Assembly: GCA_965285935.1 (NCBI GenBank) | Contig: OZ260664.1 | Span: 72,540,001-72,604,000, forward strand | DNA length: 64,000 bases | From: Ophelia neglecta | Taxonomy: Eukaryota | Direction of reading: 5' to 3' | In this document: one piece after another, positions 1 through 64,000 of the stretch | Numbering within the stretch: position 1 is the stretch's first letter | Layout of the letters: each line of letters begins with the position of its first letter | The notes under the pieces: model-generated | Databases searched by the model: none | What the model saw: the letters and a program-made list of their open reading frames with translations, nothing else | Told to the model about the DNA's origin: nothing | Translations under genes and position numbers: made by a program

Positions 1-536
1 ATAATAAGCAAAAAAATCCGTGTTTAGGGATTTCATACTATATGCCGACATCATTTTAAGGGTCACTGAGTGTCATTTATTATAGATCAGTATAATACCA
101 TGTCATATATCTATAGCTCTTGTTTTTGCGAATATAAAAATCTCCGTCAGCAATGTCTCAAGTGGCATCTTTGTATACACACTGAACTAGCAAGGCGGTG
201 AATTGAGGTCAGATCACACAAGTGGCGCCCTCTGGACAGGTCCGCCGGAAGAATTGGCAAGGCGACTATAATACTGCTTGTTGTAAATAACCCTTGTCAA
301 CAGATTCCCGCGTGGCTATTTGGCTATTGCTATCTTACAACATCTGTTAGAGGATGTAAACTACGTTTCACATAAAGGAAGGTCCAAAATAATAAGGCAG
401 AATACCTGCGGGATTTTTCAAATGTCATTTTATCTTGGAAAATATAGCAGACATTAGGTTCTGTCTCTTCATGAACACGACAGACAAACCATTCAGTTGT
501 TCAGATATATCATTCGACTGGAAAAATGAACTCATT

Positions 537-721
537 TTAAATACCTGCAGGTCTCTTTTTAGCTTTACAGCGCTTGAACATCGTTTTGGTCGCTGCGCAT
601 GTGCTAGAACTTCCGGCTTTCAGCGTGGCCTCAGCTGACATCTTTTTGGTAGCAGCGTCACACTCGCTCCATTGTGAAGCATCTGGTTTTTCATATTTAC
701 ATCTCTCCACATTTTCTCCAG
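537..721 (-). CDS. PTN/MK C-terminal domain exon
   Basis: ttttag|ct; CKYE...WSECD...LK...C...C pattern; ends at TAA 537-539 or splices at cag|gtattt (exon end 545). Confidence 0.88.
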
Positions 722-3700
722 CTAAAAATATTAAGAATATATAAAAATTGTAAGAAAACACCAAGATTATCAGATTTATCTACTGCACCCAATAAATATC
801 ACTGGAACTTTATTTTTCCACTGTTATTTCAGGTTTTTATTCTAGAGCGGAGGGCTCATTCTGCATTTTTATCGTATTCTATATCCTAGCAAAGCATTAC
901 CTGCTCTGAATTTGGTGTGTTTTTTTTGTTAAGTCAGAGTTTAACGAATTATGTCGACGTTTTATGCTGACAACACTTTAAATGAATAGGTAGAATAGTT
1001 AAGTGCATTTTCTTTTCCAGTATGATACCCTGCCCAGAGACCCTTATCTTCTACCCGGTACGGGAACTAGTGGACAAGGCAATATGAGCAGGTTAGCTGC
1101 ATTATGACAGTAATAAAACGTATCACGAGCTAGTGTTTAAATTTAATTGTCCCAAAAAATTAAGCTTGGCCGATGGGCGAAATTGACAATTTGAATGAAC
1201 AATGTGATTAGTTATATAAAAAATCAGATTTTTCATAGAAACTTTCAACATTTTCAAGGTAATTACTGAAAAATGGCAGAAGACTAAAAACATACCTCAG
1301 GACAGACCTGAAAGCTTCACATGCCATGTAGAGCTAAATCTACTTGCCTTATCGGTCGTGCACAGTGAAAACATCTTATTGTTTATTGTTTTACCCTATA
1401 AGTGTTAATTCATTTTCAGTTATTTTCATACTCATGTGTCATTTGGGGCCCAAACTAAATAGCCAAACAGGGACTCACCACACGGTACTTTACACTTGAA
1501 GTCCTTGGTGGTTGGACTGCAGTGTTCACCTGTGCGGGTTCCCGTCTTTTTACCTCGACCACAATTTCCGGTTGTAGGCACACAATCGCCAAACGTCCAT
1601 TTTGAACATTGTTTTTTTTCCCTGCGGCCTGTAAACAGATAAATAAAAGTGTTTTTCAGATCAGGGTTAAACAGGTGAAACTGTGATAGCAGTATGAAAA
1701 ACACAAAAATAAATATTACTTTATATTCATCAATTTGATTAGGCTTTACAGTCGGAATCAAAGTAATATTTAGACATTATTAATTTACGCGGCTACAAAT
1801 CCTAATTCATAAAATCCTACTTTATAAACTGATATATTTGAGTTTATGAAATGTTCATCCCCGCATTTGACATATTCGGTTTATCGTAAGTCCTAAGTGC
1901 ATGTCTTTCATGACCCAATCTGCTTGCCCAATATAATGATTGTTCGATCCGTCTAACGTACTGACTTTACATGGGCCCAACAAGTTTGACCACGCCGGGA
2001 CATATAGCTGTGGCATACGATAATAATATACGTGTCTCATACTTTAGGACGCACTATAAGATAACTGGGGGGGGGGGGGGGGCGGTGGCTAAAATCTATA
2101 TGAAAAACAATTGTGCCAAAGTTAGAAAAAATATGTTCAAATAACTAAAAATTTGACGCAATATTTGAAATAATTTGTAGAAAGGTGCAGCAGTCTGAAC
2201 AATACAAAACATGCTGCACCTGTACCAGCCTTCCTTCTTCCATGGGCGCTAGTTTTTGCTGCAGACTTGGACAATGTAAATGTACAACCCATCTATAGTA
2301 TTACCTAAAAGACAGTTATTTGCCCGAGGTCGCCCATACACTGTGTGTAAATAATGTTTCCCAGCCCCGAGTCGAGCATGTTTTATGTTTTAGGGCTACC
2401 TACTATCTGCTGCCAGACGTCTTATTACGCAGAAGGATAGTAAAGTTAAATAAACTGGATGTCAATGTTTGTCCGGAATGCCAATACTAATTAGACGGAG
2501 ATAAGCCTGTGTAATTGTATCCTAAGCCCCGGGGATCGGCCTGGGCTGCCCTGGATCATTCCATGATAGCAAACTGGGAAGCCTAGGCATTTCAAAGGCT
2601 ATCCCTAAAGGTAACTTATTTACTGCTCATCAATGTAAAGTTTTGTCAGTAAATTGAGTGTAGACCTACAGGAACCACATGCATGGGGAGAACAAATACA
2701 ATTAATCACTTCCCTAATGAAGAAATTTATATTGAAAAAATCATGAATAACTATTTGATCGTTTACATTAATGGAGTTGCATATACTTATTATTTGTATA
2801 AATCTAAAAAGAAACAATCTATTGTTGTAATCGGCTAAACATTTGATTTGATTGTGCCATTTTCATTCGACTACAGAACGGTAATGGGCGATTAGTGTCA
2901 GAAGAATGGCTTTTATGAGATGGAATAACATCAAACCACAAAGAGACGTGGCTTATTTATATATTTTATGGGCCTATTTCTCGGCGTCATTATAGCAACC
3001 AGCTCGGTTTTGACTTGGTTCCGGCGCAGACGACCAATGTTAAACAAAGAGAACATTGTCCATTGTACATCTCGAAAACACGACTTAGACTTGACATGGA
3101 CATTTATAAAGACATGATAAGGCATATCCGGTATAGATGGTCCTATGTATAAAATATATATCATGAAATAGGCTTTTGTCTCCCCGCTGTATTAAAAATA
3201 TAAGAGCAGTGTCCTGCTTTACACGTATAGACATATACGTGTTGCTAGCTTTACAAAATTCCGCCGTTTATAGCGGTATACTCCGTTGTTCATAGTTGTA
3301 TGCTTCCGCTGAACAAACGACATCAACATTCGTGTAGCTATTAATATGTTTACCTCCTCTGTTCATATAACTGAACCTACATATTCCCGGCTGCAAGGTT
3401 TCGACTATATTCTATAAAAATATCAAGGAGGTCATAAACGAACGATTCTAACTTGCTTCGCGTGTTGCTCATTCACTGGCATAAAATACTCTTAAATCAA
3501 ATCATATCCCCAGGGGTGCATTTTTATCTCACTATTCCATTATTTCCGCTACAAATATTCGGTGCTGTGCACCAGAGCCAATAAAGCTATGGCTGCAGTT
3601 AGACATCTATACATAAACCATCTTTTACCATAATGTTGTAAAACATTTCCGCAAACACGAAGGCTATTATCGTGAATCAAACGGCTTATTTCGATCTCAA

Positions 3701-5301
3701 GGCCAACTATCTTGATTCTCGTGAATCTATTGGAGAGGACATTGTTGCCCATGACCTATTTATGGGCATATAGTGCCGTTTTTTTTTTCGTCTTGGATGC
3801 GACCATATCTCTTTCAAACGATCAGTCACTAACTTTGCCATATGTATAGATATTTTCGTAAACTGATGCCAGGGGTTTGTGGAGCAGACGTGTTTTGTTA
3901 CTTCACACGCGAGGTAATCTGATCAAGGCGCTTTCGGTGCTGCCTGTGCCATGAGGGACAAGGATGGCTCCATTAAGCAGATTATCTGAGGGCCAGGCGG
4001 TGTTCAGCTTAAGGGGGGGACTGACATGTATCTTCATGTACATGTAACTGAACCCATGTTTTACAGAAAGAGGATATACGTCATAAGCCCCCCCCCCCCC
4101 TCCCACTTCTCCTGCCTCTGCTGCCATCCTACACCTTCTCTTCCTCAATCATGCGTGAAGGGATTGGTGACAAGCTACTAAGCTATTCTTCGTTGAAACT
4201 GGAGAAGGCTTTGCATGGGAAAGGTCTCAATATTGCATAAGTCTATAGCTTGAGTCTATGTATAAAAATGAATGTAAATTCTGGGATAATCCGAGCTTAT
4301 TCAAGGTAAAGACACTCCGATGATATATCATTTTCACTTTATTATACACGATCATTAAAATATGTTTTGCCCTCTCTTTGGGTTCATGGTTCATTTGCAG
4401 TTTTCCCGGAGTATTTATACAAGTATATGCATGTATAATGCAGTGCTACTTGCATGTTCTCTAAAACGTAAAAAACCCGGTTTAGACTAATTTCTAATTT
4501 GCGTCGTATCGAATTCGAATTTACGCTCGTTTAAATTTCCCTTTCCAGTAACTTCTATAGACTCTACAGACAATTCTATAGGCATCATGATGCACATCTG
4601 GATACTATTAGAAAGAATGGAGACCAAGTATGTTTTCGGCACCCTTAAAGGACTAGATCCCTCACTGTTCAAGCGAAATTACATTCGACTCCAAATTGGT
4701 TTAAGGAAGAGCAGTTTTTGGGAGGATTCGGCTCCCTTCATGTGTTTGACTCGCTGTGAAAGCAATATTGATTTGTAATTAAGTTTGGGAAATAATTGCG
4801 GCGGATCAAGATGTGAGTAAATTGGCTTTCCGGGTGAGAAGTGCGGTTGTCCAGGGACCAAATGGGTGGGCGACAGGGTGTGAGATGTCTGAAAGGGCCG
4901 GAATCGTGAACAGAAAACAAACCCAACAGATTGCTCGGGTGGAGATGATGGGTGGCTCCATACTCTCTCGAAAAGGGGGGTTCACTTACATGGCGTGTGT
5001 GTACGATAGGCGTCCTCTCCTAGACACCACGATTGGTCTCAACCCCCCACCCCCCACCCCTCCACCCCCAACCCCCGCTAATTTCCGATAATTACATAGT
5101 GTACCGGTATGGTAAGGTTATCTTCCTTAAGTTCGCATGAAAAGGTTAATATTACATTGTCCTAATCCTTCAGTGCAGACATAGCTAGGCCTATAGCTTT
5201 ATAAATAATACCAATCTATAATAAGACATTTACTGACCTGCTTCTAAATAGGCTGGAAGAACTGCCAGGATAAGGATGGTGGATAGAATTAACCCCTGCA
5301 T
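537..5301 (-). CDS. PTN: Pleiotrophin/midkine-family secreted heparin-binding growth factor; join(5301..5238,1628..1479,721..537)
   Basis: Spliced translation MQGLILSTILILAVLPAYLEA-GRREKKQCSKWTFGDCVPTTGNCGRGKKTGTRTGEHCSPTTKDFKCKVPC-AGENVERCKYEKPDASQWSECDAATKKMSAEATLKAGSSSTCAATKTMFKRCKAKKRPAG(I*). It has a signal peptide, a 6-Cys N-domain, a 4-Cys C-domain and basic tails. Both introns are GT-AG, phase 1. The symbol denotes the family; orthology to PTN versus MDK is not resolved. Confidence 0.9.
1479..1628 (-). CDS. PTN/MK N-terminal domain exon
   Basis: acag|gc ... tgt g|gtgagt; CSKWTFGDCVPTTGNCGRGKKTGTRTGEHC...CKVPC matches the vertebrate PTN pattern [30 protein letters not shown]...CKIPC. 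Confidence 0.92.
5238..5301 (-). CDS. Signal-peptide exon of the pleiotrophin/midkine gene
   Basis: tttcag|a ATG CAG GGG TTA ... GAA GCA G|gtcagt; 21-aa hydrophobic leader ending L-E-A; phase 1 matches the next exon. Too short for the ORF track. Confidence 0.85.
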
Positions 5302-8300
5302 TCTGAAACTGAAAAAAGTGCATGTGAAATCATTTGGTACTGTGTAGTGTAATATACTCAGAAACCAAGAATGGAAAGGTGTCTGTGTCTTTAAATGGAA
5401 GGTAACATGGAATCATGCGTTGATCAAAAACGGCAATTGTAAACATTAGCTTGTATTTCTTATTTGATATAGATTTATATGCACGGCATTCGTAGGTACG
5501 GTTAGGATTCTGACCCCCCACCACACCCTCACCCCTCTCCAAGTAGCCCCCCCCCCGCAAGATATTTATTTAAGTACAGTTAATTAACAACAAGTAAATC
5601 AAATGTTACTCAAGCGCGTACATCGATCTTGGCATACTTTGTCTCCATTATCGCAACATATTACCAGAAAAAAGGGACAAGTAAACAATGCCTTATTTTA
5701 CATAGTTAGGTTTTCTTTGGCCAACTGGATGTAAAATATTGCTGGCGACCTTTTGTTGACGGAGAGGGTCGGGATTGGGATATATATTACATGATGCATA
5801 GCCTCGTGCTCCCAGGAGACCCTGCTACAAGAAAGTCGAACACAGTCCGTGTCAAATATCGTGTAAGTGTTCTTTGGATATAGTGTGCGATAAAATGAGT
5901 CCACGGGGGAACGACGGCGCCACATATATGTGTATTTAAGTATGTTGAGTATACTCTACTATACTGAATGCTCAACGGACTCAACGAGACACTGTCCAGT
6001 ACAAGAATTTAAGTGTCCAGCCGTCAGCAGATATCCATTACTTGTCAGGCTGAAACTGTGTCTTACTGGTAGGCCACTCCGAATAATGCAATGGCCAACT
6101 TCGCCACAATAACACTATATTTTCTGACATAATAACGGAATTAATTCATAGAATAAATCAATTGAACCCTGAGGCAAAATGAGCATGTCTAATAAATTAG
6201 TAGTTTCAATCCGTATTAGAAAACTTGAAAACAAGGAAATATATAAATAACACTACTTATAGCTCTTCTCACATCCTAATGATCCTACATAGATTACACT
6301 AAAAATACCGCGAGGATAACACTGAACTGAGAGTTGGGAACAGAAGATTTATCGGGAAGAGGTTTTCTTTCATATATATCCTATGTATAAATCTGTCGTT
6401 TGGCTCTAAAAGTAGGTGATGCTATGTGTTGGGTTTGAAATGGTTTTAATTCCAATTTAGGTGTTTTGACGATGCTGGAGTGCTGGTGAATGATCTGCTG
6501 TTACAAGTTTGTCAGCGGAAGTTTCAGTAAAAGAAAAACACTTCACCAACCTAGCACTACGTGAACAAATGGAGCTCGGAGGGTACCACCATGACACCGT
6601 TCACAGATTTTGAGGACGGAATATGGCAGAATACTTAAAACTGCGCCGGTAGAGGAAGCATATGTATATGTTTTGTCCATGGCGCCTTTTACTGTCAACG
6701 TCAAGACAAGCAAACATAGAAACATGACATTTATCGTTGTTGACAGTTTCCATTATAATGAAAAGCAGCCCTTCCTGCTACAAGGGAAGTGGGCAAGATT
6801 GTCTGGCCTTGGTTGTATTTATCGGGTTTCTGAATATCATATTCCTGTCACTTCTGGTTACAGAATAATGAGGATTTTGACGGCTTCTCCCGTATATTGT
6901 GTGGTCTAAGTAAACCTGCATGCAAGTATTTCGCCCGAGAACAAACATATTAGCCATGAAACTAATAACATAACTGTTATTATGTCATACCCTCTTATTT
7001 TGTCGGTTAATTTAGTTTATATAACCTCCTGTGTACTGGGAATAGTTTAGAATAGAGGCCTTGAGCGATTCCTTCTGAGTCATGTGGCTGGTCATATGGG
7101 AAAACAATTCTCGTTTATGGCCATTTCTTGTTAGTTACTTATCAAAGAGGCTGAACAGTTTAAAAGAACAGTAATGTTCACCGGGAAAACTTGCTGACCC
7201 TACCCCCCTCCCCCCCGCATCCCCCCCCCCCCACCCCTTCCCAGTCCTCTCCCACATACCAGTACCACCAACAAACACCAAGCTTCCTGAAAACTCCAAC
7301 CAAATAGATAGTACACCATCGTCTTGCAGAATCCTCCTGTGGTTTGTCGAGTTATCGTTTGGTTCGGTACTTCTGGCAAATTCTATCTATACTATGGCAA
7401 CGTACTGGCCAGCCTTGTGTTGAGTAATAGCAGACGTCGTTCATCCTGACAAGGTCTGATAAACAGAGGCAGACAATTCGGGAAAGGCTTTCAGAACGTA
7501 TTGGCTTACCCCCACCAAACCCCCCACCCCAACCCCCACCCCCTCCCCACACCCTTCCGCACGCCATCATCAGCACCACCCCTAACGAGAAGTTGAGGAC
7601 AAACAATATTGGTAAGGGGAGGGTTCGCTTTAGATATCACTGGTTAAATTGAAGACGAAGAGGGGGGAGGGGATACAGCAATGAAAGACGCTATAGACAC
7701 TTTCGCCTAGCGGTCGCTAGTTTTGAGAGGAGCTTCTATGTTGTTGCATATATAAACCAAAGGGGCCAAAATGAGAGCTTAATATCTGTAGGTCTAATCA
7801 AAGCAGTCGTCTTTTGGCTATAGCAATGCCACATTGAACATAATCTGGGCATATTTTACGTTTTGTGTATAAAACTAGTTCTTTTCACAAGTTGGCATAT
7901 CTACAATTTGCCAAATTCCTAAGGCCAGTGATTCACTTAGAACCACGAGTGCCATGACTCGATGGTGAAACCTTATGAAAATTTACCGAGTCCTCAATAT
8001 AGTTTAAAGACTTCGTGTTGAAATTTAGTGAGATATGGGACCCGCTTCAGTGCAAAAGTTTGAGTCATTTTGAAAAATTGCGAGTCAAGGGACTCGGGTG
8101 TACATAAATCTTCGCGCGGTTTGTGATATAAAATATTATAAATGACTCTAGCATTACAAGCCCCCGAATGTGTCTCACGTTACCGGCGGCTTTCGCTGGC
8201 GCTATAAACACCAGCTCATTTGTACCAAAGAACATAACGTGTTATGTTACCTCGTTATCTCCCAGCATGCAGGCTCTACATATACATGTGCCGACCGTAT

Positions 8301-9855
8301 GACATCCTGACACTCTACTCACGGTATTTTTATAAGCTGTAGGTCAATTTTAAGCGCCTATCGTCAGACTTATTAACCTGACACTACTAGTCTCACCCAA
8401 AGAAAAAACTGAAAAAAAAACCATTAGTTCTAACTGCGTTCTGAAGCATCCGCTTTTTCCTCTTAATTTGAGGGCGAGCAACGAGAAAAATGGAAAGCAG
8501 GCATGACTATTCACTACCGGGTAGAACGCATACCCCGCTTCCTCGTCAATTTTCTGTGATACTTTAATTTCAATTAGCCTACCTATAGGCTCCTATACAG
8601 ACGTATATAGTCTATGATACTGAGATACAAACCATTGAGGTCAAGATAAGGCTCCAAAAGGTCAAATTCCGGGATCACTTGCCTAATAAGTGGTGGTTGA
8701 TACACTGGTTAATTCTGAACATTGTGGGCCTGTGACACCGTATTTCGCCACCGTATCTTAGTTCTTCACTTCTTGAAATCTGTTATTCAGTTCGCGATAC
8801 GAGTTCTTCGCCAAGACGTGTCGATATTCAGACAAAAAAACCCAGAAATACTGAAAGTTTATAATGCTGCAATTAGTACTTTGCCACCATGTTTTTCAAT
8901 TCAAAGTTTAGTCCTTGTCATAAATTCAATCTTCCCAAACAATATCAAAATCAGTGATTTAATGTGGTTATGTCACGGTTTCAAAGTACACCATGTGATT
9001 TATCATACTTCGCCGCACAAACGGATCCTGTATAGCTTATGATTATAGTAGCGTTACTAATGGTTCGTCACATTTGCTTGTAATTTCAACCCATTCGTGT
9101 CAAGCCCGCATAGGTGTGTTTTATAAGGCATGGATAGAGCATACAACAGGAAGAACATCTGAGGAAAAGTACAGATCACTTCTTAAACCTTTCGGAAATT
9201 TCACTGTGATTTGGCTACAGCTCATTCGCTGATTAAACATTCGTTGAAAATTAAAAACACCTATGCTACCAACTTTTCCGCATCTTTGTATAGCTACAAA
9301 TGTGTAGCTTGTATATGTATATAGTTTGTATATATATACCTCTGGGTGTTTTTATTTTCTTGATGACCCAGAAATAACGAGACAGTTGAACACTGTCGAG
9401 ACACTTGTAGGCAAATAAAAAGATGTGCAGAGAACCAAGTATGTACGTGCATAGACACCTATTTACCTACCAGCACATACATAAAAATTCTGCCACCAAG
9501 CAATGTTGTAAGGAATAATATCATGTGAATAGGTGATACACCCCTAAAATGATAACATACATGGTTTTGCTTGTAAAAAGAATATCATTTCTTTTAAACT
9601 GTAGCTATGAAAAGCAATAAATTGTTGCCATGAATGAGGCATGCGTTAAACTTATACAACATTAATAATTAATCTTATTAATACCGACCTGCTTATGTAC
9701 CAAATATTTTTCCCGTGAGAATCAGCTGGAATCCTTCTGTAAAAGCTGAGCGATATATCGTATGAACTATAATTGTGTGCTATCTTCCAGCCGACATTAC
9801 TAATTTGTAATATGTTGGCAGAGATAGGTGAATGTCGACAAATGAACTGACTTAC

Positions 9856-9990
9856 GGTAGATCTCAGGGATCTTTCTGTATAACCGGGAAGCGTTGCAAG
9901 TCTATGTTCACAAAGAGCCTCGTTATGGCGATCTAACTAGTCAGAACCAGATATCGGCAGACAGCCTGCGCATAGCTTTATCGCGCGCTG
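9856..9990 (-). other. Possible non-coding first exon of the pleiotrophin gene
   Basis: Consensus donor acc|gtaagtca at 9855 preceded by a CpG-richer stretch. The ATG exon starts 1 nt after an acceptor, so an upstream UTR exon is expected. Assignment is inference. Confidence 0.3.
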
Positions 9991-10339
9991 TGTTTACCAA
10001 GAACCACAGAAAACCACATGACTGGTACTTAGCGATCCAACATACTGGGGAATGTGCCTAAGCTTAAGATTGGGATGTAGCTCAAGCGAGGGGGTGGTGG
10101 TCAGGGGTAGGGAGAGGGTTGCTCCGGGCCCGGTGCTCAGGCCATGCGGATTCTGGACATTGCATCTGAGCAAGTCAGCTGGTGGTTCCAGCCAGAAGAA
10201 TTTTTGGGGCAAGCCCCTCCCCATTCCATCTCCAGGTCGCCCCCCCCCCTGCCCACCACCACCAGGTACGAGACCCGGATACGCGATGCCTTAGACGCAT
10301 TCCAGCTAAAAATGTACCTTGTAGTGCTCAGCACTTCAG

Positions 10340-10862
10340 GAATGCATTTTGCTTGAAGTGGCCAGCCCAACTCCAACTTCAAACATTGGGTTTATCCATC
10401 CCAATTCCCACCGCCAACAGGGCAGGGAGTGCTCCAACATGGGAATCCCCCTTACTCACGGTGCCTACTGGGCAGGTCGTGTCCTATCACAGGGTAGCCA
10501 TCCCGACTTCCTTCTGCCAACACGCAGGTTGCGCTCAAACATGGGGTAGCCGCCCCAGCTTCCACTGCCAACAGGGCTGCAGGTTGTGTCCTTGAAGCAT
10601 GGGATAACCACCCAACGCCCACCGCAAACAGGGTAGATAGTGGTCAAACATTGGGTAGCCTCCCCAACTTGCTAATCCCAGTGATAACAGGCAAACATGG
10701 GGTAACCACTCAACGCCCACCGCTAACAGGACAGGTTGTGTTGAAACATTGGCTAACCACCCCAACTCCCACCGCCAACAAGACAGGTTGTGTTTAAACA
10801 TGGAGTAACCACCCCAGCTCCCATCGCCAACAGGGCAGGAAGGTCTCAAACATGGTTAACAC
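10340..10862. repeat. Degenerate ~50-bp tandem repeat (~10 copies)
   Basis: Recurring aaacatggggtarccaccccaactcccaccgccaacagggcaggttgtg; aaacat(g/t)gg anchors near 10381, 10436, 10537, 10595, 10646, 10694, 10744, 10796, 10848. Confidence 0.75.
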
Positions 10863-11379
10863 CCTTTGACATGTTTTTTTTGTCTGGTGGAAATGACAGC
10901 ATGACAACCAATCATACAAGGGCATGTTTTTATTTAGAAAATAGATATACGGGGTGGGCGCAGATTGGTCGCGGAGCATTTTGAGAACGCCCGTCAGTTG
11001 TGGGGTTTGCCCTGGTTAGGCCTATTGTTGTAGCAAAAATGGCGGATTCGATAGAACAGCATCGGTTAATCGGCTTCAGAAGTTAACTTTTATTTTTTAC
11101 CTGAATTTATGGGGTCAATGAATATATTTCGAGTATCAAAATATATTCAGAGCGCATAATTTAAACCCACCTATATCATAGGTCCACCTGATAGTCTGTT
11201 AAGAGTTGCCCTTTAAACTGTTTCTGTTTTGTTTATTAATACGAGAATACCAATTAAACATTATATTTCTTTCACGCTTAGAAGCATACCTAATCTCCAA
11301 ATATCAGCAAATATGACCTTGTGTCATTCCAGCGTCCAGCAGGGCATAGGCAGCTCATCTTGCCTTTAATATATGTTGT

Positions 11380-12260
11380 CAATTGTGCCAAGATGAGTCT
11401 CTAGGTAAGAGGTCTCAAATGGCTTGTCAAAGGGACTCCCACGAGCTACCAAGTCCGACAATCATGGTATTGGGTTTCGGGGTACTAAAATTGTATCTTT
11501 ATTCCGTGCTTCCATGTCAGCAAGATTCAAAATGGTCTGTAAATAAGTCCCACCGCCATGATGAAGCCACATCTTGACCTCGCTATATTTCCCTGTAAAT
11601 TGTTCCCTCTTGCTTTATATAACGCAGGTGACGGAATACAACCCTACCGCACACCATGTCCTTTACAGAATCTATCAGAGATCATTCCATTGCGTTTGAC
11701 CACTGATGACATGTTCCTGTAACAGTTCCTTTATAGTATAGCCAGAGGTCACCACTTATTCCCAAAGTGTTGATGTCCATTAGCAAACCGTAGTGTCAAA
11801 CAACATCAAACGCTTTCGATGCACCCAAGAAAGTGAGATAAACTGTCTCGATTGATTCTCGCCTCAGGCCTAGAGCCTCCGAGAGCAGGATTCCATATTC
11901 AAACAAGATAACGACGCTCAATTTGGATCGATTCAGCCAAGAACCAATGATCTCAGCAAACGGTTTGACAATAATATTGTCGACGATCTTCCCAATAAAT
12001 GAAGTTTCCGTTATCCGAACATATTTGTTAGGATTTCGGGTGATTATTTTTTATTATGGTTGTTAGGAAGCCGACCTTCTTTGACTTAGTTATCGTAATC
12101 TCAATAAAAAGGTTTCTAAACAGCTGGAAGAGAAATAGCATTGGTGCCTGAAAATCGTCTGCTTTCTTTAGATGATCCGTATTCAGACTGACAAGTTCTG
12201 GAGACTTTTCATTTTTAGGCTTAGTATGACTTTAGATTTTTCCATAGATCTATCTTTCTC
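11380..12260 (-). mobile_element. Decayed non-LTR retrotransposon (LINE) reverse-transcriptase remnant; may extend toward ~13400
   Basis: Minus-strand RT motifs in the correct order, broken by stops/frameshifts: NPNKYVRITETSFIGKIVD (~12035-11980), VYLTFLGASKAFDVV*H (~11843-11793), GVR*GCIPSPALY (~11655-11616), RYNFSTPK (~11498). The YADD segment appears deleted. Confidence 0.85.
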
Positions 12261-15200
12261 TGGGAGCTTTATGGAGTCAGATGGGGATGGACTGTGATAG
12301 CTATGATGTACCTAATTGCCCCAATGAAGAGGGCGAAAGGATAATATCTAATATTTCAAAACACTCAGGTGTTGTGCCTTCATTGTCTCCCCCGGTCTGT
12401 GGTGATTCTTGTGCCTCTCCAGAGATCTCAGCCTCTAGATCAATGATTTGGCTCTGTTTGCCGGGTATTCACTCCCGTTTTTATCTCCTATTACTGATTT
12501 GGGGTGCTTGCCTAAAAAAGACCGCTTGGATTGATCGGGATCGGCAAAAATTGGACGTTCATTTCTGGATTTCCATTAAAATAGTGGAACGCGTCAGCAG
12601 GGTATGAATTAAGGCTGTCTGTGTTATCAGCGATTAATCAGATAGTTCATCAGATCGTTTACTAGATCTGCCTGATCCATGCCAGTGAGTAGTTTAATGG
12701 TCGTACGATCTGTTTTCTCTCCATTTCTGTTGGGTTCTCAGATGTTTGTCTTTGTCTCAAGTGCCTTGGTTCGGACGTTATGTGTTCGTTTCCATTGAAG
12801 CCGGAGTGTACTTTTGTCGATATTGTTTCCTTCGTGTACAATAAGATACAAGATATAATTGCTCCTTGTAGTATACTAAATCAACGATCTTGGTGGCATA
12901 GCACAAAGGTAACCATGATTCAAATATGGGATATCCTGACTGATCAGATGAAGGCAGGATTTATTTGACCATCCAGGCTTTCCTCATTTCATATTACTGT
13001 TTCCGGCAATTAAGTGGTCATATCATCCAAGTCTATGATCACCCCACAATTGTCCTTTACGTGTTTATCATTCCATTCATTAAAAATGTTACGAGCCATG
13101 ACCGTTTATATGGATAAGGGCATCCACCAATAGATTTATAATTAGATTTATAGTACACTTGAGGCCATCTGTGTACTTTTCTTTTCCCGACCAATCTTTT
13201 GGGTTTAATCTTTGGGCCGTGATTATTCAACTAGGTAGTCTGGGGGACTGTCTGCGACAGACAGGTAGGTAATTTTATTGTTAGAAGGCATCCATTTGGC
13301 CTCTAGATGCGGACTGTCAGCATCATTAATAATCTTCAGCATAGCTTTTTCTCTGCTTAAAAGTTATCGTTTTGAGGAGTGGAATGTTGAATCAGTACTA
13401 GTGCAATTTCAGTCCGGGAACTATACCTTGGCTGTGACTTTTGCAATGCCATATCTTTGCAAGCAATACATTTTTAATAGTGCGAGGATTTTTGCTTCTA
13501 GTTATTTACTTTAGTGAGAAACGGCGATAAAAGTTATAATATAGCCTAGATAATTTGCTTGGATTCAGGCAAAACTAGAAATATTTTTTTGCAGAATGCG
13601 GCTGACGTAGATTGACAGGAATATGAGTTGATCCAAGATTGTGGCACGTGACCCGTTCCACCCCGGATCATGAAACAGAACAAGTTCTAAGAAATAACTA
13701 TAGTGAATGTGAACTTTAAGAGCCGGGGTAACGTCGGAGAGAGTCACAGATAGCTGCTCAAATTTGTACTCATGACAAGAACACCGAAGACAATATTCGA
13801 GTAATATTCTCTACCCCGCCATTTGTTCATACCGGAACTGGAAGTCAATGCAGAAAGCAGAATTGGACGTGGTACAGTCTCGAAGTGTCCATACATCATC
13901 TACACGTACACCTACCCATTTTTCTGTATATAAACTTAAAATTGCTTTAAATATTCATGCACTTTAGGTCATTTTAACCCATGAAACAAACCAAAATCGA
14001 ATATCGGCATACACCACCGTCTTCGCAATTGGTCTCCGCCACATTGAACTCGAGAAATAAGCCTAGCCTAACGCACACGACAACCCTCACCCAGTGAAGA
14101 GCCAGAGCAGCAGCGGAGCGTCGCAGCGCCGAATATACACACCCCTTCTTATTTGAACGTTCAGGAATACTAGGCCTAAACAGTGTTACTCGATTTATAT
14201 CACAATCAAGTAAGTATTTCCTCCGGTTGAATTTGCCTATATATATTTTCCATGAAAGGCATGCAAGCACTTAAGACATTCAACTTAATCATGGCTTCGG
14301 GTGAAGCATGTCAACATTAGAAGGCAAGTGCTAAAAAATACTTATTAGCATAAAGAGCATGTTTACTATTTAACAGATTCAAGTAATAAGATGGTGATAC
14401 TGTCATGGTCCTAATTGTTTCATATTTAATTGCTCAATGTATACATTTATGTCATGCGATCATTAGATTCTTGATATTCTGTAAATTAAGTTTTAATGAA
14501 TGCATGAATGATTTAATTTAAAAGAAATTCAGAGGCTTGCATCTTGTAATGTTGCGATGCAAGAATATTGAAAATAACATATCTCAGAAGCATACTAAAC
14601 ACGTTCGACATTTCTATACAAAAAATAGTGTTATTAGAGAACGAAAAAGTATACTGAATAATACAGAAATGTTGACATATTAACAACAAATAAATTCTCG
14701 CTGATTTAGGAACCACACATTTGACATATAGACCTATTCATTCTTTGGGCGGAAGCGGGTCCGTCTTTGTCCTGCTATCCCTGCCCCTGTCCTAATTTGA
14801 GGGACTTGCCCACTAATGGTTGCCCGAGGGTCACGATTTTAGTAACCAAATTTTTTTTTAGAACAGTCGACATTTCATTGAAATTCAATGCGAAGAACCA
14901 CTGTTCATAGGAAATAATTGTTAATATTTTTTGAATTATTCATTCACCCATGATAGGGGTTACCTCATGTGGTCGTGGATCAAAAATGGTTTAATTCTCA
15001 TCATTATTTATATATGAGACTCGGTAGTTTTTTCCCCAAGAAAACTTGCGGAAGAACAAGTTGCATGTTCATACAAAGGTGCGTCATATAATATAAGCCA
15101 AGTCCTAAATATATTAGAAAATGTGAGGTCTTCTCTAGATTTTTTCTATAAGTGATTGAATGGACAGGATCTCCTGAAGCTCCCTTGTCCCACTATATTA

Positions 15201-16009
15201 AGATCCACAAGGTCCCGGGTTACGAGGTTGCACGAACTACAGTCTTATGATCAGTGGTGGTCAACTACGGTGACCAAGCTTTCAGCGAAGGGAGAAGGCC
15301 TGCAGCCTTTTGCCGGTAACAATGAGCTTTTTCTGAATTTAAACTTTTTCGGGGCAAAACTGAGTGGAAATACGCACTTAACTCAAGCGGTTAATTGGAA
15401 AAAAAAACTAAAGTCATGCCTTTGCATGACTTCGGTATGGCCTGGAGAGTTGTGTTATCATTTTCTATTTAGCCACCATCAAACAGCTTCCGCCGAATAC
15501 ACACAGCCAGCACAGAGGCCATTGCTATCGGCTATTCCAAACATCATAATTAACAGTTTCATCAGAGCAATGCGAGATCTAGAGGGAAAATGCCCACTTC
15601 ATGCACTGAAAAAAATGTCCCTATTCTAACTACATGCTACTAAGTGCTCTAGATACAGAACTAACCGCTGAGATAATTCTTCTAGAATTGGGACCGCCTT
15701 CTTATGAGATAAATGGCTGTTAAGGTTACGGTCAATGTGTTGGCGGTGCTATGTTGCTCCCCTGGTTAGATAAAACCTTTAAAATAAGCAAAATGCATAA
15801 GTGGCTTTTTAACAGAAGACAGTCTTAAAAGCCTGCACTTTATTACAATTTCCAACATATCATTTCATGTGGTAAAGTGCTAGAGCCAGAGTGATAGTGG
15901 TGTCAGTCAAAGCGCACACTATGGTATGGAATCGTGATTAAACTAGTAAGAAAATGTCACTTTGGAACAACGTGCTCGACCTTTTTCCACCAAAAGATGG
16001 AAGAATTAA

Positions 16010-18570
16010 CCCAGTATCAGTCACCCCACGGGCAATCAGCTGCTTCTGTACCAGTCCGTCCTGCGGGCAATCAGCTGCTTCTGTACCAGTCCGTCCTGCG
16101 GGCAATCAGCTGCTTCTGTACAAGTCACCCCACGGGCAATCAGCTGGTTCTGTACCAGTCACCCCACGGGCAATCAGCTGGTTCAGTGCCAGTCAACCCA
16201 AGGGTAATTTAGCTGGTTCTGTACCTTTCACCCCACGGGCAATCAGTTGGTTCTGTACCTGTCACCCCACAGACAATCATCTGGTTCAGTACCAGTCACC
16301 CCACAGACAATCAGCTGGTTCTGTACCAGTCATCCCACAGACAATCAGCTGGTTCTGTACCTGTCAACGCACAGACAATCAGCTGGTTCTGTACATGTCA
16401 CCCCACAGACATTCAGTTGATTCTGTAACTCTCACACCGCGGGCAATCAGCTGGTTCTGTACCTGTCAATGCACAGACAATCAGCTGGTTCTGTACCAGT
16501 CACCACACAGACAATCAGCTGGTTCTGTACTCTGTACCAGTCACCCCACAGACATTCAGTTGATTCTGTAACTCTCACCCCGCGGGCAATCAGCTGGTTC
16601 TGTACCTGTCAATGCACAGACAATCAGCTGGTTCTGTACCTGTCAACGCACAGACAATCAGCTGGTTCTGTACGAGTCACCACACAGACAATCAGCTGGT
16701 TCTGTACCAGTCACCCCGCGGGCAATCAGCTGGTTCTGTACCAGTCATCCCACAGACAATCAGCTGGTTCTGTACCAGTCACCCCACAGACAATCAGCTG
16801 ATTCTGTAACTGTCACCCCGCGGGCAATCAGCTGGATCTGTACCTGTCACCCCACAGACAATCAGCTGGTTCTGTACCAGTCATCCCACAGACAATCAGC
16901 TGATTCTGTACCTGTCACCCCCCAGACAATCAGCTGATTCTGTACCTGTAACCCCGCGGGCAATCAGCTGGTTCTGTTCCAGTCACCCCGCGGGCAATCA
17001 GCTGGTTCAGTGCCAGTCATCCCTAGGGCAATCAGCTGCTTCTGTACCTGTCAATGCACAGACAATCAGCTGGTTCTGTACCAGTCAACGCACAGACACT
17101 CAGCTGGTTCTGTACCAGTCATCCCACAGACAATCAGCTGGTTCTGTACCAGTCACCCCACAGACAAACAGCTGGTTCTGTACCAGTCATCCCACAGACA
17201 ATCAGCTAGTTCTGTACCTGTTATCGCACAGACAATCAGCTGTTTCTGTACCAGTCACCCCACAGACAATCAGCTGGTTCTGTACCAGTCATCCCATAGA
17301 CAATCAGCTGGTTCTGTACCTGTCAACGCACAGACAATTAGCTGGTTCTGTACTAGTCATCCCACAGACAATCAGCTGGATCTGTAACAGTCACCCCTCA
17401 GACAATCAGCTGGTTCTGTACCAGTCATCCCACAGACAATCAGCTGGGTCTGTACCAGTCACCCCACAGACAATCTGCTGGTTCTGTACCAGACATCCCA
17501 CTGACAATCTGCTGGTTCTGTAACAGTCACCCCACAGACAATCAGCTGGTTCTGTACCAGTCACCCCGCGGGCAATCAGCCGATTCAGTACCAGTCATCC
17601 CACAGACAATCAGCTTGTTTTGTACCTGTCACCCCACAGACAATCAGCCGATTCAGTACCAGTCATCCCACAGACAATCAGCTGGTTCTGTACCAGTCAC
17701 CACACAGACAATCAGCTGGTTCTGTACCTGTCACCCTGCAGACAATCAGCTGGTTCTGTACCAGTCATCCCACAGACAATCAGCTGATTCTGTACCAGTC
17801 ACCACACAGACAATCAGCTGGTTCTGTACCAGTCACCCCGCGGGCAATCAGCTAATTCTGTCCCTGTCACCCCACAGACAATCAGCTAGTACTGTACCAG
17901 TCACCCCACGGACAATTAGCTGGTTCTGTACCTGTCACCCCCCAGACAATCAGTTGGTTCTGTACCAGTCATCCCACAGACAATCAGCTGATTCTGTACC
18001 TGTCACCCCCAGACAATCAGCTGATTCTGTACCTGTCATCCCACAGACAATCAGCTGATTCTGCACCTGTCACCCCGCGGGCAATTAGCTGATTCTGTAC
18101 CTGTCACCCCGCGGGCAATCAGCTGGTTCAGTGCCAGTCATCCCGCGGGCAATCAGCTAGTTCAGTTCCAGTCATCCCGTGGGCAATCAGCTGGTTCAGT
18201 GCCAGTCATCCCGTGAGCAAACATAAGCTGGTTCTGTACATGTCACCCCACAGACAACCAGCTGTTTCTGTACCTGTCACCCCAAAGACAATCAGCCGAT
18301 TCTGTACCGTTCACCCAACAGACAATCAGCTGGCCCTGTACAAAAACCATTCAGACAAACAGCTGGTTCTGTACCTGTCATCCCATGGTTGTTGTTGTTG
18401 TTTGGGGTTTTACGTGGCTTTCAACACTCATCGGTCATATCGCCACGGTGCCTACTTGTGACAGTGGGCTCAATGCCCTCTTTAGAGTGCTGCCTCACTG
18501 GAGTACCTGTCATCCCATGGACAATCAGCTGATTCTGTTCCTGTCACCCCTCGATGCAATCAGCTGGTTT
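16010..18570. repeat. 34-bp tandem satellite/minisatellite (~70 copies)
   Basis: Unit ctgtaccagtcaccccacagacaatcagctggtt with variants (cgcgggcaat, catccc, tgattc); no unique spacers; interrupted at 18388-18503. Confidence 0.97.
18388..18503 (-). mobile_element. Probable truncated retroposon (SINE-like) 3' end inserted in the satellite
   Basis: ~115 bp of non-satellite sequence starting with (gtt)4, i.e. an (AAC)n tail on the minus strand, flanked on both sides by satellite units (gtacctgtcatcccatgg on each side). Confidence 0.5.
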
Positions 18571-20936
18571 ATGTGGTGTCAATGTGATGGTTCAGTCCTT
18601 TTCTTAAGTATTTATTCACCTTGTAATTAAACTATGTTTAGCTGTGTCCGAACATTTTGTGTAGCCCCCCGTCCCCCAATTACTATCTATCTAGCCCAGG
18701 TGTATGAAATATGATATTGCAATGTTTAGTCAGCTTTCAATAGACAGACAGACTCCCACCTAATTATTCGATTTTTTAAACCATAGGTTATGGACCTTAA
18801 TGTAGATATGTTTCTACCTAGAGGTACTGTATCGAGAGCATGAGGGATAAAACACAAACATCACATGATACCTTTTATAAGATATCATTTTACCACTTCA
18901 GGGCAATTTGGCAGATCTTCATGGAGAGAAGCACATTGTGGGCAATATTTCACAACAGTAAAAAAGGAAATGGCCATAAATAAATTAGCTACAGCCATTA
19001 CATAGTCATTATAGTTTATATAACTGTCATGTATTACGTCTAATGCAGAATATAATTGAGCAGCCAGCTAGATGTACGTTAACTGATTTAGTTAACTAAT
19101 ATATTGGCTTTATTTGGTAACTTAGGCAGGCTTTCATAAACAAATAACAACCAAGATATGACCACAAATAACATACATGTAGTAATGTTTTATTCTGTAC
19201 AAATTTCTATTATAATAATTTAAACAATAAATGAACTTTATTATGAAGCCCATCATTGAAAGATGAAGTGGATTTCATCAAATTATTTCATTCTTAAAAT
19301 AAAGTAATTGATATATACAAGCCTTTATTACAGACTGAGTGTAAAATTTCATTTTCAAACATAATTATATTTCAGCCTCCTACCGTATAGCTTGGATGAA
19401 TTTGCTATGTTAATAAGCCAAGCTGGAAAGCTTGTTCAGCTCTGATAGTCTTGTTAATCTTACCAAATTAATGAAAGCTGAATCACACTACCATGACTGG
19501 CAGACAGCTGGCTAGCCAGCTATAAGATCATTATAACCTGACGAAAACTATGATGAAAGGGGTCACTCATATATGACCAGCAGTTAGCTGTCCAGACAGG
19601 CATAAAGTCTTTATAACCAGACGAAAACTACGCCGAAAACCTAATTTTGTATTTGTACATAAAGCTTTACATTGTGTAAAATATTTATATTTTTGCCTGG
19701 TAGACCTATTTGTTAAGTTTATTATATTGAAATAGAGCAGAAAGAATCATTAGTAGAAGCTTTAATAAAAAAATAAAAACTGTAAAATGTACATAATTGA
19801 ATATAAATACTACTGTTCAGGTGAAGCGTAATATCGTTGCACCAGGTTTAATGGTGGAATGTTGCTACTAAAATAACAAAATAAAAAGGCAAAGGATAAA
19901 TGACAGTAAAAGGAAAAACTGTTTCTATCATTTGGTAGGTTAATTAACTACTCGTGTTATAAACAGACTAAACTAGTTAGCAATGTACAGGACTGTCCCT
20001 AACTAACGGTACTACTTATTACTCTTCTGTTTGTAAATCCTATCTACCACATGGAGATTCACCCACAGGGAAAACTAGACATACATTGCCTATTCCAATC
20101 AAATCTAGGCAACAATAATATGTATCCATAAACATTAAATATTATGCATGATTACCCCAGTGTTCTTAAACAGTACTCAAGAAACAATTCATTAAATGAA
20201 TGTCTAAAAATAAGTCTAATTTCACTTGCTGGCAGTTATGAATTGTATAAAATAGCATATTAAAAAATTTCCAACCAATTGTGACTTGCATAAAATTATG
20301 AACATCATCACCATTTTAACAAGTCATTTAAACAACTGGCTCCAATACTGATGTCCTGGTAATGCAAGGCAACATACTACGAATGGGTTTTTAAATTATT
20401 ACCATAATTGTAAGTAAACCGAGCTATCCTATCTGAGGAGATTGTGTCCATAAAATTCTCATCAATTTGTGAAACAGTTGGGATAGTGTACATGCTTAAA
20501 TTTTGCTGTTTTCAACAAGATAACCCCTTGACCACATACTATAATAATTTGTTGTAAAAATCTGTAGAATTCCACTACATGTACTTGCCTTTATAACAGA
20601 TATCAGGATGGTAAAATCTGGTTTTTATGGCATCTGACCGCCTGTGCTGGGGAGTACATGTACTTTTATGTACAATTGGCATGTATTTTGGTCATGGTAC
20701 TTGTTTTATATGGCATATGGGTGTGGGGAAATCTCAGTTGCAGATCAAGTATGGCCACAAAGCATCTAGCTGCCAAGATTTTGCAATCCCAAGCCTCTTT
20801 TAGCTAGCACTTGACTACCCTGGAAGATGGCTGTGATCAAATAAGGCAGCAGAGTAAAAAATTGTCTGGTATCTAAGGCTTTGGTTGCAAGAGTATCTGG
20901 AGGCCATGGCTTTGGTGGCCATGGCATTTAGGTACT

Positions 20937-23900
20937 TTAGACTTCACTTTCCAGCTCCATGTCACTAAGATCCTGCAGTGGGGAGGTGGAGAACTTAGTC
21001 TTCTTGATAGATACTGAGTGGGGCTCAGGCATCTGAAAATAGTAAGAGTGTCTGACTCATAAATATACAAGTTGTACCTCATAGACATTACGCTGGTCTA
21101 CATTAATTTCAAAAGTTTTCAAAATGTCCATCGATCTATGCAGTGCGTACTCATAAGTTTTTATTTGTACATAGAGATTTACATTTGTGGTGGTAGATGC
21201 ATTTTTCAATGGAAATATTATTTTATAAAAGGGGCTTTAAAATCAACCATGAATAAATATTGGGGTGCTACATGAGAGTGGCCCTGTTTTCGCCGAGGTT
21301 ATGCTAAACCCAACCCTCACTATTACCCACACCTAATCAGTGGGCCACTCACAGTAATACATAGATATAGATATCATCATAAACCCTACACAATGACTGA
21401 ACAGGTCACCTGACATAGTTTTTGGTTTTAACATTACCAGGTATTACTTACCTCAGTATTGAGCACGAGGGTAGCTTCGGGTGGAGGTGATGAACCAGTC
21501 TCAATGGAGCTGGAAAAAACAAATACATTTACATTTTAAACCTCGAAAACTGTTTAGTTTAAGTTATCAGATGATAATTAATTGAAACATATTTTGTGTC
21601 ATAAGACTCTTGGATAATAATGACAAATTGGGGAGGGGGGTGTGCATGGGTGCATGTTATCACAGTTCAAATAAAGGGAAATAAAAGTGGGTTATTCACA
21701 ATTCACATGAAATAAATATGCATAAAGTATATGATCACACAAAGTGGAAAGAAAAAACTTCCTTTCACATTTCACAAACAATCATTCTTCTATAATTCAT
21801 GGTGAATGAAATAAAATTTCACGTCTGACAAGTGTTATTTTGTGGCAAAAATAAGTCACTAAAATACCCACCCCCCGTTCCATATTTAAATGAATCAATG
21901 ACAATAAGTAGTTTCAGTTTAATGCCTACCTGTTCAATCTACTTCCATACCCTGGCAAGTCTTCTGTGGAGAGAGTAATTGAAGATGGAACTAAAGGGGA
22001 TCTGATAAATGGCCGAGGTGTGTCAAAGTCAGTTTTCAATGGCCGGGACACAAACTTTCCATCATGCCCTACGGCAGGCACAGGACTTATAACTCGTATA
22101 CTAGATGGTGGTGGACTTGTAGCCCTCCATGTCTCCTCGTCAATGCCACTACTACTTTTGTCACTGGGTGTACTGTACTTTGGCACAAATTTGGTAGGCG
22201 TAAAGAAACGTAGATGGCTGCTATCCAGGTCAGTAGTACTGGAGCTAGCAGAGCTGACAGGAGAGGTCAGGTAGCTAGGCCTAGTGGTGGCAACACTACT
22301 ACCCGAGTCATATGTAGGTAGAGGGTCCACACTACTGACTGGTCCAAAATCATCAGAAATGTTCACCGGTTTAACTAAATTGATGTTATTTCTAGGTGGC
22401 TTAGCTGGAATTTGTTTTGATCTTCTCTCAGGATTCAAATTTGAAGGATTTCCTTTAGTTTGGGTTATTAAGTTTGATGTGTGTTGTTCCTGGGTAAGTG
22501 TGTTTCTAGCGGTTGGTGAGAGAGGTGGAGAGGACGCAGGAAGACTTGCATTACCAGAGTCCCTTGTCTCGGGTTTGGGTGAGGTGTATTCGTTGCGATG
22601 TCGGCGGGGAGACTTGGCCCTCTTCACCGGGCTAATCCCCCTGGGGGGAGTGACTGGGCGAGGTAACAGAGCCATTCGTGGAGGAAGGTTCAGAGGCTTG
22701 CTGCACAACTCTGGCTCAGTTTCCACATCCCCTGAATGTATGGATAAATTTCTATCTTGTGCCACTACAAAGTTACGGGAGCGTGCACTTTCATCCTCAT
22801 TGACAAAAAAATCATTGAGCACTGGTAAAATGGCCATTGTTCCCATTTCAGTATTGTTTGTCTTAATCACAACTGCATCATTTTCAACATTCTCTGGAAT
22901 ATCAATGTTATCTATCTCAGCATTGTCCCTAGCACTGTCCGTAAACGCTGGGCTGAGTAGAATCTCATTGATCTCATTCTCTCCAAAAGACATGTCCGAG
23001 CTTTGTAAATTACTTTTAAAATCTTCCAGTTGGTCAGACAAAGGTCTTGGTGGAGGGAGGTTTCCAGCAGAAGTTGCCCTCTTTGGGGGTGCTTTTGGCC
23101 TCAGTGGGGGGATTTTAATATCTGTTTTTTCAGGGATAGTTCTAAGGTCAGAAGCGTTTACATTGTCATAGTTGGGCTGAGTTGATTTCTTAGCCCTGGC
23201 CTCCACCATGGTTTGAATGACGGCAGCATTGGGGTCAGACTTTGAACGTCTGGTTCTCAACCGCCCGGGGTCTGGCTTGGGTGGCAGTGGTGGAGGAGTC
23301 CTCTTGTCAAAACCGTCATCACCAGACTTCACATCCAAACTGGGATTTTTGTCAAGCTTCATCGCCAGTTTGTAATCTGGGCTGTTCTCTCCCTCAGTGT
23401 AAGTCCTAGCTGGAGGGGGTGTCTTACTTCCCTTATACAATGATATGATTGAGGCTGGAGGCTCTGGTCTGCTGGGAGCACTCTTTGCAGCTTTTGTTGA
23501 ATCTTTCATATGAGCTGAGCTGCCTTGAGCCAGATTAAAGTTTGTCTCATTATCGTTGTCTTCAAGCACCACAGTGTCACCATGTGCACCAAATGACTTT
23601 CTTTCCACTTTATTCTCGAGTCCATCCTCTGTTTGTATCTGATCCTTATGGCTTGAAAAGTTATTTGAAGTTTCATTAGTAGGAACCCCTACAGTAAAGT
23701 CATAAGGTCTTGTCTGCAGTGAAACACCAGGCCCACTACTTACAGAGTGCACATTATCTGGTATTTTTAGTGCATCTGAATTCAAATGTGATTTGTTTTC
23801 TGAATAAAGTGAGGCCATAATCTCCTCCTCCAGAGAACCACCCATGATTTTACTGTCTTCAATTGGAACTAATGCAAAGTCTGTTTGTCCATCTGAGTTC

Positions 23901-26900
23901 TCCCAGCTGGGAACCACTTTGGAGTAGGTGTCACTGAGACTGCGATTGTATATTGGGGCCTTGTGGGGCTCTCCAACCTGGCCCTCGCTCATCCTGCGGG
24001 CTGGAGGGCCCGTGGGGGGACGAGGGGGTGGCACCCGAGGCCTCTCCACACTTTGTCTCTTCTTCTTGATAAGTGTCACTGACCCAACTGTCCCAGCAGT
24101 GACCACTGACTGTCCATTATCACTACCCCCTGAGACAGGTCGCTTTATATCAGTGGATCCTTGCACTATAGGAGCTACCTGATCAGAGTCTGGAGATTTA
24201 GGCTGCACCACACTCAGAACACCTGGTGGTAGAGGAGCACTATGTTTTTTTCCTGGGGATTTTGGAGATGCCCCATGTTTTAGTTTTTCACCAGGTGATT
24301 TTTGTGGCACTGGTGGGGCAGGTCTGGTTGGCCGTTTAACCTTCTTTGACAGCCGGGAGAGTTTTGTTTGCTGTATTTTCACCAGTTTTGGCACCACATA
24401 TCTACGAGGAACCTGGGGCTTTGGTCCTCCTGGTTGTAGACCACTCCCTGGGCTGACAGGGGAGTTTAGATCTGTGCTATCAGTAGTATCCTGAGCTTCC
24501 TGTGACCTCGCACCATCACACGACACATGAATTGGTGACACACTTATAGCAGCAGCAGGATGGGCTGAAAGTCAAAACAATTCAGTAATGTTCAATAAAA
24601 AGTTGTTCTTACAAAAATTGCAAGTGTATCTGTCCTTCTTCTGAATAATTGTTGCACTTAATGGCAAGTATAATTTATTCATGTGTGGCAGTCTCATGCT
24701 AGAGAACATTTTTTAAATTTTACGTTGGATTTGATATAATAAAGCAGACTTAGATAAGTTTATGGTATTAGTAACTTACCTGAGTGAACAGGAGAACTGA
24801 CAGCCAGTGGTTCCTGTAAGGAGCTGAAGCCACTGTCCTGAGAGGTGGGGGTGGCCGGTGTCTGGGGTATCACCTTCAACACCAAATTACACAAACTTGA
24901 TTAAAAATTAACATTATTTTGATATGTTTTTTAATAATCCACATTTCAAATGTGTCAATGGACTATCAAAAAATGAAAACCATATCTTCCCATCTGTCTT
25001 TTACATCCATCTTCTACAAAAACATGTATAATTTATGAAATACAACTGCCACTTTTATCTCAGTAAAACATTTTGTACCTCGACATATGTTCCTGGAAAC
25101 CAGCCCTCCTTTCCTCTACTACAACCACGCCACCAGCCATTTTCTAACATTTCCAGGACAACCACAAGGTCGTCTGGGCTCAAGGTCAGGTCACCCTCTT
25201 GCTGGCCAGTGTACGGGTACAACACCTGGTACTCTGAAACAATCAGGCTCTGTTTGTACCAATCTAAATATACCAATCACAGTCATTCCTATGATTACTT
25301 ACACGAACAATTTACAGTAATCGGATAGTAGACTGAAGAAAATCTATGTACATGCATGCACACATATAAACATGTATCCCGTGCATGCACACGTACACAT
25401 AGAACACAAATTATTTTGGTGGACCAACCAGGATCCACTTTTTATTATGCATTTTATGATTTAACAGTACTTGAAGCTTACTGGATGACCAATGACAGTC
25501 TGTCCAATATGTAGTCTAAAAGGTCAAAGCTCGCACCCTAAAGGCGGTTATATTATGTGGTGGATGTAGTCCTAAGGAACCTTAGGGCTACCCTGACACA
25601 TGAATGAACCAGCCGACCCCAGGGAATGTGCTCATAAAGCCTCAATACCATATTGTTAATGCTTCAATAAACGCTTTCCTATCCTCAATGACCAAAGAAC
25701 ACCTTTCAGTCAATACAAACATTCCTCTATTCAACACATATCTCCCATTTGATGCATCAAACTTGTTTTGGGGAAATGAGAATCCACTAGAGTGACAAGG
25801 TATTCAGACACATGCATCAGTTCACTTTATAATGTGTTAACAAGTTGAATATTTGTTATAATATAATGGGACAATATACATTGAATATTGCTTTGCAGAC
25901 CATTTTCATTAAACAGTTAACATGATATGAATTTTCATTATAGGTGGAATGTATTGGGCTTTCTGTAGATATATGTATATATATATATTAACCAGGGCCA
26001 GTCAGAGAGACCACCTTCTTAGGAATGTTGTAGCATTTTTTCCATTTCAATAGATGCCTTACATTCTTCAGCTTATCAGTTGTAATATAAAAGTGGACAT
26101 TCTCTCATTGACTTTGTCAGTTAGCGGTCATTACCCATGCCAGTGAGGTCCTCGTCAAATTCACCCTCCTGGGATACCTCATCTTGTGAGAACACAGACT
26201 TCCTGTGAGGCACCGGTGACTTCTAAAATAGATAAGCATAGACTGAGATCATAAATATATTTGATCCTTATGTTATATATAGATTAATTTAACTATAGAG
26301 ATTTTCTTACCCCCCCCCCCCCAAGGGTGTCCCACACAGAAAGGTTTTTAAAAAACAATATTGATAACAGTCACAAAAAGGAAAACACAAATTCTTCTTA
26401 TCCAGGTACATGATTGTAAAGCCTTGAAATATTTGCTTTGATATACATTCACTTACCCCTTCCCTGACATACCGTAGTCCACACTTACCACTTGCCTGAC
26501 ATAGTCCACACTTTTACTTATCCCTTTCCTAAATAGGTCAACACTTACTCCTTCCACACATACCCTTTCCCTGACTTACTTAACACTTACCCCTTCCCTA
26601 TCATAGTCCATACTTACCCCTCCCTGACTTAATTCACACTTACCCCTTCCCTATCGAAGTCCACACTTACCCTTCATGAATAAACATTCAAACACACTTA
26701 CCCTTCCCTGACTTAGTTCACACTTACCCCTTCCCTATTGAAGTCCACACTTACCCTTCATGAATAAACATTCAAACACACTTACCCTTCCCTGACTTAG
26801 TTCACACTTACCCCTTCCCTATCGTTGTCCACACTTACCCTTCATGAATAAACATTCAAACACACTTACCCTTCCCTGACTTTGTTCACACTTACCCCTT

Positions 26901-29900
26901 CCCTATTGAAGTCCACACTTACCCTTCCCTGACTTAGTTCACACTTACCCCTTCCCTATCGTTGTCCACACTTACCCTTCCTTGACTTACTTCACATTTA
27001 CCCCTTCCCTATCGTAGTCCACACATTCCATTCCATGATTTATTTCACACTTACCCCTTCCCTATCATAGTCCATTCTTACCCTTTCCTGACTTAGTTCA
27101 CACTTACCCCTTCCCTATTGAAGTCCACAATTACCCTTCCCTGACTTAGTTCACACTTACCCCTTCCCTATTGAAGTCCACACTTACCCTTCCCTGACTA
27201 AGTTCACACTTACCCCTTCCCTATCGTAGTCCACACTTACCCTTCCTTGACTTACTTCACACTTACCCCTTCCCTATCATAGTCCACACATTCCATTCCA
27301 TGACTTATTTCACACTTACCCCTTCCCTATCATAGTCCACTCTTACCGTTCCCTTACTTAGTTCACACTTACCCCTTCCCTATCGTAGTCCACACTTACC
27401 CTTCCTTGACTTACTTCACACTTACCCCTTCCCTATCATAGTCCACACATTCCATTCCATGACTTATTTCACACTTACCCCTTCCCTATCATAGTCCACT
27501 CTTACCGTTCCCTTACTTAGTTCACACTTACCCCTTCCCTATCGTAGTCCACACTTACCCTTCCTTGACTTACTTCACACTTACCCCTTCCCTATCATAG
27601 TCCACACATTCCATTCCATGACTTATTTCACACTTACCCCTTCCCTATCATAGTCCACTCTTACCGTTCCCTTACTTAGTTCACACTTACCCCTTCCCTA
27701 TCGTAGTCCACACTTACCCTTCCTTGACTTACTTCACACTTACCCCTTCCCTATCATAGTCAACACATTCCATTCCATGACTTATTTCACACTTACCCCT
27801 TCCCTATCATAGTCCACTCTTACCGTTCCCTTACTTAGTTCACACTTACCCCTTCCCTATCGAAGTCCACACTTACCCTTCCATGACTTATTTCACACTT
27901 ACCCCTTCCCTATCATAGTCCATTCTTACCGTTCCCTTACTTAGTTCACACTTACCCCTTCCCTGACATAGGACTTGGGGAACCAGCCCTGCTCCCCAGA
28001 GTCCCGCTTTGTGCCTCGTATCCAGCCGTTGGTGTCGGTCTGGTCCTCCAAGTACACCACGTCATTGGGAGACAGCTCTATCTGGTCTGCCGATGACGGG
28101 GAAAAGGGATACATAGCCACATATGTCTTACTGTTTCTTTGTCCTGCAAAAACAATTTTTTCCCTAAGTACTCTTAAGACTAAATATTTTTGGGGGCTTA
28201 CTATTAGTAAATTTTGTTCCAAGCATCAAGACCTATATTGAATATTACTGTAATATACCTTTAGACAATACATTTAATCATATTAGTATGTATGTCTATG
28301 CACACAAAGTTTCCTGAGCTGCCAACAGATGACTTCTTTGGCGGAATCAGTAGTAAATTATTAGCTCAAATAATATAAATTGGCTAAAAATTGCACTAGT
28401 AACTGACCTATTTGGAGGGAGTTGTCCACTGGTAGGTTATACTTGGCAAGAATCACCTCAGTCCTCGAATCTTCATCACCGTCACTATCAAAAGTATCAT
28501 CCTGACTGCTGAGCCGGTCTGAGTGTGTCAGCTCACTTGGCACATCCGATTGGTTGGCATCAGACACATGTCTGTCACCATGAATACCTGATCGGCTGAC
28601 ATCACTAGAGTTTTTCAGTCGTATCTCAGCACCCAAATGTGAAAGTTTGCGTTTAATCAATTGTTTTTCCTCATCCAATAAAGAACTAGGAATATGACTG
28701 TTTCCATCTGGCGAAACTACCAACTCAGGGTCATCACATGTCATTTTAAGTACATTATCACCGCCTGTATGTTCTATGGATGTCTTTTTATTAGGATTGG
28801 TGTCTGCCATACTACTAATAGTGGTTTCATATGGTTTGTTTGGTGTATGGAATCCTTGACTCTCACCTTGACCAACCAGTTGTATTGACTCAAGCTGATT
28901 ATCTTTAACCATGTCCTCGTATGTGGCCCTTGTGGCTTCCTCTTTACTACTACTTCCATCATTGGTGACTTTGGTATTGTCCTGCTGTGAAGGTACTTCA
29001 GACTTTTCTGGCACTCTCTCTCCAGATTGTTCTTCTGTTCCAACTGATAGTCTAGTATCCCGCTCTCTGTGGTCCAGCCTGCTCTCGGCACCACTTCCGT
29101 CTGATTCTTCTGAATCGGGACTACTTTTCCTGACCACAGAAGGAGTGGTGTCATTCTCCGACCCAAACTCCATCACCTGCTCCTGATCGGTCAGGTCAGA
29201 GTCAGAAACAACCATCTTTCCCTTCTCCTTGGCAATTTTTGATTCAAACAATCCCATTTTATTTTCTAAGCTGTTTCTCTTTGAATCATCAGTCTCATCT
29301 TCTATTGAGAATATCTCATTTAAATATCCTGCAGAGGGTCAAAACAACATTGAAACAGCATGATATTTTATTATAAATTAGTAAAACAGCATATAGAAAG
29401 TACAGTTCCTGTATATTTCTAGAGTACTAAAATTAAAAAGATTTTATGTCAAGTAAATATTCATCACTCCAGCCTTTGTTACACCGACCTTGTATGTTTT
29501 GTGTGTCATCTTCCTGTCCACTGACAGCCGATTCTTCATGTTCTTTTATCCATTCTTCATATGATTTAGAATTCCTGTATACTGTGTGGATGAAATATAT
29601 AAAACCATTAATGAAAGAATCAACAGTCTATTCAAGAGAGCTGAAATAGAGTAAGGTCTTTAGTACTTGTGTAGACACTAATAACAGCATATCTACAAAA
29701 TGTATGTGTACAATGTCTCTCAATTGTACAGTCCACTTTGGGAAGAAAGTCTATCTATAAGGCTGCTGAAAACAAGAAACTGATCCTTGTATATTCAAAC
29801 TATGTCTAGTATTGCCCATATGTGGACCACCTCAATAATAACTACTCATTGCATCCACCAATCATTACTATCCCTAACAGCTGTTTCAATCATAGTAAAT

Positions 29901-32900
29901 AGCTTAAAATTAGATGTGCAGTGGTATTTATGGCATTGTTTATGCTTGTTTTCCTGTCAGAATATTTTGATTTATCTTTCCTGCACCGATCACTAAATTG
30001 ATAAATCCATACCTGCTTTTTTGGTTGGAGTATTGGCATTCGCAATATCTTCTTCATTGTCCAATATCAATGAGTTTGAAACTGGTATGAAAACAAAATG
30101 GGACTTTTAATATTTGTTTAAAGCATGAAGATCAATTGGTCCAACTATAACTTTTTACTTTAATCTATTGTTAAAGTCCTATAAAAGAAATTGTGGACTT
30201 ATTTCATGTTTCTATGCAAAAACAATCAGTCAATTCATAATCCTTATTCACAAGTATATAAGTAGGATTATACTATTATTAAACATTTACTGTACTCAAA
30301 ACTTCTTCAATAATAATGCATAATATCATTTAACTATTAGTTTACAGCAAATACTATCAACAATTTATAATTAGTTAAATATAATATTAGTATTAGTATA
30401 GTTTAAATTATAATTTCCAAACCATCAATTTTCTTGACAAATCCGGATGGGAACCACCCTTCCTTGTCATCGATGATGCCCCTCCACCAGCCGTCTGGCA
30501 TCTTGTCGACCACTTCCACAAACCTGCCGGTCTGTAAGGTGAGCTGGTTCTCATCCTCAGCCTTGTGGTAATGTCTCACCACATAGAGCTCGGCACCTGG
30601 AACACAACACAGCATAATTGGTAAAGAATAGCACACCAAGCTACAAAAAATACACTGCCTGACCCTAGGAAGAGAACAGGAAATTGTGGTAAAAGAGTAG
30701 AGGAATGGTATGAGTAAAAAAACAATATCACCCAGAACACAGGGAAACAAGATGAAAAGTAAATTAAAACTAGGTATAAATAATCCTCTCATGGATGGAG
30801 TAACACATAGCCTATTTGGGCTTGGAGACTGACCATTAAGAATTAAGGACTGGAAGACATCTATATAGTCAAAATCAGATTCATTTAAACACTTGCCATG
30901 ACATATTTGTACATGTACATGTGATGTAGGTTTATCAAGAGTACAGTTCACTTCACTATACAGTACATATACATGTAGGTAAGAAGATTGTTAAAAAATA
31001 AATGCACACTACAATTGGACACAGAATTTAAAAATCATGTTCTATGAAGTACTAAGGCATAATAATATGCTTGTTTTTATCAAAGGATATTTGCTTCATA
31101 AAGATAAATAATCCATACTCCTGTACTCAACGCTGTATACCGCCATTAAGGGAACTGTGAGGCCACCGAGGATAGAGCTGAACAAGCCTGCGTGCTACCC
31201 CAGTGGTTAGGTAATGGCCTCAACAATTGCCCAATCATTGGTATAGACCAATATCTAAATGTCTCTATTATGTATGACAAGAGGCACTTTAAATCACTTG
31301 AAATTACATCACTCGTGGGGTGAAAAATATACTTTTATTGCAATTTGATGAGGAACATGGATATTAAATCATTGCCTGTCAAATCAGTTATGTTTTGTGA
31401 CATTTCTATTATCAAAGTATCTGTCAGGCATCAAATCTGGGACTTTTTTTAGTGAAATTTTTAGCCTAACTGATGAAACATTCAAAAGCTTATTTTTGTG
31501 TAAAAGACTGCAATGTTATGCTGTTGGGTCAGCATACAATTAGGTATTGGTCATTATCAAGTATGGTAATTAACTCCATATATATTAATTATAAATGTTT
31601 AAAGATGCCTTAATCAAATTATGGCATAATACTAAATGATTATTTTACAATTAATATGTATAAAGTCCAGAACTATATTATGCAACAGTTTGTCAGAAAG
31701 TCACTACTGTAGAGGATAATATTTTGAATGTATTAATTCTTTGCAAGGTTGTGAGACTGTCAATTTTGCAGTTGAGTGGTGAGTTTTTCAGCTTTAAAAA
31801 AATTATGCTTTTAAAACCTACCTTCCCTACTGGGCTGTCTGACCAGGATGTGAGAAATCTTTTTGTCTCTGAGAATTCCGTTGATTGGAACTCTCCCATT
31901 GCGTTCTCTCTTTTCAATTTTCTGGATATCCGACTGCGCAAAAGAAGACAAAACATATATTTAATAAATTTATAGTTTTCACATTGTAAATATGATAATA
32001 ATATCCATATTTGACTAAATATTCATTTTATGTATCACTTCTGTAATTCATATGATAACCATGGTAGCTATTTCATAATAAGAGCCACTTAACATAATTG
32101 TCACCGCCTTGTTTGTCTAGACGACCAAGAAGCTTATGGTTGATTAACTAATTAATTAACAGTCAACCTGACTGCAGTACCTCCACATATATCTGAATTG
32201 AAATACTCTGTATCCCTTGATGAGATGGCATGAATAGCTAGGAAGTGCTTAAGAATTCTGATGTGTCACAAGTTGCTGGGAATAATGAGAAAGAAGATTG
32301 AGTGGAGGCTGGGACTTCTCCAAAATAATATTATTTGTCTTTAATGGGACTCTTTGATTGAATTCAAGCATCTAGTGTGGGTAATACCCTGTCATCAGAC
32401 TTAATGTTTTGTATAATAGTCATTTTAAACCATCATTATTTCTACAGCTTCTGTGACAGCAACCAACATCAACCAATAATGTGCAATTTACCAACCCATT
32501 GAAAAGAGAACATAAAAATTTAAATCAAATAAATCTTTAGCAAACTATACGAAAAAAGGAATAAAGTTTACTGATAGAACACTTAAATAGCATACACCAG
32601 CTGCTATCAACTGGCTGCTGAGATTCAATCTTTGAGTATTGGGTGATCACTTTTGTATCCTCATGTTCACCTTTGATATCAACCATAAACGGCTCTAGAT
32701 CTGAACAGGATAAAAACTCTTTAATCTAAATATTTATATTCATAATAGTACAGAACAAAACATGAGTAGGTCTTGCTTTACTGCTTCTCAAATGTTTTTT
32801 ACTTCATCTATATACTGTGTATATAGCATAAAGTATTAAAATGATAACCTATACATGAATATCTATAACTAGCTACTTTCAAATTCCTTTTGGTGTTTGT

Positions 32901-34045
32901 CACCAGGGTTAATGCATTTTAAAAGGTATGTTTCCTACCTACTTGGTTTTTTAGATGGGAGCATAGTTTATTGTCAAGCTACCTTGGTAAATGACAGTCT
33001 GGCATTGACAATACACACCACTGTGTGCCAGGTAATACTTGTGTGCCTAAACTGTCACCACAATCAGTATTTATCATTTTAAGACTATCAATTTTTAATC
33101 AAGTCTAGACCTGTCTACTGGGGGTTCATGCATCTTCCCTTAACACATGCTTGTGCAGATGTCCCAATCTTTTGATAAATATTTCCCATGCTATTGCCAT
33201 ATATAGGACACCCATACGAACACTGTGAATAGCACCATCAGATTGTTAAATTCTAACCAAACACTGTAAAACCTGTGTTTTGAGAGATATTGTGAGCCTG
33301 ACAATGGTTGAGGGCATCCCATGCAGCATGGACTTCACACAGCAATGTCTAAAATAACATGTTATGTGAATTATAGAATGGCGTTATACTTTTAAACCAT
33401 TTGCTGCCATTCATGGCACTGGATACCAAAATGTATGGTGTTAATGGCCAGCCCATTTCAACAAATAAATTCTATAAGAAGAATTGTAGATGAGAATTCG
33501 GGAATCTTAAAGGGCTGACTTGAATGACAGTGTGAGGTAGTTTAAATGTGAGGGGTCATCCTTTGTAAGTGTCATGATAATAATCAGCTTCCCCAATGGA
33601 CCTCTTTCAGGTGAACAAAGTCTAGTCAAATTAACCCAGATGGACACATACCCAGGTACTTGGCATTCAGAAAATTGGAGAACTCAGTTTATTCAAGACT
33701 TACACTAAAGTACCTTAATTGTTTTCAAATACAAGGTAGGCCTACTTGTGAATAAAATTATACTGAAAATGATCTCTCTAGCTTCTTGGACCACCATCTT
33801 AAGTAACACTCTATGATTAGAATTAAGACATGTAGCAATATTAAGTGTATGTACATAGAACACATTTAAAATATTTAATGTGTTTTACACTTATTTTTAC
33901 AGTTTTGTATAAAAAAAAAGTCACAATTGAAGTGCTCTTTATTCAGTTGAATCATGTCACATAGTTGGCCACCTATCATGATTTCCTGTTGTCACCAATG
34001 CCTTGATCACATGTGTCTGGGATGACTAATAGAGGCTCAAAAGTC

Positions 34046-34077
<32 letters not shown>

Positions 34078-37000
34078 ATAGCTACAACAGTTCATCATTC
34101 CTGCTGAGAAGCAGAACTGAGAGCATATTGTGCCAGAACAAAACCCCATCAAATTCTGTGAGACTAGCTGTTAAGTGTCCTTTGCACTCCAGTTACTACA
34201 AGGAACAAGGGCCAAGGGTTTCACCTCCTTTAAATAATATTAACATTTTCCTCCTGATATTTCACCAGGCTTCATTTAATTTGTTCAGGAGTCAGTCAGC
34301 ATGATTTGTGTAAAGTTTACATATTATAAGGTCATCACTGTATGTAAAGTAGTACACATGTGCTTCATATGTACAGTTTCATCCTGATCAAATGATTTAT
34401 TCTTTAATTTCACTGTAACCTGATGAGAACAGTATAGTTTTCATTGAAATTATAAAAGGCAGAGGAGCAAGGTAGCTACATACACCATCAACTCTCTATA
34501 GAAAACGATGTCTTGGTTAGAGCGTGACTTCCTTTACAAAGGGTGTTTTTCCACTGAAGAGACCACAAAGCTAAAATTTATGAAAAAAGGGAACCTTTTT
34601 GTAGCCATCCAGATGGAGGAATGTAGGAATTTGCCTTTCATAGAAAAGAAGGGCAAACGTGAAAGTTGCACAAGTGCTGAACTTGGAAAATGTAAAATTC
34701 AATGGTACCAGAGGGGTGTTTCATAAAAGTTGGGATGGTCTTGCCAAATGAACAGCTTTAACTGGCTTCTGTTAGCTGTCTAAAATACAACCTAGATAAC
34801 TTACTTTAATAGCCAGGGCTGTCTTAAGCCAAAGCTTATTTCGGATTCAGCTAATATATTATTGAGATTAGGAAGATTTCACTAACAACACTTGAGCTAA
34901 ACTATCATTCATTGTACCTACAGTTGTTTAAAATTTATTTTGTCTATTATAGAAGTCATATAGATACATGTAGGTACTGGCTTAAATCCTAGCAACAGAA
35001 ATCATGAGATGGCTAACTGGCTGCAGGGCTAGGATGTACAGCTTAGTACGCTAAAGCTTAAGAGTTTGAGCTTAGTCCTACCCAGCTTAGCTTTATGAAA
35101 CGTTTAACCTGGTTAATATAAATTTAGCTGAAATTTTAGCTGGCTAACCACTTAACCAACTTTTATGAAAACTGCCATTTGGAGATAAGATTCTTCACAT
35201 ATGACATCTTAGACAATAAAATGAAATATATATATATGTACTACTAGAGTTGGCTTTCATACACCAGTAGGTAATGAGCTATTACAATTGATTAAGTCTT
35301 ATCAGGTCAAATATATTAATTTCATATAACAATGGCAGGGACAATGACTTTCAGGGTCATTGTGATCACTGATAACAGTAATCTGACCTTAACAGCAGAT
35401 TTACAGTATTTTTGGACAAAAATCTTTAAAAAATTTATTAAACTCAAATAATGTTCCTTTCATGCCCTATTGATACAAAAAAAAAACTCATGGGCAAAAA
35501 GAAACTGAAATGCTAAATTAGATTCCATAATTTTCAGTTTGTTTCACAGAACAGTAACCTACTTCGCAAAACTCATCAGTTAAATTTAAACATTTGTGAA
35601 TTTTTGAATGTATCATGATCTCAGATGACATCACCTCATTAAAAAAAATTCCAGAATCCTTTTTAACTGAAAAACCCATATAATAGGTGTGTCCATGAAC
35701 AAAATGATTCAATATCAGTCACCTAAACCTCATGTTTTCTTCAATCTTTTTGGTAACAGCCACATGTACATGTAGCTCTGCTTTGGTTACAAACAATTAC
35801 CATCAATGTGGAGTATCCATAGGTCATCTTTACTCCTTAACATTATTATTCATAACCCTATTAATGTCTTAGTGGTAATTAACCTTATGTTTAATTAATG
35901 CTTTTTAAGACCACTACAATGCTAAGATGAGATGGTTTAATGAGCTGTGTGGACAGAGGACAGCTGCTGTGGACAGGACAGTGTTTTTACAGACTATCAA
36001 GCAAGCTGGTACACCATCGTCAGATGTCCTAACATCATGTATCTCTTTTGGACTGTCATGTTTGATAACTCACACAGAATATATTGTTTCTTTTCCCAAC
36101 ATTTTTGTTCCAAAGACATGATTAACTGAGATATACTTGAACTACAATTTGATATTATTTATCTAGAACAAACTTAGTGTGTCTGACAATAAATGAAGTA
36201 CAAAGGTGTACCCTTGAAAGCTGATGTGATTTTTTTCTCTGTAATAAACAGGAACTTATTATTACAAAATTAATAGTTGTACCCATTAAGAACAATTTCA
36301 TAGTATTGTTAAGCCCAACAGAGATATTTCCACTGGGAATTCTGTATGAAAGACTGTGATGTTATTGGCAAGGTAACAGGACTTATAAATGCAGAAATAT
36401 AATGTAGTTTTGATGACTATGGTGTTATGACATAGCATGACCAACTGTCCAATGAAAACTAATAATCTAATATATTGAAAATTCAAATAATTATGATCTG
36501 ATAATATTGCAAAGACCATCAATTGTATGCATATAAATATATACAGGTATATACATATACTGCATTGTATTTCTTTCATTTGCATAGAAATTATTATATA
36601 TGTATAGTATTATATACGGCCAGGATATGTAACATGTTGTGTTATTTAGCTGAAGAACATTTTCATATTGAAAGACATATATGACATATATTAAAAAAAC
36701 CTACAAGTTATGATACACTGAGCATAAACAACAGATAGCTACATTATAAGGGTGTTTCCATGCAAGCAAAACATATAGAGTCTATTTCTACACAGGATGT
36801 GTCTGCATACATATAAAAGTATGTCTCCCTACATAAAAGATGCAGTTTTAAGAAGTACTAAAATATATTTGTACACTTCGCACGGCAGGGCTTTGAGAAT
36901 TAGAGACATGAATAGAGCTAAACTTTGAAAGGTACAAATTAAGCTTTAAATATCTTCTCTAGTGGCTGACCATGAGAAGTTTAAAATTGGACATCATAGA

Positions 37001-39129
37001 CAGGTGGTGTGAGGAGATTTCTATTATCCATTTGTAAAAGGCAACTACACCTCTTTTAAACATCTACTGTGATTAAAAATAAGTATAAATCAGTAAATAA
37101 TTGTCATGATAGACTTGATAATTGTGATATATTTGCTACTAAATAATAAAACATACAGCAAGTTACTCCTTTTTAAAAAAATTCCAAAAAATGTAATAAT
37201 ACCAGTAAAACATTCCCCATTATTCAGTAATCATCAGTTAAAACTCATCCTGACCACCCATGGTTAGTATTCATTAAAAAGTAAGTTGGAACTCTTATGT
37301 CATGAAGGCCAAAGAGTGATGTCATATTCCACATAAACATGATGTCACTTTCTAGCATCCATGACATCAGATGTCCCATAATGTTTTTTAACTGTCTATT
37401 TATATCTTTGCAGCAATTATAGTATAAATCACAAGTCATTAAAAACAAAAAAATGAGATGAACAATCTAATGAACTAAAAAAGTATGTCAAGGTCATGAG
37501 AAGTAAGCTCTAGCAAGCCATCTACCCTGGGAATATACATGTTAAACATAATGGTTCAACATTTCACTGAAACCACATGAGGAATTACTGAATTATAAGT
37601 TCAGGCATTAATTGAGTATATAACTTGCTGGTGGGCACAGATAAGGAGGCCAGAAGTCATGGAACCCTGACCTAACCTGTAGATATAGCTACCCAAGAGA
37701 TATGAAATATCATTTTCACATAAAGTTTTATGCACCTGGAAATGACTGGAACAGACTGAAAACCATTTCTATTTGCCCGTTGACATCATATTTGTGACAT
37801 TGAGGATATCTCTCTTTTTCCCCCGGTGGGACCCTTCATCAGGCCTTCCAGTTAAATAGCATGTATGTGTAAAATTGATAAATAAATCTTTGCCAAGGTA
37901 AAAACTTCATACATTTCCCTTGCCATACATTGCACAGTAGAAGAGTATTATGTCACAATGACATAATAAATCTTTGAAGAGATCCCGTTGTTTTTTCTAA
38001 TTTCGCACATACATGTAGTGAGTGTAGTACTGGCTTCGAGGACAGCATGCTCGTAAAGCATAGAGGTTTTATTAGTGATATGGAGGAGACCTGCAGGACA
38101 GTAGTCTATTGACCTTAGTCTATAGAATGTTATCCCCACTCATGGGGGCTTATTAACCAGTACATGTATAGATATTTTACTCCCTGTGCCTTGCTGCCGA
38201 GATGATGACCTCTAACTAATATCTACCTTTCTGGATCTTTTCTTTTTCCAACAGATGAAGAAGATGAGCAGTCCCACTAAGATCAGGAAAAGTATGGCCA
38301 CAGGAATGCCTATAGCTAACCCTAAATTTACTCCACTGGAGTCTGAAAAAAAAATCTTAGCATTAGTAAAAAAAACATACATGTATAAATTAATCAGACC
38401 ATAACAGCCTCCAGTCAAATGTTGAACCTCCTATATTTCATTTGAGGTGAACAGCAACATATACCCATTAATAAACCTAACAGGGAGACAGCAGTGCAGG
38501 ACAATGTACTAATATTTTATGATAATATCTGTATTCCGACTGTCTACATTTGAAAATCAGGTATTATCCAAAATACAAAAGATAAATTGTTCATTTGTCA
38601 ATTTCATTGGCTACATTATAATATCACCTACCACTTAACATTAATAACATAACATTTTTTGTAATAATTCAACTCTACTCCTTGAAGAGGCTGTGAGTGA
38701 AAAGTTAGCGTCAGGTAATAAATACTTGTATGAGAAATAGTTCTAATATTTTTTATGAGACACAGGATATCAATTATTTGTTTAGGGTGTCAGATTCTTA
38801 CCAGCAGGGGCCACAGTTGTTCCCACCAGCCCATTGTTCTGAGAACCATCCCCAGATGATGGGGAGTCATTCAAGGGCACACCAACAGGTGGTGCTACTG
38901 ATGTTGTGGCTGCCATGGTAACACTGTCTTTTTCTCCCTGTGGCACAAAGTCTCCACCTTGGGATAGAACTGCACCACCAGTAGTGGGATCTGTACTCCT
39001 GGTGGTCAATTTGGGGTTTATTCCTCCTCCATTTACAAGGGGAGCCACCGTTGTATCCATTGGCCCTTCAGCACTCTCCATAGCAACACCACCTCCATCA
39101 GGTGGCTTTTGAGAAGTGGTCGTAGACAT
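20937..39129 (-). CDS. Single-pass membrane protein with three SH3 domains, proline-rich region and C-terminal PDZ ligand (~1708 aa); join(39129..38802,38342..38227,31933..31822,30596..30423,30081..30013,29581..29489,29328..28408,28143..27956,26222..26135,25233..25079,24873..24780,24564..21930,21509..21452,21032..20937)
   Basis: 14 exons with GT-AG boundaries and consistent phases (5127 nt, open). The SH3-to-C-terminus part is strongly supported. Joining the two TM-region exons across the 6.3-kb intron is phase-compatible (0/0) but inferred. Confidence 0.72.
21930..24564 (-). CDS. Large proline/serine-rich disordered exon (~878 aa)
   Basis: 871-aa ORF with many PxxP motifs (RPTRPAPPVP, RPRVPPPRPP, PPPLPPKP, PPLRPKAPPKR); flanked by tttcag| and ag|gtaggc. 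Confidence 0.9.
25079..25233 (-). CDS. SH3 domain 3 exon
   Basis: YQVLYPYTGQQEGDLTLSPDDLVVVLEMLENGWWRGCSRGKEGWFPGTYVE. Confidence 0.94.
26450..27972. repeat. Intronic 26/27-bp tandem array built from the SH3-2 exon/intron donor junction; 53-bp dimer and 159-bp higher-order period
   Basis: Plus-strand units cacacttaccccttccctatcatagtc / cacacttacccttccctgacttagtt; ttccttgacttacttc recurs at 27243, 27402, 27561, 27720. Confidence 0.95.
27956..28143 (-). CDS. SH3 domain 2 exon
   Basis: YVAMYPFSPSSADQIELSPNDVVYLEDQTDTNGWIRGTKRDSGEQGWFPKSYV. Confidence 0.93.
28408..29328 (-). CDS. Acidic/Ser-rich linker exon between SH3-1 and SH3-2
   Basis: 921-nt open phase 1-1 exon with GT-AG ends, low complexity. 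Confidence 0.85.
30423..30596 (-). CDS. SH3 domain 1 exon
   Basis: YVVRHYHKAEDENQLTLQTGRFVEVVDKMPDGWWRGIIDDKEGWFPSGFVKK; GWW...GWFP SH3 signature. Confidence 0.93.
34047..34079. repeat. (TA)n microsatellite
   Basis: atatacatatatatatatatatatatatataca. Confidence 0.9.
34719..35170. mobile_element. Candidate MITE (non-autonomous DNA transposon)
   Basis: 15-bp inverted termini tttcataaaagttgg (34719-34733) and ccaacttttatgaaa (35156-35170) around ~420 bp of non-coding sequence rich in agct/ttagc. Confidence 0.45.
38227..38342 (-). CDS. Transmembrane exon
   Basis: DSSGVNLGLAIGIPVAILFLILVGLLIFFICWKKKRSRK: hydrophobic helix followed by a basic stop-transfer cluster; tttcag| acceptor, aag|gtagat donor. 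Confidence 0.85.
38802..39129 (-). CDS. Thr/Gly/Pro-rich N-terminal (putative extracellular) exon
   Basis: MSTTTSQKPPDGGG...TTVAPA; in-frame stop 9 codons upstream of the ATG; donor gct g|gtaaga. Confidence 0.7.
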
Positions 39130-42100
39130 TATAACAATCGTGGAATCCTTCCATTATCACATTACCTACTTTTCAAATAATTTCCTTTCTTCTTACAGGA
39201 AAGTTTGATGAAATATTTACATTTCATTTCACATGCTATAAATGAATATCACAGATGCTTTCCTAAAATCACAGCAGGCCTAGACACACTTGGCTGCACT
39301 GCATGGTGTTCCACACTGGATCAGTGATCGAGGTTCTCACATTTAGTATGTGTAACTACCAATTCTATGAAGATTGAGTATTGTATCTTCTTCAAGCACA
39401 TCACATAAAAACATCCACAGGAATCCTATGAACAATGGTCGAATTTATACACAGCCACCATTCGTCACAAGTGGCGGAATGAAGTGTCCACTGCCACTGT
39501 CAGGTCATCATCCAGTCTTTGGTCATCATCCAATAACATACCTGTGCCAAATAGAAAACCAACATCATCATTCATTCTTATCGTTTTCCCATCTGCCCCC
39601 CAGTGAAAGGTATAAATTGATAGTAACACTATCAACATGATGGCATTCGTGCCTAGGCGACAAGCCCCAGCGACTACTGCACAAAGTCACACTTTCTCCT
39701 CATTTAAGGCTTAAATTCATATGATATCAACTATACAGGCTGCTGGTCATAGATCGATGATGCCAGTGTAAAAACACGTTACGAAGACATGAACATAATT
39801 ATAAATCAGTAAGATGGTATGTGCAATTAATATGCCAATTATCCACTTGCCCCTACATGTGTCATGAATTAGCTTTCAAAACTAACACATACAGTATATC
39901 TATATCTATATAATATGGCAATACATGTAATAGGTAAACAAAGAACTGGCAATAGATGTAGACTAGCCATACATTATTGCAAGAAAAAATTTGTAAAGCA
40001 CATGTAATCCAAAATATGTACATTGTCTCAAATTTGATCTCAGCTTCTGAGCAAATATGACAATACAATGTACACATGACATTCATTTACATCTCAAGGG
40101 TGTGACAGTTGGCCGAGCGATCTGTTGGGGTTTTTGGCAGCAATACCTTAACGGGTGCCTCAACTGGCACAGATAGATAGGCCTACGGCGGCTAGCAAAT
40201 ATAATGTAGATAGAAAAATTAAACGTTGCTGGTAATTGCATAGGATTCCATATGTGAGATTGCCAAAAACATAACATCCCTTTGATTTGCACAATTGGCT
40301 TCAACATTTTGAGGCTAAATCATTTAAACAAATCAGTTACAGATGTACAATTGCGCAGAATACATTCAGGTGGCTATGCTTTGCGGTTTTTTGATAGATC
40401 GGTTTTTGTACATGTATTTTCAATTTCAGTTTATATTTACACAGACGTACACCTATGGTGTTAGGATATATTTTAATAAAGTCTCCCTCCGATAAATCTA
40501 AGAAACACCCTGCTAGAGACTAAAACAAGCACTTAATCTTTGAAAGTGATACATTCTCTGTTTGTAAGTGATATATTTTGACTTATTTCAAGCTGTATGT
40601 AAAAACACATATTTTAGTGTCCAATTTAAAGTTTTGATAAAACACAAAACAGGAAAATTGAAATTTATGGTGGACTTGTAAACTTTAAAATTTGCGTATA
40701 TAGTGTAGGGTGAAAAGGTATTTACTAGAATGGTGATCAACATATCATTATGTAGACAACCCTTAACCACATATAGAATGACAAGAAATAAACACATTTT
40801 TATGGTCTCTCCTACTAACTTCCTATTGAAATAAACTGATACAAAATCAGGGAGGTGAAAATTTGCCATTCAAAATTTATAACAGCATAAAACATTTTAC
40901 ACTTAGAACTGTTTGATGATGGGGATCTGTCAGGGGAAACAGTCTCCAAATGACTGTACACATTGATCTGACATATACTATTGAGAAAGACGAGCATTGT
41001 TGATCAGTGTCATTAATTTTGAAGAAACGCAGTATTGTTACTACAGTGTGGTCTTTTCATCCAGTTCTTCTCCTGCTGAAAGCTCATGACAAGCCTTCAA
41101 AATAAATCCACAATTTTGTGCATCACTGAACACAGATAAACACTTAAAATTGAGTCTATGTAGGCTACCATTATACCATGTTTTTATTAATGTACCTTCG
41201 TATGTCAAGGATACAGTCTGTAGCAGGATGTTTAATCATTAGTAGATTGTAACACTTGCCAAAGTATCAATACCTCAATTTAATGACCAGATAAGATGTA
41301 AATAAATAACCAAATAATACATTGATGAATAGGAAGTAAATTGGTGGTGATAAAAGTGAACCCAATTCTTTATGCCACAAGTAAAAATATTTATAATAGA
41401 GAACAGCCCATGTGTTGACTAGCTTGTATTGCCTCATTTTGCAATTGGGAAACCAAACTTTTTGGTATGCACAGGCAGCAGAGAGTACAGGTACACCAAT
41501 ATACACATACACATACATGGACATGTGTGTAGAATTGCTGGACCAACACAAAGACAGTGGAGAAAATTAGCTACCAGTATACCATCAACTCATGATCAAG
41601 AACAGTATTACTTTAAATAAATGTTAATCATTTTGCACACAAAAAATATCATTCAATGTTAAGTAATTCATTTTGATATACATGTATGACAAGAAGACTG
41701 AGTTTTTATTCTAGTACAATAATATGTACTATGTATGTATTCTAGGTTAATATGTGGACCATATGCACCAAATTATATCATGGTGTAATGTTATTGTTCT
41801 AAGCATCACACAGTTTGTGAGTAAACATCTGTGCTACATGATTGTGAAAACAAGATGACACCTACCTTAGACCAGTCTCGGGCATTTCTCCTGAGTGCTA
41901 CATCCAAAACCCAACAGTGACATAGCAAACTCAAATAGAAATTTATACCACCCACTTCATTGGACAATTTGTATGCAAGTAGCATTATCATATATATGGC
42001 ATATAAATAATGTGGCCTGTAAACACCACTGCAAGAGATGAGTATTGAATCAAGTGACATAACTGAAGAAATTTTTTAAGTTGATTGCTAAAGTTAGCTA

Positions 42101-45100
42101 CTGAGATAAGTATTTACTAAAGTTTTGAAGATCTATACTTCAAACATGTATGGTTTTAAACCTTGCAAAATGTACACAGTTATGTAAGGGGCAGCCCTAG
42201 GAAGCAGTTTGCAAATATGGAACAATGCCTCCTAGGTATTTAATATAAAACAAAGACCACACTCTTTAATTCCTCAATTAATACAGGAAAATATTGTCTT
42301 TTTAGAATACCTGCAACTAACGAGAAGAAGCAGACCTAACAATCAAGCAATTTGTTGGCCACAATGTGTTAACAATCTATACAATTCTATCTATACAATT
42401 TGAATCAACAAGATATGTCTTGTGAATAGTCCTGGCTTTACTACCAGCCCTGCCTGACTCTATAGATGGTATCAGTAGCAAATAGACCAATACAATATTC
42501 TATTATTGCATTGCCCAAATCTCTAAATTAATTGTTTCCTAGCAGTATAGCCTATTTATCATTTGTTTTTCTAAGAAGACCAGTTTCATCCAGTCTTGTT
42601 ACAATTGGACAATAAATAATCCAACCTCAGGTGAACATTTACATCAGTTCGCTAAGCTCACATGTAACCCAATAAAAATTATACTACATGAAATGCCAGC
42701 TCTTGGCAATGATATTTAACACCTACCAATAGGCTACCATATTTCGGCTCTCTGCCATGAGATGCTAAGCACAAGTCAACAACAGATTCCTATGCATTAA
42801 GTAGGTAAACACTGAGACAATTGATTGAGACAGTATTCTGATGAGACAGGTAACATGTGGAGATAAAAATTCAAGCTTTGCAAAAGGCAAATAAATTGAT
42901 ATAAAGCTTCTGGGCAAATATCGTCCTCGCAACGTGCAGAGACTGCTACAAGTACATTTATTCGATTTCTTAATACACACATTACTATAATCATGCTAAT
43001 TTTGTAAATAAAATGTTCTGGCTTAGATATTCTTAAGGTATAGACTTTTATAATATGATTTAAACTAACTGAAGGAAAATGGCACGGAAAAGAATTAATA
43101 ATGTGCTTACAATGCTGCAGACTTTACTCATGAAACTGATTAAATTACAAAAATCTGGGATCCATTTGATTAGTCTTATAATAAACCTGTACATGTATTG
43201 TACTGCTAACGGCCAACAGTGCTATGTTATTATAAATATTTAAAGGTGTATCTGTATTTATATTCTGAGCATAAATTTACTTTTCATGCTTTTGACATTA
43301 CATTTTACATGTACATGTCTCTGGTTTTTCTTAGCAACCTTATAATAATTAATTGTTTAAGTTCTTATAGGGGGTTGAAGTGAAACAATTTAATTCCAAT
43401 ACTTTAAGTTAACTTGGAGAATACCTTGACATTCCTTTTGCCTTCGCTATTGAAATATGTAGAATACCAGTAAACTGGCATATTACAAAAGTTACATGCA
43501 CTTAGAACCAAACTTCACACAATAGCCTAGCTTATAAGCTTCAAACTATACGATGACCTGTTCAGTATTATCAAACTGTTTCTGAACAGCAGGAAAGAAT
43601 CTTTAATAGCACAGCCATGCAACAATAGAAACGGTAAGTGTGCTTGACCAAGCATTGAAACTGGAGCATGGACAATGGCAGAATAGCCTTCATGGCTACC
43701 TTACAACAAGAGGAAATAATCAGCGAGCCATTGTAGTCTTACTCCCCCCCCCCCCCCCATCCCTGAATGACACTGACTAATCAATGCCTTCCATATAGGT
43801 AGATCCTTGAAACCTAAAATTAGAACCTTTGTTAGATTCAAATGATTTTTTCACCCCAACACTGCCTTTTAGAGTTAGCATTTTTATTATTTTTGCTGAA
43901 AAAACCTTTTATTAAGCCAGAACAAGACATCAATAATTTGTCTCTACACCATCCATTTGAGTAGAATAAAATGAATTTTAGCTAACACTCGGACAAAGAG
44001 AGAAAAGACTAGATTGAACTGGCCTGTATTGATTGGCAGTCTACCTTGATGACTAATGACTGGCCACTGAATACAACAGAGACTGATTTAAACACAGACC
44101 TATTTGGAGGGGGAGGGGGAGGGCAGAGGATCAGGAGCCCTATCCTGTTTGTTCTCACATGCCATCCAGAGTCTCGTGAGGGATTGTAGTTTTTCCTCCC
44201 AGGCTGGCAGAGGAGGGGGGATGTTAGGGCTTGAGATGCAGACCTATTCAAAGACCCCCCCCCCCTTCCCTCCTCTTCAGAAAATCCTTGATCCTCCAAT
44301 ACATTAATGTATTAATGTACAGACTGATAGCAGATTTAGCATATTAACTGCTCCTAAATGTCCATGGCTGAAGCTGGGTATTAAAGGCATGTCAAGCTTA
44401 TTATATTAATAATAATTCTGTGTGCAAAGCCAGGTACAATCAGCTTCTGTATCCTCTTAATTTCATGGCCAATTATACAAAATAACAAAGGCATTCTGAG
44501 CAATACAATCACCAATGTCGAATAATTAACAAAAAAAAGCGTTACGTAAAAGTTTACAGAAATTGTTCACAGCTAGAAAAACAGCCAGTTATAAAATAAA
44601 ATAGATCCACTGAAACAATTTCATTTAAAACTAACTTCCTAAACATGGGTCTTCCCATGAAGAGCTTCCCACGGTTAAGTTGTCCATGGGTAATGAACAT
44701 ACCACCACCCTCAATAATACTTTTTCCGTGACCTCTAATAACTAGACATAAGGACCTTTGGGCTTTCATAGAACAACTTGGTCAACATTCAACGATAGTA
44801 GATGTGCTTCAGAGTAATTAATGGAAAGCTAATTGATAATTATTACATATTGTTATAATTAGACATAATGTACATGTGTTCACTGACAGGGCAACACAAA
44901 CTGTCACAGAATATATCTTGACACACATGTGACAACGCTCAGACACATCAAATAGTCTCGTCCCATCAAGCAAAAGACAGATTTCAACCTGGCCCTACCA
45001 GAATAATTGGTTCTGAAGGTAAAACTGCCTTTGACTAAATGATTGATCAAGTTGTCAACGTTTATATTATTCAAATTCCACAACCGAATAGTCAAGAGTT

Positions 45101-45429
45101 AAGAATTTCACAGCGTCTGTTAACTGTATAGTCCTATTCATTGCGGTATGTAAAGCCCACCCTAGTTTCGTACAGCAGCTGACATGTCCCACTGGTGAGA
45201 AGACATTGTCCACAGCCACATGCCGAATACACGCAAGAGGCTGATCAAAGAAGCCATGAAATACACATCCACGCTCACCTAGCGGATTCTGTCTTTGTCA
45301 TGCATTTTCCAACCTAAACATGCTGCTTGCTCATACGAAATACATTCAACATTCAACATTTCACTAACCTTTCGATTAAAATGAAAACCCTCTGAGAAGA
45401 ATGTATCCAAAAACCTGGTTCTGTAATTC

Positions 45430-45630
45430 TGGCGTCTTTCCAATGCGAACCATAACAAACCTACACGCTTCCGTGGTTGTGTTTCCGGAGAGCGCCGTCT
45501 AGTGGGAGGCGGTGACTGACAGGTGGGACTACCGAGGCTTTCAACCTGGGTCTGACGTCATTATTAGCACCAGGGGGCGACACTGTGAGAGCAGTTTGTG
45601 GAAGCAGTTGAAGACGGCAACGATAACTCA
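45430..45630. promoter_or_regulatory. CpG-rich promoter/insulator-like patch between the SH3 and channel genes
   Basis: Local CpG enrichment; CTCF-like motifs gcgccgtctagtgg (~45492) and caccagggggcgac (~45568); CRE tgacgtca (~45553). Plausible TSS region of the SH3 gene; motif-level evidence only. Confidence 0.35.
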
Positions 45631-47579
45631 AATATAGGGCTCCATTATGGATGTCCCGGGGGGGGGGGGGGGGGGGGGGGTGGAGAGAAAATATATTAAC
45701 CTTTAAAAACAAATGCCTTGGTAAAAGGATAAGCGTTGAAATGGTGGTCTATGGCAACTTTTTAGAATCTTGTAGGAAAATTCATTGGGCTTGTTTTGAT
45801 TATTTCTCATAATTACTTTGAGGCCATCTAATTATAAAGTTTGGTTCCTATAATCATCCCAAGAGGGAAAAATCCAGGGACGAATTTTAATTCATATAAA
45901 CGTTGTTTGAGCCTAAATAAGAAGAAAAAACACTTAAAAAGACACTTAAAATTTCATTTTAAACAATTTTTGCAGGCGATTTTTGGAATCTTATATTCCA
46001 TTGACAAAAATGGACCAACGAAAAAGATGACCTTTAAGCTACAATAAGAGTATTTCCTACACATGCAGGGGTCATGCAGTAACATTTCACCGTCTACACT
46101 AAATGAGTGCATTTGGTCCATGAATATGGGCTTAAATGTTTGTGACCATGGCGATAAGTATTAAGAAATCCTTCTTTTTATTACTATATCTATTTAATAA
46201 GCATGGCAATGTCTCGTAATTATACGGGTGTTATAATTATAAGTTATGTTTATTAAAAGCATTAAAAAAGGGAAACAATACCGAACGGGGGGGGGGTTAT
46301 CATTATTATCAATATCTTGACACAAGCATATTAAAAATTACAAGTAAAAGAATCTTAGCCGTCATTTTTCCAGCGTCCTACACAGGGGGGGGGGTAGGTC
46401 GATTCAAATCGATGCAAGTCGGCAACATATCGATCTACACATTTGGATGTTGTTCATTAATAGGGCATAACTATTCTAAAATATACAAAACAAAGTTAAT
46501 ATGATGTCATAAGCCCTATTAGTTATAAATTGGAGCAATTAAAGGCAACTTGCTAAGTAGCCATCTTTAACACATGCTCCCGTCTTAACAAGATGCTGGT
46601 GCTGCCACCTTATGCCCAGCATCGGACCAGTAGTGCAACCCAACCCATTTTGATAATGTGGCTTTCGAATGGCTTGTCACAAAATCTGCCAGTCAACGAA
46701 GTTACCAAAAACATTACCAAGGCGGCTCTTTTTGAGCTAGGGTCCGAGACTAAATGCGAACGCTTGAGCTGATCGTGAAACCATGAAATATGTAAAAATA
46801 TAACACAAATAATAATAACTCAACATCACCTAGGGCTATTGGCTCATTAATGATAGGTTCACATTGCACCACTGTATATTTATTTTGCACTAGGCAAGAA
46901 CTAAACGGATAGAGTGATTGAAAAGTACATGGGAAACAATAATGAGATTAAGAAAAAAATAGTTTGACTCACCGCCGTGTTTCAAAATAAAAGTACAAAA
47001 ACATCTCAATTATTGACCATTATTTATAAGTATTGCATAATTTAATAATATAGATAAATAATATTATGACTACAGAGCAAAATATATTTACTGGTATATA
47101 CATAAAATTAATTGACAAATTGAACATTATCTGATGAAAAGACTTAAGTAGTCATTAAGGAAAATGGTGTCGTCTATTGAATTTAAACCAGCTGTACGTT
47201 GAACACTTCTTGTAATAGATAAATATGTTACCAATTTACATTGACATAAACTGCTATTGTATAAAGTGAAATATTATCTTTTAAAGTGGGCGCTATTTAT
47301 GTGAAATCCTTTCGGAAAATTCGTTATGTTACACAATATAATAACGATTTTAATAAGATAACAAATAGTAACATTGACATGACCAAAGTTTAACATATAT
47401 TTATAAACCTAGGGACCTATATACATACACATAAAGAGCAATATTATTAAGTGAAACATAATTATTTAATGTTTAGACAATTTATGCGATTTTACACATT
47501 GAAATATTATTTTTCTTCGTCCAGGAAACCATGTGTAGCGCCAGCGTTGCAAGTGCAAAAACGTAGACTAATAAATCGT

Positions 47580-50500
47580 CTAGGTATGCAGTGTTTGACT
47601 ACTGTAATTCCTTGCGTCTCTATCATGAAGAGACGCTGCGAAATTACCCTTTTCTCTTCCATTTCCTATAATCGAAAATATGAATATATGTTTTTATTCA
47701 AATAGAAATGTGCTTCTTATCCAAAGAAATAAGGGAACAGTGTTATATAGGAAATTATAAAAGTACCTTGCATTTCTTTATCAGAGATTTCCGGGGGTCG
47801 CGTCTGTTTTCCAGTATTTCGACACTTAAGGATTGAGTGGTATAAAATGAGATCCAAAACTTCTATAACAGTTAAGGCACTCGCTCCCAATAAGAGCCCC
47901 ATGTATCCTCCAACTTCACCTAAATAATTACATAACCTCAAATACATTTTATGATATGCGATGGCTTATTAATATAACTGGCATGTTCGGTTTATGAGTA
48001 AAGAATAGTTTAAAACTTACTTAAGTAATTAGGAATTTCATATTTTGGCATTTGCTCAAACACCTCATGTCGGAGTTGAGCAAAGAAAATGTCGATCTTC
48101 ATAAAGTTCTGCCTGGAAAAAGGTTTTTTTCTAATGCATATTAAATCAGTATCATATTGGATCACATTTGATAAATGGACACTGTTCAATCACAAGGTAA
48201 TTTTATAGTTATTAATTTAACAGTAATGATTCAATGCCGCACAACCACAATATTTTAACATTCATTAAGTTATCTTCATAAAAATAAGTAGTATTAACGA
48301 CACCTGACAAATGCATCATTGATGTGCAGTGAGTTTAAGTAGTTCTGCATAATTCTGTTCAGCTCATCCAGTGAATTTGTTAACTCCCCTTTTTTGTACC
48401 CTATGTCCAGTTCCAACGAAGAAAGGCTACTTCTCAACTCCCCAATATACTCCTCGAGAATTGTGTTCAAATTCGCTAATCCTGTTTCTTGCATGAATAT
48501 TTCCATAGCGGAGTGACTTCTCCACAAAGTCCTAAAATCGTTGTACACAAATTCAACGGCTGACTTGGCGTCCTCTGGCGGGACTGGTTTGAGCCATATC
48601 CGCGCTTCCATTGCGAATTTGTCCAGCCCTGGGTGTCTTGTGTATTCCTGCAGCAAGGTCAGCTGGTGAATGAAATCAGTGTACCACGTATTGATACTGG
48701 AGGCTGTGTCGGAAAGGCCAACTCGGACTGTGGTAACCATGCGCTCCGTGACGTTTAACACGTATGCATCAACCAGGTCCTCAATATCATCTATCAGATA
48801 AGAAGTTAGCAATGTTGCCAATTCACTGTACCTGGTTAAATTTGCATAATACATCAATGCATTGTCATTAATAACTTTCAAACTAGAATCTAATTGAACC
48901 CTCGTGTCTTCGATGTTAAATAAACCTGCCGCACTTCTGGTGTATTTCGACCTCAAGCCACGAATACCCTTTTCCGTTATTTTCAACCAGTTGACAATGT
49001 TGTCGAAAGTATTAGAGTAATCAGTCGTGCAGACTTTCAGCATATCTCCTGAACCTAAAAAGGCATCGACAGCTGCTGACGCATCTGCAACATCTAGTGT
49101 GTATGCGTCGCTGGAGTTACCCACATTGACAGTCATTCCGACAAGGATAGACTCCAGCCATTCAGTTACATTAAGCATGTCTCTTACAAAGTCCAAACAT
49201 TCTGCTTCCATTTCTTCTGATCGCCACATGGTCTTTACAACCCATTGGTCAGTCGACAGGGGCGCTGTTTTTATCGTATTAGAAAAGTAAAGTAAAGATT
49301 TTTTCATCATCCTTACTTTCTGCATTACATAATGTACATCGGTGTCGTCGTTTATTTCTTCAGATGAACTCGATAGGGTCAAATGTGTTAGGCCTGATGA
49401 GGCGTCTTCGAAGCTTTTAATAACAAGAACACTTATTCTTGACCAAGCAATGTTGGATTCCCTCATCTTTGCGCATATATATTCAAGTGGAACAACAATA
49501 TCTTCATTGACTACATCCAACAGTTTTAACATCGCTGACTCTGCGGTGTGAACTGTTTCAATGGTTCTGTCTGTTGAAATTAGCATTAACCGATCATATG
49601 TTTCAGTGACATTTCTGAAAGCTCCTATTGTTATTTCAAAATATGAGGAGTCCACTCTCTCTGTGATGTCCATCGCAGCCTTGTAGTCAGTACCGAGCTC
49701 TGCCCTGTAAGAATCGTCTAGCATGGAGTTGAGACTGTGTTTTGATAAGGTAGCATAAGAAAGATCGGCGCTGTACACCGGTCGAATACAAGGATCTGGA
49801 CACAAACAGCCATCTCGCTGGATTCCTGTTTGGTCTGAAGAGGTATTATGTTGATATTCAGAAACAAGCAATGTAATTATTTGGGTTGTTCTCAGAATAC
49901 ATTAACACAAGTCCTTGCGTTAATAAATTATAAAATGGGAAAATAAGTAAGACATCCTATATAAATGTAAGGTGTTTTTATGGTTGATCTGTTACCAATC
50001 AATGCTAACCAAATATATAAATTCGATTATGATTATTTACGTAAAACAATGCATAGGACATCAATGTCACGAGATCATGCTTATTGATAGATGTAAAGAA
50101 TGTCACGAGATCATGCTTATTGACAGATGTTAAGAAATAAACCAAAAAGTACAAAACTGAGATTGTTTCAGCCAATCGGATGAGATTGTAAGACCTACAT
50201 TATCATTCGTTCATGACACATATCAAGTGACATCAATTCATTTCACCAGCGGGTAAATTTACTCACATGTTGCTGGAACAGCACAGTCCAGGAATCTCGG
50301 GAGGTCACAAGTCGGATATTTATCTGTCAATGAATCACATATTTCTATCATAATTCTGTATTCAAGATAACGCAACTTAAGACCTTAATGTCGCTTCATA
50401 GATGTTTACTTATCAAAAGCACATGTTGCAACTCACTGGGCATGTACGCATCCACACAGTGACAGGTGTCATATAAGTTTTCCATCTCACACTGCCTCTG

Positions 50501-53500
50501 GCATTTAGAATATGTGTAGTTTTGACCTGGGTAGGACTCTAGGTCTATCTCCCCGCAATCGCCGTACGGGGCCCCTAAACTCTTGTACTGAAATAACATC
50601 TTCGAAGATTATTGGCGCCATTTCACAAATAAACCCTCACTAGGCGTTTCCGATTCATATTGCCTTATTCCAAAATATATTGTTACACACTTGGCTGAGT
50701 TTGACCCCGACTAGGGCATGGACACCGGGGGATAAGGCAAAACCTATATCCCTTAACAATGGTTCTTCGTCTGGAGAGTGTAACAGCACCTAAAAATATC
50801 TGGCATTCCTTTATCACCTTTACATTGATTAACACTATAACATTCTGGTTTGCTCACATTACATTCTCAGGCGCAGTTCAGGAAGCCCCACTGAATTGTT
50901 AGTCAGTGGTCGTACGTGAGGTTCGAAATTACGGTTAAAGCTAAGTGTCTAGTGATACCTTTACACCAATGTCAGTAAGAGGCCCTCTGGTGTATTGGTA
51001 CAGTTCCGTGTTGAGAAGTAAAGTCATCCCGAATTGAGAACCTGTAGATTAAATAGTTATCATTACTCACTTTCTTACTACATGTATTCTATAGGAAAAT
51101 AACTAAGACGAACAATTGAAATACGCACCTGTTTTGTTTAGGCTAAGTTGTTCATCTTTGACTAAATTCAAGGAGACGCAGAGTCCCGAGTCGGTTAAAA
51201 CTTCCTGAATGTGGTTAAGACTGCATTCTGATCCTCGCCATTTGCAGCTTTTGGAACGAATCCAAATAAATAACAAATTGTGTACTCATTATGGTACAAT
51301 CACAGCATAATTATTATGATCAATTAGATAATTCAGGAAAGCCAAACCTGTGAAGTAATTTCTGCCTCTGATGTCCAGTATATTTATACAATTCCATCAA
51401 ACTTAGTTCCTCTGTTCGAAAGAGAAAAAAACATTAATATGCATGTTTACCTTACTTGAAGCGCAATCACTATCACTAGTAATACTGAAAAATGATCTGT
51501 AATATCCCTACCAATGCAGTCGTATTTTTATACAAGTATTTGTATTCATAACTACAGAATTGTCTATCAACGCACTTCTCCGCTCGGTCTTGATATGGCC
51601 CAATTTTCCAGACTAGTGGACTGTTTTTGTCTATCAAATATACACTCCTTTTTTTATTAAAAGTGACGGTGCCCGAGTTTTCATTCACTACCCAATGTGT
51701 GTTATATATCATACTGATACTGACATTACTAGATGCTTACCAGAATTATTATTGAAGAACGCATCCAATGTAAAGACGTCCGTTTCTGACAGTCCATCAG
51801 ATGAGTCTCGAGTTTTTACCACCCCCTCAAGTTGAAGGTATTTACTTTCTCCTGGTCACGCGGTAAATAATTTCATAAGCAAATCGACTTCTATGAGAAT
51901 GGTTGCATTTTAGGAAAGTACAATCGAAATAGAATTTGAATAATTGCGAACAATTACTACACAAAAGTTAATGAATAATAGACTAGTCATCGACACTGTT
52001 GGATAAAAACCATGTTTTCCTTTACATGACATAATATGTAATGTTAATGGTGTACCAATTGTAAAGAGAAAAAGGGATCGGACACATGGCAGAAAAAGTA
52101 AAACAGTTAATCAGATAATGAATGAATATGACTTTATCGCTGAAGGAAACAAGCCTTGTGATTGTATACATCAGTACATTCAAAGGTTTTATTATTACAT
52201 AACATATACGGCCATAAATAAATGTGATCAACTGCCATCATTGCTGCCTGGAATAGATAATCTTACCTGATGTACGGTACCAAAACTGTTTTATGCAAAA
52301 TATTAAACTACTTCTACAATATAAATAAATTTTTAAACACTTACTATAATTGCAAAATCCCCACTCTCCTTCTTGTAAATAACACCAATATCCTGTAGCA
52401 CCTTCTCTTGTACATTGGGAGTATGTATTCGAACTGTACTCAAAAGGGAATGCACACTTCCCAATTTCACCATTTACCTTCGTTGCAGTTATCATACCTG
52501 ATCCTTTTACAAAGACATAAAATGTGTATCTAGAGTATGATGTACAATTCATACTAAAAAGTTCATTGGTAGAATCATATAAGGCTGATAGGAATCGATG
52601 GTCACACGTCTTGTGGTTTGAAAGACATGGTTTTGTTAGGGACAAAGAGAAATATGTGGGTCCTTGTGGCTGCTGGTTTTATGGCGCTTTCAGATTTAAT
52701 GGAATACTCTTGATAAATAATTTTGCTATGCCTGCCGGGTATAGGCTTCCGTTTTATTCTATCAGTTATTCCAGACCCATTTATTTTTATTGGTTGTGAC
52801 TTAAGATCGTGCTATTTCTTTGATATATAAACACTAATGATTGCGTTACGTCAGGCGAAACTAAATTTGTCAGAAATACTGCTGATCGGAAAAAAATGGC
52901 ATGAAGTCGACAAAAATAGCGTGGGGCTAAAAGTACACAATTTCGAACATACCCCGGGAAAAATGTTATTACATATTGAACCGGGTAGGGACAAAAGCGA
53001 AGACAGTGTACGTGAAAAATAATTTTTTTATATCAAGGAAAAAATTACAGAAAGGAGGGTTATGCCATCGGCTCTTGTTATTTTACCTTTACGTTCCTTT
53101 CAAGGGCGAATACCTCACAATTTTCACTATGAGTCCAATATTAACTTTAAATGTTTTATCGGTTTACCGGTTTAACATATAACGTGTTCTCTTATGTATA
53201 TATTTGCTACCTGCGTTTCATATATACCAACCAAATAGGCAGTAGCCCCATTTTCTTCCAGTGTCGAAATTTGACGTTGTGCTGCACCAAAATCGGCCTG
53301 TCATACTTTGCCAATTTGTACATCTGTCAAATATCATTCCATCGAATTCAAATGGAAAGTGGCAATACTCGCCATTGTCCGACAGGATTTCGCCTATCAA
53401 TTGAATTAGACTGAAGTGATAGTAAACCTTTCTCGGTAGAAAGTGGTTTAAATAATAATTTGCAAATAACGTGTGTATTACCAGGGCACACTACGTTTGC

Positions 53501-56500
53501 CTTCTGTCATTCTCTTTTGAACAAGTGATTACTTTTAAGTACATTAAATCATGTTCTCTGCGATTATCATTTTAGTTAATGACTAAAACATTTATCTCAC
53601 CTGCAGATGCGTTGACATATCTATTAGTATTTGTAACTATATCAGACACTCCATCAAGACCAACGTAGGGCACTGTGACGTTTGCGGAAAGAAAATACCA
53701 TTCATAGGTGTCATTGATTTGAGGCATCATGTTTTAACCTCACCAAGGGCTTGATACGAACATCTTAAAATTGAATCGCTCACCCAATTTACAATATCCC
53801 CAGTTACCATCGGTGGTTTCACACCAATATGCGACACGCTCTGTCTTGATGCATTGATGAAATGATTTGCCATTATGTTCAAATGGGAATTTACAAAGTC
53901 CAATACCAGTAGTTCCGTCAAATGCCTCTATCATGCCTGTTTCTAAAGTTAATGGGGGAAAACAAATAAATGTATTTTTATGAATATACATTGTAATGGT
54001 TGAATTCAAGTTGTATAAACTGTTGAAAATAACATACCGTACAAACACCGGCCCCAGCCTCCTATTTCATATTCTGAGTTCAACGAACACCAAAATCTTG
54101 AGGAATCGATGTTGGTACATTCGTGGTAGATTCGATGGTTATACACGAAAGGGAAGACGCATTGCTTATTGTTCGCAGTTGTAATATTAAGATGTTCCGG
54201 CTTTTTATTCACATTATCTGTAATGGCTAAAGCAGAATATTGATGTATTTTTCTAAGGCCTAACTCCGATATTTGGTCACTTCGAATGTTACACAAAATG
54301 ATTATTTTACAATGGATTATGTCTATGCAACAGACTGTACTGGATTTGAGAAATGTACCTTTCTCGTTGCCGTAATTCGAATTTTTTTGTGCCGGAACCT
54401 CTGAAAATGTAGGCAAGTTGTTAAGCAATTTTCTATTCGAATTGTGATCCGTGGCTTTTCCTTGTTAAAAAACGTTTTAAAGGTTTAAAATACACATACG
54501 AAACATAATATTTGCGAGTCCCCCGCCGCAGGATCATGTATGAAAAGGTCATTCTCAACAGGTTATATTACTCATGTAAGACGGTTATCCTGGACCAAAT
54601 AGTTTCAAGATTTGACAAATATTAAACAAGTTGAAAATTTACTCAAAAGATCTGGGTCAACAAGTCACAGAAAGGTCGTAGGTCATTTTTTTATGGTGCC
54701 ATTGAATTCATTGACCTCAATTTGGTAGAAGCTGATATATTACATTAAAAGATTGGATCATTAGTTCAAGGTCATACTAGAAGGTCAAAGATCACAAGTG
54801 ATCCAAAATATCAAAAGGCACAACTACATGATATGCACATACACTATAAGTGTTTTCGTGTGGCTACTATAAATAAATTTAGCGATCTGCTCCGGAAACG
54901 AAAAACAGATCCAGAGGCCACGGTTCAGAGGTCAAAGGGCACAGGCCAAAAAATAGGTCAAGTGCTGCATGCCAGTACTAAGATGATATCACTCATGTAA
55001 GATGGTTGTTCTGGATCAAATAGTTTCACGGACGGGCGGGCGGACGCGGCCTAAACTAGTAGTTTTCGGGGGGCGGGGGACTAATATTTTTACCAAAATT
55101 TACCAAAATTTACCAAAGATTTACCAAAGTTACAATATCCAAAATTGATGTTATCTTTGTCAGTGAAACAATAAGATCTCTCGGTAGAGTTTTCGTAGAC
55201 ACATTGTTCGTGTATTTCGCCATTTACCACAAAAGGAAATTTACAGCCAGCACCAAACGCACTCCCTCCCGATGTTGAACTTATCATGCCAGTTTCTGCA
55301 ACCCAATAGAAAATATAGAGAAACAGTATTTGCATATACATATATGACGTATGTACTCCGACGTCAAACTGTATGATGTCCACTTTATACTTACTGTATA
55401 TACAATTTCCCCAGTGTCCATCAATGTCGTAGTTAGTAGTTGTGGCACACCACTGCTTTTTGGTGATATTGTGCTGCAAACAGTTTTCATGGCTGGTTCC
55501 TTTGTAGATAAACGGAAAAACACAAGGCGCACCATTTGCATTTCCGCCTTTTGTGAATACGGGAGATAGCTCTATTGGAAAAGAAAGTTCCAAAGTTATT
55601 GATCATGTTGAAAACATAGACGAGCAAGCAGTCTGTTTACAGTTTTGGAGCAAGCGGTTGATGTTTTGTGGGTTACAGTTACTAGTTAGACGAAAAAATG
55701 TCCCTATCAGATAATACTTACCATAGACACAAGTTCCTTCAACTCCTTTGTGGTGCCTGTGTATACTACACCAAGGCTCCGGCCTAGAGGGCGTGATGAT
55801 ACAACCGTAATGCACTTCTCCAGCGAACATGAACGGTATCTGACAAGGAGCACCCCGAGATTCGTCTTCGTCCTTTGTGTACACCAGTGAAAACTCTGGA
55901 CGGAATAAATATAGCCAATGAATAAAGCAATGTGGAGTATAGAACGCATGCCAAATAAACAGAGATATAACGCTTTCACCAATCACCTTTAACAGGGCAA
56001 CTTCCGTCCACGATTTCGATGTTCATAATATCTACGATGAGGGTTGAAGATGAACTGACTGTTATTTGTACACTGTGATAACCTTTGCCAATGACATCTA
56101 GGTATGCCAATCCTTTGATATAATTAGATTGCGTTACAGCTCCGTTCAAACTAAAAACTCTGTGCAGTTCTATGTTATCACTCAGAGCAGAAACACTCAA
56201 CTCGTGTCGATGATAAAGTTCATTCCTTTTTAGGACTGTCAAATTGTATTTCACATAGACACAGGTCTTAGAATTGCTACTTTCTAGCTTTAGCTTAGGT
56301 GAGATCGTGGAAACTGTTGACAAAACTGGTTCGCCAGATAAATTTGCGGTCAAGTGTCCATCTAGCAATTAGAAAAGGGGTTTAGGCACAAAATAAATTG
56401 TTTTCTAACAGCTTATTTGTTTTCAAAGTTTCGGTTACATAAGAAAGAAACGCACGTAAACCGTCAGTGTCCTTCATGACTCGAAAGAAGTCTCTGCCCT

Positions 56501-59500
56501 TCGAAGCATCGAAGAAATCAACCATGTTTAAATGACCAAACTCCGTTGACATTTCAAATGGCACTAAAATGCATTTAAACGTTAAGACTTTCTTGTACAT
56601 TCAGTGTAACTTGATTGATATTCGCTAGAAAGCGAACAAAACATGTTTAAAGAGATTCAGATGTCCACAACAAACATATCCTCAAAGATAAACCTACCCT
56701 TGATTCCACATTTGCCAGCTTGAAGCTTATAATACTCTACGAATGCATCATAGACGGACTTGGAATCCTTCTTATGCATGATATCTACCAGTGTCATGTA
56801 CTTTCCAGGCTCTATATCCCAAGACACTCTTCTTGACTCGAATGTTTCTACTTTATAACTAAATAAGCTGTATAGTATTTGTCTAGACTCGGCAAGAGTT
56901 ACATTTAAGAAAACGGGTGCCCGAGGCTCAAGAATAACGTAAAGACAGTGTGATGCATTGATAAAAAATTCATCAAGAATTGCCACAGATCGTTTGTCAA
57001 AATGTATGTCACCAGTTCCTGTGTAAACTGCAGCCAGTGTGACTCCTGGAACTAAAATATGAAATAGAAGGAATGTGAATAATGAATATATAATGACTGA
57101 TTAATGTCAACATTAAGTTATATTCATCTTGGTAGACTTTATCACAGATAATAGTTGACCTTCAATGTCCTTTGTGGTCACCGCTTGATATGTAGCAGTA
57201 AATCCTCCTTTTTCCACACTAAAATCTGATGCAAATATCATTTTGATGATATTACTGGGTGACGTTGTAGACCACTGCCCACGAACTCCGCATGTTTCTG
57301 CTAACTCATTTGACGCGTCCATCAGGTCGATTCCTTCATAAATCTGTTTTAGAAAGACGAAAGTAACATTGATATTTTTTAATATGTGTCCTTAATGACA
57401 CTAAATGAACACTTTCTAATAGTTATCGTCGGAATTTTTCGCTTCGAGTTTCTTCCTCCTTAATGTCAAACTGTATTGTAGATACAACCACTGCCATATT
57501 AACTGACATACAAACCAACATCCGTGCCCTAAGCAGGACAATTAAGTAATTACCTCTGAAAGGTAGCAAAGAAAAGGAGGTCTGTTCTAAACTCTCCAAA
57601 TAACCTAATGTGGATTAAATGATTTTGCTATGTCTGCGGTCATCCATGCCCGTTTTTTTTTCAAACTGGAGGTTCAATGTGCATGCCTTGTTATTAATTT
57701 TCTTGTATTTACTTTTAGAAAATCCCTTTGCTCGCAGTCTTCGTCGGTTTTCTGCTTTCTCTCTTCCAATTCGAATGAATGAAATTTCAAGTGTATCCTA
57801 TAGTGTTTCGGCAGATGAATATGATAAAGACATCTCATGTCGGGTGGGTATGTAGTTTTGCCATAAAGCCTTGGAGAGCGAATCACTCCACTGCGATTAG
57901 TGAAATACCCACCACAGTCTAGATGAAAATGTAAATCATGGCAATATTAAAATTCGTCTGGGGGAAACGCACATGTACATGCATAAGAATGTGGTATTCG
58001 TGCCGCAATACTCGAATTGATACAAGCGCCTGGACACGAAGCGTATTTGCCATTACGTACCACGTAAGCAAAGCCCGAGACGAGAGGCATTTGGGGTTAA
58101 GCTGCACCAGAAAACACTCCCTGATCTTGTCTTATTTTCTATACACGAATTATATTCCATCCCGTTGAATGTGAATGGAAAAAGACACTGTTCTATGTGT
58201 ACTGCCGACTTGGTGGTTGGAATTGCCCAGATCTGTGTCTCCTCTAAATCTTAACAATGAAATGGTTTGAACTATATATATTTTGTAAAAAGAAAAAAAA
58301 TCAGCTTAAAATAATCGTATCAGGCTTAAATCGAACAGGTTGAAAACCGGTGAAAACGGAAGTACACAAGATTCTGTTTACATACCTGGTTCACAATACT
58401 TCCATTGAGAAGATGAAAATGTATAGTTCGTGGCACACCACGGAGATACAGTTTTAGATGCAACACAGCCAAAGTATTCAACTCCTAGGTATAAGAATGG
58501 GAAGACACATTCGCCATCAGGTTTTTCCTTCCAATCTTCAGCCGATATGTTTTGCAGTCCTAGAACGAAGTGTGTTAAGGTCAATATAAAATTCACTTTC
58601 CAAAAATGAAGAAGTGTTATCCAATTTATCCAAGTTTAATCTTATAAACCACCGAATCTGTCAATTAAATCAATACAAATATTTAAAAACCATTCTACCA
58701 CCATTCGTCGTATTTTGATCCAATTGTTGTCCACCAAACTCAGAGTTCCAAATAAACTGCCAGTTGAAGAAGAAGGAATTGCCTGCGTTTCGCTGTTCTT
58801 CAAAAAGATCGGCTGACACGGGCTGGTCAGTAATTTCTTAAAAGGCCATATGAAATGATTGAAAATAATTGTACGCAAACATTCTGATTGTCAAACCAAA
58901 CTGAGCTTGCCTGCCAATGGGAAATTTACATTATATCTACCATTTCGGATGTCAGAATGTCCCTTGCATTCTCCAGGATAGTAGGAAATGTCTGAGAGTC
59001 CAATATGGCTATCAGCGGATGCGATCTGTCCTTCAAACCATATTTGGTAAGTGCCATCAGGCAGAGTCAACTCGGCCCTTCTCCATCTAGTGTCGATAAA
59101 TCGTCTGCTATAAGACCAAATTGCACTGCTTTCTGGCAGGATTGTGTCTTTAAATTTCCTGCGCACTATCAACCTCAGAGGTTGGAAGGACGCCTTCAAA
59201 TCCCACAGTAAAAGATAAAAGGTGAGACATCCTGGCTGAAAGGTGTTGGACGGAGACAATAACCAAGCTTTGTCACCAGCGTCTCCGAGATACGACGAAA
59301 CAAGCAAATAATCCACTGAAAGTCGAAATAGACTAAAGTTCTTCTTATTGCTGATAAGGCAATGATACTTGTGAGACAAAAGTCAGTAAAATAAGTATTA
59401 TTGACACATGAATTGCTCACATATATAACGTTTCATGACTTTAGTCAACGAAAACAACCTTAATTGAAATATGAAAAATCAACAACCTTGGTACTGTTTT

Positions 59501-62500
59501 AAACCATCAGGCAAGGAGAATATAGAGGCTTTATCTCGCCTCCTCTCCCACTTTAATCCTACAGTTGCTGTTCCCTCGACATAGTAACCGCATTGGAAGT
59601 TATCAGAAAAAGTACAGTTGATGCTGGTCATAGAAGCTGTCACACAGAGCATAAGTGAAGGAAAAGTAAACATAAATATGCGTGAAAGTATGCATTTCTA
59701 AAAATTTAATGATTGAGCTAATCGTCCAATAGTTATTTTGGAAGTCAAATATTCCGATCTAGTAGATAATATTCTTCATTGGGTAGAGCCTACAGGTAAC
59801 GGTCTAGGTTAAGTGAAAATGATGTAATTTCACGCCTTATGGTTTGTTTGCGGCGTAGAATTTACTTTACTGTTAATAATCTACTTGCTGCTGAATTTGA
59901 TATTTATTATAGGCAAAAAGAATTACCACAAGGTTCTAACTCGTCGCTTCGGTCCCCACAGTCATCATGCGAATCACATGTATAAACACGGGGCAAACAA
60001 AAAGCATTGACACACCTGAAATAGCCTTCCAAACACTCTGCAGGACAATGGTTTGTTAGTAGTTAAAACTCTATACAGAAAAACATATAATGTGTAGTGT
60101 GTATCCTGAATAACACTCAACAGCAATAAATAAAGGGAGAAACGAAGATGTAATATTTAGTTCGGTTCAAACTTGACCAGAGTAAGAAGGTAATCCCGTA
60201 TGCGGCTGTAGCTATTGGGCGTGTACACTCTTCTCTCCTATCAATTACGGAGTTAGGGCTTCAACAGACCTAGCTCAGGTGTTGGCGATGTTTTCAACCT
60301 CGATCCAGCCTTTTCGTCTTCTTTATTTTGTTTGTATGCATTCCTTTTTGATTTTGGTGTGTTAACTCTTTGCTCTTCATTACATGTATTACACAGTATA
60401 AAAACTATGATTTAATTTTTGCTTGTATATGATTAGTCTGCACTGGAGCTTTGTGGTCTAATGTATTTTTTGCAATGATTCAGTTTGTTCTTATATTGAG
60501 AGTCACTATCTATATAGTGTTCTTGTTATTTAATGTTTGCAAGTAATTTGTATTTGTTGTTGTAGTTTTTGATACCTCTGTAACTGGTAACATGTGCCAG
60601 GTAGCAATGGCTGGCCTGTGTACTGTAAGTAGGCCTATTATCGCCTCTCGGTTATCTACTCTCGTTTTTTTTCTTTAAACAAAACTCGGATTAGGCACAC
60701 CCCCTGCGAATATCACAGCAGTGTGACTTTCTTATATTACCATTACTTCAATATCGACCTCTAGCATAATCTTTAGGTGAATGTGTTAATAAAAAGATAC
60801 AAACCAGCGAATGGAATATCGCAGGTCTCATACTCTCCATCTGGTTCGGTAAAACAACCAGGGCCCTCTTCTGATACAAACGGATTACGACAATATGTCT
60901 TTGTTACTTTTTCTCCACCTTGTGGTTCTAACTGTATCCCAAATTCTGTTAGTTCTCTGCTCCACTCTCGACACGGAGATCCACTGATGGAGGTACTTAT
61001 ACTTCCGTCATAATCAATTCCCAGTCTGTCTCTACGATGTCCTATTACGAAAAGACTTGATATGAGTGAAGCGAATGATAAAAAGTCTGAATGAATACCG
61101 CTATAAAAATGATGATACAAATCAACATTTAAAATGGTCACAGCAGGTTAACAATTGAATACTATCGACCTCCTGGACTAGTCTATCGTACCAGAAAGCC
61201 CCTGTGACGCCTGTCTTCGGTGCTATAATGCCCCACATATTATTCATTCTTATACAATAAGGCTCGAGGTGACAAGTCAATGTAAGAAGATCGAAAATAA
61301 GACATTTATAATTAAACCTTACCAAATGTTGAGCATGCTCGGACCAAGATGTCATCAATTGATATGCCGCTGAGTTGGTAAGGTGTCCGCTGCGCAGAAA
61401 AAGTAATGCGGTGATTGCCGGGTGGCAGGCGTATAAATACACGGTACCAGCCGACACTTATTGTCCCTTCAGATATATACAGTTGGGAACGCTTGAGAGA
61501 CTCGTCTAGGACGGTTAAATCAAGAGTAGGGGGGTCCGAGGACGTGTGATAATACAATTCCAAACATGAATTATTTGTCGCATAAAAAGTGCTCGTAGTC
61601 AAGCTGTATGGTTTTGGCGAGTGTTCCGTGGCATCTTCCAATTGTAAGACAAAACCACGCCCTGCAAAGTAACACCTTTATGAAAGTATAAACCTTGGTT
61701 AGGTGGAGCCCATGATGGTGTTTTATGTTTTACTATATTGCCATAAAAAGTGGCCAATAAGTGTTTTTTTGCATTCTACGTTTCCGCTACAGCAAACGCA
61801 TGGCTTTGTAAGGGTCATAATAGTTGTTACCAAAACCTTCTGCGTGAGCCATCGGTACATCTGAGAGGTTTTAAATAAAAGAAAGTGCTAACCAAAAAAA
61901 AAAAACAATAGCATATTGAATTTGTTGCATTTATATTGTTTACACTTTTTTGAGATAACAGATGCACAGGGAACTACAAAACCTGTCATCTGGTCGATCA
62001 TTTGATATTACCATCAGTTTGTTAACCTTGAATGCATTTATTTGTGAATAAGGTTTAATTAATATAATTATTTTTTGAGGATTATTCTAAAGTATTAATA
62101 ATGCACATAGTAATACGAGGTTTTGACATGACCATGACGTTATGTACCGTCATCGGCCCAGGTACCTGATCGAGTTGAATGGTCGTGAGCGATGGCCCCA
62201 CCAACTTTCTTTCTTGCCCAACTTAGTTTAGTACCAATGTACGATTTCTTGATGAATGGACACTCCGACTCAGTCTCGAAATCACACATAAAGTTTGGTG
62301 GGGCTACAATGTAAATGAAATCACAGATGAGGTTTGGTGGGGCTATAACGTAAATGAAATCACTTATGAGGTTTGGAGGGGCTATAACGTAAATGAAATC
62401 ACATATGAAGTTTGGTGGGGCTATAGCGTAATTGAAGTTTACCATTAATGAAAGTTATTTAAGCAGACATAACTATATGAGAATTATATAAAATAAAATA

Positions 62501-63354
62501 TATTAAGGCCATACCTGTACATCTTATTCTTTGAAAGCCCCTTGCTGGGACACACGGCTGCCTCGTGACCTTCAATGAGTGCTGTGTGATGATACAAAGC
62601 CTCCTCAATGTGTCGAATTCTGTCCTGCTGCACGTGTCATTGAACACAGTCAGACACAATGCCTGACAGACGGCGAGAGATACTTCCTTGAACACGCTGG
62701 TTTCGTTGTTCCAGTGTCCAGGGGGCAACATACATACCGTTCCTAGTGGGTGCATGCTGTCTTTGCACCTCCCTAAAGTAAAATACCGTCAAAAAACCGT
62801 GATGCATTTTAAGAATTTTAACACGTGCACTGTGCTTTCTTTCATTGTTCTCTTTACATTGACAAAAACAAGCCTGCCATGAGTAGCAGTCATAGCTGTT
62901 TATTGGATCTGGGTCCGTCTAAGTACGTACTTGCTTTGTTGCAAAATAATACGTTACCTTTTTCATGTGGGAGACTACCATTTTTTTTGCCGGAAAAAGT
63001 TGTCGTAAAATCATCAAATAGTCCTAATTTTTGGAGAGAAGTCAATCTGGAACGTCCAAGAAAGGTAAATATAACATATGCTGTATTCCTGGAGACACCA
63101 TTATAAATGCAAGAGTGCTTGAGCAGTAGCGGCAAAATCTTTCAAATTTGGCCACCATAAAAAGGCAAACATATGGGATTATGTACCTGAAGAAGTTTTG
63201 ATTGCAAATGGTGACCGTCGGAAATGTCAGACTCTCCACATAGGACACTTCTACATTTACCGCCTTGGGATTTGTTCTGAGGTACAGCAGACGGTCAATT
63301 GACAGATACACAAATGTGATGATAGATCCGACAACCACAAGAAACCAAATCAGT
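47580..63354 (-). CDS. Giant DEG/ENaC (ASIC-like) channel subunit with multidomain ectodomain, 5'-partial, ~34 exons, >2300 aa
   Basis: TM1 + FPTVTICNQN (63354..63187), 63046..62958, module exons 62772..52345, then channel core: ELYKYTGHQ (51411..51348), CKWRGSEC...TDSGLC (51247..51129), GMTLLLNTE (51041..50959), VLLHSPDEEP...GFALSPG (50789..50691), Cys-rich thumb (50587..50437, 50323..50267), 49834..48304, RQNFMKIDIFF (48112..48021), TM2 SEVGGYMGLLLGAS (47919..47767), last exon 47665..47580. All junctions GT-AG and phase-consistent. Confidence 0.9.
47767..47919 (-). CDS. DEG/ENaC TM2 exon with GAS selectivity filter
   Basis: (S)EVGGYMGLLLGASALTVIEVLDLILY. Confidence 0.96.
48304..49834 (-). 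CDS. Channel exon containing the end of the thumb, beta11 and a ~450-aa helical insert
   Basis: Starts CLCPDPCIRPVYSADLSYATLS, continues with amphipathic Pro-poor sequence and ends DAFVR, spliced to QNFMKIDIFF. Confidence 0.9.
50063..50136. repeat. 36-bp tandem duplication in an intron
   Basis: aatgtcacgagatcatgcttattga(t/c)agatgt(a/t)aag twice. Confidence 0.85.
52345..55895 (-). CDS. Array of seven fibronectin type II exons (55895..55722, 55571..55395, 55295..55125, 54226..54038, 53942..53784, 53393..53232, 52503..52345) plus linker exon 53672..53601
   Basis: Each has C-x-F/I-P-F...C...W/Y-C...G-x-C; all phase 1-1 with GT-AG ends. Confidence 0.9.
54500..55085 (+). mobile_element. Non-autonomous Helentron/HINE-like element in a channel intron
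   Basis: Internal repeat actcatgtaaga(c/t)ggtt..ctgga(c/t)caaatagtttca at ~54570 and ~54991, many aggtca/tgacct motifs, acggacgggcgggcggacg microsatellite near the 3' end; agtcccccgcc (~54516) is inverted to ggcgggggact (~55072-55082). Confidence 0.55.
55987..57051 (-). CDS. Two divergent MAM-like modules (exons 57051..56698, 56563..56462, 56361..55987)
   Basis: Phase 1-1 exons of MAM-like size with C-L/V-Y, G-x-Y/H and terminal G-x-C motifs; divergent, so the domain assignment is tentative. Confidence 0.55.
57160..57918 (-). CDS. CUB domain (exons 57918..57713, 57343..57160)
   Basis: CGGYFTNRSGVIRSP...YPPDMRCLYHI...FHSFELE...C..DFLKIYEG...CG...FASDFSVEKGGFTATY. Confidence 0.93.
58386..58559 (-). 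CDS. Fibronectin type II domain exon
   Basis: CVFPFLYLGVEYFGC...PWCATN...WKYC. Confidence 0.92.
58941..59636 (-). CDS. MAM domain 2 (exons 59636..59487, 59315..58941)
   Basis: NCTFSDNFQCGY...W; KAWLLSP...CLTFY...WRRAELTLPDGTYQIWFEG...IGLSDISYYPGEC. Confidence 0.9.
59927..60037 (-). CDS. LDL-receptor class A domain exon
   Basis: ECLEGYFRCVNAFCLPRVYTCDSHDDCGDRSDELEPC: 6 Cys plus DCxDxSDE; phase 1-1; not in the ORF track. Confidence 0.93.
60805..61041 (-). CDS. Kringle domain exon (degenerate)
   Basis: GIDYDGSISTSISGSPCREW...YCRNP...GPGCFT...YETCDIP. Confidence 0.88.
61323..62303 (-). CDS. MAM domain 1 (exons 62303..62166, 61661..61323)
   Basis: CDFETESEC...W...DHS; CLELYYH...GWYRVFIRLPPG...ISIDDILVRAC. 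Confidence 0.88.
62278..62433 (-). repeat. Four 39-bp tandem copies of the MAM-1 exon acceptor junction
   Basis: atttacgttatag|ccccaccaaacctcatctgtgatttc x4; candidate exon starts at 62420, 62381, 62342, 62303. Confidence 0.92.
62515..62772 (-). CDS. PAN/apple-like domain exon of the channel
   Basis: VSLAVCQALCLTVFNDTCSRTEFDTLRRLCII: C-x3-C-x7-C-x11-C PAN core; phase 1-1. Confidence 0.7.
63187..63354 (-). CDS. DEG/ENaC TM1 and post-TM1 exon
   Basis: RLIWFLVVVGSIITFVYLSIDRLLYLRTNPKAVNVEVSYVESLTFPTVTICNQNFFR; FPxxTxCN family signature. Confidence 0.95.
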
Positions 63355-64000
63355 CTGGAAAGCAAAGAATAATTGTCTAGGAGACTTAATTAATAAGAAC
63401 CTCTTTCCTTTTCCACCTTTTCAATTTGCCTGAATATGTGATTTGCAAACCGTCAAACGCCCCAATTAGTAACGAAGCGTTGTATATAAGCGTTGTATGA
63501 TGGTATTATCGTCTGTAATATACTTCATGGTTTCTTCAAAGTTCGTCGGAGAGTGTGCCCCCATTTTACCAGCTTTTTATATTACAGCCTACAGTTTCAC
63601 TTTGAAATATAAAACTAATGGACAAAATCCATGCATTTTAAACATGGTAAATTTCAATATTTCAAGACCAACAGGGCTTACTGTGGTTCCATTTCAACCA
63701 CCCTAGTTTATATTTTTATATAAAGTCTAACTCGAACGCCATTGCGCCTATAAAGTTAACACGTTTTCTGCAAATTGCAACACTGTAATGTCATTTCTAA
63801 AAAAAATGCAATGTTTGCAGTTTTTCCTAGACATTAATCCACCAAATCCAATTATAAGTACGAAGGAAAAGGGAGTAATTTTAAAAAGGTAATTCTGCAT
63901 GGTGGCTTAAATGTTTGCAAAAAACTGTCCACTATATCAACTATTTCTTCACTAATAATAATCATATTTGCCAACTACCGCTTTTCCGTTGATCATGCAG

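What the first reader, a model, noticed from the sequence alone, without database searches (positions are those of the whole stretch)
48304..49740. Second insert: ~450-aa helical domain in the knuckle position of the same channel
Seen: between YSADLSYATLS (beta11-like) and RQNFMKIDIFF (beta12-like) there are ~480 residues in one exon. They are Pro-poor, heptad-like (e.g. LRSSLSSLELDIGYKKGELTNSLDELNRIMQNYLNSL) and carry several N-x-S/T sequons. Established: in ASIC1 this segment is a short knuckle helix of a few tens of residues at the top of the trimer axis. Inference: three copies could form a tall helical stalk or cap over the vestibule that scaffolds the finger antenna or transmits force. 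Its single-exon form contrasts with the shuffled finger insert and implies a separate origin.
Basis: partly seen in the sequence, partly recalled or inferred. Interest (0 to 1): 0.7.

Follow-up and report, generated by a model that had tools for sequence, protein, structure and literature searches.

The report
Sodium channel with tall helical tower
This animal gene for an ASIC-like sodium channel carries about 460 extra amino acids in its small outer 'knuckle', predicted to fold into a tall rigid helical tower; the tower is shared by a large, apparently unstudied family of worm and shellfish channels and likely lets them sense contacts or ligands far from the cell surface.

Summary
A 1,531-nt open exon (48304-49834, minus strand) puts 479 residues between palm strands beta10 and beta11 (not beta11/beta12) of an ASIC-like DEG/ENaC, about 460 of them inside the alpha6-alpha7 knuckle loop. 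The insert is under purifying selection (dN/dS roughly 0.24-0.36 between paralogues). It has 220 database relatives and folds confidently as a monomer (pLDDT 90.6, pTM 0.84): an all-helical, elongated bundle with a four-helix tip and a conserved cysteine pair, with no clear PDB match. It is not peculiar to this gene. This genome has at least 20 long-knuckle channels, and named relatives come from Capitella, Intoshia, Owenia, Pecten and Mytilus. At least 8 paralogues and the bivalve proteins lack the finger cassette, so the tower is probably older and does not exist to scaffold it. The single-exon argument fails, because 7 of 20 copies have introns in the insert. Function is inferred: most likely a stiff lever or antenna coupled to the palm. 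No RNA evidence was found, and the trimer test gave no verdict. Ten paper searches found no description; two unchecked notes of this scan report the family in other genomes.

The parts
48304..49834 (-). Large coding exon (1,531 nt, phase 1 to phase 2): end of thumb, beta10, alpha6, knuckle tower, alpha7
   Evidence: no indel or joint inside it in three DNA contig sets of one sample
49743..49775 (-). beta10-like palm strand (YSADLSYATLS)
   Evidence: ASIC1 alignment of the Pecten relative; PMC9052164
48330..49718 (-). Knuckle insert proper (about 463 aa, residues 39-501 of the modelled stretch), predicted all-helical tower
   Evidence: AlphaFold2 with 101 rows, pLDDT 90.6, pTM 0.84; 220 relatives at E<=0.001
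49023..49451 (-). Four-helix bundle (residues 128-270), inferred to be the distal tip, with conserved C212 (49197-49199) and C268 (49029-49031), a probable disulfide
   Evidence: structure-search matches centre on this range; each Cys in 95% of 101 rows
48819..48851 (-). Conserved turn motif Y-x2-N-x-T-K-x2-L-A (here YYANLTRYSEL), the most widely shared internal motif
   Evidence: Y328 in 90% of rows; anchors the profile matches to bivalve and divergent paralogue inserts
48585..48599 (-). Conserved IWRxP motif (here IWLKP) of a small mid-tower subdomain
   Evidence: W413 in 80% and P416 in 86% of rows with a residue there
48021..48112 (-). beta11-beta12 exon (RQNFMKIDIFF...KYE)
47767..47919 (-). 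TM2 exon with intact GAS selectivity motif and a small residue (Ser) at the degenerin site
47580..47665 (-). Probable last coding exon (short cytosolic tail)
   Evidence: splice signals and stop read from sequence; inferred
50267..51285 (-). Palm, beta-ball and thumb exons of the channel core (5 exons; upper limit approximate)
52241..62788 (-). Finger cassette: PAN-MAM-kringle-LDLa-MAM-FN2x2-CUB-unassigned (weak VWD hit)-FN2x7, many small exons (limits approximate)
   Evidence: Pfam for PAN (weak), MAM, kringle and FN2; LDLa and CUB named from motifs and from Capitella P0042
63045..63389 (-). Open frame holding the TM1/beta1-beta2 exon; the first coding exon, with an intact TLHG motif, lies about 2.6 kb beyond the window end
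   Evidence: PF00858 E=3.5e-14

Best explanation
The exon encodes a conserved insert of about 460 residues in the alpha6-alpha7 knuckle loop of an ASIC-like DEG/ENaC subunit, predicted to fold into a rigid helical tower that likely acts as a lever or antenna passing contact or ligand binding far above the membrane down to the palm and gate. Shown: the open exon, its position, its conservation, its selection and its family. Predicted: one self-contained bundle per subunit, with long helices at 40-156, 241-329, 344-395 and 443-501 and a four-helix bundle at 128-270 that holds a Cys pair. In this subclade a finger cassette of adhesion and binding modules was probably added later.
For: Paralogue dN/dS is 0.24-0.36 in the five pairs with a finite value, with dS near saturation. 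8 of 11 allelic changes in the exon are synonymous, with no indels. 220 relatives at E<=0.001, 30 at <=1e-10. A profile of external hits over the core alone scores Capitella 137, Intoshia 116 and Owenia 66 bits, against a best decoy of 5.6 among 305. Insert length is 462-479 in five named proteins. The model reaches pLDDT 90.6 and pTM 0.84. beta10 lies at the three-fold axis, links thumb to knuckle and affects ENaC gating (PMC9052164, passages). The FaNaC knuckle forms part of the ligand cleft and tolerates an insertion in the same loop (PMC11474038, PMC11026163, passages). HG and GAS motifs are intact. An orthologous two-insert architecture is kept in the orthonectid parasite Intoshia.
Against: No functional, expression or splice data. 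In FaNaC1, alpha6 is static during gating (PMC11026163, passage), which argues against the knuckle as a moving lever. Tower sequence is very divergent (12-20% identity to most relatives), as a mere spacer would be. Core homology of the bivalve and several divergent in-genome inserts is weak: without three bivalve-like rows, Pecten scores 1.4 and Mytilus 8.1 bits; hhalign gives 84.6% over 90 columns; and only 3 of 13 divergent paralogues clearly beat all 336 decoys. Two of the four closest paralogues are broken in the assembly.
Confidence: 0.45

Rival explanations
1. The tower is itself a soluble-ligand sensor: a peptide or small molecule binds between its helices, or at the conserved mid-tower subdomain (D111, Y397, IWRxP, W437), and shifts the long helices, as in bacterial chemoreceptor helical sensor domains.
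For: The best Foldseek row is the McpZ ligand-sensing domain (E 0.016, TM 0.21-0.29). Conserved polar and aromatic residues stand out in an otherwise variable domain. At least 20 diverged paralogues in one genome fit a chemosensory expansion.
Against: The structural matches are not significant and are of the generic helical-bundle kind (best VIA Z 13.9 to a de novo bundle, rmsd 3.8 over 158 residues). The conserved residues may be purely structural.
Confidence: 0.25
2. The tower is a passive structural element (spacer, adhesion or anchoring post, cap over the upper vestibule, or assembly and subunit-choice module), and gating comes from protons, ions, proteolysis or the finger.
For: Low sequence conservation with conserved length; static alpha6 in FaNaC1 (PMC11026163); knuckle deletion in alpha-ENaC alters Na+ self-inhibition rather than force sensing (PMC9052164, passage).
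Against: A confidently folded 460-residue domain with conserved motifs seems more than a cap needs, and it is joined directly to two palm strands.
Confidence: 0.27
3. The stretch is not part of the mature protein: a retained intron, a captured foreign ORF or an assembly artefact.
For: No RNA confirmation was obtained.
Against: Purifying selection; canonical in-frame splice sites; 25 of 70 database hits of 430-660 aa start and end at matching motifs; annotated full-length proteins in five genera contain it; contiguous in independent DNA contigs.
Confidence: 0.03

Closest known systems
ASIC1/ASIC2 and BASIC (ASIC5), clade A DEG/ENaC (PDB 4nyk, 6ave, 6l6p, 9mky)
   Same: Best PDB sequence matches for the relatives P0086 (ASIC1 217, BASIC 170, FaNaC 115, ENaC 99 bits) and P0042. 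TM1/TM2, HG, GAS, Cys-rich thumb, and beta10-alpha6...alpha7-beta11 are all present.
   Different: The alpha6-alpha7 loop is 6 residues in ASIC1 against about 460 here. ASICs have no finger cassette. Proton gating is untested.
FaNaC insertion II (alpha6-alpha7 knuckle insertion; PMC11474038 passage; PDB 7yvb, 8on7)
   Same: An insertion in the same loop; the knuckle takes part in ligand binding.
   Different: FaNaCs are clade B and score lower. Their insertion is far shorter (size recalled, not measured), and no homology was seen.
Uncharacterised database proteins: Capitella ELU13130/R7VBR3, Intoshia OAF70867, Owenia CAH1775107, Pecten XP_033762490, Mytilus CAC5415199
   Same: Insert at the same site, 462-479 aa. 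Capitella and Intoshia also carry MAM-kringle-LDLa-MAM finger modules and group with this gene (79/86 support).
   Different: Bivalve proteins lack the cassette, and their core homology is weaker. The Owenia protein has a LamG-like N-terminal piece instead. All are annotated only as hypothetical, CUB-containing or degenerin-like.
Bacterial chemoreceptor helical sensor domains (McpZ 8f7n), talin/vinculin bundles, Tweety ectodomains
   Same: Stacked four-helix bundles on long helices.
   Different: No significant match (E>=0.016, TM<=0.29 for the top rows); resemblance of shape only.

Membership tests
DEG/ENaC superfamily (PF00858) | Two TM helices flanking a large ectodomain | tested here: met
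   PF00858 on the TM1 exon, E=3.5e-14; collinear core exons through TM2
DEG/ENaC superfamily (PF00858) | Pre-TM1 HG motif and TM2 GxS filter | tested here: met
   TLHG exon just beyond the window; GAS in the TM2 exon
DEG/ENaC superfamily (PF00858) | Cys-rich thumb | tested here: met
   thumb exons with the conserved Cys pattern
DEG/ENaC superfamily (PF00858) | Trimeric, amiloride-sensitive cation conduction | not testable with these tools
   needs expression and recording
ASIC clade proper | Falls inside the ASIC clade in a tree with reference ASICs | not tested
   No reference ASIC sequences were in the tree; only PDB ranking of relatives favours the ASIC/BASIC side
ASIC clade proper | Short two-helix knuckle | tested here: not met
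   about 460-residue insert
ASIC clade proper | Proton activation | not testable with these tools
   no electrophysiology
FaNaC/WaNaC | Closest relatives are FaNaC-type channels | tested here: not met
   relatives score about 100 and 65 bits higher with ASICs than with FaNaC; the genome's intronless channels, taken as FaNaC-like from recalled features, lie on a long separate branch
Long-knuckle lophotrochozoan subfamily (defined here) | Homologous 460-600-aa helical insert with the A-x-E-x3-R start, Cys pair and Y..N.TK..LA turn | tested here: met
   window core 149 bits against an external-hit profile, best decoy 7.8; motifs (this gene has TR for TK)
Long-knuckle lophotrochozoan subfamily (defined here) | Single origin (monophyly on the channel core) | tested here: inconclusive
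   26 rows form one clade, but with 46.8/81 support; AU test does not reject it, p=0.75
Chemoreceptor helical sensor domains (HBM/HTM type) | Significant structural match over most of the domain | tested here: inconclusive
   McpZ E 0.016, rmsd 18

The most novel reading that the evidence does not exclude
A large, undescribed lophotrochozoan class of DEG/ENaC channels has a built-in tower about 14 nm tall that reaches matrix, mucus, cuticle or a facing cell and gates the pore directly; in annelids it was joined by a modular adhesion cassette in the finger. This would be a self-tethered mechano- or contact-gated DEG/ENaC, making the tether model of degenerin gating testable in one polypeptide.
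Probability: 0.3. Interest if true: 0.85.

Novelty: new variant of a known kind. Interest (0 to 1): 0.62.

Why it matters
In the solved DEG/ENaC structures matched here the knuckle is small. This family grafts a folded domain about as long as a whole ASIC subunit onto the two palm strands nearest the trimer axis, and it has multiplied to at least 20 genes in one genome. If the tower gates the pore, it gives a direct handle on how force or distant ligands open these channels. If not, it is still a new extracellular domain without a Pfam model, and a blind spot in the surveys of the family that I searched.

Tried and rejected
Word-index homologue searches found nothing, although the full HMMER scan found 220 relatives; those blanks reflect low sensitivity. 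The ESM Atlas gave one weak ASC lead, then nothing. PDB sequence search of the insert gave only chance coiled-coil hits. Fold searches gave no Foldseek match at E<=0.001 and only generic four-helix bundles; this does not show that the fold is new, and the lower bundle was not folded or searched alone. Trimer prediction of residues 24-345 gave no verdict: score 0.00, alignment unused, fold uncertain. No RNA holder was listed; the three runs laid showed genomic-type cover and no splice joints. A three-sequence profile could not link the divergent in-genome inserts to this one; a deeper profile linked only some. Motif searches in the eLife 81613 alignment supplement were uninformative because its rows are gapped and cut, so long-knuckle sequences may be in that tree unremarked. 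DiaaNaC (PMC11750451, part 1 of 6 and passages) shows no mention of such an insert. Rejected: scaffold for the finger cassette as the primary role; single exon as proof of origin.

Full report
Observation. The minus strand has a 535-codon stop-free frame at 48297-49901. Canonical splice sites bound a 1,531-nt exon, 48304-49834, which joins in frame to the last thumb exon and to the RQNFMKIDIFF exon. 479 residues lie between YSADLSYATLS and RQNF; the stretch is 1.3% Pro and has 5 sequons. The gene runs from a first coding exon with TLHG about 2.6 kb beyond the window, through TM1 and a PAN-MAM-kringle-LDLa-MAM-FN2-CUB-FN2 finger cassette, to the core, this exon, beta11-12 and TM2 with GAS. The flanking strands are beta10 and beta11: beta10 links thumb to knuckle (PMC9052164, passages), and NFMKIDIFF aligns to cASIC1 402-411, ahead of the L414/N415 linker. 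In the Pecten relative, 463 residues replace 6 of ASIC1 between alpha6 and alpha7.

It is coding and selected. Four close paralogues carry the insert at 26-53% identity, and all 5 genes have the finger cassette. dN/dS over the insert is 0.24-0.36 in five pairs and undefined in one; dS is near saturation, so these values are rough. Three DNA contig sets of one sample show 11 substitutions in the exon, 8 of them synonymous, and no indel. No RNA run was available. Two paralogues are broken in the assembly: one has an in-frame stop, the other a frameshift and a 5' loss in this exon.

Family. A profile of three inserts found 220 proteins at E<=0.001 among 1.84 billion; many of these match only the N-terminal flank. 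Of the 150 listed, 70 are 430-660 aa long, and 25 of those start and end at the same motifs as this exon. Of 30 proteins looked up, 6 carry an organism name: Capitella, Intoshia, Owenia, Pecten (with an Argopecten cluster member) and two Mytilus. The wider range is therefore unknown. Insert lengths in five of them are 462-479 (one odd Mytilus model, P0131, was left out). Core-only scores are strong for the annelid-side proteins (137, 116 and 66 bits; best decoy 5.6). They are weak for bivalves once three bivalve-like rows are removed (8.1 and 1.4 bits; hhalign 84.6%, E 7e-6, centred on the Y..N.TK..LA turn). In a 101-row alignment C212, C268 and Y328 are nearly invariant, and R59, D111, P199 (Val in this gene), IWRxP and W437 are well kept. 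A PF00858 scan of the own genome (93 of 478 candidates scored) and fetched stretches showed 15 more genes with a long open frame at the knuckle, making 20 with this clade. There is also a frameshifted copy and one probable member seen only by its start motif. Only 3 of 13 divergent inserts tested clearly beat all 336 decoys; the rest are linked by position, length and motifs.

Order of events. At least 8 of those genes have 2 kb or less between the TM1 exon and the post-finger exon, too little for the cassette, against 12 kb or more in the four cassette-bearing genes where that exon was placed. Pecten shows only PF00858. On a 287-column tree of the channel core (37 rows, inserts removed, rooted on three intronless channels), the 26 long-knuckle rows form one clade with weak support (46.8/81). 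The 7 cassette-bearing rows form a nested clade (79/86). A quick tree did not recover either group as a single change, and an AU test does not reject the long-knuckle clade (p=0.75). So the tower probably predates the annelid-mollusc split and the cassette came later; this is likely, not proven. Seven of the 20 genes have introns inside the insert, so exon form is no evidence of origin. The host is probably an annelid, judged from the orthologues only.

Structure. With 5 rows AlphaFold2 gave pLDDT 71; with 101 rows, 90.6 and pTM 0.84. Helices run 40-156 (with two short breaks), 163-192, 206-235, 241-329, 344-395 and 443-501, with a small subdomain at 396-442. Structure searches pick out 128-270 as a four-helix bundle, and one talin bundle aligns across 52-508 (134 residues, rmsd 2.9), consistent with a second, lower bundle. 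I infer an up-down-up-down tower of about 13-15 nm; the coordinates could not be measured. No match is significant. The domain folds as a monomer, so a simple three-chain coiled coil is unlikely; how three towers sit together is open.

Mechanism. Both ends of the tower run straight into beta10 and beta11. beta10 lies at the three-fold axis and affects ENaC gating (PMC9052164). FaNaC has its own insertion in this loop and uses the knuckle in its peptide cleft (PMC11474038, one passage), though its alpha6 stays still on opening (PMC11026163, passages). I put a lever or antenna at 0.45, a passive spacer, cap or assembly role at 0.27, a soluble-ligand sensor at 0.25 and an artefact at 0.03. None is tested.

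Literature and novelty. Ten full-text searches (listings only) returned no paper describing the tower. Passages were read in PMC9822975, PMC10507113, PMC9949801 (plus part 1 of 32 of its alignment supplement), 10.1101/261990, PMC11750451 (part 1 of 6 and passages), PMC11026163, PMC9052164, PMC11474038 and PMC8675884; none of the passages mentions it. The library lacks most subscription journals, and figures and other supplements were not seen. The sequences are public but unannotated. Two unchecked notes of this scan describe the same kind of channel in other genomes; they agree but are not independent support. Verdict: real, a new variant of a known family, mechanism inferred.

Noticed in passing
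window 52241-62788 (-): Finger cassette with the same module order in four paralogues; MAM-kringle-LDLa-MAM also in Capitella and Intoshia. One paralogue (G000:C7 60.93-60.95 Mb) has lost several FN2 repeats. A segment at 55979-57100 has only a weak VWD hit and is conserved at 22-57% identity.
   Followed up: partly
L002:2029-2031; L005/L006: Two neighbouring paralogues in a tandem trio are broken inside the knuckle exon in the assembly (an in-frame stop; a frameshift plus 5' truncation): pseudogenes or assembly errors.
   Followed up: partly
L031-L034 (G000:C7:72.18-72.22 Mb): A cluster of apparently short-knuckle DEG/ENaC genes with long Pro/Thr-rich mucin-like repeat frames (up to 500 aa); L060 has a Pro-Gly-Thr repeat frame. 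These may be a different kind of ectodomain extension.
   Followed up: no
L025-L028 (G000:C2:21.50 Mb and C3:0.55 Mb): A cassette-free long-knuckle gene has a partial tandem duplicate of its last exons and a frameshifted near-copy on a 2-Mb contig, possibly a haplotig.
   Followed up: partly
L030, L042, L043: The genome holds about 19 single-exon DEG/ENaC genes, some with a roughly 100-aa insertion in the thumb; taken as FaNaC-like from recalled features.
   Followed up: partly
P0094, P0142, P0011: Some relatives carry an extra Thr-rich or low-complexity stretch inside the tower (817 aa in P0094), so the tower tolerates further insertions.
   Followed up: no
window 30403-30990 (-): Exon with an SH3 domain (PF07653, E=2.7e-9) of a separate downstream gene.
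   Followed up: no
window 48036-48054 and 50617-50636: Two 19-20-base stretches each match another 3-kb contig at nearby places, suggesting that a further paralogue in the sample shares these exon ends.
   Followed up: no
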